64,000 nt of DNA from a bacterium (GTDB taxonomy: Bacteria; UBA8248; JACPRG01; G963555815). Positions 1 to 64,000 of this stretch are shown piece by piece; the stretch's first letter is position 1, and the number at the start of each line of letters is the position of its first letter. Location: assembly GCA_963555815.3 (NCBI GenBank), contig CAUVWX020000001.1, positions 832,001 through 896,000 of the forward strand, read 5' to 3'. The notes beneath the pieces were generated by a model, which saw nothing but the letters and a program-made list of their open reading frames with translations, was not told where the DNA came from and ran no database searches. Made by a program: the position numbers and the translations under genes.

Positions 1-13
1 ACAGGAGGTCTTT

Positions 14-487
14 ATGAGGCTCAACAACGGTGACCTACTCCCAAGTGTTAGCGGTCCTACTGCGGGCGGGGGAAGTCTGACGATCCCCGAATATTTGAAA
101 CAGGAATGGAATATTGTCCTTTTCTATCGAGGTCACTGGTGACATTTCTGCAATCTGCAGTTTGCAGACTTCGTTGGACACGGCGAAGAGTTTGAAAAGG
201 CGAGCATCGGCATTGTCGCACTATCGGTCGATGGGGAGGAAGACACTCAGAAAATGGTGGAAAAGAACAAGATCGGTTTTCCGGTCATTTACGGGCTGGA
301 CGTGAGGAAAGAAGCCGAAAAGATCGGCGCTTATTTTGACAGTGAGAAGGGTTACCTTCACCCCGCCAACTTCATCGTGCAAAAGGGTAGAGTGATCAAC
401 GCAACCTACTCCAGCGGTCCGTTAGGCCGCCTTCAGGCCCAAAATGCGCTCATGCTCATCAACCACTATCGCGGACAGGCAAAATAG
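14..487 (+). CDS. AhpC/TSA (peroxiredoxin-like, thioredoxin-fold) protein, probable selenoprotein with UxxC motif, 157 aa
   Basis: AGGAGG at 3-8, ATG at 14; frame reads MRLNNGDLLPSV...VLFYRGHW(TGA 140-142)HFCNLQ...IVALSVD... and continues in frame into track ORF 254..487. FYRGxWCPxC is the AhpC/TSA signature and TGA occupies the first Cys position. Confidence 0.88.
154..168 (+). promoter_or_regulatory. Putative bacterial SECIS hairpin
   Basis: TCTGCA-GTT-TGCAGA stem-loop starting 11 nt after the TGA at 140-142, with G first in the apical loop. Confidence 0.65.
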
Positions 488-511
488 GAGGGAATCAGTT
501 CCGGGTTTCCT

Positions 512-530
512 GACGGGGAGCCTCCCCGTC
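512..530. terminator. GC-rich hairpin between convergent genes, possible terminator
   Basis: GACGGGGA-GCC-TCCCCGTC perfect 8-bp stem; no strong U-tract. Confidence 0.4.
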
Positions 531-542
531 CTCAGACTTCGC

Positions 543-662
543 TCAGCAGGGACAATAGCCGTACCCAGTGCCGGAGGCCAGGATGGAATACATCTTCTGC
601 ATCACGTGGTAGAACCGCGTCCAGAACCCTTCCGCCCGGCACTCAGAAACAGTCTCAGCCAT
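543..662 (-). CDS. Putative 39-aa peptide ending in YGYCPC
   Basis: ATG at 662, TGA at 545-543: MAETVSECRAEGFWTRFYHVMQKMYSILASGTGYGYCPC; mostly G/C third positions; weak RBS; below the ORF-track cutoff. Confidence 0.35.
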   Translation of the reverse strand: MAETVSECRAEGFWTRFYHVMQKMYSILASGTGYGYCPC

Positions 663-729
663 CTCTCAGCATTCCCGTCCTTTTAATGATTTCTCTCGAT
701 ACAAGAATAGATGTGCCAAGTGTTTCTTT

Positions 730-1323
730 TCAATACTTCCTCAAGACCCCAACCACGACCCCCTGGATCTGCAGGTCGTTCTCCTTTAGCACGATGGGGC
801 TCATGGATGGGTTCGCGGGCTGAAGGCGGATGTTCCCGTTTTCCCGGTAGAACCGCTTGAGCGTCGCCTCTTTCCCCTGCAGGAGCGCCACGACTGTCTC
901 CCCAATCTCCGCCGTCGACTGCTCTTTGACGATGACGTAGTCCCCGTCCTGAATGTGGTCCTCGATCATGGACTCTCCGCGCACCTGAAGAACGTAGAGG
1001 TCTTTGGCCCCCGCCTCGGTCCAGGGAAAGGTAATGGTCTGCGGATCGACGATAGCCTCAAGGGGGCTCCCGGCGGCGATGTAACCGAGGAGGGGCAGAC
1101 CCGCCGTCTCCGTCCTCTCCAGGACCTCGATAGAGCGGCTTCGATTCCAGCCCCGCTTGATGAGGCCCTTTGAAATGAGGTTCAGGATGTGCTTGTGGAC
1201 TGTTGCCGGCGACGTCAGGCCGAATGCCTTGCCAATCTCATGAAGGCTGGGCGAATAGCCTTTCTCCTTGATGAAATTCTTGACGAAATCCAGGATCTCG
1301 CGCTGTCTCCTGGTCAGATACAT
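730..1323 (-). CDS. lexA: LexA SOS transcriptional repressor
   Basis: MYLTRRQREILDFVK..GYSPSLHEIG winged HTH, Ala-Gly cleavage site (IAAGSP), catalytic Ser (GESM) and Lys (ATLK); start moved to ATG at 1323. Confidence 0.96.
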   Translation of the reverse strand: MYLTRRQREILDFVKNFIKEKGYSPSLHEIGKAFGLTSPATVHKHILNLISKGLIKRGWNRSRSIEVLERTETAGLPLLGYIAAGSPLEAIVDPQTITFPWTEAGAKDLYVLQVRGESMIEDHIQDGDYVIVKEQSTAEIGETVVALLQGKEATLKRFYRENGNIRLQPANPSMSPIVLKENDLQIQGVVVGVLRKY

Positions 1324-1397
1324 CGCATCTCTCCCGTTTCGAAGAAACCTTTTGGTCTCTTGTGATCTTGAAGGGGTCTGAACTTTTTCTGTGTAGA

Positions 1398-1425
1398 ATC
1401 TTAGCGAAACCGAAACGAAAGTCAA
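1398..1425 (-). promoter_or_regulatory. Sigma70-type promoter of lexA
   Basis: Minus strand TTGACT-N16-TAAGAT. Confidence 0.6.
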
Positions 1426-1460
1426 GACAAAAAATTGGGCCCACCCAAGATTTAGCTGGC

Positions 1461-1507
1461 TTGACAAGCGAGAAATCAGGATATACCTTATAGGGGTATA
1501 GGGTATA
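1461..1507 (+). promoter_or_regulatory. csoR operon promoter with CsoR operator
   Basis: TTGACA at 1461-1466, TACCTT 17 nt later; overlapping pseudo-palindrome TATACC-TTATAGG-GGTATA (1482-1500) of the ATACC..GGGGTAT CsoR-box type, plus an extra AGGGTAT half site. Confidence 0.75.
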
Positions 1508-1523
1508 AACTAAGGAGGCCCCA

Positions 1524-1793
1524 ATGATTGACAAAGAGACCAAACAGTCGGCCCTTGGCCGCTTGAACCGGATTGAGGGGCAAATCCGCGGGTTGAAGGG
1601 GATGGTGGAGGCCGAGAAATACTGTATCGACGTCATCCATCAGGTCAACGCCGCCCGCCGGGCCCTGGAGCAGGTCGCCCTCCTGGTGATGAAGCGCCAT
1701 CTGAAGAGCTGTGTCTCTGGGGCCATCCAAGAGGACGACGGTGCCGGGAAGGTCGAGGAGTTCATGGAAAGCATCGACAAGTTCATCCGGTGA
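1524..1793 (+). CDS. csoR: CsoR/RcnR family copper-sensing repressor
   Basis: RLNRIEGQIRG..YCIDV..HLKSC with Cys-His-Cys ligands; AAGGAGG RBS; upstream of copA. Confidence 0.93.
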   Translation: MIDKETKQSALGRLNRIEGQIRGLKGMVEAEKYCIDVIHQVNAARRALEQVALLVMKRHLKSCVSGAIQEDDGAGKVEEFMESIDKFIR

Positions 1794-1823
1794 AAGGCCC
1801 CTTTACGAGGAGGAGGGAGAGCC

Positions 1824-2372
1824 ATGAAGAGGATCTGGATATTATTGGTATCGGTCACAATGATTTTGGGAAGCACCAGCTACGCCTTAGCCGGGGACCG
1901 AAGGACAATGGGCCCTGGGATGATGGGAATGGGCCACGGCATGATGGGGACTGGGATGATGGGCTTTGGTCCTGGAATGATGGGAATGGGCCACGGCATG
2001 ATAGGGCCTGAGATGATGAGGTTCGGTCTTGGCGTCGACCTAACCGAAGATCAGAGGGAACAGTTGACCGACCTCCGGGTCCGGTTTATTCAGGAAAGTG
2101 CCGACATTCAGGCTGAGCTAATCCGGTCCCAAGCGGCCCTCCAGACACTTCTCATCGATCCATCTACCCGGGATGAGGCCATTGAAGCCAAGGTACAGAA
2201 GGTCGCCGCCGCTCAGGCCCGACTCTTCGTCCTGCGAGTCCAGATGAAGCGTGAGATGCAAGAAGTGTTGACGGAAGAGCAGCGCGAGCAGATGATGCGT
2301 GGCTTCTTCCAAGGCCAGAGGCCGACAGCCCCCCATGGCGCGCCAAGGGGCCCCAGGATGCCGGGACGCTAA
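1824..2372 (+). CDS. Periplasmic Spy/CpxP/ZraP-like protein with Met/His/Gly-rich N-terminal region
   Basis: Signal peptide, two LTxxQ motifs (LTEDQ, LTEEQ), MGHGMM repeats. Confidence 0.85.
   Translation: MKRIWILLVSVTMILGSTSYALAGDRRTMGPGMMGMGHGMMGTGMMGFGPGMMGMGHGMIGPEMMRFGLGVDLTEDQREQLTDLRVRFIQESADIQAELIRSQAALQTLLIDPSTRDEAIEAKVQKVAAAQARLFVLRVQMKREMQEVLTEEQREQMMRGFFQGQRPTAPHGAPRGPRMPGR
1911..2024 (+). repeat. Imperfect 57-nt tandem duplication within CDS
   Basis: GPGMMGMGHGMMGTGMMGF / GPGMMGMGHGMIGPEMMRF. Confidence 0.85.
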
Positions 2373-2444
2373 AGCACTTCTCGCAGGCGCCGTTGAGAGG
2401 AAGGCGGCATTCCTAGAAGACTGCCATGAACTGCAGAGGACAAT

Positions 2445-4895
2445 ATGGATGACACCCCCATTAAAGACCACGCCCACATAAGCGGCGGCGGAAAGACAAA
2501 AGACCCCGTCTGCGGGATGGACGTTCAGCCGGAGACTGCCGAACACCGGTACGATCACGATGGCCACACGCATTTCTTTTGCAGCGGCCATTGCCTGCAT
2601 AAATTCCGCCAAGACCCTGCCAAGTATTTAAATTCCTCGCCAGCCGCACGATCTCAACCGGTGGATGTGAAGGGGACATACATCTGCCCGATGGACCCTG
2701 AAGTGCGCCAGGAGGGTCCTGGCTCATGTCCCAAGTGCGGCATGGCCCTCGAGCCGGAACTCGTGACAGCCCCGGCCGTTAAGACAGAGTACGTCTGCCC
2801 CATGCACCCGGAGGTCGTCCAGGGTGAGCCGGGGTCATGCCCCATATGCGGGATGGCCCTTGAGCCCCGCATCGTGACCGCGGAAGAAGAGAACCCAGAG
2901 ATGGTGGACATGACCCGGCGTTTCTGGGTCAGCGTGCCCCTGGCGGCCTCGATCCTCTTCCTCTCCATGTCGGACTTGATACCAGGACAGCCGATTCAGC
3001 GCGCGATTCCACCGCTTCTTTTGGGATGGATTCTGCTGGCGCTTTCCACACCAGTCGTGCTCTGGGGCGGAAAGCCTTTCTTTGAGCGCGGTTGGACCTC
3101 CATCGTCAACCGCAGTCCCAACATGTTCACGCTCATCGCCATTGGCGTCGGCACGGCCTATTTCTACAGCGTGGTCGCTACCCTATTTCCGGGCATCTTC
3201 CCAGACGTGTTCCGCGGCGAAGGGGGTGAGGTGGCTGTCTACTTCGACGCAGCCGCGATGATCATCGCCCTGGTCCTTCTGGGACAGGTGCTGGAGTTGC
3301 GCGCCCGCAGCCGGACCAGCAGCGCCATCAGGGCACTGCTCGGTTTTTCGCCCAAGACGGCCCGGGTAATTCGCGAAGACGGAAACGAAGAGGATATCCC
3401 ATTGGATCAGATCCAACGGGGAGACCGACTTCGGGTCCGTCCCGGCGAGAAGGTGCCGGTGGACGGGAACGTCCTGGAGGGTGTGAGTTCCGTGGACGAG
3501 TCCATGGTGACCGGTGAGCCGATCCCGGTGGAAAAAGCCCCGGGTGGCCGGGTCATCGGAGGGACCGTGAACGGGACGGGCGGGTTTGTGATGAAGGCGG
3601 AGCGTGTGGGCAGCGAAACACTCCTCGCGCAGATTGTCCAGATGGTGAGCGAGGCCCAACGGAGCCGCGCTCCCATCCAGCGTCTGGCGGATGTCGTTTC
3701 CTCTTACTTTGTTCCGGCAGTCGTCCTTGCGGCCATCGCGACATTCATCATCTGGGGTCTCATTGGACCTGAGCCTCGGATGGCCTTCGCCCTGGTCAAC
3801 GCCGTGTCGGTTTTGATCATCGCCTGCCCGTGCGCATTGGGGCTGGCGACGCCGATGTCCATCATGGTGGGGACGGGCCACGGGGCAACTGCCGGTGTGC
3901 TAATTAAGAACGCCGAGGCCCTCGAAATTTTGGAGAAGGTGGACACGCTGGTCGTGGACAAGACCGGGACACTCACAGAAGGCAAGCCCCGTCTGACCTC
4001 GGTGGTGGCCCTCCCGAATAAAAACGATTCAGAAGTCCTGCGCCTGGCCGCGAGTCTGGAGCGGGCCAGCGAACATCCCCTCGCCGCGGCCATCGTGGCC
4101 GGGTCGAAGGAGAAGGGGCTGGAACTCTTCGACGTTGAGGATTTCCGATCCGTCACCGGGAAAGGAGTAGTCGGAAAGATTCAGAAGCAGATCGTGGCCC
4201 TCGGCAACCTGAGCCTTCTTAAAGAATTGGAAATTCCTGCCGGAGATCTGTTGGAGAGGGCGGAAGCGCTGCGAAGGGAAGGCCAGACCGTGATGTTCCT
4301 CGCCGTGGACGGACGCCCGGCCGGACTCCTCGGTGTCGCGGACCCGATCAAAGCGTCTACGCCAGAGGCGATCCGGGCGCTCCATCGGGAGGGAATCAAC
4401 ATCGTCATGCTGACCGGAGACAGCCAAACCACCGCTGAGGCAGTGGCCCGCCAGCTCGGGATCGATGACGTGAAATCGGAGGTGCTGCCCGCGCAGAAAG
4501 GCGAGGTGATCAAGAGACTTCAATCAGAGGGCCATGTGGTGGCGATGGCGGGCGACGGCATCAATGACGCACCCGCCTTGGCCCAGGCCCAGGTCGGCAT
4601 CGCCATGGGGGCGGGCACGGACGTGGCCATTGAAAGCGCCGGGGTGACGCTGGTGAAGGGCAACCTTCGCGGCATCGCCCGGGCCCGCCGGCTCAGCCGG
4701 GGGACGATGCGCAACATCCGGCAGAATCTATTTTTCGCCTTCATCTACAACTCGCTCGGAATCCCCCTGGCGGCGGGCGTCCTTTACCCAGTATTCGGCC
4801 TGCTCCTCAGCCCTATCATCGCCAGTGCGGCGATGACCTTCAGCTCAGTGTCCGTGATCACCAACGCCTTGCGCCTCCGGGGGCTGAACCTCTAA
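2445..4895 (+). CDS. copA: Cu(I)-translocating P1B-type ATPase with YHS and two heavy-metal-binding (CPMxP) domains
   Basis: DPVCGM/FCS..C YHS domain, YxCPM(D/H)P..CPxCGMAL x2, TGE, CPC, DKTGT, SEHP, GDGIND, YN and MxxSS motifs. Confidence 0.96.
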
Positions 4896-5147
4896 CACGG
4901 GCCTATCTAGAAGGAGGGCCACGAGCAATCAAACCCCCAATGACGGTAAAGTCCTCCCTTTCGGACGTAGCCAGCTCGATATGGGAATTTCAGCCTTACC
5001 GAACTGGCCATTCAATAGCGTCTGATTCACGCTATAATTAAAGCTAATTTGACAACATTCAGGGGGCCAGCGTCCTTCTCCTGGGTCCGGAAGGTGCCCT
5101 TCGAGGCCTTACCGAGGTCTATCGAGATAATCCTGGATCGCAGGGAG

Positions 5148-5903
5148 ATGAAGTTGCCTGAGGGAAAAATATTCAAGCTTATGCTTGCTTTGAAACTTGC
5201 CCTTCAAAATCCCGCGAAATTCTCAAAATCTACCAAGCGTGGGTTCGATAATTTTTACCGTGATCTACTCTACGAGCACAGCGGAATCCCAACCGTTTCT
5301 CTTGGGGATATTGTCGCTCCGGAAGTGGAGGTAAAATTCCGAGATTTTCTCACACGACATGGCAAATTAAGCGCTCATAAAATTTTTGTGATCTCAACCA
5401 TCGTGGCGCATGAAAAACCCCGCATCATTTTCGAAATCGGGACGTTTGATGGAACTTCAACATTGCAATTGGCTCTAAATTCTCCGGAGAATGCCATTGT
5501 CTATACACTTGACTTCCCTCCGGATGCGAATTCCACAGAGTTTAGTATCGATGCAGGGGACAGAAAATATATTGAAGCGTCATCTTCCATCTCCAGGAAG
5601 TATACTAAATATGAAATTGGGAAAAAGGTTGTCCGGAAGTTGGGCGACTCGGCGAACTTTCCATTTGAGGAAGTTACCTGTAACGGTTGCCCCGATTTTA
5701 TTTTTCTCGATGGAAGCCATAGTTATGACTACATCAAAAACGACACGGAGAAATCGCTAGAGATCCTTGCGCCGAATGGATGTCTCGTATGGGACGACTA
5801 CACTCCGTTTTGGCCCGGTGTATTTGAATACCTGACCGAGTTGGGGCGAGAGTTGCCCATCAAGCGAATCGAAGGTACCAGGCTCGTCTATTACAAAGCG
5901 TGA
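5148..5903 (+). CDS. Class I SAM-dependent methyltransferase (Methyltransf_24-like)
   Basis: IFEIGTFDGTS, FIFLDGSHSY, VWDDY motifs; visibly more AT-rich than flanks; start uncertain (ATG 5148 after GGGAG). Confidence 0.82.
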   Translation: MKLPEGKIFKLMLALKLALQNPAKFSKSTKRGFDNFYRDLLYEHSGIPTVSLGDIVAPEVEVKFRDFLTRHGKLSAHKIFVISTIVAHEKPRIIFEIGTFDGTSTLQLALNSPENAIVYTLDFPPDANSTEFSIDAGDRKYIEASSSISRKYTKYEIGKKVVRKLGDSANFPFEEVTCNGCPDFIFLDGSHSYDYIKNDTEKSLEILAPNGCLVWDDYTPFWPGVFEYLTELGRELPIKRIEGTRLVYYKA

Positions 5904-5995
5904 TCGGTTTTTCTCGTTGGACCAAAGTGGTCGAGTTCTTTCAGGTATCTCTTGATTGCCATGCTGCTCATCGTCCTCTGCACACCCGCGCTAGG

Positions 5996-6250
5996 TTAAC
6001 CCAATAATCTATTCTGGACTCCCTGCAACCTCTTTGACCCCTTCAGAAAATAGCAGCAGAGGGAAGCGGCCAGGAGGACGCCCGTGGTGAGCAGGAAGGC
6101 AGGTCCGTAGCTCCCGATCCGGTCAAAGACAGTTCCGGCGACAAAGGGCCCCAGAATGGAGCCCAGGGCGTGGCCGAAGAGGAGGTATCCATAGAGGGTG
6201 GGAAGGGACTTTCGCCCATAGATCCCGGCGGCGGCGGAGGGCGTAAGGGA
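5996..6250 (-). pseudogene. C-terminal fragment of an MFS transporter
   Basis: YGRKSLPTLYG..GSILGPFVAGTVFDRIGSYGPAF matches the last two helices of MFS (OFA-like) proteins; there is no room for the remaining ~300 aa. Confidence 0.7.
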
Positions 6251-6438
6251 AGAAACGTCTTGATCCTCGCGACAGTTCAATGGGTCAAAGCTCTTGTCCC
6301 ACCCCCATTTTCTTCCAGATCGAACTCCCTAAAAACCTTCCTCTGAACCTTTCTTGCAATCCCAATGGGATCGTGTGATTATTGGAGAATGTTAGAATGA
6401 TCCTGGAAGAACCCAGCCAGGTGAATCAGGAGGGAGTG

Positions 6439-6765
6439 ATGGGTGAAGAAGAAAAGCCCATGAAGAGCGCCATTGAGCTGGCCTTGGAGCGGACGACCCA
6501 CTTCAAGAAGGACGCTGAAAAAGCAGCCCTGCCTAAGGAAAAAATAAAGCGCATCTCAGAGATCGAGAAGGAATATCAGGCCAAGGTGGCTGAGACCGAA
6601 ATCCTCCTGGAGTCAAGGTTCAAGAAGGTCGTGCAGACTTTAGCCCCTGAGGAAGCCCCTATCCATATTGAGGCGCTGCGCGAGGAGTTTCAAAAAGAGC
6701 GGGAATCCCTGAACAAGAAAAAGCTTCTTGAGATCGAGAAGGTCAAAGGACTTCCCCCAACCTAG
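6439..6765 (+). CDS. Hypothetical helical/coiled-coil protein
   Basis: AGGAGGG RBS, MKSAIELALERT N-terminus, charged helical composition. Confidence 0.7.
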   Translation: MGEEEKPMKSAIELALERTTHFKKDAEKAALPKEKIKRISEIEKEYQAKVAETEILLESRFKKVVQTLAPEEAPIHIEALREEFQKERESLNKKKLLEIEKVKGLPPT

Positions 6766-6856
6766 ATCTCCCGTTAAAAAGTTTCCCTTCGAACACCCAG
6801 CCAGCTTTTTAAAGATAGTGCGTCGTTGTATGGGGGTGATGGAGCTAGAGGACCTC

Positions 6857-7381
6857 TCATTCCTTTCGAAGGGGGGCCTCTTCTTGGACAGGCCTTGGGG
6901 CAAAAGGGCTCTGGGTGCTCAGGCCGGGGACCACTTCCGGGCCCGACCCGGGAGGGTCAGGGTTAGGAAAGACAGCGGCGTGGGAGAATCCCTTCCGGAG
7001 ACGGTAGAAGAAGAAGTAACTGAGCTGTCGGGGGGCATTGGTGACCTGGTCGATCAGGAGGTGGAGGAGGTAGCCGAGGACCGCCCCCAAGAGCCAGAAG
7101 TTTGAAGAATACCACCAGACGGCAAGGCCGCAGAGGGGGACCCACTCATAGGCGTGGAGGGGGAGATAGACCGATCGGGGATGTGGCTTCTGGAACCCTA
7201 GACAAGCGAGGTGGCGGAAGCCCTTCCGCCAACCCCATGTCCCGACAAAGTCGGGTATGTGGTCGAGGTCAACGAGCCAGCCAGAGAGGAAAAAGCCGGT
7301 TCCCATCTCGATGGACCCTGTGGCAAGGCCGATAAGGGCCCCCCCGGCCGCCGAGACCCCAATGTGCCCCGCCGCGTTCAC
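6857..7381 (-). CDS. Membrane-bound metal-dependent hydrolase (YdjM-like)
   Basis: N-terminal His, DLDH, PLHAYE and HLLID motifs with hydrophobic segments; AAGGAG is not upstream, start uncertain. Confidence 0.7.
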   Translation of the reverse strand: MNAAGHIGVSAAGGALIGLATGSIEMGTGFFLSGWLVDLDHIPDFVGTWGWRKGFRHLACLGFQKPHPRSVYLPLHAYEWVPLCGLAVWWYSSNFWLLGAVLGYLLHLLIDQVTNAPRQLSYFFFYRLRKGFSHAAVFPNPDPPGSGPEVVPGLSTQSPFAPRPVQEEAPLRKE

Positions 7382-7478
7382 AAGGAGAATACCCCCTCGA
7401 GGGGGCCGAGAATAACCCGCCCGCTTGGCCCTTTGGGATTAGGATTTGGCAAGAAGGTCTGGATGAGAGCCGCCCCCG

Positions 7479-7715
7479 TCAGTCTCCCGCCATCTGGCCT
7501 CGGAGCCGCTCCTTTTTCCACTTCTTCTTTAGATAGTTGATGACCAGGATCTCCACCATCTCCTCGGCGGCCTCCCGGTCCTCTCCGAAACCGTAGAATT
7601 CTTTTTCGACCTCCGGCCCCTGGCCTTCCGTCAGGAGGATCGCCCTGGATTCCCATTTCCCTTCGCCTGGGCTTGTCTCGATCTCGACGGCCCGATCCAG
7701 GACAGCCTTTCTCAT
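7479..7715 (-). CDS. Hypothetical protein
   Basis: GGAGG RBS, 78-aa ORF co-oriented with neighbours. Confidence 0.65.
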   Translation of the reverse strand: MRKAVLDRAVEIETSPGEGKWESRAILLTEGQGPEVEKEFYGFGEDREAAEEMVEILVINYLKKKWKKERLRGQMAGD

Positions 7716-7765
7716 GGCAACCTCCCTTCGGGGCCAGGCTTGCCCCTCAAGGTTCCATTCCTATT

Positions 7766-8559
7766 TCAAGCGTCCTTCGCGATGGCGCGGCAGGCCTCCG
7801 CGTTGGTGGCACTCACCCGATCGACGAGGGCCGAGAGGACAGACTGGTCGAGCCCCATCTGGCGGGCCATATCGAACTGGGCCTGGACTTCCCGCTCAAG
7901 CCCTCGCGTGATGCTGACAGAAAGACGGATGAACAGAACCTCACGCTCCGTGAGGAGACCCGTTTCGACCGCGCCCTCTGATCGGCCTTCAACACCCTGG
8001 GCCGAGTTCGAGGTTGCCCAACTGTCTTTGGGCTCTCCGCGTTCTGCGTCCGGGGGGCGGACATTGACAGCCTGAATACCTTGGGGGAACTGAGCTACGT
8101 CAAATTCCACCAGCTGGTTCTCATGAAGGCCAGTGAAGTTCAAACCTTGCAACTTGGAGCAGTGAAAGAAGAGGTCCTCCCCTTGTACCGTCTCAATAAA
8201 TCCAAAACCCCGCTCACTAACGATCCGCTTAATTCTCCCCTTGGATATACTGCTCTGATTATTTCCACCTTCACGCCGCCTTGCCCCCCCCCCCTGAGAG
8301 TCTCTCTCCGGGAGGCGGGGAACTGGGTCCAGGACGAGGTGCCAACAAATTCAGCTCTCTGATCCCTTGGCGAAGACTGTCTCCCCAAAAACCTTCTTTC
8401 GGGTCCAGAAGCTTCCCAACTTTCTCCCGGACCTCTTTCTTCCCCCTCTTGATCAAAAGTCTCCGCTCTCTTTTCTTGCTGATCTAAGGATCCCTCTATC
8501 TCTTCTGGATCCAAGGGGTCTCTCTCTTCTTGATCTAAGAATTCCTCTCTGTCTTCCAC
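7766..8559 (-). CDS. Cold-shock-domain protein with acidic N-terminal region and CMD-like tail, frameshifted at a G11 tract (8284-8294)
   Basis: The frame of ORF 7766..8152 extends upstream as SKGRIKRIVSERGFGFIETVQGEDLFFHCSKL (RNP1/RNP2) with no start codon; adding one G joins it to ORF 8140..8559. Confidence 0.78.
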
Positions 8560-8564
8560 GGCCG

Positions 8565-8756
8565 TCAGGCCTCCATATCCAACAAAGACTTCTTAATATT
8601 GAAGAGCTTTCCGTCGCCCTTCTTGATTAAGACCAGCTCTCCTTCCCATTCCTTCACAATCTCCACCTCTTCTCCACTTTGGAACTCTATTGACTCTGTT
8701 TCTCCCTCCTTTCCCATCCGAAGATAGGCAGTGAACGCTTCCTTCACCTTTGCCAT
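8565..8756 (-). CDS. Small hypothetical protein, possibly SH3-like beta barrel
   Basis: MAKVKEAFTAY..IEFQSGEEVEIVKEW pattern; GAGG RBS; upstream TTGACA promoter. Confidence 0.65.
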   Translation of the reverse strand: MAKVKEAFTAYLRMGKEGETESIEFQSGEEVEIVKEWEGELVLIKKGDGKLFNIKKSLLDMEA

Positions 8757-8902
8757 GTTTTCTAAACCCTCAATGATAACTGTCCAAGCTGCCTTTCCCC
8801 CGGAGACACATCTCTGGTCCGGGGGCCACCGCCGCAAGATATAGGGAGCAACCCCAGATTGTCAACGAAGTGCGCTCTACCAGTTCGGGCCTATATTTCT
8901 TT

Positions 8903-9211
8903 TCACTTTTCAGGTGCCAGCGGATGTCGGCCTCTGGCCTCGGCTTCCACTCGCTTCTTGGTGTCGTGCTCCATCAGGATCTGGCTCATGGTCTTCTGGA
9001 TCTCCTTCGCCTCCTCCTCCATCTGAAGAGATTTTAGACATTCCCGGGCCATCGAGAGGGCTTGATAGTTCTCTGGATACTTCTGGGGAAAGGCCTCAAA
9101 GGCGGCGCTGGCCTTGGTGAGGCACTCCGAAATTTCCCCTTGGGCCTTGGCGGCCTTCGAGGCTTCCATGAGTCGGTCATATTCGGCTTTCTTTTCTTTT
9201 TCTTCCGTCAT
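8903..9211 (-). CDS. Hypothetical helical (TPR-like) protein
   Basis: GAGG RBS, 102 aa, Ala/Glu/Lys-rich helices. Confidence 0.65.
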   Translation of the reverse strand: MTEEKEKKAEYDRLMEASKAAKAQGEISECLTKASAAFEAFPQKYPENYQALSMARECLKSLQMEEEAKEIQKTMSQILMEHDTKKRVEAEARGRHPLAPEK

Positions 9212-9376
9212 GGCCTCACCTCATCTTCTGGGCAAGCTTTTTCGCCGGCCTTCGCTCTGTTGGGAGATGGGGAAGGTTGCTGAGGGAGCCCCTTATTTTC
9301 ATGATCATAACATTTCGATATTCCGGTCTATTTTGCCCACTGCCACTGCCAATTTCAAGGGGGATTTGGCTCGCCG

Positions 9377-10219
9377 TCAAGGCACCAAAGCCTCGACCCA
9401 GGAAAAAAGACGCCTTGCCTTCTCCTCCTTCCCTTGCTCTTGATAGATGGCAACGAGGTTTCTGCACATCCGAGCCAGGATCTCCCGGTGGCCCACGGGG
9501 GCCAGGAAATCTTCCTGAAAAGGAAATCCAAGGGAGTCAAAGAGGACCTCACAATCCACCCTTGAGAGGAGTTCACCGCCGGCGAATGCGTCGATGAAGA
9601 TGGGTGGCTTTGTCCCCTCCTCGTACCGCAAGAGAAAGTGGCCGGGGGATCCCACCCCCCTTAGGGGAAGCCCCAGGCGCTTTTGACCGATGAGGAGATA
9701 GAGGGCCGAGAGCGAGATGGGGATGCCCCTTCGCCGGTCGAGGACTTGATTGAGGAAGCTATTTTCCGGATCGTAGTAGGCTTGGTGGTCGCCGCGAAAC
9801 CCTTTCTCGTGAAACAAGTAGTGGTTCAGAAGATGGAGGGCCTCCACCCCCTTGGCGGGACGCAGAATGGGCCGAAGGTCTTCCGCCATGACGTCCAGAA
9901 CCCCCCGGTAGCGTCCCTCGTCGAGGTCTGGATAAGCCCACCTTGCCAGCAAAAAGCACCCCACCTCCAGGTCAGGGTCCGGTCCCTCCGCCCAGCGAAC
10001 CAGTTCCTGATTCAAGACCTCTTCGGTAGAGGCGCCGAGCAGAGAGCGGGCACGAAGGCGGACCAGCGGGTCCCCGTCCTCATCGGCCAGGCGCCGAAGG
10101 GGATCCTGAGCGACTTCCCCCAGGGAGAGAATTTCTTTCGCAATGGCTTTCCAGACGACGGGGTCTTTGTCCCTCATCAAGATCAGGAGGGATTTAAGCT
10201 TGTCGGAAGAAGAAGTCAT
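9377..10219 (-). CDS. SirB1/YchA family transglutaminase-like protein
   Basis: GFRGD..YYDPENSFLNQVLDRRRGIPISL, PGHFL, FIDAF, ILARMCRNL. Confidence 0.9.
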   Translation of the reverse strand: MTSSSDKLKSLLILMRDKDPVVWKAIAKEILSLGEVAQDPLRRLADEDGDPLVRLRARSLLGASTEEVLNQELVRWAEGPDPDLEVGCFLLARWAYPDLDEGRYRGVLDVMAEDLRPILRPAKGVEALHLLNHYLFHEKGFRGDHQAYYDPENSFLNQVLDRRRGIPISLSALYLLIGQKRLGLPLRGVGSPGHFLLRYEEGTKPPIFIDAFAGGELLSRVDCEVLFDSLGFPFQEDFLAPVGHREILARMCRNLVAIYQEQGKEEKARRLFSWVEALVP

Positions 10220-10227
10220 CCTGACCT

Positions 10228-10626
10228 CTAGGGAGCCGGTTCAGACGGGGCCGCATTGACGGCTGAGGGCTCCATCAGGTGATGGCGATGGGGGTCCTTC
10301 AGGGAGTATTCAACAGAGACCTCGTCGCCCACCCGCGTTGCGCGGTAGCGTGGGGCTTCAACCCTCGCCTCGCCCGTCACGGCGCGCCCATCCACAGTCC
10401 GAAACTGAAAGGTGATGCGGTGAACTTCCTGGCCGTTTTCCTCCCGTTCCACCCTCTTCTCCGTTACGCGCGCGACCGTCCTCTGGCGGTCCGCCCCGTC
10501 CGACAGGGTGCTCAACCGTGGGAAATAGATGAAATGGAGGTACGCGGTGAGGATTATAACCAACCCGGCCGACAGGACAAAAAACCTGCGATAGGGAAAG
10601 TTTCGCCGATGGCCCTCGCCTCGCAT
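10228..10626 (-). CDS. DUF3592-like membrane-anchored protein
   Basis: N-terminal TM helix then beta domain ending VGDEVSVEYSLKDP. Confidence 0.65.
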   Translation of the reverse strand: MRGEGHRRNFPYRRFFVLSAGLVIILTAYLHFIYFPRLSTLSDGADRQRTVARVTEKRVEREENGQEVHRITFQFRTVDGRAVTGEARVEAPRYRATRVGDEVSVEYSLKDPHRHHLMEPSAVNAAPSEPAP

Positions 10627-10777
10627 GAAAGACCTCCATTTTCTCTATTCGACCGATTCCAGATCCTTCCGTCAAGGTCAGAGAGGGCCGGAGTTCCCGG
10701 CCGCCGTTGACCCCCACCTCTTTTGCCGTTATTATAAAGGGGAATTTGGCCTCCGTTTCCCTACCCATCAGAAAGAT

Positions 10778-13252
10778 ATGTCCTCTTTCCTTGCGACAGA
10801 TGCTCCACCCCTTTATGTGCAGGTGGCGGTATCCCTGCCTCTTTATCAGACTTTCACCTATCGGGTCCCAGAACACCTGAGGGAAAAGGGCCGGGGGGTT
10901 CGAGGAGATCGGGTCCTCGTCTCCTTCGGGGGCCGAAGACTGACTGGATATGTGGTGGGGCCTGCCCCCGCCACGCCGGGCAAGGGAGTTCCCGAGGTCA
11001 AAGACCTCCTGGAGGTCCTCGATGAAGCCCCGGTTGTGACGGAGGAGATCTTTAGACTCACTCGGTGGCTTGCTGACTATTACTGTGCAGGCTGGGGGGA
11101 GGTCCTGAGGACCGCCCTGCCGGCGCTGGGAAGAGGCAGACGGGCTCCCCTCTGGAAGCTCTCCGAGGCGGGAGAGGAGGCGCTGGCCGCAGGAGCGGTC
11201 CGAAAGGGGTTGCGCCGGGGGATCCTGGAGATCCTGAGCGAGCACCGGGAGGGTCTCACCGCTGGGCAAACGGCCCGCCAGCTGGATGGACATCCGGAGA
11301 GCAGCATCCGGCCGGCCCTAAGACACCTGGCGCGCCAGGGCTGGGTCGAGGTGAGAAATCTCCCCGCGCGTTGGCGGACAAGGCCGACACTTTTGGCCGA
11401 GCTCGTTCAGCCCCCCGAGGAACTCGAGGAAGAGAAGCTCAAGCGGCGCGCGCCTCGCCAGTGGGAACTTCTGCGCCTCCTCTTGAAGACCCCTTCCCTC
11501 CGCCTCGACGCCCTCCCCGCCGGGCTTCGCGGGGGGCCGCTTCGGGCCCTCACGGCCAAAGGCTGGGTGAGAGTCCAGGAGGCAACAGGCGCGGGCGATG
11601 GGTCAAAGGACCGGGCAAAACCCTCTCCTCTTCGTCCCACGCCCCATCAGACACAGGCCTTTGGGCCCATCGCGGAGTCACTTCGCCAGGGAGGGTTTCA
11701 GGCCTTCCTGCTCCACGGGGTGACCGCCAGTGGAAAGACTGAGCTCTACCTTCGCGCCATCGAGCAAGTCCTGGCAGACGGGAAGGGGGTCATTGTCCTC
11801 GTCCCCGAGATTGCCCTCACACCGCAACTCCTCGGGCGGTTTCGGGAGCGCTTCGGCGAACAGGTCGTTGAACTCCACAGCGACCTCAGCGACCCTGAGC
11901 GCTATCGGGGATGGCGTTGTGCGGCTTCCGGGGAGGTCCCCATCGTCGTGGGTGCCCGCTCGGCCATCTTCACCCCTGTGCCCCGACTGGGACTCATCGT
12001 CGTCGACGAGGAGCACGAGCCCTCCTATAAGCAGGAAGAAAGTCCCCGCTACCACGCCCGGGACGTGGCCCTCATCCGGGGGAGGTTTGCGGGGGCGACG
12101 GTGATCCTGGGCTCGGCCACCCCTTCCCTGGAAAGTTACTGGAACGGGCGAAAGGGAAAGTATCATTACCTCTCCATGCCCAAGCGAGTAGAGAATCGCC
12201 CTCTCCCCTCTGTCTCCATCGTGGACATGCGAAAGGAGGCATCTTCGGAGGGCATCCTCTCGAAACCCCTCAAGGAGGCCCTTGAGGAGCGCCTGAGACG
12301 GAAGGAACAAAGCCTTCTCTTCCTCAACCGCCGTGGGTTCGCCTCCGCCCTTCTTTGCCGGGACTGTGGCCACGTGGCCCAGTGTCCCCACTGCGCCGTC
12401 TCCCTCACCTTCCACCTTCAGGCCGCCTGTCTTCGCTGTCACTACTGCGGCCATCGGGCCCCTGGACCAAAAACGTGTCCAGGCTGCGCAGGGGTCCGCC
12501 TGGACCGCCGGGGTCTCGGGACACAGCGTGTCGAGGAGACGGTACAGCGGCTTTTCCCCGAAGCGGCCGTGGGGCGTATGGACCGCGACACGACTCGGGC
12601 CCGTGGAGCCCATCGCCGCATCCTGGACCGTCTGGCGCGCGGCGAGGTGGACATTTTGATCGGGACCCAGATGATCGCCAAAGGCCATGACTATCCCGCC
12701 ATCACCCTGGTGGGGGTCATCTCGGCCGATATCTCTCTCAACATGCCTGACTTTCGGGCCGCCGAGCGCACCTTCCAGCTCCTGACCCAGGTGGCCGGGC
12801 GGGCGGGGCGGGGCTCGGGCCCAGGCGAGGTCTTTCTTCAGACCTATCGCCCGGACCACTATTGCATCCGCTTCGCAAGGACTCAGGATTACGACGGATT
12901 CTGCCGGCAGGAGCTGGAGTTCCGCCGTGAGCTTCGCTACCCTCCCTTCAGCCGTTTGGCCCGTCTGCGTGTGGAGTCGGGCGATGCGGAGATGGCGAAG
13001 GAATTCGTCGGCCGTCTGGCGGACGCAATGATAAAGATCCTTCCCGCTGGGGTAGCGGAAGTGATGGGCCCTTCTCCGGGCGTCTTTCCCAAACTCCAAA
13101 ATCGCTATCGGTGGCAAATCCTGCTGAAAGCGTCGACACCAAAGCTCCTCCTTCAGGCACTTCGGATGGGAAGTGAGTTGACCGAAGGACGTCTTCGCCC
13201 TCCCTCCAAGGTCCGATTCGGCGTGGATGTGGACCCGGTGGAGCTGTTCTGA
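10778..13252 (+). CDS. priA: Primosomal protein N' (replication restart helicase)
   Basis: GVTASGKTE, VPEIALT, DEEH, four CxxC, GTQMIAKGHD, C-terminal DVDP; start moved from 10625 to ATG 10778. Confidence 0.97.
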   Translation: MSSFLATDAPPLYVQVAVSLPLYQTFTYRVPEHLREKGRGVRGDRVLVSFGGRRLTGYVVGPAPATPGKGVPEVKDLLEVLDEAPVVTEEIFRLTRWLADYYCAGWGEVLRTALPALGRGRRAPLWKLSEAGEEALAAGAVRKGLRRGILEILSEHREGLTAGQTARQLDGHPESSIRPALRHLARQGWVEVRNLPARWRTRPTLLAELVQPPEELEEEKLKRRAPRQWELLRLLLKTPSLRLDALPAGLRGGPLRALTAKGWVRVQEATGAGDGSKDRAKPSPLRPTPHQTQAFGPIAESLRQGGFQAFLLHGVTASGKTELYLRAIEQVLADGKGVIVLVPEIALTPQLLGRFRERFGEQVVELHSDLSDPERYRGWRCAASGEVPIVVGARSAIFTPVPRLGLIVVDEEHEPSYKQEESPRYHARDVALIRGRFAGATVILGSATPSLESYWNGRKGKYHYLSMPKRVENRPLPSVSIVDMRKEASSEGILSKPLKEALEERLRRKEQSLLFLNRRGFASALLCRDCGHVAQCPHCAVSLTFHLQAACLRCHYCGHRAPGPKTCPGCAGVRLDRRGLGTQRVEETVQRLFPEAAVGRMDRDTTRARGAHRRILDRLARGEVDILIGTQMIAKGHDYPAITLVGVISADISLNMPDFRAAERTFQLLTQVAGRAGRGSGPGEVFLQTYRPDHYCIRFARTQDYDGFCRQELEFRRELRYPPFSRLARLRVESGDAEMAKEFVGRLADAMIKILPAGVAEVMGPSPGVFPKLQNRYRWQILLKASTPKLLLQALRMGSELTEGRLRPPSKVRFGVDVDPVELF

Positions 13253-13253
13253 G

Positions 13254-13282
13254 TTGATTTCACGTAGGCGGAGGAGTATATT
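13254..13282 (+). promoter_or_regulatory. Sigma70-type promoter upstream of def
   Basis: TTGATT-N17-TATATT. Confidence 0.5.
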
Positions 13283-13353
13283 CAGAGAGCTTTGATCCTA
13301 CTGATTTCTAAGGGATTCTCTCTCTATCCAGATCGGGACGCGAGGTCTCTGAT

Positions 13354-13872
13354 ATGGTGGTCCGACCGATCCTCATATACCCCAACCCGAGCCTGCGACG
13401 AAAGGCGAAACGGGTTCAGGGGATCACCGAAGAGGTGAGCGCCCTGGTCAGGGACATGTTGGAGACCATGCGGGCCGCCCCTGGCATCGGGCTTGCCGCC
13501 CCACAGGTGGGCGTGAGCCTTCGGGTCATCGTCGTGGACCCGAGCACCGGAGAGGACCCCAAAGCTGTCCTGGCCCTCATCAATCCCGAGATCATCTCGA
13601 CCGAAGGCTCCTGTGTGGCCGAGGAGGGTTGCCTTAGTCTGCCCGAGGTCGCGGAAGAGGTGGAGAGAGCGGAAAGGGTGACGGTGCAGGCGGAATCTCT
13701 CGACGGGCGCAAGGTTGAGGTCAAGGCCGAAGGTCTCCTCGCCCGTATCCTCCAGCATGAGGTGGACCATCTGGAGGGCACCCTCCTCATCGACCATCTG
13801 AATGGCGTGAAACGAGAGCTTGTCGAGCAAAAACTCCGAAAGCGCCAGCGGGAAGCGGTCGAGGCAAGCTAG
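13354..13872 (+). CDS. def: Peptide deformylase
   Basis: GIGLAAPQVG, EGCLS, QHEVDHL. Confidence 0.97.
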   Translation: MVVRPILIYPNPSLRRKAKRVQGITEEVSALVRDMLETMRAAPGIGLAAPQVGVSLRVIVVDPSTGEDPKAVLALINPEIISTEGSCVAEEGCLSLPEVAEEVERAERVTVQAESLDGRKVEVKAEGLLARILQHEVDHLEGTLLIDHLNGVKRELVEQKLRKRQREAVEAS

Positions 13873-13899
13873 GGGCATCCAGGGTGTTCGGGAGGACAT

Positions 13900-14829
13900 A
13901 TGCGCGTCTGGTTCATGGGCACGTCCGACTTTGCGGTGCCCTGCCTGGACGCTCTCCTGGGCTCCAGCCATGAGATCCTGGGGGTTCTCACCCAGCCGGA
14001 CTCTCCAGCCGGAAGGGGGCGCAGACTAAGACCTCCCCCCATTAAAATTAGGGCCGTGGAAGCCGGGCTGAACGTCTATCAGCCTGAAAAGCCCCTCTTG
14101 AAGGGGAGCCTCCTGGAAGGGGTTCAGCCTCCCCCAGATCTTGTCCTCGTCGTGGCTTATGGTCACCTCTTGGGTCCGGACCTCCTGAAGTGGCCCGTGC
14201 GGGGTTGTGTCAACCTTCACGCCTCTCTTCTCCCGAAACTTCGAGGGGCGGCCCCCATCAACTGGAGCATCCTCAACGGAGAGACCGAGACGGGAGTGAC
14301 GACCCTTCTAATCACAGAACGCCTCGACGCGGGGCCTATCTTGCTTCAGCGGCCATGCCCCATCCTGCCCGAGGACACGACCGAAAGCCTGTCGGCGCGC
14401 CTTGCAGGGATGGGAGCGTCGCTGGGTCTTGAAACCTTTGAGGCCTTGGAGGATTCCCGGATCACTCCTCAGCCCCAAGAAGAGACCCTGGCCACCTATG
14501 CCCCCAAGCTCAAGAAGGCCGACGGGATCATCGACTGGTCTCTCTCTGCGGAGGTGATCTGTCGAAAGGTTCGGGGACTTCGCCCTTGGCCCGTGGCGCA
14601 GACTTCCTGGGGCGATGGGATTCTTTTCATCTGGTCGGCCCATCCGTCCCCGGCCGAAGCGGGCGCCCTTCCTGGGACTGTCCTCGGCTTGAGGGAGGAA
14701 GGGATCGGGATTGCCGCCCTGGACGGAACGGTCATCATCACCGAGATCCAGGCCGAGGGGGGAAAGCGTATGGAGGCCCAGGCCTTTTGGCGCGGACACC
14801 CCCTCCTTTCGGGCACACCATTGGCCTGA
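13900..14829 (+). CDS. fmt: Methionyl-tRNA formyltransferase
   Basis: FMGTSDFA, TQPD, NLHASLLPKLRGAAPI; follows def. Confidence 0.97.
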   Translation: MRVWFMGTSDFAVPCLDALLGSSHEILGVLTQPDSPAGRGRRLRPPPIKIRAVEAGLNVYQPEKPLLKGSLLEGVQPPPDLVLVVAYGHLLGPDLLKWPVRGCVNLHASLLPKLRGAAPINWSILNGETETGVTTLLITERLDAGPILLQRPCPILPEDTTESLSARLAGMGASLGLETFEALEDSRITPQPQEETLATYAPKLKKADGIIDWSLSAEVICRKVRGLRPWPVAQTSWGDGILFIWSAHPSPAEAGALPGTVLGLREEGIGIAALDGTVIITEIQAEGGKRMEAQAFWRGHPLLSGTPLA

Positions 14830-14833
14830 ACGC

Positions 14834-16219
14834 ATGACAGTGACAAAAAATCTCAAGAGAAACAGCGTTAGAGGCCTGGCCCTCGAACTTCTCTGCGAAG
14901 CGGAACAACCAGGAGAAAGGGTCAACGAAAGGCTGCGGTCCCTGCAAGACAGGTCAAACCTAGAGGCCCGGGACCGGGCTTTCCTTCGGGAGCTGGTCTA
15001 CGGGACGCTCAGGTGGCGGGGATATCTGGACCTCGCCCTCTCTCGGCATTTGAAGGATCCCCTCGAGGGGCTGCCAGAACCCATTCGAAATCTCCTCCGT
15101 CTGGGGGCCTATCAGATCCTCTTCACCGACAGGGTGCCCGCCCGGGCGGCCGTCAACGAGGCGGTCCTGCTCGCTCGCGAGAGGGGCTTTGATGGCCTGA
15201 CGGGTCTTGTGAACGGAGTCCTTCGGAACCTCTCCCGCACGGCGACTGCAGACGAAAAGCCTATTCCACCAAAGATGGAGTCGACGGTGGCAGGGGCTGC
15301 GGAACTCGCCGTCTCCACCTCTCACCCCGCCTGGATGGTGGAACGGTGGGCGGCGCGATGGGGCATGGAAAGGGCAGAGCGGATCTGCCGAGCCAATAAT
15401 GAACTGGCTCCCCTCACGTTGAGGGTGAACCTCAGAAGATCGACCCCCGAACTCCTCCAGAAATCTCTCAGGGAGGCGGGTTGCGAAGTGACGCGGGGAA
15501 CCCTTTGCCCTGAGATCCTTCGAATTGCGGGGGGGCCCGAAATTCCCTCTCTGCCCGGTTACCGGGAGGGGTGGTTTCAGGTCCAGGACGAGGCGGCAAC
15601 CCTGATGAGCCATGTGGTGTCCCCGCGGCCAGGCCAGCGGGTCTGGGACGCCTGCGGGGGTCCGGGGGGGAAGGCGACCCATCTGTCCGAGCTCATGGAG
15701 GACAAGGGGCTCGTCTTGGCGACGGACCATCATGCGGGACGCCTGAGGCGGGTCGGTGAGAACACAAGGCGCTTGGGCCTGAGGGCGGTGATGCCGGTCC
15801 GGCTGGATATCCTGAGGGGTGGGCTAAAAGCCGCTCAATTTGATATGGTCCTCCTGGATTCCCCGTGCTCAGGTCTGGGGGTCCTTAGACGCCACCCTGA
15901 GGCCAAATGGAATAAGCGGAAGGAGGACATCAAGCGGCTCGCCGAGCTTGAGCTATCGCTCCTTCGGACGGTGGCCGGCAGCGTGACCCCAGGGGGTCGG
16001 CTCGTCTACTGTGTCTGCTCGAATGAGCTGGAGGAGACAAGGGGAATTCTTCAAGCCTTCGCCGACGGCGCGCCCCTTCGGTTCTCTCTGGAATCTCCCG
16101 AAGGCGATCTCCCCTGGGCGGCCCGAAGGTTCTTGTGTCCGGACAAAACGGTTGAGATCCTGCCGGGCGACGCCGGGACGGATGGTTTCTTTGTAGCGCG
16201 ATGGCGAAGAGAGGATTAA
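14834..16219 (+). CDS. rsmB: 16S rRNA m5C967 methyltransferase
   Basis: NusB-like N-terminus (VNEAV, VNGVLR), SHPAW, VQDE, DACGGPGGK, DSPCSGLG, DGFF. Confidence 0.95.
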   Translation: MTVTKNLKRNSVRGLALELLCEAEQPGERVNERLRSLQDRSNLEARDRAFLRELVYGTLRWRGYLDLALSRHLKDPLEGLPEPIRNLLRLGAYQILFTDRVPARAAVNEAVLLARERGFDGLTGLVNGVLRNLSRTATADEKPIPPKMESTVAGAAELAVSTSHPAWMVERWAARWGMERAERICRANNELAPLTLRVNLRRSTPELLQKSLREAGCEVTRGTLCPEILRIAGGPEIPSLPGYREGWFQVQDEAATLMSHVVSPRPGQRVWDACGGPGGKATHLSELMEDKGLVLATDHHAGRLRRVGENTRRLGLRAVMPVRLDILRGGLKAAQFDMVLLDSPCSGLGVLRRHPEAKWNKRKEDIKRLAELELSLLRTVAGSVTPGGRLVYCVCSNELEETRGILQAFADGAPLRFSLESPEGDLPWAARRFLCPDKTVEILPGDAGTDGFFVARWRRED

Positions 16220-16236
16220 AAAGGAAGGATTTAGCG

Positions 16237-16953
16237 ATGGGGAAATTTCTGAAGTTCCTCATCTACCTGGGTCTGGTGACGGGCATCGGCCTGGGCAGTG
16301 GGTATCTTGCGATGCGCTGGGTCCTGGGGGTCGGAGAAATCCCCGTCCCGTCCATCGTCGGAAGACACGTCGTGGAGGCCCTGGAGTCCCTCGGAGGTGT
16401 GGATCTCAACCTCGAGGTCCGCGGCCGAGAGTTTGACCCTGTCGTGCCCCTTCACCATGTGATCCGCCAGGACCCCGCGGCGGGTGAGCCTGTTCGGCGG
16501 GGTCGGCGGGTCGCCATAATCCTGAGCGGGGGGACCAGGGAGACCAATGTCCCTGACCTCAAGGGGGAGCCCTTGAGCCAGGCCAGAGGCCTCATCGGGG
16601 GTTTGGGCTTTCAGATCGGAAGGGTGGTCTGGACTCACTCCCCGACCCACTCCGAGAACACCGTCATCGCCCAAGACCCAGGGCCCGATGGGACGGCGGA
16701 GCGAGGCAGCAACGTGAACATCTTGGTGAGCCGGGGACGCTTGAAAGCGACCTATTTGATGCCCGATCTCATCGGTGAGGACCTAAACCGGGCCGTTGGA
16801 ATCCTTCAGACTTTTTCCCTTCGCCTGGGAAAGGTGAACCACGAGGTATACCCCGGCCTTGGGCCTGACGTCATCATTCGCCAGGAGCCCAAAGCCGGAC
16901 ATTTGGTGAGCCCAGGGGAAATTGCCCACCTCGTCGTCGCCCGCCCTCGGTAA
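16237..16953 (+). CDS. Membrane-anchored protein with three PASTA domains
   Basis: N-terminal TM; VPSIVG, VPDLKG, MPDLIG with VIxQxP motifs. Confidence 0.9.
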   Translation: MGKFLKFLIYLGLVTGIGLGSGYLAMRWVLGVGEIPVPSIVGRHVVEALESLGGVDLNLEVRGREFDPVVPLHHVIRQDPAAGEPVRRGRRVAIILSGGTRETNVPDLKGEPLSQARGLIGGLGFQIGRVVWTHSPTHSENTVIAQDPGPDGTAERGSNVNILVSRGRLKATYLMPDLIGEDLNRAVGILQTFSLRLGKVNHEVYPGLGPDVIIRQEPKAGHLVSPGEIAHLVVARPR

Positions 16954-17092
16954 TGCGAATCGGGGGGGGACAGGGAAAGACGTCTTCTTTCGCCACCCCC
17001 TCCCGAATGACCCGGGGGAGGTGGCGGTCCGTGCAGTATTGTGATCTGTCTCGACAGAGAGATCATTTTCGGGGGGAGGAGAAAATTTTGTC

Positions 17093-17830
17093 ATGGCGGT
17101 GAGAAGGAGAAAACCCGTCTCTTTCGGGGCAAAAAACTCGATTAGGGTCGCCCCTTCCATCCTGGCGGCTGACTTTGGCCGCCTGGGGGACGAGGTGTTG
17201 GCCGCCGCCGAGGCTGGGGCGGATTGGATCCATGTGGATGTGATGGACGGCCGGTTCGTCCCTAACCTCACGATGGGCCCCCTTGCCGTCGAGACAGCCC
17301 GGCGCGCGATCGAGAAGCGGTTCCCCGAGATTCTCCTCGACGTTCACCTAATGATCGTAGAGCCCGAGCGCCACCTGAAGGCCTTTGCGGAATCAGGGGC
17401 AGATATCCTGACGGTCCATGTCGAGACCTGCCCCCATCTCCACCGCACCCTTCAGGTTATCCGGGGAATGAAGAGCTGGCGTGGCTCCCCCCTTCGGGCG
17501 GGGGTCGCCCTGAACCCGGCAACGGGGCCGGAGGAAGTGTTTGAGGTCCTGGAGGCGACGGATTTGGTCCTTGTGATGACCGTGAACCCGGGCTTTGCAG
17601 GACAGGCCTTCATCCCGTCGGTCCTCCCGAAGGTCCGCCGCGTTCGAGAGAGCCTCGACCGTCTCTCGAAGCCCCCCCTTTTGGAGGTCGATGGCGGCGT
17701 GGACCTGAAGGCGGCCCCTCGCCTGATTAAGGCCGGGGCGGAGGTCTTGGTGGCTGGAACCGCTGTGTTCGGTGCTCCCCATTACCGGAAGGCCATTGAA
17801 GCGCTGCGCCGCGGGAAGGCAAGAAATTGA
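17093..17830 (+). CDS. rpe: Ribulose-phosphate 3-epimerase
   Basis: APSILAADF, HVDVMDGRFVPN, DVHLM, MTVNPGF, VDGG. Confidence 0.97.
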   Translation: MAVRRRKPVSFGAKNSIRVAPSILAADFGRLGDEVLAAAEAGADWIHVDVMDGRFVPNLTMGPLAVETARRAIEKRFPEILLDVHLMIVEPERHLKAFAESGADILTVHVETCPHLHRTLQVIRGMKSWRGSPLRAGVALNPATGPEEVFEVLEATDLVLVMTVNPGFAGQAFIPSVLPKVRRVRESLDRLSKPPLLEVDGGVDLKAAPRLIKAGAEVLVAGTAVFGAPHYRKAIEALRRGKARN

Positions 17831-17855
17831 CGAGAGGGGAAAGGGAGCATATCAT
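17827..17855 (+). promoter_or_regulatory. Sigma70-type promoter upstream of ffh
   Basis: TTGACG-N17-TATCAT. Confidence 0.55.
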
Positions 17856-17951
17856 ACGGGGTTTCACCGCTTTTCTACGGTTGAAAGATGGGTTGGAAGA
17901 TGGGAGAAAGACCCGTCCGATGGTGCCCGATATGGATCTCTGGAGGGTGAC

Positions 17952-19283
17952 GTGTTCGAAGGCCTGACCCAGCGCCTGGAGGGAGTATTTCGCCGCCTTC
18001 GCAGCCGGGGCAAGCTCGGCGAGGCGGATATCGCCGAGGCCCTCAGGGAAATTCGGCTCGCCCTCCTGGAGGCGGATGTCCATTTCAAGGTGGTCAAGGA
18101 CTTCATCTCGGGCATCCGGGAAAGGGCCCTCGGGGCCGAGGTGATTCGAAGTCTCAGCCCCGGCCAGCAGGTCGTCAAGATCGTGAACGAGAAGCTCACG
18201 GAGCTGATGGGAGGCTCTCCCTCGGCCCTCGCCCGGGCCCAGATGCCCCCAACGGTCATCCTCCTGGCGGGCCTTCAGGGATCGGGAAAGACGACGACGG
18301 CGGCCAAGCTGGCCTTGCGGTACCAGCGGGAGGGAAACCGCCCTTTTCTCGTCCCCACCGACGTTCACCGTCCGGCCGCCATTGAGCAGCTCAAAATCCT
18401 CGGCAAAGAGCTCGGGGTTGGGGTCTACGATCCGGCGCCCGGCGACGACCCCGTCGCCATCGCCGATGCAGGCCTGGCCGCGGGCCGATCGGCAGGGGCG
18501 CACACGGTCATCGTGGACACGGCGGGCCGCCTTCAGATCGACGAGCCCCTGATGGAAGAGCTCCGCCAGACGTGTGAGCGAGTCTCCCCTGACGAACGAC
18601 TCCTAGTCGCGGACGCCATGACGGGACAGGAGGCCGTCAAGCTGGCAGAGGCCTTTCACAAGGTGGTCCATCTCACCGGCGTCATCCTGACCAAAATGGA
18701 CGGCGACGCCCGGGGAGGAGCGGCCCTCTCCATTCGAGCCGCCGTGGGGATCCCCATCAAGTTCATCGGGGTGGGGGAGAAATCAGAGGCCCTGGAACTC
18801 TTTCATCCCGCCCGGGTGGCCTCCCGGATCCTGGGGATGGGGGATGTCCTTGGCCTCATCGAGCGGGCCGAGGCCACTGTATCCGCCGAAGAGGCCACGG
18901 CCATGGCCCTGAAAGTCCGAAAGGAACAATTCACCCTGGAGGACTTCAAGGATCAGCTCCACCAGATCCGGCGAATGGGACCTCTGGAGGATCTTCTCGG
19001 GATGATCCCAGGGGTCGGAAAGCTCCCTGCCCTTGATGCCAGCGAGCAACACCTCACGAGGACCGAGGCCATCATCAGCTCCATGACGCCAAAGGAGCGG
19101 GCGGAACCCGCCCTCATCGATGGAAGCCGTCGCCAGCGCATCGCCCGGGGCAGTGGGACCACGTCCCAGGACATCAACCAGCTTCTGAAGCAGTTCGCTG
19201 AGATGAATCGGATGATGAAGCTGATGACTCGGGGCACTAAGGGGAAACAACTCAGAAATCTTCAGGGACTGATCAGGAGATAG
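17952..19283 (+). CDS. ffh: Signal recognition particle protein
   Basis: GGAGG + GTG start (MFEGLTQRL), [25 protein letters not shown] domain. Confidence 0.97.
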
Positions 19284-19288
19284 GACGG

Positions 19289-19555
19289 ATGGTTCGGATT
19301 CGACTTCGACGAATGGGCACAAAGAAAAGGCCTTTCTACCGAGTGGTGGTGGCCGATTCACGCTCCCCAAGAGATGGACGCTTCATCGAGACCTTGGGGA
19401 CCTATGACCCAGGGAAGGATCCGGCCGCTGTGCACCTCGACCAGGACAGGGCCAAATACTGGCTGGGCCAGGGGGCCCAGATGTCTGAGACCGTAGAGAA
19501 CCTCTTTCGACGGTCTGGCGTCCTCGGCAAAGAGGGTCTTGGCCCGGAGTCATAG
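19289..19555 (+). CDS. rpsP: 30S ribosomal protein S16
   Basis: [30 protein letters not shown]. Confidence 0.98.
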
Positions 19556-19612
19556 AGTGGGCGAGGGGTCTGAGTTCAGCGAAAACCCTTCCGGTGCTGC
19601 GGGGGTACACCG

Positions 19613-19843
19613 ATGAAAGAGATAGTGGAGTACATCGCCCGTCAGCTGGTGGACGAGCCCGACCGGGTTGAGGTCAAACAGATTGAAGGCGAGAGGACGA
19701 CGGTCATCGAGCTGCGCGTCGCGCCGGAGGATCTCGGCAAGGTCATCGGCAGGGAGGGCCGAACAGCCAAGGCCATGCGGGCCATCCTGAACGCCGCCGC
19801 CACCCGGGAGCGAAAGCGGGCTGTCCTGGAGATCTTGGAATAG
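19613..19843 (+). CDS. khpA: KH-domain RNA-binding protein KhpA
   Basis: [23 protein letters not shown]; conserved position between rpsP and rimM. Confidence 0.93.
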
Positions 19844-19847
19844 GGGC

Positions 19848-20495
19848 ATGGGGGGCGAGATGGTCGCCATCGGGTGCATTGTGCGCGCCCATGGAATCCA
19901 GGGCGAGCTCCTCTTCCTCCCCTGGCTGGAGGTGGAGGGGGCCCTTTTGCCCGGGCTGGAGTTGACCCTGGATGACACGGAAGGCCCGAGGAAAAAGGCT
20001 TTGTGCCTCCAAGCGGCCCGCCGCTTGCTTCCCCCGTCGGCGACTGGAGGTCTAGCTCCCTCCGTACCCCAGGGAGATGGGGCCGGGGCGAGGCCGAGAA
20101 CGACCCGTTCGGCGAAGCAGGTGAAACGCCAGGATACATGGATTCTCCGCATGGAGGGCTGCTCGGACCGCAATGCTGCCGAGGCCCTGGTAGGGGCCCT
20201 GGTTCGGATACCCAGGGATCGACTTCCCCCTCTTCCTTCGGACGAATTCTTGTGGGAAGACCTCCTGGGCCTTCAGGTCGTGGATGAGGCGGGGGAATTC
20301 CTCGGGATGATCGTTGAGATCTTCCCGACGGGGAGCAACGAGGTTCTGGTCATGGAGGAAAAGAGCGGTGAAGAGATCCTCCTTCCGGCCATTCGAGAGG
20401 TGATCCGGGAGGTGGATCTGGAGCGGGGGTTTCTTCGGGTTCGCATGATGGAAGGTCTCCGGGGACCGGTCGAGGGGAAGGGAGATGATCTTTGA
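19848..20495 (+). CDS. rimM: Ribosome maturation factor RimM with a 34-aa insertion
   Basis: IGCIVRAHGIQGEL, DRNAAEAL, PRC barrel (DLLGLQV, GSNEVL, LLPAI). Confidence 0.93.
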   Translation: MGGEMVAIGCIVRAHGIQGELLFLPWLEVEGALLPGLELTLDDTEGPRKKALCLQAARRLLPPSATGGLAPSVPQGDGAGARPRTTRSAKQVKRQDTWILRMEGCSDRNAAEALVGALVRIPRDRLPPLPSDEFLWEDLLGLQVVDEAGEFLGMIVEIFPTGSNEVLVMEEKSGEEILLPAIREVIREVDLERGFLRVRMMEGLRGPVEGKGDDL

Positions 20496-21234
20496 CGTTA
20501 TTACCATCTTCCCGGAGATGCTGGATTCCCCGCTGTCAGAGGGCCTTCTCAAGAAGGCTCAGGAGAGGGGCCTCCTTCAGGTCAGAGTCCATAATCTGAG
20601 AGACTATGCAGAGGAGCCCCACCGAAAGACGGATGACTATCCTTTTGGCGGTGGGGGTGGGATGATCATGAAATTGGACCCCATGGCGCGGGCCATTGAA
20701 GACCTTCGCGCCCTTCCCCCCCCTGCCCACACTCTCCTCCTCAGCCCCCAGGGACCCCCCTTCACCCAGGACCGGGCGCGAGGGCTCTCCCGGGAGGCGC
20801 GAGTGATCCTCGTATGCGGGCGATATGAAGGAGTGGACGAAAGGGTGAGGGAGCGTTTTGTGGATGAAGAGATCTCGATCGGAGATTATGTTCTCACTGG
20901 GGGGGAGCTGCCGTCCCTGGTGGTTATGGACGCAACCGCCCGGATGATCCCGGGGGTCTTAGGCTGCGCCCGCTCGGCGGAGGAGGACTCTTTCTCGGTC
21001 CCCCTTCTCGACTATCCCCAGTACACGCGCCCGGAGACCTTCCGGGGGTTGAGCGTCCCCTCGGTCCTGCTGTCCGGGGACCACGAGGCCATCCGTCAAT
21101 GGCGCCGACAGGAGACTCTTAGGCGCACCGCCGAACGGCGGCCCGACCTCCTCAGGAGGGCGGAACTGACCGAGGAGGACAAGACCTGGCTTGAGGAGCA
21201 GCGCCTGGGAGGCCCCTCAGCGGCAGAGGAATGA
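20485..21234 (+). CDS. trmD: tRNA (guanine-N1)-methyltransferase
   Basis: [39 protein letters not shown]. Confidence 0.98.
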
Positions 21235-21237
21235 GAG

Positions 21238-21585
21238 ATGAAGGCCATCAAGCAGATTGAAAAGAAGGCGATGCGAATGGACCTCCCGGCCTTTCGTCCG
21301 GGGGACCTCCTTCGGGTTTATTCCCGGATCAGGGAGGGCGACAAGGAACGCCTTCAGGTCTTTGAGGGGGTTGTCATTGGACGAAAGGGAGGTGGTGTCC
21401 GGGAGACTTTTACGTTGCGCAAGATCTCCTATGGCGTCGGGGTGGAGCGCATCTTCCCCCTCCATTCGCCCATGATCGAGAAGATCGAGGTCGCCCGAAA
21501 GGGAAAGGTCCGCCGGGCCAAGCTTTACTACCTTCGAGGCCGGCGGGGAAAGGCAGCCAGAATCCGCGAACAGAAGGCAACCTGA
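21238..21585 (+). CDS. rplS: 50S ribosomal protein L19
   Basis: [30 protein letters not shown]. Confidence 0.98.
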
Positions 21586-21589
21586 GCCA

Positions 21590-22207
21590 GTGCCCCTAGG
21601 CTGGAAGTGGGAGCAGCAGCTTTGGGAAAGGGGATACCGGCGGGTGGCCGGGGTGGATGAAGCAGGCCGAGGCCCCCTCGCCGGGCCCGTCGTGGCGGCG
21701 GCCGTCGTCCTCCCCTTTCCCTGCCATCTGCCGGGCCTGAATGATTCAAAGCTCCTGACGGCCAATGAAAGAGAGTGCCTCTACGACCTCATCCTAGAGA
21801 CGGCCCTCGACTGGTCCATCGGCAAAGAGACGGCGCGGGCCATAGACCGTCACAACATCCTCCAGGCGAGCCTCAGGGCTATGGGAAAGGCCGTGAAGGG
21901 CCTTGCCCATCCTTCAGACTCCCTTCTTGTGGATGGTCTCCAAAGGATCCCTCTCCCCCTCCCTCAGGAAACCCTCGTTCGAGGAGACCGCCTGAGCGTC
22001 TCGGTGGCGGCCGCCTCTATTCTCGCCAAGGTCACGCGGGACCGCCTCATGAGCCGTTACGACCACCGCTTTCCAGGCTACGGGTTCGCCTCGCACAAGG
22101 GCTATCCCACTCAGGCCCACCTCTTTGCCCTTTCGCGTCTTGGCCCCTCTCCCATCCACCGCCTGAGCTTTCGCCCCCTCCGGGACCGTTTGCCGTCCTC
22201 TAAATGA
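21590..22207 (+). CDS. rnhB: Ribonuclease HII
   Basis: [32 protein letters not shown]. Confidence 0.97.
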
Positions 22208-22596
22208 GTGGGTGGCTAAGGAGGGAGAAGGGGGACCCGCGCCGGGCCCTTGGCCGGCGGGGAGAAATTCTCGCCGCGCGCCATCTAAAAAGTCTTGGCT
22301 ATTCCATCCTGGAGCGAAATTTCAGGACTTCCCTCGGTGAGATCGACCTGATCGCCTGCGAGGGGGACCTTCTCATCTTCGTGGAGGTGAAGACCAAAAA
22401 GACGGGTTCGTTCACACCGCCCGAGCTCTCCGTGGACCGTAGAAAACAGAAAAAACTCGCCACTCTTGCTCAGGAATACCTCGCTCGAGAGGGTGAAAAG
22501 AGTTGGAGCTGCCGGTTTGACGTCGTCGCAGTGACGCTCCCCACTGGCGGGAAGCCCCAGATTTTTCACATCCCGGACGCCTTTAGGCCAGAGTAG
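22204..22596 (+). CDS. yraN: YraN family (UPF0102) protein
   Basis: GRRGE, RNFR..GEIDLI, FVEVK, RFDVV. Confidence 0.93.
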   Translation: MSGWLRREKGDPRRALGRRGEILAARHLKSLGYSILERNFRTSLGEIDLIACEGDLLIFVEVKTKKTGSFTPPELSVDRRKQKKLATLAQEYLAREGEKSWSCRFDVVAVTLPTGGKPQIFHIPDAFRPE

Positions 22597-22629
22597 GGAG
22601 GGCCTTACATTTCATGGGTCCAGGATGGA

Positions 22630-23424
22630 TCACCCCTTTTGCGTGTCTGTTTCCTTGGACGATAAATTTCGCTCGTGAATAATCCGAAGGCCTTTCAGCG
22701 TGAGCAGGGGATCCACGTGGTCGATGAGGTCCATCTCCTTGGCGATGAGCTTGGCGGCGCCCCCTGTTGCGATGACCTGAGCAGACTGGCCGAGCTCCTG
22801 CCGCATCCGGGCAACGATCTCCTTCACCATGCCCACATAGCCGTAAAGGACCCCCGACTGCATGCTGGCAATGGTGTTCTTCCCGATGGCCTTTCCAGGC
22901 CAGTCTAGCTCGACCCGGGGCAGCTTGGCCGCGTGCTGAAAGAGGGCCTCCATGGAGATCTCGATCCCCGGCGCGATAGCGCCCCCCAGGTACTCTCCAC
23001 GGGCCGACACAGCGTCAAAGGTGGTCGCGGTCCCGAAGTCCACGAGGATGAGAGGACCGCCGTATTCAGTGTAGCCCGCCACGGCGTTGACGATGCGGTC
23101 GGCCCCCACCTCGCGGGGGTTGTCGGAGAGGATGGAGATCCCCGTCTTGGTCCCCGGGCCCACCATCAGTGGGGTGCATCCAAAGTAGCGGCTGGCCATC
23201 TCCTCCAAGGCTGAAAGGAGGGGGGGGACCACACAGGAGATGGCCATCTCCCTGACCTCCTTAGGGTTCAGGCCTTGGTGCTGGAAGAGCTCCATGAGGA
23301 ACGTCCCTAACTCGTCGGCCGTCCGTTCGGGACGGGTGGCCGCGGTCCAATGGACCAGCAGCTCCTCCCCCCGGTAGACTCCCAGCGCGACATTGCTATT
23401 TCCAACATCCATCACCAGAAGCAC
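22630..23424 (-). CDS. coaX: Type III pantothenate kinase
   Basis: DVGNS, VGADR, VDFGTATT, GGAIAPG, ATGG; GGAGG + GTG start at 23424. Confidence 0.96.
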   Translation of the reverse strand: MLLVMDVGNSNVALGVYRGEELLVHWTAATRPERTADELGTFLMELFQHQGLNPKEVREMAISCVVPPLLSALEEMASRYFGCTPLMVGPGTKTGISILSDNPREVGADRIVNAVAGYTEYGGPLILVDFGTATTFDAVSARGEYLGGAIAPGIEISMEALFQHAAKLPRVELDWPGKAIGKNTIASMQSGVLYGYVGMVKEIVARMRQELGQSAQVIATGGAAKLIAKEMDLIDHVDPLLTLKGLRIIHERNLSSKETDTQKG

Positions 23425-23437
23425 TAAGATACCTCCA

Positions 23438-24238
23438 TCACAAGGAAGACGGCGAGGCTTCAAGCTCCACGATCTCGCCCGTCCGCAGGGAAAGGCGACC
23501 CGCTGCGGTCTCAATCAGAAGGGCCCCATCCTCCGCCAGGTCCAGGGCGGTCCCCTCCACTTGACGTCCCCTGTCGGTGGCTCTAACCCGACGTCCCAGG
23601 GTGGAGGACTTTTGGCGCCAGGCCTCCCGGATGGGGGCGAAGGACTCGCGCCTCCAGCGGCGACAAAAAATCTCGAACTCGTCCAGGAGCCGGGCGGCCA
23701 GAGGCGCCCGCTCCACCGTCTTGCCGGTCGTCCCGAAGATGGAACCGGCCTCAGAACGTAGCTCCGGTGGAAAATCCTCGTGCTTTCCCGTCACGTTCAG
23801 GCCGACTCCCACTACGGCATAGTCCAGCTGCCCCCCCCGGGCCCGTGACTCCGTCAGGATGCCGCCCACCTTTTTGCCCTCGATCCGTATGTCGTTGGGC
23901 CACTTGAGTCGCGGGGCGACTCCGCAGAGGGCCTCTACGGCAGTCGCTACCGAGACCCCGGCAAGAAGGGTGAGTTGGGACATATCGGAAGAGAGAGTGG
24001 GGCGAACGACGATGGAGCCATAGAGGCCCCGCCCTGGGGGTGAAAACCAGACTCGCCCCAGGCGTCCCCGCCCTTGGGTCTGGGTGTCGGCGAAGACCGC
24101 CGTTCCTTCGGGGGCCCCTCCTTCGGCCAGGTCCAAGGCCCGGTCATTGGTGGACGCAAAGGAGGAGACGAAATGGAGAGGGACTTGTCGGAAGTCAGGG
24201 TGACGATGGCGTCTCACTTCTTCCACAAAACCCATCAC
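23438..24238 (-). CDS. birA: Biotin-[acetyl-CoA-carboxylase] ligase lacking the N-terminal HTH
   Basis: STND, QTQGRGRLGRVW, KWPND, KVGGIL. Confidence 0.95.
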   Translation of the reverse strand: MMGFVEEVRRHRHPDFRQVPLHFVSSFASTNDRALDLAEGGAPEGTAVFADTQTQGRGRLGRVWFSPPGRGLYGSIVVRPTLSSDMSQLTLLAGVSVATAVEALCGVAPRLKWPNDIRIEGKKVGGILTESRARGGQLDYAVVGVGLNVTGKHEDFPPELRSEAGSIFGTTGKTVERAPLAARLLDEFEIFCRRWRRESFAPIREAWRQKSSTLGRRVRATDRGRQVEGTALDLAEDGALLIETAAGRLSLRTGEIVELEASPSSL

Positions 24239-24247
24239 TTTGCCCCC

Positions 24248-27088
24248 TTAGGACTCTTTCTCCCATTCAGTAACGCGCGCCAGGTTGCCTTCCAGGCGAG
24301 CCATCAGCTCCACCAGGGTATCTCGCCGGGCCCGTGTTTCCTGGACCACCTCTGCTGGGGCGCGCTCTTCAAACTGGGGGGAATCGAGCCGGCGCTGGAC
24401 CGCCTCGAGATCCTTCCGGGCCGCGGCAAGCTTCTTCGAGATGCGCTCTCGCTCTGCGCCGAAATCCAGAAGACCTTTTAGGTCGACGATGAAATCCCCC
24501 CACGACGTTGTGTCAGTCGCCGAAACAGGGGGATGCGCTTGCCCGGGCTCTAGGTAGGAGAAAGCTTCTGCGTTCGTGGCTGCAACAAAAAATTCCTTTT
24601 CTTTTTCTAAGACCTCCCGGCCAAGCTCCCCGAGCTCTCCCCGAAGCTGAGCAGAGAGGCGAAACTTTTTTCGAGGATGAATGTCCATCTCGCCAAAAAT
24701 GTTTCGGACCCCGGTGATGGCCTCGATGAGAAGGCCCATCGGGCGCTCGGCCTCTTCATCAATAAATCTCTCGTCCACCTCAGGATAAGGCGCCAGAGCG
24801 AGGAGGGAAGGCCCTCCAGGTGGCTTTGGGAGCCGCTGCCAGAGCTCCTCCGTCATAAAAGGCATGAAGGGGTGAAGAAGGCGAAGAGAGGTCTCCAAAA
24901 CCTCCGCCAGAAGGGCCCGCACATGTTCCCCTTCCTTCTTATCGGCCAGGCGATGTTTTGTCTCCTCCAGATACCAGTCACAGAACTGATGCCACATGAA
25001 CTGGTAAAGGACGCTCGAGGCCTCGTTGAACCGATAGGATTCCAGGGCCTCACGGACCGTCCGGGTGGTTCGGTGAAGACAGCTTAAAATCCAGTGGTCG
25101 GCCGGTCTCACAGGGGAGTCGCTGTCCCCCTTCTTTGCTTTTCGGACAGCGAGAAGCGCCGCCTCCCGGTCGGGAGGGTTCTCCCCCAAATGGCTTAGGC
25201 AAAAGCGCGCCGCGTTCCAGATCTTATTGCAAAAGTGCCGGTAGCCCTCGATGCGCTCCCCGGAGATCCGGATGTCCCGGCCCTGGGCAGCTATGGAGGA
25301 AAGCGTAAAGCGGAAGGCGTCGGCCCCTTGTTTATCGATGATCTCGACCGGGTCGATGACGTTCCCCCGGCTTTTGCTCATCTTCTGACCTTCCGGGTCC
25401 CGCACCAGGGCGTGGATATAGACCTCGCGGAAAGGGACCTCGCCCATGAATTTGAGGCCCATCATCATCATCCGGGCGACCCAAAAGAAGAGGATGTCGA
25501 AGGCGGTGACGAGGACGCTCGTGGGATAGAAGGTTTTTAGGGCGGAGGTGTCCTCGGGCCAGCCCAAGGTCGAGAAGGGCCAAAGGGATGAGCTGAACCA
25601 GGTGTCCAGGACATCGGGGTCACGGACGAGATTTTTGGCCTCACATTTTGGACACTCGGTCGGGTCCTCGAGGGAGACGATGGCCTTGGCGTCCTGGAAA
25701 AAGATGTATTGCCCGTCGGCTGTCTCGGTTACCGCTTTCCTTTGCGCATCAACTGCTTTTCCCTTCCGGCTCCATTTGCCTTTGTTGCAGTCAAGACAGT
25801 ACCAGGCCGGGATCTGGTGTCCCCACCAGATCTGACGCGAGATGCACCAGTCCTTGATGTTCCGCATCCACTCGAAATAGGTCTTGGTCCAGGTTTCGGG
25901 GACAATTTTGGTGCGCCCCTCCTCAACAGCTCGAATAGCGGGTTCTGCCAGCTGCTTTGTCGCGACAAACCATTGAGGAGTGAGAAAGGGTTCAACCGCC
26001 GTCTGACAGCGGTAGCAGTGTCCGACCGAATGGCGGTGGGGTTCTTCTCCGGCAGAGAGGCGAAGCTCTTCAAGATCCTTCAAGATGAGCTTTCGCACCT
26101 TATAGTGGTCTTCTCCCAGGTACTTCTCTGCCCTTTCGCTCTCTAAAGGTTTTCCCTCGTTGTCCACGAGGAATTCCGGAGAAAGCTGACCCTTCGATGT
26201 GAATATCTTGATTATCGGGAGCTCGTGGCGGACTCCGATCTCATGGTCATTGAAGTCGTGGCCGGGCGTGATCTTAAGGGCGCCCGTCCCGAACTCCATC
26301 GAGACAAAAGGGTCGGCGATGACCGGGATCTTGCGGTTGACGACGGGGACAAGGACTTTCCGCCCGATGGCACCCTGATATCTCTCGTCCTCCGGATGGA
26401 CGGCGACGGCCGTATCGCCGAGGATGGTCTCGGGGCGCGTCGTGGCGACGATGAGGGCCTCGTCAGGCTTGTCCTCAAAGACATAGCGGACGTGCCAGAG
26501 CCTTCCGTCCACCTCTTCGTGCTGGACTTCGATGTCCGATAACGCTGTATCGCACCGCGGGCACCAGTTGACGAGCCGCTCGCCCCGGTAGATGAGATGG
26601 TCCTCATAGAGGCGAACAAAGGCTTGCCGCACCGCCTTCGAGAGACCTTCGTCGAAGGTGAAGCGGGTCCGGTCCCAGTCACAGGAAGCGCCGAGTTTTT
26701 TGAGCTGGCCGAGGATCCGCTTCTCGTATCGCTTACTCCATTCCTTTGCCTCTTCGACGAATTTCTCCCGTCCGAGCTCTTCGCGGTTTTTGCCCTTCTC
26801 GGCGAGGACCCGCTCGACCACATTTTGCGTCGCGATCCCGGCGTGATCGGTCCCCGGCATCCAGAGGGTGTTCGAGCCCTCCATTCGCTTCCATCGAACC
26901 AGGATGTCCTGAAGGGTGCTGTTGAGGGCATGTCCCATGTGGAGAGAGCCCGTGACGTTGGGCGGGGGAATGACGATACAGAAGGGCGGACGCGAGGAGG
27001 TGTCCTCGGCACGAAAGGCTTCAGCCTCAAGCCAGGCTTGGTACCAGCGCCCCTCAACGGATTGGGGGGTGTATCCAGTCTCGATCAT
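24248..27088 (-). CDS. valS: Valine-tRNA ligase
   Basis: PPPNVTGSLHMGH, DHAGIATQ, DWCISRQ, KMSKS, C-terminal coiled coil. Confidence 0.98.
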   Translation of the reverse strand: MIETGYTPQSVEGRWYQAWLEAEAFRAEDTSSRPPFCIVIPPPNVTGSLHMGHALNSTLQDILVRWKRMEGSNTLWMPGTDHAGIATQNVVERVLAEKGKNREELGREKFVEEAKEWSKRYEKRILGQLKKLGASCDWDRTRFTFDEGLSKAVRQAFVRLYEDHLIYRGERLVNWCPRCDTALSDIEVQHEEVDGRLWHVRYVFEDKPDEALIVATTRPETILGDTAVAVHPEDERYQGAIGRKVLVPVVNRKIPVIADPFVSMEFGTGALKITPGHDFNDHEIGVRHELPIIKIFTSKGQLSPEFLVDNEGKPLESERAEKYLGEDHYKVRKLILKDLEELRLSAGEEPHRHSVGHCYRCQTAVEPFLTPQWFVATKQLAEPAIRAVEEGRTKIVPETWTKTYFEWMRNIKDWCISRQIWWGHQIPAWYCLDCNKGKWSRKGKAVDAQRKAVTETADGQYIFFQDAKAIVSLEDPTECPKCEAKNLVRDPDVLDTWFSSSLWPFSTLGWPEDTSALKTFYPTSVLVTAFDILFFWVARMMMMGLKFMGEVPFREVYIHALVRDPEGQKMSKSRGNVIDPVEIIDKQGADAFRFTLSSIAAQGRDIRISGERIEGYRHFCNKIWNAARFCLSHLGENPPDREAALLAVRKAKKGDSDSPVRPADHWILSCLHRTTRTVREALESYRFNEASSVLYQFMWHQFCDWYLEETKHRLADKKEGEHVRALLAEVLETSLRLLHPFMPFMTEELWQRLPKPPGGPSLLALAPYPEVDERFIDEEAERPMGLLIEAITGVRNIFGEMDIHPRKKFRLSAQLRGELGELGREVLEKEKEFFVAATNAEAFSYLEPGQAHPPVSATDTTSWGDFIVDLKGLLDFGAERERISKKLAAARKDLEAVQRRLDSPQFEERAPAEVVQETRARRDTLVELMARLEGNLARVTEWEKES

Positions 27089-27187
27089 CCTGCCTGGCCC
27101 TCGCTTTTCAGGCGCAGCATCTGCTGTTCAATGAGGATCTCGGCTAGCTCGGGGCCGACCGGGCGGGACTCCTCCTAGAGGGTTTGG

Positions 27188-27919
27188 CTAACCCCCGCCT
27201 GAAGGAGCTTGCTCGACATCGCGTTGGCCAACCTTCTCCGCAGCGGAGACCGAGAGAGATGACGGCTCCCCCGCGGTCAGTTGCGCCTTGTAGTGGGGCG
27301 TCACCATCCCCCCGGAGACCACGAGCTTGATCCCGTCCTCGATGCTCATGGTGAGGGGCATCACATCCTTCCGGGGGACAAAAATGAGCATCCCAGAGGT
27401 GGGGTTGGGCGTTGTCGGGATGTAGATCTTCACCACATCCTGCTGAACCGTATGCTCCACCTCCCCCCGGGTTTCCGATGTCACAAAGCCCAGGACGTAC
27501 ATCTCCCGACGGGGGTACTCCACCAGGACCACGCGCTCGAATTTCTCACCCTTTCCCCGGGTGATGGCCTCCAGGAGCTGCTTGGCCCCCCCGTAGATGG
27601 TCCGTACTATAGGAAGTCTGCAGAGCACCTTTTCTCCGAGGGCGATGAGCTGCCTTCCCATCAGGTTGGTCGCCACAAGACCCACCAGGAAGAGGGCCAC
27701 AGCTGTGGCGAGGACACCAAGTCCGATGACCAGAACGCGCGGGATGTCGACGCCGGGATAGCCGAAATATTCAAAACCCCGGGTGACTGCGGGTGAGAAG
27801 ATCCCGTTCAGCACGTTGGTGAGAAACCGAAGGAGAAGAAAGGTGACCCAGATGGGCACGATCACCACAATGCCGGCAATCAAGAGATTCCGAATGCGAT
27901 TACTAAACGCCCTCAGCAC
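27188..27919 (-). CDS. DUF502 family membrane protein
   Basis: Two TM helices, LPIVRTIY, VEYPR, PTTPNPTSG, VVSGG. Confidence 0.92.
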   Translation of the reverse strand: MLRAFSNRIRNLLIAGIVVIVPIWVTFLLLRFLTNVLNGIFSPAVTRGFEYFGYPGVDIPRVLVIGLGVLATAVALFLVGLVATNLMGRQLIALGEKVLCRLPIVRTIYGGAKQLLEAITRGKGEKFERVVLVEYPRREMYVLGFVTSETRGEVEHTVQQDVVKIYIPTTPNPTSGMLIFVPRKDVMPLTMSIEDGIKLVVSGGMVTPHYKAQLTAGEPSSLSVSAAEKVGQRDVEQAPSGGG

Positions 27920-28058
27920 AGCCCTATCCTCCCATAGGGAATCCTTTTCTGAATATATCCTGGCGAGATCAATCCACCAACCCTTTTTTGTCGGCCCTTC
28001 AGGAGAAGTCCCTCCTGATATGCCCTTTCAGGGGACGGGCCGAGCGCGAAAAAAGGCC

Positions 28059-29063
28059 CTATCTGGATTGTCGGTAACGCCGAACGGCTTTCACGTGCTC
28101 TTCGAGGGTTTTTGAGAACTCATGGCCCCCGTCCCCTCGCGCGACGAAATAGAGGTAGTCCACGGGGGCGGGGTTGACGGCGGCCTTGAGGGAGGCGAGC
28201 CCAGGGCTCGCAATGGGACCCGGGGGGAGACCGTGGTGACGATAGGTGTTGTAGGGGGAGTTGACCCGAAGGTCCTCCTTCGTGAGTGGCCCAGCCGTCC
28301 TGCCCAGAGCGTACAGGACCGTCGGGTCACCCTGGAGGCGGACTCCCTGCTGGAGGCGATTGTGATAAACCGCAGAGATGAGCGGACGCTCTTCGTCCAG
28401 GTAGGTCTCCCGCTCGATGATCGAGGCCAGGGTCAGCGCCTCGTGAGGGCTCAGCCCCAAGGTCCTCCCCTGGGCCTGCATCTCTTCCGTGAACCGCGCC
28501 CTAAACGTCTCCACCATCTCGCGGATCAGAGTCCGGGCCGATATCCCTTTCGCAAAGGAATACGTTTCAGGGAAGAGGTAGCCCTCAAGACTTTGGGCCT
28601 TAAGATCTAGCTCGGCGAGTAAATCCGTATCCTGCGAGAGGGCCGTGATCTCCTGGTAACTCGCCAGGCCCGCTTGTTCCGCCGCCCGGGCGACCTCGGC
28701 CAGCGTGAACCCTTCGGGGACGGTGAATGAATGGAGGACCACATCGCCGCGACGAAGTATTCCCAGGATCTGGGACGGCGATAAGGAGGCACTCAGCCGA
28801 TACTCGCCCGCCTGAAGACTTCGGGAGGCCCCTCGAAAGAGGGCCATGAGGCTGAAAATCTCCCACCGCCAGATGATCCTCTCCTCCTGAAGGAACTGGG
28901 AGATCTCCAGAAGCCCGGCCCCCTTTCTGACCTCGACAATCCGCTCAGAGACCCCTCTTTGAAAGGGAAGAAGGGTCGCCAGGAGGATCCCCCCCAGGGC
29001 CACGGCCACGAGGAGGACCACGCCTAGGAAGACCCATCCCTTCCGCCTGGCAGGACGTCTCAA
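28059..29063 (-). CDS. mltG: Endolytic transglycosylase MltG
   Basis: VPEG, LEGYLFPETY, LASIIERE, SPYNTY..GLPPGPI, YLYFV. Confidence 0.96.
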   Translation of the reverse strand: MRRPARRKGWVFLGVVLLVAVALGGILLATLLPFQRGVSERIVEVRKGAGLLEISQFLQEERIIWRWEIFSLMALFRGASRSLQAGEYRLSASLSPSQILGILRRGDVVLHSFTVPEGFTLAEVARAAEQAGLASYQEITALSQDTDLLAELDLKAQSLEGYLFPETYSFAKGISARTLIREMVETFRARFTEEMQAQGRTLGLSPHEALTLASIIERETYLDEERPLISAVYHNRLQQGVRLQGDPTVLYALGRTAGPLTKEDLRVNSPYNTYRHHGLPPGPIASPGLASLKAAVNPAPVDYLYFVARGDGGHEFSKTLEEHVKAVRRYRQSR

Positions 29064-29088
29064 AAAATTCCCCTTCCTGTTCTCCGCC

Positions 29089-30705
29089 TCACCGCCTCAA
29101 CTTTCGCCGAAGGGCAAGGAAGAAGAGGACGATCTGGATGGGGCCAAAGACGCTGAGAGCGGTCGTCAGCCATTGGGCAAGTCCGGGGGTCGGGTAGAGC
29201 TCCCGGCCCAGGGAAAGAGGGAGCGTCCGAAGGAGGGTGGCGCTCCGAAAAGAATAGAGGACCGGATCGCCGATATTTTCCCGGAGCCATCTCACATTCT
29301 CTTTGGGCCAGAGCCAGAAGCGTTGGGTCACCGGGGAGGGCACGGCACTGACCTGTATCGGGACGAATTCGCCAACCGCATTTCTCGCCTCTAAAAAGCC
29401 CGGAGACACCGTGAAGGGAACGGCGAGAAGGAGCACGAGGAGCAGGAACACCCCGAATGCCCTCTGGTAGCTTTCGCCATATCCACTTGCGAGCCTGTAA
29501 AGATTCAGGGCGCCAATCCCGTGCCGCCAGAAGGGGTGCTGTCGCAATCGCCTCATCTGCATCTCGCCATAGTGGAAAGTTCCTGCCGTGGCGAAGTCCT
29601 TCGCGTCTTCATAGTTCTTTTTGAGCTGTTGATAGAGGATCTGCGTGAGGCGAAGGCGGTTCTTCTTCTCTCCCGCGTCTTCTTTAGATTTCCGTAATTG
29701 AATCTCGTCATGAAGGACGTTGTTCCGATTTTTGTCTTTTGCCCAGGTGCAATTCAGAAAATCCACACCCCGAAGATCTGTCCCCAGGAAAGAGGTCCGG
29801 CCGAGATAGACTTCCTGGAATTGAACCTTTGTCCTCTCATCAAAGAGAGCGTCCCGGAACATGGCCTCCCCGTGGTCAGAAAATATGAAAGTCTGCGGGA
29901 CAAGGAACGCTTCACCGCTCTCTTCCATGACTCCCGCTGTGCCTCTGAAGGCCACCGCGCCTGTAAAGCACGCCCGCGTGAAATTAACCCTTCCAAGGAA
30001 CCGCGTCTGCTCAAAGCGCACCCCCTCGCAAAACGTGGCCCCGCGGAAGTCTGCCCTCTCGCCAAAGATGGCGTTGGGGAAGATGGTCCCCTCTCCAAAG
30101 GTGGCCTCACGGAAGTCCATCCCTGCCCCAAAGGTGGCGTGGGTGAAGCTCGTCCCCTCTCCGAAGGTGGCGTGGGAGAAGCTCGTCCCCTTTTCGAACG
30201 TGGCGTGGGAGAAGCTCGTCCCCTTTTCGAACGTGGCCCGTCCGAAGAGCGTGTCCTCCCCGAACTCGGCCCCGATGAAGTCCGCCCCCTCTCCGAAGGT
30301 GGCGTGAATGAAGCTTGTCCCCTCTCCGAAGACGGCGTGAGTGAAGCGTGCCCCTTTTCCGAACGTAGCCCGGAAGAAGCGGGTTCCCCTTCCGAAGGTG
30401 GAGAAGGTGAAGTCCGCCTCCTCTCCAAAAGTGGCGTACGACAGCCGCAATCCGGGTTCCTCACGAATCCGGGTGATTTCTCCCAGTTTGACGAGATGAG
30501 GGAAAACGAACCCTCGAAGGTCGTAGGATGGCAACCCGGCCTGCGAGATGATCTCGCTCAGGCGCCGGGTGAACTCCTCCTGGTCCTTATCGTGGTCTTT
30601 CCAGTGAAAAAAGCACATCCCATCGGCGCCTGGATGCTGTTCATAGGCGCACCGGTAGTCCTCTAGCACTGGATGCTTCCAGGTACATTTTGAAGAGTTC
30701 GCCAT
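29089..30705 (-). CDS. Pentapeptide-repeat protein with Cys/His N-terminal motif and C-terminal membrane domain
   Basis: 11-aa repeats (ATFGEGTSFTH), GYGESY motif, two terminal hydrophobic segments flanking a pore-helix-like stretch. Confidence 0.88.
   Translation of the reverse strand: MANSSKCTWKHPVLEDYRCAYEQHPGADGMCFFHWKDHDKDQEEFTRRLSEIISQAGLPSYDLRGFVFPHLVKLGEITRIREEPGLRLSYATFGEEADFTFSTFGRGTRFFRATFGKGARFTHAVFGEGTSFIHATFGEGADFIGAEFGEDTLFGRATFEKGTSFSHATFEKGTSFSHATFGEGTSFTHATFGAGMDFREATFGEGTIFPNAIFGERADFRGATFCEGVRFEQTRFLGRVNFTRACFTGAVAFRGTAGVMEESGEAFLVPQTFIFSDHGEAMFRDALFDERTKVQFQEVYLGRTSFLGTDLRGVDFLNCTWAKDKNRNNVLHDEIQLRKSKEDAGEKKNRLRLTQILYQQLKKNYEDAKDFATAGTFHYGEMQMRRLRQHPFWRHGIGALNLYRLASGYGESYQRAFGVFLLLVLLLAVPFTVSPGFLEARNAVGEFVPIQVSAVPSPVTQRFWLWPKENVRWLRENIGDPVLYSFRSATLLRTLPLSLGRELYPTPGLAQWLTTALSVFGPIQIVLFFLALRRKLRR
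30167..30232. repeat. Exact 33-nt tandem duplication within a degenerate 33-nt coding repeat array
   Basis: GTGGCGTGGGAGAAGCTCGTCCCCTTTTCGAAC x2. Confidence 0.9.
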
Positions 30706-30804
30706 AGGCTTTCCTCAACGCAACGTCGCGCGAACAACACCCAATCTGCCCTTGAGGCAGTGGGTCAACGGCCGGCAGAAAGGCTCGTCCTGGAGGTCGC
30801 CCTT

Positions 30805-31815
30805 CTACTCCTCCTCTTCATCCTCCGACGGCAACTCGCAGTTTAGGAAATCAACACCCTCAAGGTTTGTCCCGTGAAAGGAGGCCTCTCCCAGATCGAC
30901 CTCTCGGAACCTGACCTTTGCCTTCTGTTGAAACTTCACGTTATGAAACACCACCTGCCCCGAAAAGCTCGTCTTAAAAAAGTGCACCAAGCCGACGAAA
31001 GCGGCCCCATTGAAGTCCGCCCCCTCTTCGAAGGTGGCCCCGGAGAAATCCGTTCCGTCCCCGAAGGTCGCCTGATAGTAGGTCAATCCCTGACCGAACT
31101 TGGCTTCAAAGAAGTTCACCTCCTGGCCGAAGGTGATCCCGCGGAAGTTTGTCTTCTCTCCGAAGTGAGCCCGGGAGAAGCTCGTCCCCTCTCCGAAGGT
31201 GACCCACATGAAGAGCGCCTGATCGCCGAAGGCGGCCCCGTTGAAGTCCGCCCCATCGCCGAAGGTGGTCCCACTGAAGTCCACGGCCCGGCCGAATGTG
31301 GTACCCGGGAACTTCGTCTCCTTGCCGAAGGTGGCATTGTCGAAGCGCGCCTCATCGTCGAAGGTGGCCTCGGAGAAGAGCGTCCCATCTCCAAAGGTGG
31401 CGCTCATGAAGTCCGCTCCCATTCCAAAGTTTACGCCCGAGAAGTTCGTCCCATTTGCGAAGCTGCTGTGGGAGAAGTCCGTCTCACCTGGAAAAGCGAC
31501 CCCGGAGAAGTCCGTCCCATCCCCAAACACGGCAAGGCGGAACACGCACCGGAGGTTCTGATGGCTTTTCATGAAGTCTCCCAGGCGGATGCCGTGAGGG
31601 AAAACAACGCCTCGGAGGTCAAGTCTCAGTAAAGTGCTCTCGGAGACGAGAGAGACGAACTGGTTCAGGCGTTTAACAAACTCTTCCCGATCCTTATCGT
31701 GATTTCCCCAGTGAAGAAAGCACATTCCACCGGCGTCAGGATCATCATGCGACGCGTGGGCACACTTGTAGGAAGGTATATCCGGATGGCCCCACGCGCA
31801 CTTTGGAGCACTCAC
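30805..31815 (-). CDS. Soluble pentapeptide-repeat protein, paralogue of 29089..30705
   Basis: Same Cys/His N-terminus and ~18 11-aa repeats; acidic tail, no TM; GAGGAGG RBS. Confidence 0.88.
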   Translation of the reverse strand: MSAPKCAWGHPDIPSYKCAHASHDDPDAGGMCFLHWGNHDKDREEFVKRLNQFVSLVSESTLLRLDLRGVVFPHGIRLGDFMKSHQNLRCVFRLAVFGDGTDFSGVAFPGETDFSHSSFANGTNFSGVNFGMGADFMSATFGDGTLFSEATFDDEARFDNATFGKETKFPGTTFGRAVDFSGTTFGDGADFNGAAFGDQALFMWVTFGEGTSFSRAHFGEKTNFRGITFGQEVNFFEAKFGQGLTYYQATFGDGTDFSGATFEEGADFNGAAFVGLVHFFKTSFSGQVVFHNVKFQQKAKVRFREVDLGEASFHGTNLEGVDFLNCELPSEDEEEE

Positions 31816-31866
31816 TTTGTTCCTCCTCGTTCAGGTTAAGGTGACGCCGGGCGAACCCGGGGGTTA

Positions 31867-32244
31867 TTATCCGTAGGTTCCCACACTGGGATCGATCTCT
31901 CGCGCCCAGGTGTCGATGCCGCCCCGAAGGTTTTTTACCTTTTCGAAGTCCCGCTCCCTGAGGAACTGGGTGACCGAGGCGCTCCGCTGACCGAGGTGGC
32001 AGAAGACGACGATCTCGTCCTCGGGGTCAAGCTCAAAGGTCCTTGACGGGACATCGCCCATCGGGATGTGAAGGGCCCCCGGGAGCTTCGCCAGAAGAAG
32101 CTCCTCCGGCTCCCGGACATCCAAGAGGACAATCGTCTCTCCCCCGTCAAGGCGATTCTTCAGCTGTCTTGCCGTGATTTCGTAAGTCTCCATAGAGATT
32201 TTTCCTATCAAACTATCATATTTTTCCTTTCGAGGATCGTTCAT
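31867..32244 (-). CDS. Rhodanese-like domain protein
   Basis: LLDVREPEE, CHLGQRS, NLRGGIDTW. Confidence 0.92.
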   Translation of the reverse strand: MNDPRKEKYDSLIGKISMETYEITARQLKNRLDGGETIVLLDVREPEELLLAKLPGALHIPMGDVPSRTFELDPEDEIVVFCHLGQRSASVTQFLRERDFEKVKNLRGGIDTWAREIDPSVGTYG

Positions 32245-32327
32245 GCAGTGTGCAAGATTGGGCCTCTCAAAGAATTTGCTTCAGCGTTTTTTCGTGCTTT
32301 TGCAGACATTGTTGAAACTCTCTCGGC

Positions 32328-33347
32328 TCAAAGGGGGGATTCCCCACCCTCACTGGCCGAGACGAGCGTCCGAAGGCTCAGGTTTTCCCGCCAGAGGTAA
32401 ACCAGGCCGGCCAGGATGATGGGAAAAAAGGCCACTGCGTGCGCTACGACAGAAAGGCTCAGGGCCACCCCCTGTGGGACACCGTAAAAACTGGCACCGT
32501 AGACGGTCGCTGCATGATAGGTTCCCACAAAGCTCGGGGAGGAGGGAAGGATGACGGCGACGGACTGGACCATCAGGAGGAGGAGAGGGGCGTGCCACGG
32601 AAGATCCAGACCGAAGGCTCGAAGGGAAAAATAATTGACCCCTAGGGTGATGGCCCACATCAGGAAGGAGAGGCCCATGATCTTTGCTCCGTCGGCCACC
32701 GAGTCGGCGAAGAAGATCCCGCCGATGAAGCCCCTCGCCGTCCCAAGGGCCCCTTGGGACCAGCGCTTGGGCAAGGGACGGAGAATGACCTCCACCACTC
32801 GGAGGGTCTTGTCGGGCCGATACCTGAGGAGGACCAGGAAGGCGACGATGGTGACGTAAAAGGCGAGGGACAAGATACCTGCTACCCGAAGGAAACGAGC
32901 CATCCCCTCGCTTTCTTCGGAGAATGGAATCGAGAGAAGGGCGACTAAAAGAAAGATGAGGATCCAGCCGCCGTCCATGAGCCGCTCTACCACGATGGAG
33001 GCAAAAGCGGCGCTCTTGCTGGTCCCCTCCCGTCTCCCCAGAGACCAGGCGCGGATGAATTCTCCCATTCGGGCGGGTAGGAGGCCGTTGGCCATGAAGC
33101 CGATGGAGGTGGCCGAGAGACGGCTTTCGAAAGTGGCGCGCCGGCTGCGGGTCATCAGGTAGCCCCATCGCCAGGAGCGGAGGACGAGGGCCAATAGGAT
33201 GATCGCCACCCCGGGCAGAACCCAGAGATACTGCGCCGAGCGGAAAGCGGTCCCCACAGACGCAAAGTCGATCTGGTAGAGGAGTAAGGCGACGGCGGCC
33301 CCGCTGACAAGGAATCCGATCCAGAACTTAGAAGACAAGCGAGTCAA
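32328..33347 (-). CDS. Lysylphosphatidylglycerol synthase TM domain / UPF0104 flippase-like protein
   Basis: RSWRW, NGLLPARMGEFIR, ERLMD, PSSP..GTYH; multiple TMs. Confidence 0.88.
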   Translation of the reverse strand: MTRLSSKFWIGFLVSGAAVALLLYQIDFASVGTAFRSAQYLWVLPGVAIILLALVLRSWRWGYLMTRSRRATFESRLSATSIGFMANGLLPARMGEFIRAWSLGRREGTSKSAAFASIVVERLMDGGWILIFLLVALLSIPFSEESEGMARFLRVAGILSLAFYVTIVAFLVLLRYRPDKTLRVVEVILRPLPKRWSQGALGTARGFIGGIFFADSVADGAKIMGLSFLMWAITLGVNYFSLRAFGLDLPWHAPLLLLMVQSVAVILPSSPSFVGTYHAATVYGASFYGVPQGVALSLSVVAHAVAFFPIILAGLVYLWRENLSLRTLVSASEGGESPL

Positions 33348-33393
33348 CCTCCGAAAGAGAGTTCCCGGAAAATCGCTTGGAAGGAACCGGACA

Positions 33394-34329
33394 TCAGGAA
33401 GACTGAGACCCCTGAAAATAGGCCTTGGCGGTGGCGACGTCCTTTTGGATCTGCTTCACCAGCGCTTCAGGCGAAGGGAAGGTTTTTTCGTCCCGAAGTT
33501 TTTGGCAAAACTGGACCTCCAGGGTTTCGCCGTAGAGGTCCTGATGAAAATCGAAAAGATGGGTCTCAACAGAGAGGTCAGAGCCCCCGAAGGTCGGGTT
33601 GACCCCCACGTTGACTACCCCCTTATGGATCTTTCCGCGAACCTTCATCCGGGCCACATAGACCCCTCTTCGCGGCAGCTCGGCCTCGGCGGGGTTCAGA
33701 TTGGCCGTCGCAAACCCCAGGTCGGCCCCGCGCCTTGCCCCTTTCATTACCTCACCGAGGACGGCGTAGTTTCTCCCCAGCATCCGTGAGGCCGTTTCCA
33801 CATCTCCTTCAGCGAGGAGGCGGCGAATCGACGAACTACTCACCACCCGGCCCCCTACCTCCAAGGGTTCCATCACATGCACCGGGACCCCCTCCCGGCT
33901 CGCCACCTCCTTCAGGAGGCGCGCATTCCCTGCGCGGCCCTTGCCAAAGTTGAAATTATAGCCTACGACCACCTCCTGGGCACCCACCCTCCCCAAGACG
34001 ATCTTCTGAATGAAATCCAACGCGGAGGTCTCGCTGAACTCCCGGGTGAAAGGAACGATCAGGGTTACGTCCAACCCGCATGCGCCCATGAGCATCTTTT
34101 TGGCCCCGTGGAGGGCGAGAGAGCGAATCTCCCGATGCGGGGCGAAGAATTTTTCTGGATGAGGCCAGAAAGTCATGGCCATGGCCGTCCCACCCTTTGG
34201 ACGCGCCAATTCGATAGCCTGAGCGAAGAGCTTCTGATGGGCCAGATGGACCCCGTCGAAATTCCCAATCGTAAGGACAGGATAGGGATAGGGTTGATGG
34301 AGCTCGTCAAGTCCCTCTAGAATCTCCAT
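33394..34329 (-). CDS. ribF: Bifunctional riboflavin kinase/FAD synthetase
   Basis: IGNFDGVHLAH, FNFG, VSSSSIR, GFATAN, VETHLFDF. Confidence 0.96.
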   Translation of the reverse strand: MEILEGLDELHQPYPYPVLTIGNFDGVHLAHQKLFAQAIELARPKGGTAMAMTFWPHPEKFFAPHREIRSLALHGAKKMLMGACGLDVTLIVPFTREFSETSALDFIQKIVLGRVGAQEVVVGYNFNFGKGRAGNARLLKEVASREGVPVHVMEPLEVGGRVVSSSSIRRLLAEGDVETASRMLGRNYAVLGEVMKGARRGADLGFATANLNPAEAELPRRGVYVARMKVRGKIHKGVVNVGVNPTFGGSDLSVETHLFDFHQDLYGETLEVQFCQKLRDEKTFPSPEALVKQIQKDVATAKAYFQGSQSS

Positions 34330-34632
34330 AAGATACGTTCAGGATAGAGACGAATCCCTCCCTAGCAGAAAGCGGTGAGGCCCTAATGAACAGCATATAT
34401 CACCACTTTTTCCACCGTATCAACCTTCGACTACGATCTTTGACTACGATGACAATCAGCGCTGGAGGAGAAACGAGGAAAACCCCACGCCTTGACATGT
34501 AGGAACGTGAAGCGATAGTTTCCTTCAAGCGACTGAAACTAACCAACTTATCGGACTCTCGAATCCCCAGGTAAGGAGCCGAGAATTTCCTCTATTACCC
34601 CCGAGCACCAAACCAATGGGAGCAACTTCATC

Positions 34633-36153
34633 ATGAATCGAGGACCAAGGAATCAAAAGGTGATGGGTCGTGTGACGGTCCTTGTGGCGGTGGCCGCATC
34701 TCTCTTCTTTTCCGTGGTCGCGCGCGCCCAGCCTCCTCCCCGGACCCTTCAACTCTCCCTGAAGGATAGCATCGGGCGGGCCCTTCAAAAGAATTTTGAA
34801 ATCCAGGTGGAAAGGTTTAATCCCCAGATCCGCGATCAGGACATTGTCCGCGAAGAGGCCGCCTTTGATCTGTCCGTGTTTGCCGATGCCAACGCCAACT
34901 TCGAGCGGACTCCCAGCATCTCCGCTTTGTCCCAAATTGAAGAGCGGCAGGTTGAATCTCAGGTGGCCGATGTCGGTGTCCGCCAGCGGTTCAAGACGGG
35001 TACCGAATACGGCGTCTCCTTCGAAACGATCAGAAGCAAGGATAATGCGGCCTTTATCCGCTTTGCGCCCGCCTACACCCCCAGGTTGAATCTGACGCTT
35101 CGCCAAAATCTCCTCAAGAACTTCGGCGTCAACACCAACACCACGGCCATCCGGGTCGCCCGGAACGACCGCGAGGTCTCGGAGTTCGCCTTCAAGGACC
35201 AGGTCATTCAGACGATCTCCGAGGTCCAGAACCTCTACTGGGAGTTCGTCTTCAGCATCCAGGACCTTGAGGTCAAGCACCAGTCTCTTGGCCTGGCCCA
35301 GGACCTTCTGAGGAAAAACAGGATCCAGGTGGAGGTCGGAACCCTCGCCCCTATCGAGATCATCCAGGCCGAGGCCAGTGTGGCGAGCCGGGAGGCGGAC
35401 GTCATCGTGGCCGAGCGCCTGGCCCAGGACAATGAGGACCTCCTCAAGCGGGTCATCAACCTGGACCCCGGGGAGTGGGATGTCCCCTTAGAGCCCACCG
35501 ACGAGCCACCCTTTGAGGAAAAGTCCCCCGCACTCAAGGAAAACTATCAGGCGGCCCTGAAGAACCGGCCGGACCACGCCCAGGCCAAACTGGACCTCGA
35601 GACCAAGACCCTGGAGGTCTCCTTCGAGCGCAACCAGCTTCTCCCCACCGTGGACCTCAAGGGGAGCTTTGGGCTGAACGGGCTCGAAGACTCCTTCACC
35701 GAGTCCCTCTCGGATTTCGGCACCGGAGACTTCTTCTCTTGGGAAGTGGGGGTGGCCTTTGACTACCCCTTCGGAAACCGGGTCGCCAAGAGCCGCCTGA
35801 CCCAGAGGAGGCTCGAGGTGAACCAGGCCCAGACCTCACTCGATAGCCTGGAACAGCAGATCTTTCTCGAAGTCCGCGAGGCGGTGCGCCGAGTTGAGAC
35901 GGATCAGAAGCGCGTGTCCGCCACCCGAGCGGCCAGAGTCCTGTCGGAAAGGAAGCTGGAAGCCGAGGAAAAGAAGCTTGAGGTGGGGCTCTCGACCAGC
36001 TTCAACGTGCTAGAGTTCCAGGAAGACCTGGCAGAGTCCCGAAGCGATGAGACACGATCCATCACCGATTACAATCGATCCCTGGTGAGCCTTGACCGGA
36101 CCGTGGGGCTCACCCTGGAACAACATCAGATTCAACTGGAGAGAGGTCCTTAG
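34633..36153 (+). CDS. TolC family outer-membrane protein
   Basis: Signal peptide, LSLKDSI..ALQKN, two OEP helical repeats, LLPTVDL. Confidence 0.9.
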   Translation: MNRGPRNQKVMGRVTVLVAVAASLFFSVVARAQPPPRTLQLSLKDSIGRALQKNFEIQVERFNPQIRDQDIVREEAAFDLSVFADANANFERTPSISALSQIEERQVESQVADVGVRQRFKTGTEYGVSFETIRSKDNAAFIRFAPAYTPRLNLTLRQNLLKNFGVNTNTTAIRVARNDREVSEFAFKDQVIQTISEVQNLYWEFVFSIQDLEVKHQSLGLAQDLLRKNRIQVEVGTLAPIEIIQAEASVASREADVIVAERLAQDNEDLLKRVINLDPGEWDVPLEPTDEPPFEEKSPALKENYQAALKNRPDHAQAKLDLETKTLEVSFERNQLLPTVDLKGSFGLNGLEDSFTESLSDFGTGDFFSWEVGVAFDYPFGNRVAKSRLTQRRLEVNQAQTSLDSLEQQIFLEVREAVRRVETDQKRVSATRAARVLSERKLEAEEKKLEVGLSTSFNVLEFQEDLAESRSDETRSITDYNRSLVSLDRTVGLTLEQHQIQLERGP

Positions 36154-36242
36154 GAACCCGTTGACCAAAGCCTCTCGGCTGGGCAATTGAGGATGATGGC
36201 CCAGCACCATCTTTTCTCAGACGTCTGGCGGAAGGGAGGAAT

Positions 36243-36665
36243 GTGGGACGCATCCTTGCCGTCGATCTGGGGAGCCGTCGCATTGGGCTCGCCATCAGCG
36301 ACGAACTGGAACTCACGGGCCAACCCATGGGGAGCCTGCCCAGCCGAGGAGAAAGGGCAAACCTGGAGACGATTGCCCAGGTGGCCCGGCAAGAGGAAGC
36401 GGTAGGGATAGTGGTAGGACTCCCCCTTCGGCTGGATGGGAGCCGGGGTCCTGAGGCACGGCGGGCAGAGCGTTTTGTCAAGGGCCTTCAGGCAGCCCTG
36501 GACATCCCCGTCTGGGCTTCGGACGAACGCCTCACCACCGCCCAGGCAGAGCGGGTCCTGATCGAAGGAGGAGAAAGGCGCCAGAAGCGCCGCCAGGCCC
36601 TTCATCCTGTCGCTGCCGCCCTTATCCTCCAAGGGTTTCTCGACCGCAGGGGAAAAAGGGCTTGA
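36243..36665 (+). CDS. ruvX: RuvX/YqgF pre-16S rRNA nuclease / putative Holliday junction resolvase
   Basis: LAVDLGSRRIGLAISD, VVGLP, DERLTT, AAALILQ. Confidence 0.94.
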   Translation: MGRILAVDLGSRRIGLAISDELELTGQPMGSLPSRGERANLETIAQVARQEEAVGIVVGLPLRLDGSRGPEARRAERFVKGLQAALDIPVWASDERLTTAQAERVLIEGGERRQKRRQALHPVAAALILQGFLDRRGKRA

Positions 36666-36746
36666 TCCGGTTTTGATTCCCCTTTAGGCTTTTTGGACAG
36701 ACTGATTTAATGGGGATTTTGTTCACGGGATAGCGAGGTAGACGTC

Positions 36747-39567
36747 ATGAAAGCTACTCGAACTTTCGTCTGGGTGGCGTCTTTCATTTTCACCTTCTTG
36801 TTTTCTATGTCCGGGGTGGCCCGAGCGCAGGTGTCAAGCCCGTATGGCGACTCCTATGCGATCGTGGTTGGGATTAACGCTTATAAGGGCGGTGCCCCGA
36901 GGCTCAACTATGCCGTGAACGATGCCAACAGCATGAAGGAGTCCCTTCTTAAGCTTGGTTTTTCTGAGATCATTTTACTTTTGGATGAGGAGGCGACGGC
37001 CCAGGCCATTCGGGCGGCCTTTGGGAAGCTGTCTCGTAAGACGAAGGAAGAGGACCGAGTCTTTGTCTTTTATGCTGGTCATGGGTTGACGAGGGACCTC
37101 CCGGGAGGAGGGGAGATGGGCTATCTCCTTCCTGTGGACGGGGACAAGGATCGGATTGTCGAGACCGGGATTCCGATGCGCGAGGTCCAGAGCCTCTCGC
37201 TTGAGCTTCCTGCCAAGCACGTCTTCTTTGCGGTGGACGCTTGCTACTCTGGTTTGATGGCGGCTCGGAGCGTGGTGGTCACGCAGAGGCCTGGGGTGGG
37301 GGTGGACGTGGACCATCTCACGCGGGGTCGGCTTCGTCAGATCCTGACGGCTGGTGAGCGTGACCAGCCGGTGGGGGAGGAGGCGGGTCACGGGCTCTTT
37401 ACCCGAAGGCTTCTTGAGGGGCTGGATGGTGAGGCGGACGTGAGCCCCCGGGACGGCGTCCTGACGGCCGAGGAGCTTGCGGCCTTTGTGCAGGGTCGGG
37501 TGACGGCCGCCTCTCAAGGCCGACAGACGCCCTTCTTTGGGACCATGCAGGGTGTGGGGCAGTTTGTCTTTTCCGTGCCCGGGCCTGTCGAGAGGCGGCA
37601 GCACGCTGACCCGTCCGACCGGGATCGGGTGGGGCGTTTGGCTGAGCTGCTTGAGGGGGGGAACATCACGGGGCATGAGTATGAGGAGGCGAAGCGGGTT
37701 TTGGAGGGTGCGTTTCGGTCGGACCGTGAGCGGGGGCTTCTTCCTCTGGCGCGCCAGCTGGCCGACGGTCGTCTGGCCCCCCCCTGTGTATCGTCTTGCT
37801 CGAGACGGGGTTTTGGCGAGCCGGACCGATCTGAGGCCGGGCCCTCCCCGAAGGGACGAGGGCGACAAGCTTGTTGCGCTCTTGAACCGGGCGGATTCTC
37901 AGTTTTCACGCCGGCGCTACACGACGCCCGCTGGGGACAATGCGCATGAGACGCTTCAGGAGGCCCTGAGGCTGGACCCGAGCAACATTCGGGCGCTCGA
38001 TAAGCTTCAGGAGATGGCGGAGATTTATCGTGGGTGGGGCGAGCAGGACTTTGAGCGGGGCAATTTTGAGCGGGCTCGGCAGAACTACAACAAGATACTC
38101 ACCATCTTCCCCGAGGACCGCGAGGCCATAGACCGCCTGGCAGCTGTCGACACCGCTGAACGGGCGGAGGCCGAGCGACGGCGCCTGGCCAGAATCGAAC
38201 GAGAAAGGCCTGAGGAGCAGGAGACTCTGGATACCCGCCTGCGGCGCGAGAGGGGGTTTTCGAGGGTAGAAGGGGTGTGGACGACGGAGAGGACGGGCGA
38301 GTGGCAGACCGATCAAGGCGTTTCCTACCCGACGCAGAGGACCCTTACCCTGACGCTTCAAGTGGAGGGACAGACTGTCCAAGGAGCCCTGGTGGCAGGT
38401 GAGGTGGACACACTTCCCTTAGACAACTATTGGGTCGACCAGGTCACCAGTGAGCGTTGTGGCGTGGGGCCGGACGGTCGAGTCAGGACCGCAGAGAGCC
38501 GTCAACCCCTGGAGGGGACCGTCCACGAAGATGGGTCAGTGACGTTCACGACGGTCTCTGGTGCAATCCTCTCGGACGAGTGCGGTCTTCTGCGCTCAGG
38601 GGGGGTAGATTCCATTCAACCCACAGGGACCTATAGTGGGGAGCTTTCTCCAGACGATCTCTCTCTCACTCTAAATTGGACGTGGGTGGAATTCCTCGGC
38701 GGCGACAGCATAATCCTGAGTGCCGTGGAGTCCGAGCGTAGGGTCAGCCTGCGGCCCGAGAGGACGGTTTCGAGGGTAGAAGGGGTGTGGACGACAGTCA
38801 GGACTGGCCAGGACAAGACCGACGGTGGGACTCCCTTCCCTTCGGAAAGGACCCTCACTCTGGTGCTCCAAGCAGACGGGAGCACTCTTCGCGGATCCAT
38901 GACGACCCATTCGGTAGGCACCCTACCGTCTGAAAACCATTGGGTCGACGAAATTACCAGTGAGCGTTGTGGCGGGGCGCCGGACGGCCGGGTCAGGCAC
39001 GCAGAGGGCCGTCAACCCCTGGAGGGGACTGTCCACGAAGATGGGTCGGTGACGTTCACGACATCCTCTGGTGAGAGTGTCGTGGACGACTGCAGCCTCC
39101 TTCGAAAGCATGGGCCGGACCGTCTCTTGGACACGGGGACTTTTAACGGGGAACTTTCCTCGGATGGTGGCTCCATCACCCTGGACTGGGAGTGGTCGGA
39201 CTTTCTCGGCGGTGGCAACATGATCCTGAGTAGGGTGGGCGAGGGGTTCCAGCGGCTCGGGTCCGTTGATCCGGAGGTCCGAGGGGCCATTAATATCTTG
39301 ATTGTTTATGAGAATCGTTTCGAGGCAAAGCTGCAAGAGCTGCTCTCCGAACTTCGCAGTCTCGGCTATGACCCGAGTCTGGGGAACGTTTCGGAGGGGT
39401 TTTCTTGCACCGCGAATGCACGAGCCCTGGCGTTGGGGGGCAAGACCGACGGCGCAGTCCTGGATGAGCTTCGCAGCGTAGCGAACGGCGTGATGCCGAA
39501 CTTCTTTACGGAATGGGTGGATGAGACTGAGTCCAACCACATCTACCTGTGCGAGAGTGAGGGTTGA
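36747..39567 (+). CDS. Secreted caspase-family (C14) multidomain protein, frameshifted at a C8 tract (37777-37784)
   Basis: Signal peptide, FYAGHG and DACYSG dyad in ORF 36747..37949; removing one C gives GRLAPPVYRLARD and joins ORF 37537..39567 (TPR, two beta repeats, C-terminal domain); about 939 aa. Confidence 0.82.
38258..39232 (+). repeat. Internal domain duplication, 510-nt period
   Basis: TTTCGAGGGTAGAAGGGGTGTGGACGAC at 38258 and 38768; SRVEGVWTT..TSERCG..QPLEGTVHEDGSVTFTT..FLGG..ILS twice. Confidence 0.92.
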
Positions 39568-39697
39568 TTCTCCCTCCCAAACCATTCCCCGGTCACTTCT
39601 GAAATACAAGATGGCCAGAAAAGAGATCTTTTGACCTCTGGCTGTCGTCCTGTTGGGTCTTCTTCTTATGATGTAGGGGGATTTGTCCCGCCCGGGC

Positions 39698-40603
39698 TCA
39701 GGTTTCCCGGTCCCCCCCAATTCGAGGAAAGAGGGGGACAGGTTCCTTCTTGCCGTCCTCGGAATATTTAAAAAAGCCGATCCCCGTCTTTTTCCCAAGG
39801 TGCCCCGCCCGAGCCATCTGCTTGAGAAGGGGAGAGGCCTTGAAGCGCTCTCCGAATTCCTCTTCCAGGATTGCGAGGACGTGCACCACAGTGTCGATTC
39901 CCACGAGGTCCATGAGGGCGCAGGGGCCCATGGGCATGTTCATGCAGAAGACCATGGCCTCATCCACGTCCTGTGGGGCATTACCGCTGCTGACGGACAG
40001 GGCGGCCTCATTGAGATAGGCCGTGAGGAGGCGGCTTGTGATGAAGCCGGCGTAGTCCAGGGCGACGACGGGGTGCTTATCGAGACGGCGTGTGAAGTCA
40101 ATGCAGGTCTTCACCGTATCGTCCCCTGTCAGCCTTCCCCTGATCAACTCAACCCCCTTCATGATGGGGGCCGGGTTCATGAAGTGGATCCCGATGACGC
40201 GCTCGGGCCGGCGGGTGGAAGCGGCGATGACGGTGATGGGGATGGAAGAGGTTGAGCTCCCCAGGATGGCACCCTCCCGGCACAGGGAATCGAGCTTCCC
40301 GAAGATCTCCAGCTTGATGTCAAGCTGCTCCGGCATCGCCTCAATGATGAGGTCCGTCGCTGAGACCTCCTCAATGTCTGTGGTTGGCCGGATGCGCCGG
40401 ATGATCCCCTCCTTCTCTGCGGAGGAGAGGGTCTCTTTTCGGACAAACCGGTCGAGGCTCTCGTTGATGGACTGAAGCGCCTGGTCCATCGATTCCTTTC
40501 GGCGGCCCACCATGGCAACCTCATACCCGCCCGTCGCTATGACTTGGGAGATGGCGCTCCCCATGGTCCCCGAGCCGAGGACCGAGACCCGCTGGATCTC
40601 CAT
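39698..40603 (-). CDS. 3-hydroxyacyl(butyryl)-CoA dehydrogenase
   Basis: GSGTMG, IIEA, GIHFMNP, PMGP..LMDLVGID, GKKTGIGF. Confidence 0.94.
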   Translation of the reverse strand: MEIQRVSVLGSGTMGSAISQVIATGGYEVAMVGRRKESMDQALQSINESLDRFVRKETLSSAEKEGIIRRIRPTTDIEEVSATDLIIEAMPEQLDIKLEIFGKLDSLCREGAILGSSTSSIPITVIAASTRRPERVIGIHFMNPAPIMKGVELIRGRLTGDDTVKTCIDFTRRLDKHPVVALDYAGFITSRLLTAYLNEAALSVSSGNAPQDVDEAMVFCMNMPMGPCALMDLVGIDTVVHVLAILEEEFGERFKASPLLKQMARAGHLGKKTGIGFFKYSEDGKKEPVPLFPRIGGDRET

Positions 40604-40606
40604 TTT

Positions 40607-41761
40607 TTAGTCCTCCAGCTCTAGGATGGTGGCATTGGCCATCCCGTGTCCAATGCACATGGTCTGAAGACCAAATCGCCCTTCCGTGTCCTCCAGGGCG
40701 TGAAGGAGCGTCGTGGCGATCCTGGCCCCTGTCGCCCCCAGGGGGTGACCCAGGGAGATGCCACCCCCGCGGGTGTTCATCTTCTTCAGGTCGGGGCGCC
40801 ACTCTCGGGCCCAGGCCAGGACGATGGAGGCGAAGGCCTCGTTCACCTCGATGAGGTCCATGTCCTTCAGGTCAAGCCCAGCCCGATCCAAAATTTTTTG
40901 CGTCACTTTGATGACGCCCGTGAGCTGATAAATAGGGTCATCGCCGACAACGGCCGTCGCGTAGATCCGTGCCCGGGGCTTTAGGTCCAAGGCTTGTGCT
41001 TTCTCTCGGGCCATGAGGAGGAGGGCCGCCGCCCCGTCGCTCATCTGGCTGGAGTTTCCCGCCGTCACCCTGCCCCCTTCCTGAAAGACCGGCTCCAGGG
41101 CGGCCATCTTCTCCAGGGAGGTGTCTGATCTTGGGCCCTCATCCTCTTCGAAGAGGACCTCCTGTCCGTTCTGCTGGAGAGTGAGGGGGACGATCTCCCG
41201 GTCAAAGAATTTTCGCTCCTGGGCGTCACACGCCCGCCGGTGGCTCTCCATCGAGTATTCGTCCAGATCCTTTCGGCTGAGCCCCCATTTCTCGGCCACC
41301 ATTTCCGCCGAGATCCCCTGGGGAATCATTCGGTAGCGGTCCCGGAGTTTTCGGCTGAATTTCGCGCCGTCGGATCCCATGGGGACCCGGCTCATGCTCT
41401 CCACCCCGGCGGCGATCACGATGTCCATGTCTCCTGAGCGGATGGCCTGGGAGGCGAACTGGAGGGACTGGTCACCCGAAGCGCACATGCGGTTCACGGT
41501 GGTGGCCGGGACCTGCGGGGGAAAACCCGCGATAAGGGCGGATAGGCGGGCGACGTTGAAGCCCTGCTCGCCGGTGGGAGTCGAGCACCCCATGACGATA
41601 TCCTCAACGTCCCCGTGCGGGATCCCCACGCGCTCGACCAGGGCGTTCAGGACCTGGGCGGCCATCTCATCGGGCCGAAGGGAGCTGAGCGCCTTCTCGC
41701 GTTTCCCGATGGGGGACCGGACGGCACCGACGATGACCGCATCTCGCTTATCCCGTTTCAT
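40607..41761 (-). CDS. Thiolase (acetyl-CoA C-acyltransferase)
   Basis: NRMCASG, NEAFA, GHPLGATG, CIGHG. Confidence 0.96.
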   Translation of the reverse strand: MKRDKRDAVIVGAVRSPIGKREKALSSLRPDEMAAQVLNALVERVGIPHGDVEDIVMGCSTPTGEQGFNVARLSALIAGFPPQVPATTVNRMCASGDQSLQFASQAIRSGDMDIVIAAGVESMSRVPMGSDGAKFSRKLRDRYRMIPQGISAEMVAEKWGLSRKDLDEYSMESHRRACDAQERKFFDREIVPLTLQQNGQEVLFEEDEGPRSDTSLEKMAALEPVFQEGGRVTAGNSSQMSDGAAALLLMAREKAQALDLKPRARIYATAVVGDDPIYQLTGVIKVTQKILDRAGLDLKDMDLIEVNEAFASIVLAWAREWRPDLKKMNTRGGGISLGHPLGATGARIATTLLHALEDTEGRFGLQTMCIGHGMANATILELED

Positions 41762-41779
41762 GGCTCATCCCCGACGGCG

Positions 41780-43249
41780 TTAGAGGTGCCTCTTCAAAAC
41801 CTTGCCAAATTGATTTCGCGGGATGGATTCGACTAGCTCGACCTGACGGATCTTTTTATATCCCGAGACCCTCTCTGCAATATAAGCCATGATTTCATCT
41901 GGCGTCAGGTGGTTCCCCTCCTTCAAGACCACGTAGGCCTTGGGGATCTCTCCCGCCTTGGGGTCGGGCTTTCCCACCACGGCGCAGTCTGAGATCGCCG
42001 GGTGGCCGAGCAAGAGATCCTCAAGCTCCCCTGGTGAGATCGCAAAGCCCTTGTATTTAATGATCTCTTTCTTTCGCGCGACGATCTGGATTCTTTCTTT
42101 TTCGTCCAGGAAGCCGATGTCTCCCGTGTGGAGCCAGCCCCCCCGAAGCACCTTCGCCGTCTCCTCGGGGTCCTGCCAGTAGCCCTTCATGACCTGGGGG
42201 CCCCGGATCACGAGCTCCCCGGTCTTGCCCGGCGGGAGCTCGAGTTCTCCGGTCTCCAGATCTACGATCTTGCGCTCCTCCCCGGGCACGAAGGAGCCGG
42301 AGATGGGGGCCTCGGTCATGCCGTAGCCGTTGGTGACACGAACGCCCGTTAAATTTTTTACCTTGCTCTCGATCTCCTTCGGCAGGGGCGCCCCGCCGCT
42401 GTTGATGTACCGGATCGAAGAGAGATCGAAATCTCCAAGACCGGGATAGGCCGCCATTTCTAAGAGGACAGAGGTGGTGGCGTAATAGAGGGTGACGCGG
42501 TGTTGGGCTGTGAGTTTTAGAGATTCTTCGAGATTAAAACGTTCCATCAGGACTTGTGTTGCCCCAGTCGCGATGGCCCCGCCCATGAGCATGAAACCGT
42601 AGACGTGCACCAGAGGCACAAAGAGCAGCGACACGTCTTTCTCTGTCACTTTTCCTGCGTGGAGGTATTGATGATGGCTGCACAAAAGATTCTGATGGGT
42701 CAACATCACACCCTTTGGCCTTCCGGTTGTCCCGCTGGAGTAGGGGAGGGCGGCGAGATCCTCTTCGATACCAATGGGCGGAGGGGGGGGGAGATCAGAT
42801 GAAACTGAAAGGGAGTCCCAGAAGAGGGACCCTTCCTGGTCCTCCAGCGACACCACGTGCTGAAGCTCCGGGATTTTTGACCGCAGGCCTGAGATACTTT
42901 TGGTGTCTCTTCCCTGAACTAAAACAATCTTGGCCCCGGAATCCGCCATCTGATGGCTTGCTTCATCTAGCTTGTAGGAAGGATTGACCGGGACGACGAC
43001 GGCCCCTCGCTTCAGGATGCCGAAGGTGCTGACCAAAAATTCCGGCCGGTTGAATATAGAGAGGACCACGCGGTCCCCTTTTTGGACGCCTAGCTCGGCC
43101 AGGGCCGAGGCGAGACGATTCGATTCCTCTTCCAGCCAGGCGAAGGTGAAAGACTTTCGTTGGAAGATAACGGCGGGCTTTTCAGGGAATTTTTCGGCGC
43201 TCCGCCTTAAAAGCTCGAAATAGGGAACGCGGGGGAAATCGAAACCCAT
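41780..43249 (-). CDS. AMP-binding acyl-CoA ligase (long-chain fatty acid/4-coumarate type)
   Basis: YSSGTTGRPKG, GYGMTE, GPQVMKGY, WLHTGD, GKVLK. Confidence 0.93.
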   Translation of the reverse strand: MGFDFPRVPYFELLRRSAEKFPEKPAVIFQRKSFTFAWLEEESNRLASALAELGVQKGDRVVLSIFNRPEFLVSTFGILKRGAVVVPVNPSYKLDEASHQMADSGAKIVLVQGRDTKSISGLRSKIPELQHVVSLEDQEGSLFWDSLSVSSDLPPPPPIGIEEDLAALPYSSGTTGRPKGVMLTHQNLLCSHHQYLHAGKVTEKDVSLLFVPLVHVYGFMLMGGAIATGATQVLMERFNLEESLKLTAQHRVTLYYATTSVLLEMAAYPGLGDFDLSSIRYINSGGAPLPKEIESKVKNLTGVRVTNGYGMTEAPISGSFVPGEERKIVDLETGELELPPGKTGELVIRGPQVMKGYWQDPEETAKVLRGGWLHTGDIGFLDEKERIQIVARKKEIIKYKGFAISPGELEDLLLGHPAISDCAVVGKPDPKAGEIPKAYVVLKEGNHLTPDEIMAYIAERVSGYKKIRQVELVESIPRNQFGKVLKRHL

Positions 43250-43252
43250 CCC

Positions 43253-43705
43253 TCACCTCCCAAGTGCCCGGCGGATCTCGTCGTCGATCCTGCGAGAGAC
43301 GTCCTGGTCGCCGAAGGTGCCGACGCGAATCGCGACGTGCGTGTTCTCGTCTCCGCGAGCCGAGAGTTTGACGGTAATCTTGGTGTCGTCGGTGCGGCGC
43401 GCCTTAATAGTGGCCCCAAGCTTGTCTTTATTTCTGTCGATCAGGACAAGCTCCAGGCGCTCTAGGGCGGCGATGGAGGCGTTGTAAGTCTTGTCGAGCC
43501 CGACCGGATAGTCCTGCTCGAGCTGTCCCTTGACGTAAGAATAAGTGGTGGCGCTGCTTCCCGCCCCGACGACGAGGGCCACATAGCCGACAAGCAAGAG
43601 GGCGAACAAACTAAATGCGAGTGCAGGCAGAAACCGACCTGCTCGGCTTTTAAGCCTCGGAATTATCCAATTTTCTGTCATCACCTTCTCCTCTTCGGTG
43701 TCCAT
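43253..43705 (-). CDS. DUF3568 family protein
   Basis: VALVVGAG..YSYVKGQL..T.VAIRVGTFGD..SRRI pattern; start uncertain. Confidence 0.75.
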   Translation of the reverse strand: MDTEEEKVMTENWIIPRLKSRAGRFLPALAFSLFALLLVGYVALVVGAGSSATTYSYVKGQLEQDYPVGLDKTYNASIAALERLELVLIDRNKDKLGATIKARRTDDTKITVKLSARGDENTHVAIRVGTFGDQDVSRRIDDEIRRALGR

Positions 43706-43719
43706 TTCTTGAAGGGTAA

Positions 43720-46700
43720 TTATACCTGATGGCGGGCCTCTGAGCAGAGATGGGGGAAGGGGCAGGCGGGGCAGTTTTGGGTGTCCGGCCCAAAACCTCC
43801 CGCTTGGATCCCTCTTGAGGTTTCGTCGAGCTCCTGGGCGATTCGGGTGAGAAAATTTTTGTCCACCTCAAAGCGGTGGGTCACACCGGGGCGCATGAAA
43901 TGAATCATTCCCGCCGAAGGCAAAAAATTCATCTCCTTCAAGGCGAGGGCATAGAGCCCCACCTGAAATTCGTATCGTCTCGCAAGGCGCGCCACCTCAT
44001 CCGCTGTATCAGCGCGATCCGTCTTGAAGTCGACGATCCGAAAACTTCTGTTTCCTTCCTGGATGAGCCGGTCGATCCTTCCGTGGATTATTAGTCCGTC
44101 TCGCTCCAGGACAAAGGGGACCTCGGCGAGGCTTTCAACCCTCTCCAACTCTTGGGCCAACTCCGTCCCCCGAAATTCTTTTAAGAGTTTTAGAGATTCC
44201 GCGTAAGCCGCTCTCTCGTTCTCTATCGGATGGGGGATATCCCGTATCGCCTCAAAAGGTCCCCTTTTCCAACGTTCGAGGAAGAGGTGGACCCACTTCC
44301 CGACCTCTCGGCCCCGCGGTCCTTCCGTGTCAGGCAGGGTCGATCCCTCCGGCGCCCGTTGGGTCTCCTTGAGCCCAAGAAGAGACTCGTAATAAAAAAG
44401 CCTCGGACACGTCCGATATTGCTGGAGATCTGTCACGGTGTGATGCCTGGAGGAGACGGGCGGAATGGGTTCAAGTAGCTGGAGGGAAAAAGGAGGTTTG
44501 AGTGCTTCTTCTTCGCCACAAAAATCTCTTTTTAAGCGTGAGAGGATTTCCTGAATACCTTTAGTTCTTTGAGGCTGAGGCGGTTTGTCCCCCTTCACCA
44601 CCTTCAGCCGAAATTCCCCGTTCTCGCCAAAGGGGGTCTCCCAATCCGGAAAAGCCGCCTGAAGGAGGGCCATCCAGCTTCCCCTTTTCGCTTCCTCGGT
44701 ATTGGGGGCTGAGAGGGCCAGATGGTCCCGGGCGCGGGTCGCCGCCACATAGAACAACCTTTGAGACTCCGAAAGTCTCCTCTTGTCCTCGGCCCAGGCG
44801 ATGACGTTTCGAAGGGCGGTGGGTTTCCACTCTCCATTTTCATCCGCCAGCTGAAATCCGATTCCCCACTGCCGGTCCACGAGGACGGAGGGGGCGCGTC
44901 CCCTGGGGTCCTCGCCGAGGTCCGGGAGTATGACGACGGGAAATTCGAGGCCCTTCGACGTGTGGACCGTCATGAGGCGCACCCTCTGCGAAGCGTCACC
45001 GATCGCGGTCTGGACCCTTTCGGCCTCCCCCCGGGCCATCTCATCGAAGAAGGGCAAAAAGTCGCGCCAGGTGTTCCCTTCTTCTTCAAACTGGATGGCC
45101 ATGAGGCGCAAGAATTTTAGGTGGCTGAGGGCCTGTTGCCCCGAAGGTTGGGAGGCCACGAAGGTCTTGTAGCCCGAGCGGTCCCAGAGGGTTTCGAGGG
45201 CCCGCCCGAGATTTTCGCGTTCCAGTTGCTCGCAAAAGTCTTCTTGCCATTCGAGGAAACGCCCGAGGGCCTCGCGGTCGTCATCGTCCAGGGAGACCCT
45301 GTCGTAAGAGTGGATGGCCTCAGAGAGGGGGGCTTCTCGCGTGAGGAGGAAGAGGGTGTTGTCCGTAAGAGAGACCAGGGGGGAGCGGAGAAGAGCGGCC
45401 AGGGCCATCTCGTCCGTCTGGGTTTCGGCCCACCGAAGCGCGCTCAGCGTGTCCACGATCTCAGGGCGGCGATAAAAGCCCCTTCCCGTGTGAGACTCAA
45501 AGGGGATCCCCCTCCGTTGGAGCGCCCTCTCGTAGACGGCGAGGTGCGTCGCCGCTCTGAGAAGGATGGCGATGTCTCCGAAGGCGGCCGGACGTGGTTC
45601 GACCTTTTCGGAGTCTGCCCCCCCGCCTCCGTCGAAGACATAGAGAGGGTCATCTCCCACCCAGGCGAGGATCCGCTCGGCGATGAGCTCGGCCTCAGTC
45701 TCAAGAGTTTTTGTCCTAGAGGCGTTTTCTTGAGAGGGTGCGCCATTCCGGGAGAGAAGAAGCTCTATTCCTCCAGGGGCCTCGCTTCTCACACCTCGAA
45801 GGGGGCCAAAACCTTCAGTCGCAGATGAGGCCTCTTTTTTCTTCGCCCCGCCGAAGACATGGTTCACCAGGGCCAGGATGGCGGGGAGGCTCCTTCGATT
45901 TTCAGACAGCGTCTTGTGCCCTGTCTGCGCGCTGTCCGGGGACCAACGGCGGCAGACCTCTTTGAAGAGCCCGACGTCGGCCCCTCGGAAACCGTAGATC
46001 GCCTGCCGGGGATCCCCCACCAGGAACTGTGCCCTGTCCTTTTTTATCGCATCCTGTCGCAGGGGGTCGAAGAGGAGGTCCAGGATCTCTTTCTGCAAAG
46101 GGTCCGTATCCTGAAATTCATCGACGAGTACCTTTTGAAAGCGCCTCTGAAGCTCTCTTCTGGCGCTCGGGTTTTGCTTCAGGAGGTTGAGCGTCTTTGA
46201 GAGGAGGTCATCGTAATCCACCGCCCCCTCTTCTCCCTTCAGCTCCTCGTAAGCGCGAACCGTCTCTCCATAGAGACGGCCAAGGGCCGAGGCCACCCCG
46301 GAGGCCCTCTCGTCGAGGACGCCGAGGGTGACACCCAGGACTTCCTTGTAGCGCTTGAAGGTCTCTTGCAGGCGCTTCAGAATTTGCCGAAACTGCGACA
46401 GCTCCCCTTCATCCCAGTTGGCCTTCTGACCCGTCGCCCTGTCGGAAAGAGCTTTTAGGAGGTCCTGGAAAACGGGGAGGAGGGAGCCGGGCGTCGGGCC
46501 TTCCACCGCTTCTTTGAGCTTCCTCGCAGTGTCGAGAATGGAGCGGCGTCTTTGTTCACCCGGGTCAAGGGCCTTCCCCCCTTGGAGAGATTTCAACTCC
46601 AAAAGGGCCCTGGTCCAGGGCGGTTCGACCAGAAATTCCAATAGGGCCGCCCGCCGGGCCTTTTCACATGCCTTCCCCCATTCCCCCAGAATGGCCTTGC

Positions 46701-47265
46701 GGCTGAGGCCTGACCACCGCGACAGGGTGTGGTCTGCATCGAGGCGTCTTGTCAGGAGGTGGCCGAGAAGCTGCCGAAGGCGAGAGAGGGGGAACTCGGA
46801 GAGAAGCGTTGAGAGGTGGGGCGGCAGGGGGTCCTTCTCCAGAAGGAGGGACTGGTCAATCGCCTTTTGCCGAAGGCGTTCAGCCCTGACCTCGTCGAGG
46901 ACCTGAAATTTAGGGTCAATCCCCACCTCCAAGGCGTAGTCCCGAAGGACCTCGGCGCAAAACCCGTGGATCGTCCCGATGTGAGACCGGTCCAGAGACC
47001 GGTTGAGCCGGTCCCAATGGGTTTCCTCCCACTCCTCACGGCGGGATTCAAGGCGGGCGCGGATCCGGTCCTGCATCTCCTGGGAAGCCCGCTCCGTGAA
47101 GGTGATGGCGAGGAGGGACTCGGCCCGAGCCTCCTTGGCCACCAGATGGTCGAGGTATTTTTCGACGAGGACGGTTGTCTTTCCTGTCCCCGCTCCTGCG
47201 GAGACAATGAGGTGGGACTGAGGGGCCTGGACGGCCCTCTTCTGCTCAGAGGTGAGCTTTCTCAC
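43720..47265 (-). CDS. addA: AddA-like UvrD helicase/nuclease
   Basis: AGAGTGKT, ITFT, VDEFQDT, VGDPRQAIYGFRGAD, TVHTSKGLEF, RIDRL..DFKT; GTG start overlaps the addB stop. Confidence 0.9.
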   Translation of the reverse strand: MRKLTSEQKRAVQAPQSHLIVSAGAGTGKTTVLVEKYLDHLVAKEARAESLLAITFTERASQEMQDRIRARLESRREEWEETHWDRLNRSLDRSHIGTIHGFCAEVLRDYALEVGIDPKFQVLDEVRAERLRQKAIDQSLLLEKDPLPPHLSTLLSEFPLSRLRQLLGHLLTRRLDADHTLSRWSGLSRKAILGEWGKACEKARRAALLEFLVEPPWTRALLELKSLQGGKALDPGEQRRRSILDTARKLKEAVEGPTPGSLLPVFQDLLKALSDRATGQKANWDEGELSQFRQILKRLQETFKRYKEVLGVTLGVLDERASGVASALGRLYGETVRAYEELKGEEGAVDYDDLLSKTLNLLKQNPSARRELQRRFQKVLVDEFQDTDPLQKEILDLLFDPLRQDAIKKDRAQFLVGDPRQAIYGFRGADVGLFKEVCRRWSPDSAQTGHKTLSENRRSLPAILALVNHVFGGAKKKEASSATEGFGPLRGVRSEAPGGIELLLSRNGAPSQENASRTKTLETEAELIAERILAWVGDDPLYVFDGGGGADSEKVEPRPAAFGDIAILLRAATHLAVYERALQRRGIPFESHTGRGFYRRPEIVDTLSALRWAETQTDEMALAALLRSPLVSLTDNTLFLLTREAPLSEAIHSYDRVSLDDDDREALGRFLEWQEDFCEQLERENLGRALETLWDRSGYKTFVASQPSGQQALSHLKFLRLMAIQFEEEGNTWRDFLPFFDEMARGEAERVQTAIGDASQRVRLMTVHTSKGLEFPVVILPDLGEDPRGRAPSVLVDRQWGIGFQLADENGEWKPTALRNVIAWAEDKRRLSESQRLFYVAATRARDHLALSAPNTEEAKRGSWMALLQAAFPDWETPFGENGEFRLKVVKGDKPPQPQRTKGIQEILSRLKRDFCGEEEALKPPFSLQLLEPIPPVSSRHHTVTDLQQYRTCPRLFYYESLLGLKETQRAPEGSTLPDTEGPRGREVGKWVHLFLERWKRGPFEAIRDIPHPIENERAAYAESLKLLKEFRGTELAQELERVESLAEVPFVLERDGLIIHGRIDRLIQEGNRSFRIVDFKTDRADTADEVARLARRYEFQVGLYALALKEMNFLPSAGMIHFMRPGVTHRFEVDKNFLTRIAQELDETSRGIQAGGFGPDTQNCPACPFPHLCSEARHQV

Positions 47266-50200
47266 GCTGAACTTCCCCCACTTCCCCCAGAGGGTGTCGG
47301 GTCCACCTTGCGGCAGATGGGACGATATTGACATGTGGAAGAGCAGGACCGGGGAGAGACGGGGAACTCGCCGGCCTGAATGGCAGATGCATAGGTCTTC
47401 AGATGCTCCTCCACCTGAGGAAGAAGGGTTTCCCATGCGATGCTCCTCCCCCCGCCCCCCTCGGTCACATGTCCACTGCGCTTCAACGGCTCAAATCTCA
47501 GGTAGTATCCCTCGCTGATCTTCAGGTTCGGGAAGAAGAGACGCTGGGCCGCCAAGAGATAGAGGGAAATTTGGAAGTCCACCCCGTCCCGGATGTCTCG
47601 GGGCCCTGGGGCCCCTTTTCCCGTTTTGTAGTCCATGACGCTGAAGGACTGATCGTCTCCGAGGTCGATTCGGTCGATCTTCCCCTCCACCTCAAGGGGG
47701 GGGGGACCGGAGAAAAAGAGGGGGGCTGTGGTCGACAGGGCGTCTTCTCCGCCCTCAAGGCCGAAGGCCACTTCAAAATGGCTTGGGCTCCCGCCTCGGA
47801 AGTTCCCCCTCAGTGTCTCGGAGAGAAGCCTTTCCAATCCCCTGAGGATTCTTGCCTTTTCGGTCTTCCAGATCCCCGGATAAAGCGGGGGCCACTGCTT
47901 CTCCCTCCTGGAAAAATGAGCCCCAGCCACCCGGCTAAGGAGAGTGAGGGCCTCTTTTTCGTCCACCCCGGGCCAAGTCCCTCCCCGCTCCTGGTGAAGC
48001 TGGCCAAGGCCCCTGAAGGTTTCCGTCAGGATCCGGTGAAGCAGCCGTCCCCGTTCAGCGGGGAGCACTTCCTCATCAAAGGGCTCGGCGGGCTCAAGGC
48101 CGAGGGCATAGCGGGCCATGAATTTGAAGGGACACTCGCCGAAGGTGTTGAGCTGGGTGATGCTGAGACGAAGGGTTTTTGTCTGACCAAAAAGTTCTGC
48201 CACCAACGGCCAAGCGATGAGACCGTTTGGAAGAGAGGGCGTCTGTGCGTCCAGGCGAAGTGCCTCCATGGAGATCGCCCGCTCAACCTGGCGAAGGAGA
48301 GCGCTCTCTGTCTTTTCCAGGAACCTGTAACCCCAGAGGGCCATGGAGGTTTTTAGTGCTGCAGGGGAAAACGGCTCCTTCCGCCCCTCAGGCGCTGAGG
48401 CCATCGCTGAAATCTCGGTCAAGACCCGCTCCCTCAACTCGGCGCGGCTGGCGGGCCCTCGGCTCCACGGCATTTCAGACACTTCGGCTTCAGGGGAAAG
48501 GCGTCTCGCGGCCTCGACGAAGCGCGAGAGTGGTCTTTCCCTCCTTCGAAAATCCCTTCTCGGATAAGAGAGGAAGAGGAAGCGGGAGGCCCGTGTGGCG
48601 GCCAGGTAGAAGAGGAGATCCTCCTCGGGAAGTTTTTGCCCTTTTCTCACCAGAGGTTTTTCGGGCACATGACGGGAGAGTGTCACCCGGGCCCCGTCCC
48701 CGGCCAATGGGTTCACCCACCCAGGTGAGGGGAATTCATTGGCGGTGAGCCCACCGATGAATACAGCGTCAAAATGAAGGCCCCTTGTCGTATTCACGTC
48801 TAGCAGGGAAACCCCATCCCCTGTCCCCAGCCGGTCCGGGTAGGTGGCCTCCTCGAGGGCCAGGCGCAAGAGGGAGGCAAAGGCACCCAGAGAGAGGGGG
48901 GCCGCCTTCCGATCTCCATCCAGGTTTTTGATCTCCTCATGGGCCCGAAAAAGATTTTCAAGGGCTCGACGAAGGGCCTCCGAGGCTCTCTGGTCCCGAG
49001 CTGCCCATTGATGACTGGCACTCCCTAGGGGAGTCCTTTCGAGAATTTTGGCTTGAAAGGGCGGATCTTCCAGAATCCCTATCCTCTCGCAGGCGGTGAG
49101 GAGCCCTTGACACATGTCCGAAGGGGTTCCCCGATGGGGAATTTCACGGGCCGCGCCAAAAAGTTCGCCCACCGCTCCAAGGGCTTGGGATACTTCCTTA
49201 AGGGACACTTTTTGCCCTTCTGGGTCCAAGGGTTTCTTTTTTTCGGCCAGGGAACGGAGCCGGGCCTCTATGTGCTTTCTTTCCCCTTTGCACCTTGCCT
49301 CCTCAAAGAGACGGGAGAGGGTCCGGGGGCTCAGGCCACGCCTTCTGAGGAGGGAGAGATGGGGGTTTGAGAGAAAGAGGAGTGTGTCATGAGCGGGAAA
49401 GCCCTCTCTCACCAGGCGAAGGAATCTCAGAAGGGCCTTCGCCCGGGGATGACGCATCAGGTGCACCTCATCCGGGGGTCTCAGGGGGATGCCAAAATCC
49501 CTGAAAACCTGCTCGACGGGGCTTCGGTAGTCTTCCAGCCTTCGGAAGAGGACAGCAATCTGTCGGGGAAGGAGGCCCCCTTCCAGGATGAGTCTTTTGA
49601 CCCGCCGTGCGATCCCCTCGACCTCCTGCCAGGCGTCAGCCGCTGGATAGACCTCGACAGGCAGGGACGCGCCTGCGCCTTGAGCGCTGAAGGAGGGCGC
49701 GAGAAGCGAGCGCTCGAACATCCGAAGGGGATAATTTTTCGCGGCTGCATCCACCTCAAGACAGCGCACCTGCGCCGCGGCCCCTCGAAGCCTTTCGAGG
49801 GTGTGGTCGGCCATCTCAAAGACCTCGGGCCTCCCCTCTTCAAAGGGGAGGGTGACCACTCCCTGCGGGACTTCTTGGAGGAGATGCTGAACGAGGGAGA
49901 GCTGAAGTGGATTGAAATCGTAAAATCCGTCGATGAAGAAAAACCCGGCTTCCCGAAGACCGCCCGGCCACCCTTCTCGGCTCAGGCGAGAGGCCTCGAC
50001 GAAGAGGTCCTCGGTGTCCCACAGCCCTGCCCGATCTTTGTCCTTTTCGTATTGGCGGAAGACTTGTCTCACGTCTGCCCAGAGGGGATCTTGGGTGGGG
50101 AGCTCCTCTGGGTCGATGAGGTGCTCTTTAAGCTCGGTGATCAGGTCCCCGAGAAGGGAAATGAAGCCCGGCTTCTCCGTCAGGGGCAGCAGCCTGGAGA

Positions 50201-50525
50201 AGCTTTTCCTCAGTTCTCCGACGGCCCTTTGAAGAAAGAGGGTTCGGCTAAGGACTGAAAGCTCGTGTTTGATACCGTTCCCTCTGGCGGTGGGTTCGGA
50301 GAGGGCGCGGGAGATATCGAGAAGGGTATAAAAGCGGGGTTGGATGAGGCCCCGAAAAGGGCCGGCCGCGAGGAGGCGGTCCGTGAAGGCTTCGATGGCG
50401 CGGTTTGATGGGAGGATGACGATGTGGGGGGTGAAAGGGTCGACGCGCAGAAGATCGGCGAGGGTCTCCAGGACGGCTTCTGTCTTCCCGCTTCGAGCCG
50501 GACCTAAGATGAGCTCAAAGGCCAT
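47262..50525 (-). CDS. addB: AddB-like helicase/nuclease subunit
   Basis: GPARSGKT, IDGF, CPFKF, GKIDRID..DYKT, Q..LY, C-terminal Cys cluster. Confidence 0.9.
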   Translation of the reverse strand: MAFELILGPARSGKTEAVLETLADLLRVDPFTPHIVILPSNRAIEAFTDRLLAAGPFRGLIQPRFYTLLDISRALSEPTARGNGIKHELSVLSRTLFLQRAVGELRKSFSRLLPLTEKPGFISLLGDLITELKEHLIDPEELPTQDPLWADVRQVFRQYEKDKDRAGLWDTEDLFVEASRLSREGWPGGLREAGFFFIDGFYDFNPLQLSLVQHLLQEVPQGVVTLPFEEGRPEVFEMADHTLERLRGAAAQVRCLEVDAAAKNYPLRMFERSLLAPSFSAQGAGASLPVEVYPAADAWQEVEGIARRVKRLILEGGLLPRQIAVLFRRLEDYRSPVEQVFRDFGIPLRPPDEVHLMRHPRAKALLRFLRLVREGFPAHDTLLFLSNPHLSLLRRRGLSPRTLSRLFEEARCKGERKHIEARLRSLAEKKKPLDPEGQKVSLKEVSQALGAVGELFGAAREIPHRGTPSDMCQGLLTACERIGILEDPPFQAKILERTPLGSASHQWAARDQRASEALRRALENLFRAHEEIKNLDGDRKAAPLSLGAFASLLRLALEEATYPDRLGTGDGVSLLDVNTTRGLHFDAVFIGGLTANEFPSPGWVNPLAGDGARVTLSRHVPEKPLVRKGQKLPEEDLLFYLAATRASRFLFLSYPRRDFRRRERPLSRFVEAARRLSPEAEVSEMPWSRGPASRAELRERVLTEISAMASAPEGRKEPFSPAALKTSMALWGYRFLEKTESALLRQVERAISMEALRLDAQTPSLPNGLIAWPLVAELFGQTKTLRLSITQLNTFGECPFKFMARYALGLEPAEPFDEEVLPAERGRLLHRILTETFRGLGQLHQERGGTWPGVDEKEALTLLSRVAGAHFSRREKQWPPLYPGIWKTEKARILRGLERLLSETLRGNFRGGSPSHFEVAFGLEGGEDALSTTAPLFFSGPPPLEVEGKIDRIDLGDDQSFSVMDYKTGKGAPGPRDIRDGVDFQISLYLLAAQRLFFPNLKISEGYYLRFEPLKRSGHVTEGGGGRSIAWETLLPQVEEHLKTYASAIQAGEFPVSPRSCSSTCQYRPICRKVDPTPSGGSGGSSA

Positions 50526-50643
50526 CTTGGGATCTCCAGGAGCACCCTTCTTTGTCCTCAGGTGGTGGCGCCTGGGATGTGAATGGCAACTAAAGCTGAA
50601 GAGGGTGGGCGGTGCCCTGAAGGAGCCTCCCCTGGCTCACGGG

Positions 50644-50826
50644 CTAACCCCCTTCGCCTCCGACCTCGGCCTCAAAGGCGCCGTTAAACTTGAGGGTCTC
50701 CCAATCGAGCCCTTCCAGCAGTCTGTCCTGACTTAGGGACTGGGCGCGCTTTCCAGCCTCCTCCGGGTTGTCGGCCTCCACCGACACCTTGCCGACCACT
50801 GTGTATTCCACCTCATAGTTTCTCAT
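50644..50826 (-). CDS. Small acidic hypothetical protein (VEAxxxEEA motif)
   Basis: MRNYEVEYTVVGKVSVEADNPEEA; AAGGGG RBS. Confidence 0.6.
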   Translation of the reverse strand: MRNYEVEYTVVGKVSVEADNPEEAGKRAQSLSQDRLLEGLDWETLKFNGAFEAEVGGEGG

Positions 50827-51070
50827 CGTTACCCCCTTCAGCCCACTCGGACCACGTGGAGGGTCTTCGGACATCTCACTTCTTGCGCTCATGGATCAGT
50901 ATAGTCTTCTCCCGCCGACCCGGCCAGAGGGAGGTATGACCGGATCTCGTGAGGCCGGGTTCATTGACAGTCAGCGGACCTGCGTGCTACGGTTTTGCAT
51001 CCCTCGCAGAGGGGTAGTCTTCTCGCTGAGGCGGGACAGCCAGCTAGCCCCTTGGGGCAGGGGAGAGGCA

Positions 51071-52105
51071 GTGGGAGAGGTCCTCATCTCGGGCGGTGCG
51101 GGGTTCATCGGTTGCAACACGGCCCGAAGGTTTATCGAGCTTGGTCACCGAATCATCGTCCTCGACAACCTGAGCCGAAAAGGGGCTGACCTGAACCTGA
51201 CCTGGCTTCAGGAACAGGGTTCCGTTGATTTCGTCCAGGTTGATATCCGAGATGTAGCCGCCGTCCGGGAGGCCATCGGGCAATACCCACACCTGGACGC
51301 CATCATTCATCTCGCCTCTCAGGTGGCCGTCACCACATCGGTTAAAGACCCCCGGGAGGATTTCGAGGTCAACGCCCTGGGGACCTTCAACCTCCTGGAG
51401 GCCACACGGCTTTCCAAAGGGGACCCCGTCTTTCTCTTCGCCTCCACGAACAAGGTTTACGGCGGCCTGGACGGAGTGACCGTCGTGGAGCGAGACAACC
51501 GTCATACGTTCCGGGATCTTCCCGGCGGGATTGGCGAGGACCACCAGCTCGATTTCCACTCCCCCTACGGGTGCTCCAAGGGCGCCGCTGACCAGTATGT
51601 CCGGGACTACGGGCGGATCTACGGGCTCAGGACCGTCGTCTTGCGTCAGTCCTGCATTTATGGCTATCGGCAGTTTGGCGTCGAGGACCAGGGGTGGGTC
51701 GCTTGGTTCACCATCGCTGCCGTCCTGGGAAAGCCAATCGTCATCTACGGCGACGGCAAACAGGTTCGAGACCTCCTCTTCATCGATGACATGGTGGAGG
51801 GCTATCGTGTGGCCCTCGAGCAGATCGACCAGGCCTCTGGAAAGATCTACAACTTCGGGGGCGGACCTGAGAACGTCCTCTCCCTTCTCGAGCTCATCGC
51901 CATCCTGGAGGACCTCGCTGGCCGCAAGATCCCTCACTCCTTTGAGGGCTGGCGACCCGGGGACCAGCCCGTCTTCATCTGCAATATTGACAAGGCGTCA
52001 AGAGAGCTTGACTGGAAACCGCGGGTGAATCCGAAGGAAGGGGTTCAGCGCCTTTACGCCTGGGTCATCGAGAACCAGGACCTGCTGCGCACAGTCTTCA
52101 GTTAG
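51071..52105 (+). CDS. NAD-dependent nucleotide-sugar epimerase (CDP-paratose 2-epimerase-like)
   Basis: GGAGFIG, QVAVTTS, STNKVYG, SPYGCSK, RQSCIYG, GVEDQGW. Confidence 0.92.
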   Translation: MGEVLISGGAGFIGCNTARRFIELGHRIIVLDNLSRKGADLNLTWLQEQGSVDFVQVDIRDVAAVREAIGQYPHLDAIIHLASQVAVTTSVKDPREDFEVNALGTFNLLEATRLSKGDPVFLFASTNKVYGGLDGVTVVERDNRHTFRDLPGGIGEDHQLDFHSPYGCSKGAADQYVRDYGRIYGLRTVVLRQSCIYGYRQFGVEDQGWVAWFTIAAVLGKPIVIYGDGKQVRDLLFIDDMVEGYRVALEQIDQASGKIYNFGGGPENVLSLLELIAILEDLAGRKIPHSFEGWRPGDQPVFICNIDKASRELDWKPRVNPKEGVQRLYAWVIENQDLLRTVFS

Positions 52106-52156
52106 GGAGGCGGGTCTGGCCAGCAACCCTCTCGTATTCGAAATTCCCCTCATGGC

Positions 52157-53539
52157 GTGAATCGGGTCTGGATGGAAAGGCCAAAAATCCTCATCGTCAT
52201 TCTCCTGGTGGCTCTCCTGCTGCGTCTCGGTGTTTCGATTCAGGCTAAGGGGGGGCCAGTCTCCGACGGACTGGAGTATGAGGGATACGCCCTCTCCCTC
52301 CTCTCCGGTCAGGGGTACCAGTACGAGACAGGGGGTGAGGTCCATCGATCTGACCGGCTTCCCCTCTACCCCATCTTTCTGGCGGGCACTTATTTCCTCT
52401 TCAATCACTCCCACCTGGCCGTCCGCATCCTTCAAGCCCTCTTGAGCGTCTTGACCGTCTTCCTCATCATTCGTCTGGGGGAGCGGTTGAGTTTCGGGAG
52501 GGCCGCCCTCCTGGGGGGTGGCCTCGCGGCCATTTATCCAAATTTCCTCATCTACTTCGGACCCGGATTCATCCTGACGGAGACGGTCTTTCTCTTCATG
52601 GTGGTCCTGGCCGTGGAGAGGGCCTCGGCCGCCCTGGAGCGCCCTTCGGCGGCGAGGCTCATCGGGCTTGGCCTGGCCCTGGTGGCGAGCGCCCTGGTGA
52701 AGGGGACAGGGGTCTTATTCCCCTTCTTCATCCTGGCCTACTTGGCCTTGTGGTCCGGGTGGACTGTAGGCGAGAAGGCTCGGCGCGTCGGGGGAGTCCT
52801 CCTCGTCTTTGTGGTCATCCTCTCCCCTTGGATGATCCGAAATTACCGAATCCACGACAGCTGGGTCTTCAGCACCAAGGGGGGTCAGGTCTTCTGGGAG
52901 TCGAACAATCCCACGGCCCGCGGGGGATGGGCTCCCGTGAACCCTCAGGACCAGGACCTTGAGAGGAATCTGACGGAGCGCGAGCGCCAGTATCTGGCCC
53001 AGCGTGCATCCCTCAGGGCCGAGAAGGCCGATGAGGTCCAAGCCATCATGTCTCGGTATCCCACCTCAGGGCTCTCAGAGGTGAAGGGCAATCAAGTACA
53101 GCTAAGGATGGGGCTTGATTACTGGATAGGATACCCGGCGCGGGTCCCAAAGCTCCTCTTTCGAAAGTTTCTGCTCCTTTGGAACCCCATCGGGCTCGAC
53201 TTTTTTCTCGGCTACACGCTTCTCTTGCCTTTTGGCCTCCTTGGCCTCTGGGTGGCGTGGCGAAGGGGAAGGGGGGGACTCCTTTTGACCCCCATTTTAT
53301 ATTTCAACTTCACCACCCTTCTCTTTTACGGCCACCCGCGGTTTCGCCTGCCCTTTGAGCCCTTCCTGGTCCTGGCCTCGGCCCTGGGGCTGACCCAGAC
53401 CTGGCGTCTTTGCCGGGCCCGCCCTGTCACCTTTGTGCTGCCGGCCGTCTGGGTGGTGCTCTGTCTCCTTGCGGCTTGGGATGTGGACCGCGCCCTCGCC
53501 CTCTTGAGGGGTCTCTTTTCACTCTTGGGGCTTCGGTAA
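52157..53539 (+). CDS. GT-C fold membrane glycosyltransferase (ArnT/PMT, GT39/GT83-like)
   Basis: D..EY loop, R.PLYP, LTE, PWMIRNY, PRFRLP; many TMs. Confidence 0.85.
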   Translation: MNRVWMERPKILIVILLVALLLRLGVSIQAKGGPVSDGLEYEGYALSLLSGQGYQYETGGEVHRSDRLPLYPIFLAGTYFLFNHSHLAVRILQALLSVLTVFLIIRLGERLSFGRAALLGGGLAAIYPNFLIYFGPGFILTETVFLFMVVLAVERASAALERPSAARLIGLGLALVASALVKGTGVLFPFFILAYLALWSGWTVGEKARRVGGVLLVFVVILSPWMIRNYRIHDSWVFSTKGGQVFWESNNPTARGGWAPVNPQDQDLERNLTERERQYLAQRASLRAEKADEVQAIMSRYPTSGLSEVKGNQVQLRMGLDYWIGYPARVPKLLFRKFLLLWNPIGLDFFLGYTLLLPFGLLGLWVAWRRGRGGLLLTPILYFNFTTLLFYGHPRFRLPFEPFLVLASALGLTQTWRLCRARPVTFVLPAVWVVLCLLAAWDVDRALALLRGLFSLLGLR

Positions 53540-53542
53540 ACC

Positions 53543-55126
53543 TTGTCCGCAGATACCCCTGATCGGCCCCTTGAGAAGCCCTGGCGGGCGACGAGGAGCG
53601 TCAGCGGTCTCACACTCATCTCGGTTGTTGGGGCTGTAGTAGGCGCTCTTTCCAACGCCCTTATCGCCTTCCATTTTGGGGCTGGCCGCCTGACGGACGC
53701 CTTCTTCCTGGCCCAGTCCATCCCCCTTGTCTTCGCTCAGCTCCTCCAAAGCGGGCCCCTCCCGAGCGTCTTTTTGCCCATCTTTATCCGCGCCCGGCAG
53801 GAGGAGGGCCAGCCGAGCTGGCGCCTTCTGAACAACTTGATCACCCTCCTCTTGATTCTGAATGCGGTGCTGATCGTCGTCGGTTTTATCTTTGCGCCCC
53901 TTCTTGTTCGAGCGATCGGCATCGGCTTTGATGCCGAGAGAGCGGCCCTGGGTACGCGGGTGCTGCGATTCCTCATCTTTGCCCTTATCTCGCAAACCCT
54001 CTCGGGTGTGCTCATGATCGCCCTGAACTCCCTGAACCTCTTTGTCCTCCCAGCTCTTCTGAGTCTTTTGCCCGCCACCGGGGTCATCGTCATGGTGGCT
54101 CTTTTTGCCTCTTCCTGGGGCATAGACGCCTGGATCTGGGGAAACCTCGTCGGTCCGGCCGCCTTTCTCCTGGGCCTGGGTCTCGTACTTAGAAGCCAGG
54201 GTTTCCGCTATCGGTTTGTCCTGGACCTTCGACAGCCAGAGTTGCGCGAGGTCATCCGGCAGGCGAGCCGATTCTTCATCAGTTCGGCCTTCACGCAGGG
54301 CCAGATTCTGTCCACCAAATTCGTGGCCTCTCTTCTTGCCCCCGGCAGCCTCTCGGCGCTCGCCTATGCCGAGCGGATCTTCCTGGCGGCGTCCTCCCTC
54401 TTCATCCTGCCGCTTCCCAGTGTGATCTTTCCGGAGCTCGTTAGGCGCCAGGTGGCGGACCGTCTGGGGGACCTTCGCCAGCTTCTCTTCAAGGCCTCTC
54501 GCGCCCTGGTCCTTCAGCTCACGCCCCTCACGATTGGGATGATGGTCACCAGCGGTTGGGTGGTGGGCCTTCTTCTCCAGCGGGGCCTCTTTGATGCCCA
54601 GGATAGTTCGAAAACCACGTGGGCCCTCACGCTCTACTTCATGGCCTTCCTTCCCCTCGGCTATAAAATGCTCTTCACGAACTCTCTCTACGCGCTTCAG
54701 AGGACGCGGGTCGTCGTCCTTGCGTTGTGCGCTGGACAGGCGGCTATTATCGTGGGAAATTTCACCCTTCCTTGGCTCTTTGACTTTGCGGGGGTGGCCC
54801 TGGCGCACGTCATTGGACAATTTGTCCTCGTGGCCGTTCAGACTCATTACCTGAGGCGTGAGTTCTCGCTTGAGGGGGTTTTCTTGAACGCCTCGACCAA
54901 AAAGTCCCTTCTGGCGGGGGCGACGATGGGGGTGATCGGGGCCCTGCTCATCGTGTGGCTGCCCCCCGTGGCAAGCGCCTCCCTGGGGATGAGGGGGGCC
55001 GGACTCTTGGGGTTGGTGGCAATTTTGGCCCTAATTTACACCGTCCTCGTTCTGGGCTTTCGAATCCCGGAGGCCCAACAGCTCTGGGCGGCGATCAGGG
55101 TGCGCCTGGGGGGTCGGTCGTCTTGA
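53543..55126 (+). CDS. MurJ/MviN-like MOP flippase
   Basis: FGAG..DAFF, FLPIF, LAYAERI, VIFP, LLQRGLF; ~14 TMs. Confidence 0.85.
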   Translation: MSADTPDRPLEKPWRATRSVSGLTLISVVGAVVGALSNALIAFHFGAGRLTDAFFLAQSIPLVFAQLLQSGPLPSVFLPIFIRARQEEGQPSWRLLNNLITLLLILNAVLIVVGFIFAPLLVRAIGIGFDAERAALGTRVLRFLIFALISQTLSGVLMIALNSLNLFVLPALLSLLPATGVIVMVALFASSWGIDAWIWGNLVGPAAFLLGLGLVLRSQGFRYRFVLDLRQPELREVIRQASRFFISSAFTQGQILSTKFVASLLAPGSLSALAYAERIFLAASSLFILPLPSVIFPELVRRQVADRLGDLRQLLFKASRALVLQLTPLTIGMMVTSGWVVGLLLQRGLFDAQDSSKTTWALTLYFMAFLPLGYKMLFTNSLYALQRTRVVVLALCAGQAAIIVGNFTLPWLFDFAGVALAHVIGQFVLVAVQTHYLRREFSLEGVFLNASTKKSLLAGATMGVIGALLIVWLPPVASASLGMRGAGLLGLVAILALIYTVLVLGFRIPEAQQLWAAIRVRLGGRSS

Positions 55127-55177
55127 GGAGGGAGGAACACCAGGGGGCCACGACGGCGAGGATCAGGGAAGGGCCCA

Positions 55178-56053
55178 TCAGGCTTTTCGTCCGAGTACCG
55201 AGATCATCGAGATCCCCTGCATCGCCAGCATCGCAGTCTGAGAGAGGGCCCGCGAGAGGGCATTTGGATTCCGCAGGACCCGGTGGAGCCCGAGACGTCT
55301 CAACTGTGTTCCCCGGCCCCCGAAACCTTCTACCATTCGCCCGAACTCCATCGGGGGGTCACTCGCCACATACTCCACGCCCGTTCTTCGAAACCACCCC
55401 AGGATCTGCCCGTAGGTGTGATGGCTAAGAACGGGGACCCCAAAATTGTCGTAGAGGTAGGTGGCCTTCGTGAGTCCATGTGACTCCTCGTGGCGGGGTT
55501 TGTAGAAGAGCCGCTCTGCCCAGCGGACTCTTCCCTCCACATTTTGGGCCAGGGACCGGATCAACAATATTCGCCACAGGGCCCCTTTATCCCTCACCAT
55601 CCCTCCTCGGCTAAAAAGGGAAAAAACCTTGATCAGGAGGTGTCCTCCAGGTCGCAGGGCGCGGGAGAGTTTTTGGACACCCCGCTCTGGGTCTCCCGTG
55701 TGATGGAGCACCATGTGGGAGTAGATGAAATCGAAACATGCCGTCTTCAAAGGGGGCTCCAGGATGGAACCGCGAAGGAAACGGACCTCAGGGAAGGTTT
55801 CGTGGGCGTACTTCAGCGAGCCGTCGGAGAAATCTAGGCCGAAAACCAAAGGACCTTTTGAGGCGACGAAGGAGGCGATCTCGCCCGTTCCGCAGCCCGC
55901 GTCAAGGACTGGCCGGCCCTGAAGGGTCTCGAGAGAGACTCCCAGGCGGCAGAGCTCCTCGGCGAAGTAGCGGGTCATTTTTCTTACCCCCTCCGAGCTT
56001 CGCTTGGGGAAGGGGTGACGACTGTACATCTCAGCGACCGGTCTCATGCTCAT
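55178..56053 (-). CDS. Class I SAM-dependent methyltransferase
   Basis: VLDAGCGTG, GLDFS, FDFIYSHMVLHH, LRPGG. Confidence 0.9.
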   Translation of the reverse strand: MSMRPVAEMYSRHPFPKRSSEGVRKMTRYFAEELCRLGVSLETLQGRPVLDAGCGTGEIASFVASKGPLVFGLDFSDGSLKYAHETFPEVRFLRGSILEPPLKTACFDFIYSHMVLHHTGDPERGVQKLSRALRPGGHLLIKVFSLFSRGGMVRDKGALWRILLIRSLAQNVEGRVRWAERLFYKPRHEESHGLTKATYLYDNFGVPVLSHHTYGQILGWFRRTGVEYVASDPPMEFGRMVEGFGGRGTQLRRLGLHRVLRNPNALSRALSQTAMLAMQGISMISVLGRKA

Positions 56054-56286
56054 CCTCTTTTCATAAAGACGGGATGGTATTCTAACAAAAATTTTTGGGT
56101 ATGGGAGGGACTTTGGGGGGCTAGTGTCTCGGTTGTGGACCCGTAAATTTGTAAGGGAGGGGGTAAGGAGGCTGGTTGGTCCACCGTCTTCGCCGGAAAC
56201 TCTATGGCGGAAAATATGCCGCTCAAATCCCTGGAAAAGGCAATGCGGTGCTGCGCGTTTCCATCCCTACCGGATTTGGCCGAGCC

Positions 56287-56318
56287 CCAAATTCAGGATC
56301 TAAAGATCCTGAATTTGG
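56287..56318. repeat. Perfect 15-bp inverted repeat
   Basis: CCAAATTCAGGATCT-AA-AGATCCTGAATTTGG. Confidence 0.9.
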
Positions 56319-56353
56319 AGAGTGGTAAACAAGCCATGCAGTTATTCCTATAC

Positions 56354-56415
56354 ATACAAGATGTTGTGGCAATATACGATTTTTTACTTGACAACACACA
56401 CCATATTGGTATTAA
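56354..56415 (+). promoter_or_regulatory. nrdJ promoter with two NrdR-box-like sites
   Basis: ATACAAGATGTTGTGG (56354-56369) and ACACACCATATTGGTA (56396-56411), 42 bp apart, versus consensus acaCwAtATaTwGtgt; TTGACA at 56388-56393 and TGgTATTAA at 56407-56415. Confidence 0.7.
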
Positions 56416-56637
56416 AAGAAAACTCTGTATTGGTATCAAAATGAGAATAGTACTAAAAAACAATGTATTAAGAATCAAAGGGTTTTATGAAGTAAGTACT
56501 CTGGTTTTGACACTATTCCGCGGCTTTGCTTTAGAGGCAGACAAGAACCAGAGGGACGAGTTGGAAGCTTTCGGGTTCGCCGGGTCTTCTTCTTCGGAGT
56601 TTTAGAACAACCCAGATTTGAAAGAAGGGGGGGCATT

Positions 56638-59430
56638 GTGCCAAGGGAGGAGGGACAGGTCGCTCGCGGCGCGGAGGGCGTCGAAACAGGAGAGGTAAAG
56701 AGAGAGGAAAAGGTCGAAAGGCTGGAACGGCCTCGTTTAGAAGGGGGTCTGAAATTCGCCCGCCGTTTTACCGATTCTGCCCTACATCCCTATGACGTCA
56801 TCGAAGGTGGATGGGAGCCGCGGACCGCCCTCATCACGAACGAAAAGGGGGAGAAGATCTTCGAGCAGAAGGAGATCGAGATCCCCAAAAGCTGGTCCAT
56901 GCTGGCCACCAACGTGGTGGTCTCGAAATATTTCAGGAAGTCCAAGGACCCGTCAAAGCGGGAACACAGTGTCAAGCAGCTGGTGGATCGGGTGGCGAAG
57001 ACCATCTCGCAATGGGGCAGGCAGGGAGGCTATTTTGACACCGCTGAAGATGTCGACACCTTCGAGGCCGAGCTGACCCACCTCCTCGTCAACCAGATGG
57101 CCGCCTTCAACAGCCCGGTCTGGTTCAATGTAGGTCTTGAACCCCATCCCCAGTGCTCGGCCTGCTTCATCAACTCCGTCGAAGACAACATGGACTCTAT
57201 CCTTCGTCTGACCCGAACTGAGGGGATGCTCTTCAAATACGGCTCGGGCACCGGAACCAATCTCTCTCCCATTCGGTCCTCCAAGGAGGTCCTCTCCAAT
57301 GGGGGTGAGCCTTCCGGCCCTGTCTCCTTTATGAAGGGATACGACGCCTTCGCGGGCGTCATCAAATCGGGCGGGAAGACCCGGCGGGCCGCCAAAATGG
57401 TCATCCTGAACATCGGTCACCCCGACATCCAGGAGTTCATCAACTGCAAGGCCGAGGAGGAGAAGAAGGCCTGGGCCCTCATCGACGCAGGCTACGACGG
57501 TTCCTTCAACGGGGTGGCCTATCAGTCAGTCTTCTTCCAGAACAGTAATAACAGCGTCCGGGTTGCCGACGAGTTCATGCACGCCGTCCTGGAGGATGAT
57601 CTCTGGCAGACGAGGGCCGTGACTGAGCCCGACCGCGTCGTCGACACCTACCGGGCCCGGGACCTGATGAGGCAGATCGCAGAGGCCTCCTGGATTTGCG
57701 GGGATCCGGGAATGCAGTTCCATACGACTGTCAACGCCTGGCACACCTGTCCCGAGACAGCCCCCATCAATGCCAGCAACCCCTGTAGCGAATACATGTT
57801 CCTGGACGATACCGCCTGCAACCTCGCCTCTTTGAACCTAATGAAGTTCCGGGACGAGGCCGGGAACTTTGACGTCGAGGCCTTCCGACAGGCCGTCCGC
57901 ATCACGATCACCGCCCAGGAGATCCTCGTCGATAACGCCAGCTATCCGACCCCCGCCATTGAGCAAAACAGCCACGACTACCGGCCCCTCGGCCTTGGCT
58001 ACGCGAATCTGGGGGCCCTCCTGATGGCCCGAGGTACCCCCTATGACAGCGCCGCCGGAAGGGCCATGGCGGCAGCCATCACAGCCCTGATGACGGGCGA
58101 GGCCTACCGGATGTCGGCCGAGATGGCCGCCCATACCGATCCCTTTTCCGGCTTTGAGAAAAATTCTAAGGCCATGCTCCATGTGATGGGGAAGCACAGG
58201 GCCGCCCTTGAGGGCGTCGAAAATGGGCTCTCGCCGAAGGACCTCTTGGCGACGGAGCCGCTTCTGGAGGCCGCCCGATCTGTCTGGGACGAGGCCCTGG
58301 TGCTGGGCACAAAACATGGCTACCGGAACTCCCAGGCGACGGTCCTCGCCCCCACCGGGACGATTGGCTTCATGATGGACTGTGACACGACGGGAGTGGA
58401 GCCGGACATCGCCCTCGTCAAATACAAGAAGCTCGTGGGCGGCGGCGTCCTCAAGATCGTGAACCAGACCGTTCCTGAGGCCCTCCGGCACCTGGGATAC
58501 ACCGAGGAAAAGGTGACAGAAATCATCTCATACATTGACGAGAACGGCACCATCGAGGGGGCGCCCCACCTCAAGGATGAGCACCTCCCCGTCTTCGACT
58601 GCGCCTTCACACCGGCCAACGGGGTCCGGAGCATTCACTACATGGGCCACGTCCGGATGATGGGGGCCGTTCAGCCCTTCATCTCGGGGGCCATCAGCAA
58701 GACCGTCAACATGCCGGGCGAGGCCACCTCCGAGGATATCAGCCGTGCCTACATCGACTCCTGGAAGCTGGGGCTGAAGGCCATCGCCATCTACCGGGAT
58801 GGCTGCAAGCGGACCCAGCCCCTCAATACGTCTCTGAAGGAAGGGGTAAAGGAGAAAGAGAGCCTTCGCCCCATCCGAAGGCGCCTTCCCGACGAGCGGC
58901 CCACCATCGGGCACAAGTTCAGCGTCGGGGGCCACGAGGGATATATCCACGTCGGGAAGTATGATGATGGAACGCCGGGGGAGATCTTCATCACGATGGC
59001 CAAGGAGGGGTCCTTCATCTCAGGCCTCATGGACACCTTTGCGACGGCCATCTCCATCGCCCTTCAGTATGGGGTCCCCATCAAAGTCCTCGTGGACAAG
59101 TTCAGCCACACGCGCTTTGAGCCCTCTGGCTGGACCAATAACCCCAAGATCCGGTACGCCAAGAGCCTCATGGACTACATCTTCCGGTGGCTCGGGATGA
59201 AGTTTTTGACGCCCGAAGAGCAGGGGATCGCCGTGGAGCCTGCCCCGGAAGGGCTGAAAGTAGAAGGGGATCTGACAGACGGCCAGGCGACGGTCCTCGC
59301 GGAGGCCGAGCGGCAGATCTTTTTGGCCCAGGCGGACGCCCCTCCCTGTCACGAATGCGGCTCCACCATGGTCCGAAACGGCTCCTGCTACCGCTGCCAC
59401 AACTGTGGCGCCACCAGCGGGTGTTCGTAG
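56638..59430 (+). CDS. nrdJ: Vitamin B12-dependent (class II) ribonucleotide reductase with C-terminal TSCPD and Zn-ribbon
   Basis: FNSPVW, CSACF, TRRAAKM, NPCSE, APTGT, AISKTVN, YRDG, CHECG..CHNCG; no intein or ATP cone visible. Confidence 0.96.
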   Translation: MPREEGQVARGAEGVETGEVKREEKVERLERPRLEGGLKFARRFTDSALHPYDVIEGGWEPRTALITNEKGEKIFEQKEIEIPKSWSMLATNVVVSKYFRKSKDPSKREHSVKQLVDRVAKTISQWGRQGGYFDTAEDVDTFEAELTHLLVNQMAAFNSPVWFNVGLEPHPQCSACFINSVEDNMDSILRLTRTEGMLFKYGSGTGTNLSPIRSSKEVLSNGGEPSGPVSFMKGYDAFAGVIKSGGKTRRAAKMVILNIGHPDIQEFINCKAEEEKKAWALIDAGYDGSFNGVAYQSVFFQNSNNSVRVADEFMHAVLEDDLWQTRAVTEPDRVVDTYRARDLMRQIAEASWICGDPGMQFHTTVNAWHTCPETAPINASNPCSEYMFLDDTACNLASLNLMKFRDEAGNFDVEAFRQAVRITITAQEILVDNASYPTPAIEQNSHDYRPLGLGYANLGALLMARGTPYDSAAGRAMAAAITALMTGEAYRMSAEMAAHTDPFSGFEKNSKAMLHVMGKHRAALEGVENGLSPKDLLATEPLLEAARSVWDEALVLGTKHGYRNSQATVLAPTGTIGFMMDCDTTGVEPDIALVKYKKLVGGGVLKIVNQTVPEALRHLGYTEEKVTEIISYIDENGTIEGAPHLKDEHLPVFDCAFTPANGVRSIHYMGHVRMMGAVQPFISGAISKTVNMPGEATSEDISRAYIDSWKLGLKAIAIYRDGCKRTQPLNTSLKEGVKEKESLRPIRRRLPDERPTIGHKFSVGGHEGYIHVGKYDDGTPGEIFITMAKEGSFISGLMDTFATAISIALQYGVPIKVLVDKFSHTRFEPSGWTNNPKIRYAKSLMDYIFRWLGMKFLTPEEQGIAVEPAPEGLKVEGDLTDGQATVLAEAERQIFLAQADAPPCHECGSTMVRNGSCYRCHNCGATSGCS

Positions 59431-59453
59431 GGCGTTAGTAGGGAGGATAAGAG

Positions 59454-59747
59454 ACGGGGCGCCTAGAAAGAGTCACGAGAGTCCTTGACGGCTATACGTT
59501 TAAGACGGCGAGCCGAAAAAACCCCGTCAGGCTGGCGAGCGAGGAATCATTCAAGAATGGGCAACCGGGAGCGATCAACGCCGCTCGAATTCTCCGAGAT
59601 CTGATTGAGGGCAAGGCGGTCCAGATTGAACCGGTAGGCGAAGACGACTACGGCCGGACCGTGGCCCGGGTTTACTTAGCTCAGAATTCGACGAATCATC
59701 GGAATCATCGAAGGTCGAAGAACAAAAAGAAGCGAGCTAAGAGCTAG
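59454..59747 (+). pseudogene. Degenerate thermonuclease (SNase-like) gene with ACG at the start position
   Basis: GGGAGG RBS then ACG; frame reads ..ERVTRVLDGYTF..VRLASEESFK..DDYGRTVARVY.., stop at 59745-59747. Confidence 0.7.
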
Positions 59748-59823
59748 AAAGAATTCTGTAAGATCCTGAATTACATCTAAAAGTTATGGCCCAGCGCCGG
59801 ATTTCACCCGTATCCTGAAAAGC

Positions 59824-61041
59824 CTAGGCTGCGTCCGCGTCCGAAAGAAGGACGAGGACGCCGGAGTACTGGTGGAGATAGATCTTTTGGCGGATGGGGG
59901 CGATCTCGGCCCCTGTAAAAAACCCGATGATGGGAATATTGCCCAGCCTTTCCCGAATGGTCTCAATGTCCACTGACGGCTTTCCGTACAAAGAACTCCC
60001 CCGGCCCACACAGTTGAAATAAAAGCCGAAGCTCGCGGGTCCCCGCCCAGACCGAGACGAGGCCGAGGAAAGGGAATCCACCATCTTGGCCAGGTCCCGG
60101 CGGGCCCCCTCTCCCTCCTTGAGGGTGAGATAGATGGCTTGGCCCATCGAGACGGGCTCCGGAAGCCCAATGGCCCCCGACTTGGGGTCTACGCCGACAA
60201 TGTTCCTGACGAGGTAGCTCCCCCGCTCCAGCTTCATATCGTCCGGGTCTTTGGGAAGGCCGACGAAAACCTTCGTGAGGGCCAGCTGGGGATTCTCCAC
60301 CAGGGACTCCCCGGTCGTCTCGGAAAGCACTTCAAGGGCGGGTCGGCCCCCCAGCTCATAGATGACGTTGCGATCCGCCCGGGTCACCACCCAGGGATCT
60401 CCCAGCGGGCGGCAGGCCTGGGTCACGTGAATGTCTGCGCTAAAAGTCCCCTTGAAGATCAGTCCCGACACAGCGTCGGACTCCACCTGGCCGTCGCAGA
60501 ATTGGTAAGTTCTCCCCTGGGTGCCGTCCTCCGAGGCGCCGCCTCCCACGACGGGGGCCGAGCCCAAGGCCTCCTGAAGGGACTCAAACAGGGGCTCAGG
60601 CTGAAGGCGATAGGTGTCAGGCAGGAGGAGGACGAGGGGGTCTGACCCGTCCGGGAGGTTTTCTTGGGCTCTTTTTGCGATCTCCTCCCCCACGACGTGC
60701 CCCCGGCCCCTCAGGGGATGGCAGAGGAAGGAATGGGCGGAGATCTGCTCGGAGGCTACGGCCAGGATGGCAATCCCCGGGGCGCCCTCGATCTCCCCGT
60801 CAGAGGTCAGGACGCCGTAGCCGCTGCACCCAGCGACCTGCTTGGCCCCTGTCTCTTCCTGAACCCACTTCATCAGGGGGCGGTACTGGGCGAAGTGGTG
60901 AGGGGTGGCAAAGAGGACGACGAAATCAGCCCGTTCGATGCCGGCCCGATTCATGGCGAGGTGGATGGCCTCCCGGGCCGCCACCTCGGTGTCCTGCTCT
61001 CCTGATAGCCCGACCCCGGCCCGAGTCCTGGACAACTTCAC
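59824..61041 (-). CDS. FIST N/C domain sensory protein
   Basis: VAGCSG, VVGGGAS, TQACRPLG, YELGGRPA, NCVGRG, GFFTGAEI; start may be 61074. Confidence 0.92.
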   Translation of the reverse strand: MKLSRTRAGVGLSGEQDTEVAAREAIHLAMNRAGIERADFVVLFATPHHFAQYRPLMKWVQEETGAKQVAGCSGYGVLTSDGEIEGAPGIAILAVASEQISAHSFLCHPLRGRGHVVGEEIAKRAQENLPDGSDPLVLLLPDTYRLQPEPLFESLQEALGSAPVVGGGASEDGTQGRTYQFCDGQVESDAVSGLIFKGTFSADIHVTQACRPLGDPWVVTRADRNVIYELGGRPALEVLSETTGESLVENPQLALTKVFVGLPKDPDDMKLERGSYLVRNIVGVDPKSGAIGLPEPVSMGQAIYLTLKEGEGARRDLAKMVDSLSSASSRSGRGPASFGFYFNCVGRGSSLYGKPSVDIETIRERLGNIPIIGFFTGAEIAPIRQKIYLHQYSGVLVLLSDADAA

Positions 61042-61207
61042 TCTAAAAACTCCACCGTGCGAGTTGAAAGCCAATGCCCTTGCGGAACGATTTCGCTCCG
61101 AATAAATACCTTTTTATGATACACGGTATGCTACATCGAAGGATGAAGGGGGTAAAGGGCCTTAGGGCCGTCTGAAAGACCCCTTGACCGGTACGCGTCA
61201 AAATCTT

Positions 61208-62686
61208 ATGACCCTCCTGTTGGAAAATGGTTTTGTCCTGACCCTCAATGACCGGGGGGACATCTTCCCCCGGGGGTCTATCCTCGTTCAGAGCGGGGAG
61301 GTCGTCTCCGTGGGCGCGGAGGTGGACCTCACTGGATTCGACGTGAAAGAGCGGATCGACTGCCAGGGGGGGATCGTCCTTCCAGGCCTCACCAACGCCC
61401 ACTGCCACCTGGAAGAGCTGGTCCAGCGGAGCATGCACCACGGTCTTCCCATGGAGGTCTGGCTGCCTTACAAAGACAGTGTCTTCGACTACCTCTCCCT
61501 TTCCCCCGAAGAGATGGAGATGGTCCTGACGTTCGCCTGCGCAGAGATGCTCCGGCACGGAGGGACCTCCGTCCTGCACCATTTTTCAGCGGGCCCCCGG
61601 CCCAACCCAGCCTGGGTGGAGGCGGCGCTTCGGGCCTTTCAAAGGACCGGCGTGAGGGCTGTCCTGACCCCCATGCTCCAGGACCGGGCCATGCGGGACA
61701 CCCTGCCTCTTAACCTTTCCTCTCTTCCGTCCGGTCTTCGAGCGAGGCTGGAGGCCGAAAGGCCGCCCCAGACAGAGGCCCTCCTGGAGTGGGCCGGGGA
61801 CTTTGTCAAGGGAAGCTGGCAGGGGGGACGGGTGCGCCCCGGGCTTGGGCCCTCGGCGCCTCAGCGCTGCTCGGACGCCCTCCTGGCGGGATGCCGGGAC
61901 CTCATGGAGCGCCACGACGTCCTCTTCCATACCCACCTTCTGGAGACTCGGGTCCAGGTCCATCATGCCAAAAAATTCTATGGCGGATCTTACGTTGAGC
62001 ATCTGGACCGGCTCGGCCTGCTTTCGGAGCGCACCTCCTTCGCCCACTGTGTGTGGTTGAGCGACGACGAAGTTTCACTCCTCGGGAAGCGGTCGGCCCG
62101 CGTCGTCCATAACCCCGCCTCGAATCTGAAGCTGGGAAGTGGGATCGCTCCCCTTCGAAAGATGCTCTCGGCCGGGATCCCGGTGGGCCTTGGCGTGGAT
62201 GGAGGGGACTCGAGCGATTCCGGAAGCGTCTTTGACCAGGTGAGGCTCGCCGCCCTCATCCATAACGTGACTACAGCGGAGCCAGAAGACTGGATTGAGC
62301 CCGTGGAGGTCCTTCGGATGGCGACCCGCGGGGGGGCCGCGGTGCTGGGTCAGGAAGAAAAGCTTGGATCTATCGAGCCCGGAAAGCGCGCCGATCTTAT
62401 CCTCCTGGACCGGTCCTGGAACTATCTCCCCTCCCTCGACCCGCTCTCCCAGGTGGTCTTCAACGAGCACGGAGACTCGGTCCGCACCGCCCTTGTCGAT
62501 GGCGAGGTTGTGATGAAGGATGGGAAAGTCCTGGGCATCGACGAGGCGGGCCTTCGGGAGGCCATGGAGGGGATAGGGTCGCGGCTGAGAGGCCATGAGC
62601 AGGAAGCGACGGCCTGGGCGGAAATTCTAAGGCCCCACCTCCTCTCCATGCACCGTGAAGCTTGCCGTTCTCTGGGAGAAGAGTAG
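61208..62686 (+). CDS. Amidohydrolase family deaminase (MtaD/AtzA-like)
   Basis: PGLTNAHCH, HTHLLE, AHCVW, HNPASNLKLGSG, GVDG, GKRAD. Confidence 0.92.
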   Translation: MTLLLENGFVLTLNDRGDIFPRGSILVQSGEVVSVGAEVDLTGFDVKERIDCQGGIVLPGLTNAHCHLEELVQRSMHHGLPMEVWLPYKDSVFDYLSLSPEEMEMVLTFACAEMLRHGGTSVLHHFSAGPRPNPAWVEAALRAFQRTGVRAVLTPMLQDRAMRDTLPLNLSSLPSGLRARLEAERPPQTEALLEWAGDFVKGSWQGGRVRPGLGPSAPQRCSDALLAGCRDLMERHDVLFHTHLLETRVQVHHAKKFYGGSYVEHLDRLGLLSERTSFAHCVWLSDDEVSLLGKRSARVVHNPASNLKLGSGIAPLRKMLSAGIPVGLGVDGGDSSDSGSVFDQVRLAALIHNVTTAEPEDWIEPVEVLRMATRGGAAVLGQEEKLGSIEPGKRADLILLDRSWNYLPSLDPLSQVVFNEHGDSVRTALVDGEVVMKDGKVLGIDEAGLREAMEGIGSRLRGHEQEATAWAEILRPHLLSMHREACRSLGEE

Positions 62687-62795
62687 TCGGCGATATGTCC
62701 TCAAGAGAAGGAGAAATTTCTGGGCGTTCATTTATATTATAATAAACGCGATTTTCAACCTATGGTCTTGGCCCAATCCTGTGAAGGGTAATGCC

Positions 62796-64000
62796 ATGGA
62801 CTTTCTACGAAGGAGCCTCGCAGCCCCCCTGCTTACTGCGGGTCTGCTTTTTCTTTCGTCCTGTTCAGACTCAGGCAAAAACTCGGAAGCCCTTGAAGAA
62901 GCAACGCAGCTCGATGCGGAGGTGATACACCTCTACGAAGAGGGCGATTATCTACAGGCGGCCTTCTTTGCGAGACGCGCTCTGGGTCTCCGCGAGGAGG
63001 CCCTCGGTCCCGACCATCCCGATGTGGCCAAGAGCCTCAACAACCTGGCCGGGGTGTATGACGTTCAGGGCAACTACAAGGAATCGCAGCCGCTCCACGA
63101 GCGTGCGCTCGCTATTCGTGAGGAATCCCTCGGACCCGATCATTCCGACGTCGCCGAAAGCCTGAACAACCTGGCTACCCTCTATCACGCCCGGCGTCGC
63201 TACGCCGAGGCTGAGCCGCTCTACCAGCGTGCGCTCGCCATCCGCGAGAGGGCCCTTGGTCCTGAGCATCGCCTGGTGGCCGAGAGCCTCAACAACCTGG
63301 CCGAGGCCTACCGCGCCCAGCGCGCCTACGACGAGGCCGAGCCTCTCTATCAGAGGGCGCTGGCCATTGTCGAGAAAGACCTCTCCCCCGAGCACCCATT
63401 TGCGGGCGGGATTCTCAACGGCCTGGGCTCGGTTTACGATGCGCAGGGCCGCTACAGTGAAGCTGAACCGCTCTACCGAAGATCGCTGGTCATTGTCCAG
63501 AAAGCCTTCGGACTAAATCATCCCCATGTGGCCACTGCCCTCGACAGGCTGGCCAGTGTCTACGTGGCCCGGGGGCGCTTTGAATCGGCCGAGCCCCTCT
63601 ACCAGCGTGCACTTGCCATCCGAGAGCAGGCCTTTGGCCGCGAGAATCTCCATGTGGCCCGGACCCTGATCCGTATGGCCGAGCTCTCTCAGGCGAAAAG
63701 CAACTTCAGGACGGCCGTGATCCTTCATCAGCGCTCCTTGTCCATCATTGAGGGGGTCCGCGGGCCTGAGCATCCTGAGGTGGCCGAGAGGCTCAATGAG
63801 TTGGCCAAACTACACCGGATCCAGGGCCGCTACGATGAAGCCGAACCGCTCAATCAACGTGCGCTCGACATTTGGGAAAAAGCCCTGGGGACAGGGCATC
63901 CCCAGGTGGCTACGGGCCTCAACGACTTGGCCTTGATCTACAAGGCCCAGCAACGCCACGTCGAGGCTGAGCCGCTCTACCAGCGTGCGCTCGGCATCCT
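62796..64000 (+). CDS. TPR lipoprotein with 42-aa (kinesin-light-chain-type) repeats, truncated by window edge
   Basis: MDFLRR..LLFLSSC lipobox; repeats of GPDHPDVAxSLNNLA..YxEAEPLYQRALAI; no stop before 64000, so absent from the ORF track. Confidence 0.9.
   Translation, partial: MDFLRRSLAAPLLTAGLLFLSSCSDSGKNSEALEEATQLDAEVIHLYEEGDYLQAAFFARRALGLREEALGPDHPDVAKSLNNLAGVYDVQGNYKESQPLHERALAIREESLGPDHSDVAESLNNLATLYHARRRYAEAEPLYQRALAIRERALGPEHRLVAESLNNLAEAYRAQRAYDEAEPLYQRALAIVEKDLSPEHPFAGGILNGLGSVYDAQGRYSEAEPLYRRSLVIVQKAFGLNHPHVATALDRLASVYVARGRFESAEPLYQRALAIREQAFGRENLHVARTLIRMAELSQAKSNFRTAVILHQRSLSIIEGVRGPEHPEVAERLNELAKLHRIQGRYDEAEPLNQRALDIWEKALGTGHPQVATGLNDLALIYKAQQRHVEAEPLYQRALGI

Follow-up and report, generated by a model that had tools for sequence, protein, structure and literature searches.

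Selenoproteins of a peroxiredoxin-like (Prx-like) family in which a thioredoxin-like UXXC motif replaces TXXU are described in the relevant passages of PMC1088965, where the published Sec-peroxiredoxins are of the TxxU type. In the 2008 analysis of the GOS dataset 225 selenoproteins are counted as 'Prx-like 1' (pfam00578, UxxC), and in the accessible text of its Dataset S1 the string YRGHW occurs 24 times, with passages under the 'Prx-like 1' header, and one read carries both FYRGHW-U-xxC and YSSGPLGR (PMC2398784). The same Prx-like family is reported from several deltaproteobacteria in the section of PMC1794560 that deals with it, and the entries in PMC13188914 and PMC9312934 give a 'Prx-like thiol:disulfide oxidoreductase, PF00578, UxxC/UxxU' that is predicted and not experimentally verified, the family representative in such entries being WP_010940744.1. 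A first-pass annotation of the DNA analyzed here had stated that Sec-containing Prx-like proteins are known as a class, and the listing of the family in the parts of PMC1088965 and PMC2398784 cited above agrees with this. Predicted selenoproteins of this family were published no later than 2005, which makes the find described below an ordinary one.

The gene studied lies at the start of a 64,000-nucleotide stretch of bacterial DNA, referred to throughout as the window. Its predicted product carries U43-H-F-C46, that is UxxC in place of TxxU, and places it in the 'Prx-like 1 / Prx-like thiol:disulfide oxidoreductase' family known from the literature (PF00578, UxxC/UxxU), as judged from PF00578, UxxC and motif reading against the GOS sequences. 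Reading of the window sequence gave a single frame of 157 codons at 14-487 (+), interrupted once, by TGA, with the following features.

3..9, + strand: Shine-Dalgarno sequence AGGAGGT (from the sequence)
14, + strand: start ATG of the gene (from the sequence)
14..487, + strand: complete 157-aa gene across the UGA, predicted to encode an AhpC/TSA-fold Prx-like UxxC selenoprotein (from frame, Pfam and fold)
140..142, + strand: in-frame UGA, codon 43, very probably Sec and the N-terminal residue of UxxC (from TGA conservation and CxxC homologues)
254..487, + strand: 77-aa C-terminal fragment from standard gene calling, without the active site
485-487, + strand: terminal stop TAG (from the sequence)

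The ribosome-binding site, the ATG at 14, the lone TGA at codon 43 (context FYRGHW*HFC), the 114 sense codons after it and an inverted repeat had all been pointed out in the first-pass annotation and are all present in the sequence. A GGAGG-type site also lies upstream of the start in most homologous loci. Gene calling was said to leave a 77-aa piece, and this corresponds to ORF 254-487; NCBI, Logan and ENA all hold exactly this sequence. Among the 73 homologues recovered by a word-indexed search, similar fragments of 87 to 116 aa make up the majority.

Codon 43 was TGA, and never TAA or TAG, in all 23 close loci (73-90% identity), these being the window gene and 22 further loci from genome and metagenome scans with the partial L059 (37%) left out. 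Conservation at the protein level was observed on both flanks of the UGA and included residues 44-80, between the UGA and the start of the called fragment. A distant tandem pair of genes in class relatives (30-43% identity, L025-L052) had TGA at the same site in 54/54 genes, and among distant homologues CxxC was found in 69 of the 79 representatives with a readable motif (149 representatives examined, 68 without a readable motif and 2 ending at the Trp before the site). TGA or Cys at codon 43 with conservation on both flanks had been put forward as the pattern to look for in homologues, and it is the pattern observed (TGA 23/23, CxxC 69/79). Relatives that are all Cys-coded with decay of the downstream part, named beforehand as an argument against Sec, contrast with the close loci, which instead keep TGA (23/23). 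UGA codon 43 is very likely read as Sec, giving a protein of 157 residues; the earlier proposal of a UGA decoded as Sec within U43xxC46 thus appears very likely in view of the conserved UGA, the selABCD genes and hairpin described below and the Cys in homologues. The closest homologues (73-76%, L054-L058 among them) come from records titled Deltaproteobacteria or Acidobacteria or named NC10, and the homologues in class relatives reach only 30-43%; horizontal transfer of the gene between lineages is plausible from these sequences.

Three hairpins downstream of the UGA were considered.

154..168, + strand: predicted bacterial SECIS, 5-bp stem UCUGC/GCAGA with loop AGUUU (conserved, fits bSECIS geometry)
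147..168, + strand: competing hairpin, 147-153 paired with 162-168, which excludes the SECIS fold (from RNA folding)
169..188, + strand: second hairpin, 8 bp, loop GACA, 34 nt from the UGA, -9.1 kcal/mol

Eleven nucleotides separate the TGA from the inverted repeat TCTGCA-GTT-TGCAGA (154-168), which is also the spacing of the fdhF SECIS. Across 22 loci (L090, which ends before the stem, left out) the 5-bp stem was intact in 21, the exception being the decayed copy L086, with a loop of AGUUN across homologues and a UGA-to-loop distance of 16 nt. The hairpin had originally been drawn with six pairs around a GUU loop; its position and five of its pairs were upheld (21/22), but the sixth pair, an A-U pair closing the 3-nt loop, is present in only 9/22 loci and broken in 13/22. 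The six-pair reading was therefore replaced by one in which the conserved part consists of five pairs and an AGUUN loop. All four codons with the third base in the stem or at the loop G were invariant in 18 distinct full-length loci (the decayed L086, L081, which is the same as L080, and the partial L088-L090 not being counted), compared with only 4 of 57 other invariant-residue codons in the same loci; because these loci share descent and the comparison was framed after inspection, this invariance is support and not a probability. Variation was seen at the third position of codons 46, 50 and 52, each outside the stem or at the loop end, and the synonymous invariance of Phe45 fits the competing hairpin and not the SECIS. 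Covariation was absent within the clade, the stem being invariant and the same bases being also under protein constraint.

A hairpin filter, with thresholds chosen after the 154-168 hairpin had been seen, was applied to three sets. Of the 526 long ORFs that end in TGA, 31 were followed by a match (5.9%), and of the 3418 internal Cys codons, 313 (9.2%); among candidate Sec genes of the genome, hand-picked by HMM span or redox motif and including the window gene, 8 of 10 had one. Such hairpins are therefore common after ordinary TGA and Cys codons and the hairpin alone is weak evidence; it rises above chance because the TGA (23/23) and the 5-bp stem (21/22) are conserved. The bSECIS model, as set out in the relevant section of PMC13188914, combines a loop of 3-9 nt, a stem of 4-16 bp, a G in loop positions 1-2 and a spacing of 16-37 nt with an energy of -7.5 kcal/mol or lower. 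The 154-168 hairpin agrees with criteria i-iii of the model (loop AGUUU, 5 bp, spacing 16), and in isolation it has an energy of -5.7 kcal/mol versus the -7.5 of the model. The hairpin at 169-188 fits the same model on paper, but all 8 of its pairs are found in only 3/22 loci and it was rejected as the SECIS.

Region 140-200 folds at -19.1 kcal/mol in a register other than that of the SECIS stem, and in free RNA the pairing probability is 0.93 for the competing hairpin versus 0.04 for the SECIS stem. The footprint of a ribosome at the UGA covers about the next 11 nt. When +1..+11 after the UGA were masked the probability of the SECIS stem rose to 0.92, and the stem was part of the minimum-energy fold in 14/22 loci, not in all. 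A ribosome at the UGA, by covering about 11 nt downstream, may thus remove the competing hairpin and allow the 154-168 stem to form, whereupon SelB carrying Sec-tRNA would bind the AGUUN loop and insert Sec in competition with RF2. Failure of Sec insertion would yield a 42-aa dead product, and synthesis of the protein would in that case track selenium supply.

The positions of the read-through protein that bear on its chemistry are as follows.

128..130, + strand: Arg39 of FYRG, at the site of the Prx active-site Pro (from profile alignment to 2cx3)
149..151, + strand: Cys46, the sole Cys, opposite the Prx peroxidatic Cys and predicted as the resolving residue (from alignments)
362..364, + strand: Pro117, at the site of the Prx catalytic Arg (from profile alignment and column counts)
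407..430, + strand: YSSGPLGR motif, residues 132-139, a family signature common to GOS 'Prx-like 1' sequences

Pfam PF00578 (AhpC-TSA) matched residues 6-129, spanning the UGA, with 66.2 bits against a cut-off of 26. The AlphaFold2 model of the read-through protein, with Cys modelled in place of Sec, had a pLDDT of 95.7, and its best Foldseek matches were peroxiredoxins or BCP (2cx3, 3hjp, 3tb2 and 5ovq; TM 0.82-0.85), indicating the presence of a Prx fold; BCP 2cx3 was also the best profile hit (E 1e-21). Among the profile and Foldseek structure matches none was the solved structure of a family member, and in NCBIfam no family reached its cut-off for the read-through protein, the best Prx-type score being 28 bits versus 211. 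In the predicted secondary structure U43 just precedes helix 44-55. The first-pass annotation had placed the UGA at the catalytic Cys of peroxiredoxins, and this assignment had to be given up: on alignment to BCP 2cx3 and Prx 6q5v, R39 falls at the Pro, U43 at the Thr/Ser, C46 at the peroxidatic Cys and P117 at the catalytic Arg, and the protein has R39xxxU43xxC46 instead of the PxxxT/SxxC of a true peroxiredoxin. Arg39 was present in 54 of the 56 alignment rows with a residue there. The column of residue 117 held P in 33, A in 24 and S in 10 of 70 rows and never R, so that the catalytic Arg before the beta strand is absent at 117 from all 70 aligned rows; the position of Pro117 is the cis-Pro site of thioredoxin folds. 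With Sec43 at the Thr/Ser site, Cys46 at the peroxidatic site and Arg replaced by Pro117, the motif is to be read as a thioredoxin-like UxxC. In the alignment used for the Arg39 count, G138 and R139 were each at least 90% conserved. As there is no visible signal or membrane segment, the protein is likely to be cytoplasmic.

The main job of the protein is probably thiol-disulfide chemistry, as a thioredoxin-like oxidoreductase on a Prx scaffold. Placed where the active-site helix begins, the selenolate of Sec43 would attack a target at a disulfide or at another oxidised sulfur; the resulting adduct would be resolved by Cys46 to an internal Se-S bond, and a cellular reductant would restore the enzyme. 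With the same Sec read-through the protein could alternatively be a peroxidase, a possible but rather unlikely function in which H2O2 or organic peroxides are attacked directly by Sec43, with Arg39 in the role of the missing Prx Arg and Cys46 as the residue resolving the selenenic acid. The top fold matches listed, all peroxiredoxins or BCP, together with the profile hit to 2cx3 (E 1e-21), the near-constant Arg39 (54/56) and the Prx-type C-terminal Gly138-Arg139 (at least 90%), are consistent with such an activity, and selenolates react fast with peroxides without the Prx triad. However, other residues stand at the sites of the Prx Pro, Thr and Arg, the scores stay far below every Prx family cut-off (28 bits at best versus 211) and Cys-only homologues keep CxxC with the same replacements, indicating that the arrangement is independent of Sec; the passages of PMC1088965 on this motif likewise term UxxC thioredoxin-like. 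A broader form of this proposal, on which the Prx-like 1 family as a whole would be a rewired selenium peroxidase with Sec at the Thr site attacking the peroxide, Arg39 in place of the Pro and standing in for the lost Arg, the old peroxidatic Cys resolving and the SECIS masked until the ribosome arrives, is doubtful; on it, the resolving Cys would itself have been swapped for Sec several times in relatives.

Such swaps are seen in the tandem pairs of same-subfamily genes carried by class relatives, mostly of family f2 (L025-L052). Paralogue A had UxxC in 27/27 cases, while paralogue B had UxxU in 15 and UxxC in 12 of 27, amounting to five changes of motif on a quick tree, at least three of them forced. 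A second hairpin at +28..+45 was present in all UxxU genes and in the nested UxxC ones, and absent in L030, L031 and L046. Exchange of Sec and Cys at the second motif position is as expected if both positions are redox-active, and the UxxU form is already listed for the family in the published entries cited above.

Were the UGA a true stop, the locus would be a pseudogene or would yield only 42-aa and 77-aa pieces, which is very improbable. Gene callers do report the fragment alone, and a close relative holds a decayed copy (L086:867-1304) in the same WD40, lexA and copper-ATPase neighbourhood, demonstrating that the gene can be lost in this lineage. That copy has a stop at R39, has lost C46, has a broken SECIS stem and carries a frameshift near the end; it serves as a natural control in which the stem is gone together with R39 and C46. 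The same codon is nevertheless TGA and never TAA or TAG in 23/23 loci down to 73% identity, residues 44-80 are conserved as protein, and the UGA lies inside a single Pfam domain and a single confidently predicted fold.

The host genome (G000, 2.08 Mb, 95.7% complete) was found to encode the corresponding machinery, as had been expected of an organism with this gene (selABCD). Profile scores were 576 bits for selA, 367 bits for selB, which adjoins selA, and 338 bits for selD, all over their cut-offs, selD itself having an in-frame TGA, and a tRNA-Sec with anticodon UCA scored 73.6 bits, also over cut-off. Of 50 class relatives 48 had selA, and the genomes of the other two are 79% and 67% complete; of 10 outside controls 2 had it. 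TGA terminates 526 of 1010 long ORFs in G000 and RF2 is present; UGA outside Sec genes is a stop in this genome.

It is less probable again that the UGA is read as another residue, either Cys by a selC*-type tRNA or Trp/Gly by a changed code. A tRNA-Cys with UCA anticodon is known from some bacteria, selC* having U73 according to the part of PMC5389517 that describes it, and G000 contains, beyond the window, a further gene resembling tRNA-Sec (L016, G000:C1:678548-678636 (+)), which at 50.4 bits is over the Rfam cut-off and was missed by ARAGORN. This second gene has the anticodon UAA and cannot read UGA. The only UCA tRNA among the 50 called by ARAGORN is the one called tRNA-Sec, with a 3' end of G-CCA versus the U73 of selC*; a normal tRNA-Trp(CCA) is present, a single selB is over cut-off, and the use of TGA as terminator with RF2 described above also stands against a changed code. 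Inspected by eye, L016 has an 8-bp acceptor stem with one mismatch, a 4-bp T stem, a long D stem with a 4-nt loop, a long variable arm and apparently A73. It resembles overall the 8/4 allo-tRNAs described in PMC5389517, but in that description Leu anticodons belong to the 9/3 type and base 73 is G or U. The first-pass annotation had named raw reads with TGC or TGT as a finding that would speak against Sec. An error of this kind in sequencing or assembly is refuted: codon 140-142 is unchanged in whole-stretch contigs of three other runs (three studies, one of which may be the source), and 22 other loci have TGA.

G000 contains 15 AhpC-TSA matches, six of them with an in-frame TGA, the window gene included, and is thus rich in such genes. 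Other candidate Sec genes were located at C2:498129(-), C1:628154(-), C1:572890(-), C2:591939(+), C1:251247-251678(+), C1:613365(+), C1:994249(+), C2:590433(-), C1:1028120(-), C1:582574(-), C1:522249(-) and C1:712847(-). The types comprise Prx-like, TlpA-like, redoxin, two deiodinase-like, two AhpD-like, Grx-like, heavy-metal-binding, rhodanese-like and others, labelled by eye apart from five PF00578 hits. These candidates point to a total of at least a dozen selenoproteins for a genome of 2.08 Mb. A de novo selenoproteome derived by hexamer score gave 528 candidates, mostly noise, and was discarded. A SCO-like thioredoxin-fold protein at G000:C1:575042-575281 (-) (L074) has an in-frame TAG at a non-catalytic position, either a nonsense mutation or an error.

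Within the window a GC-rich 8-bp inverted repeat without a T tail lies at 512-530, between the selenoprotein gene and a convergent lexA-like gene. Neighbours at 730-4895, named by eye from their translations, are this lexA-like repressor (-), a CsoR-like regulator, a Spy/CpxP-like protein with a Met/Gly-rich stretch and a copper-type P-ATPase. A conserved operon was considered and rejected: in 17 loci inspected the WD40, lexA and copper-ATPase neighbourhood was found only in the nearest relatives L053 and L086, and in the remaining loci the selenoprotein gene adjoins unrelated genes. With no conserved gene neighbour among these loci, context points to no substrate. A promoter scan gave one weak sigma-70-like site approximately 40-70 nt upstream of window base 1, its 9/12 matches being near chance. 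RNA contigs from two of three RNA runs cover parts of the 3' half only (250-402 and 233-381); no UGA-spanning contig was present in the three runs, and the contigs show neither transcription, strand nor level.

The main value of these data is an annotation fix, the databases holding the gene and its orthologues as fragments of 77 to 112 aa without the active site. One clean member is added to a family that, in the published entries on it, is so far only predicted. Its small size, its single domain with one Sec and one Cys, and the existence of natural relatives of the CxxC, UxxC and UxxU types would make the protein a convenient test case for the function of Prx-like selenoproteins. For a selenoprotein specialist there is no surprise.

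Comparison with described systems can be made at the level of both the hairpin and the protein. With the minimal E. coli SECIS, the sequence of which is printed in the relevant part of PMC10945757, the hairpin shares a position in the coding region just after the UGA, a UGCA-containing stem and a G then U in the loop. It differs in having no bulged U, a 5-bp stem and an AGUUN loop, so the earlier description of the element as 'fdhF-like' holds only in a loose sense, for the shared UGCAG..U..UGCA core but not for the bulged U or the loop. The protein, judged from its sequence, is outside both the true peroxiredoxins and SelL. BCP/PrxQ and Prx6/AhpC (2cx3, 3hjp, 3tb2, 5ovq) share its fold (TM 0.82-0.85) and place their peroxidatic Cys opposite Cys46, whereas Pro is replaced by Arg39, Thr/Ser by Sec43 and Arg by Pro117, with an identity of 16-26%. 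The Sec-peroxiredoxin PrxU (TxxU; NF040737) has the same fold, Pfam family and an active-site Sec, but there Sec is at the peroxidatic, C-terminal position of the motif and in the window protein at the N-terminal one, and the latter scored 19.9 bits versus a cut-off of 270. SelL-related redox proteins (NF040769) and SelL (UxxU) share a Prx-like fold and a U/CxxU/C motif, and class relatives carry a UxxU paralogue as in SelL; with 28.1 bits (E 1e-6) versus a cut-off of 120 the window protein is not a member of NF040769. The 'Prx-like 1' group, which as delimited in PMC2398784 is broad and takes in less similar proteins, differs in having PY and not HF between U and C, and shares with the window protein the PF00578 domain, UxxC, bacterial Sec machinery and, by motif reading of the available sequences, both YRGHW-U-xxC and YSSGPLGR.
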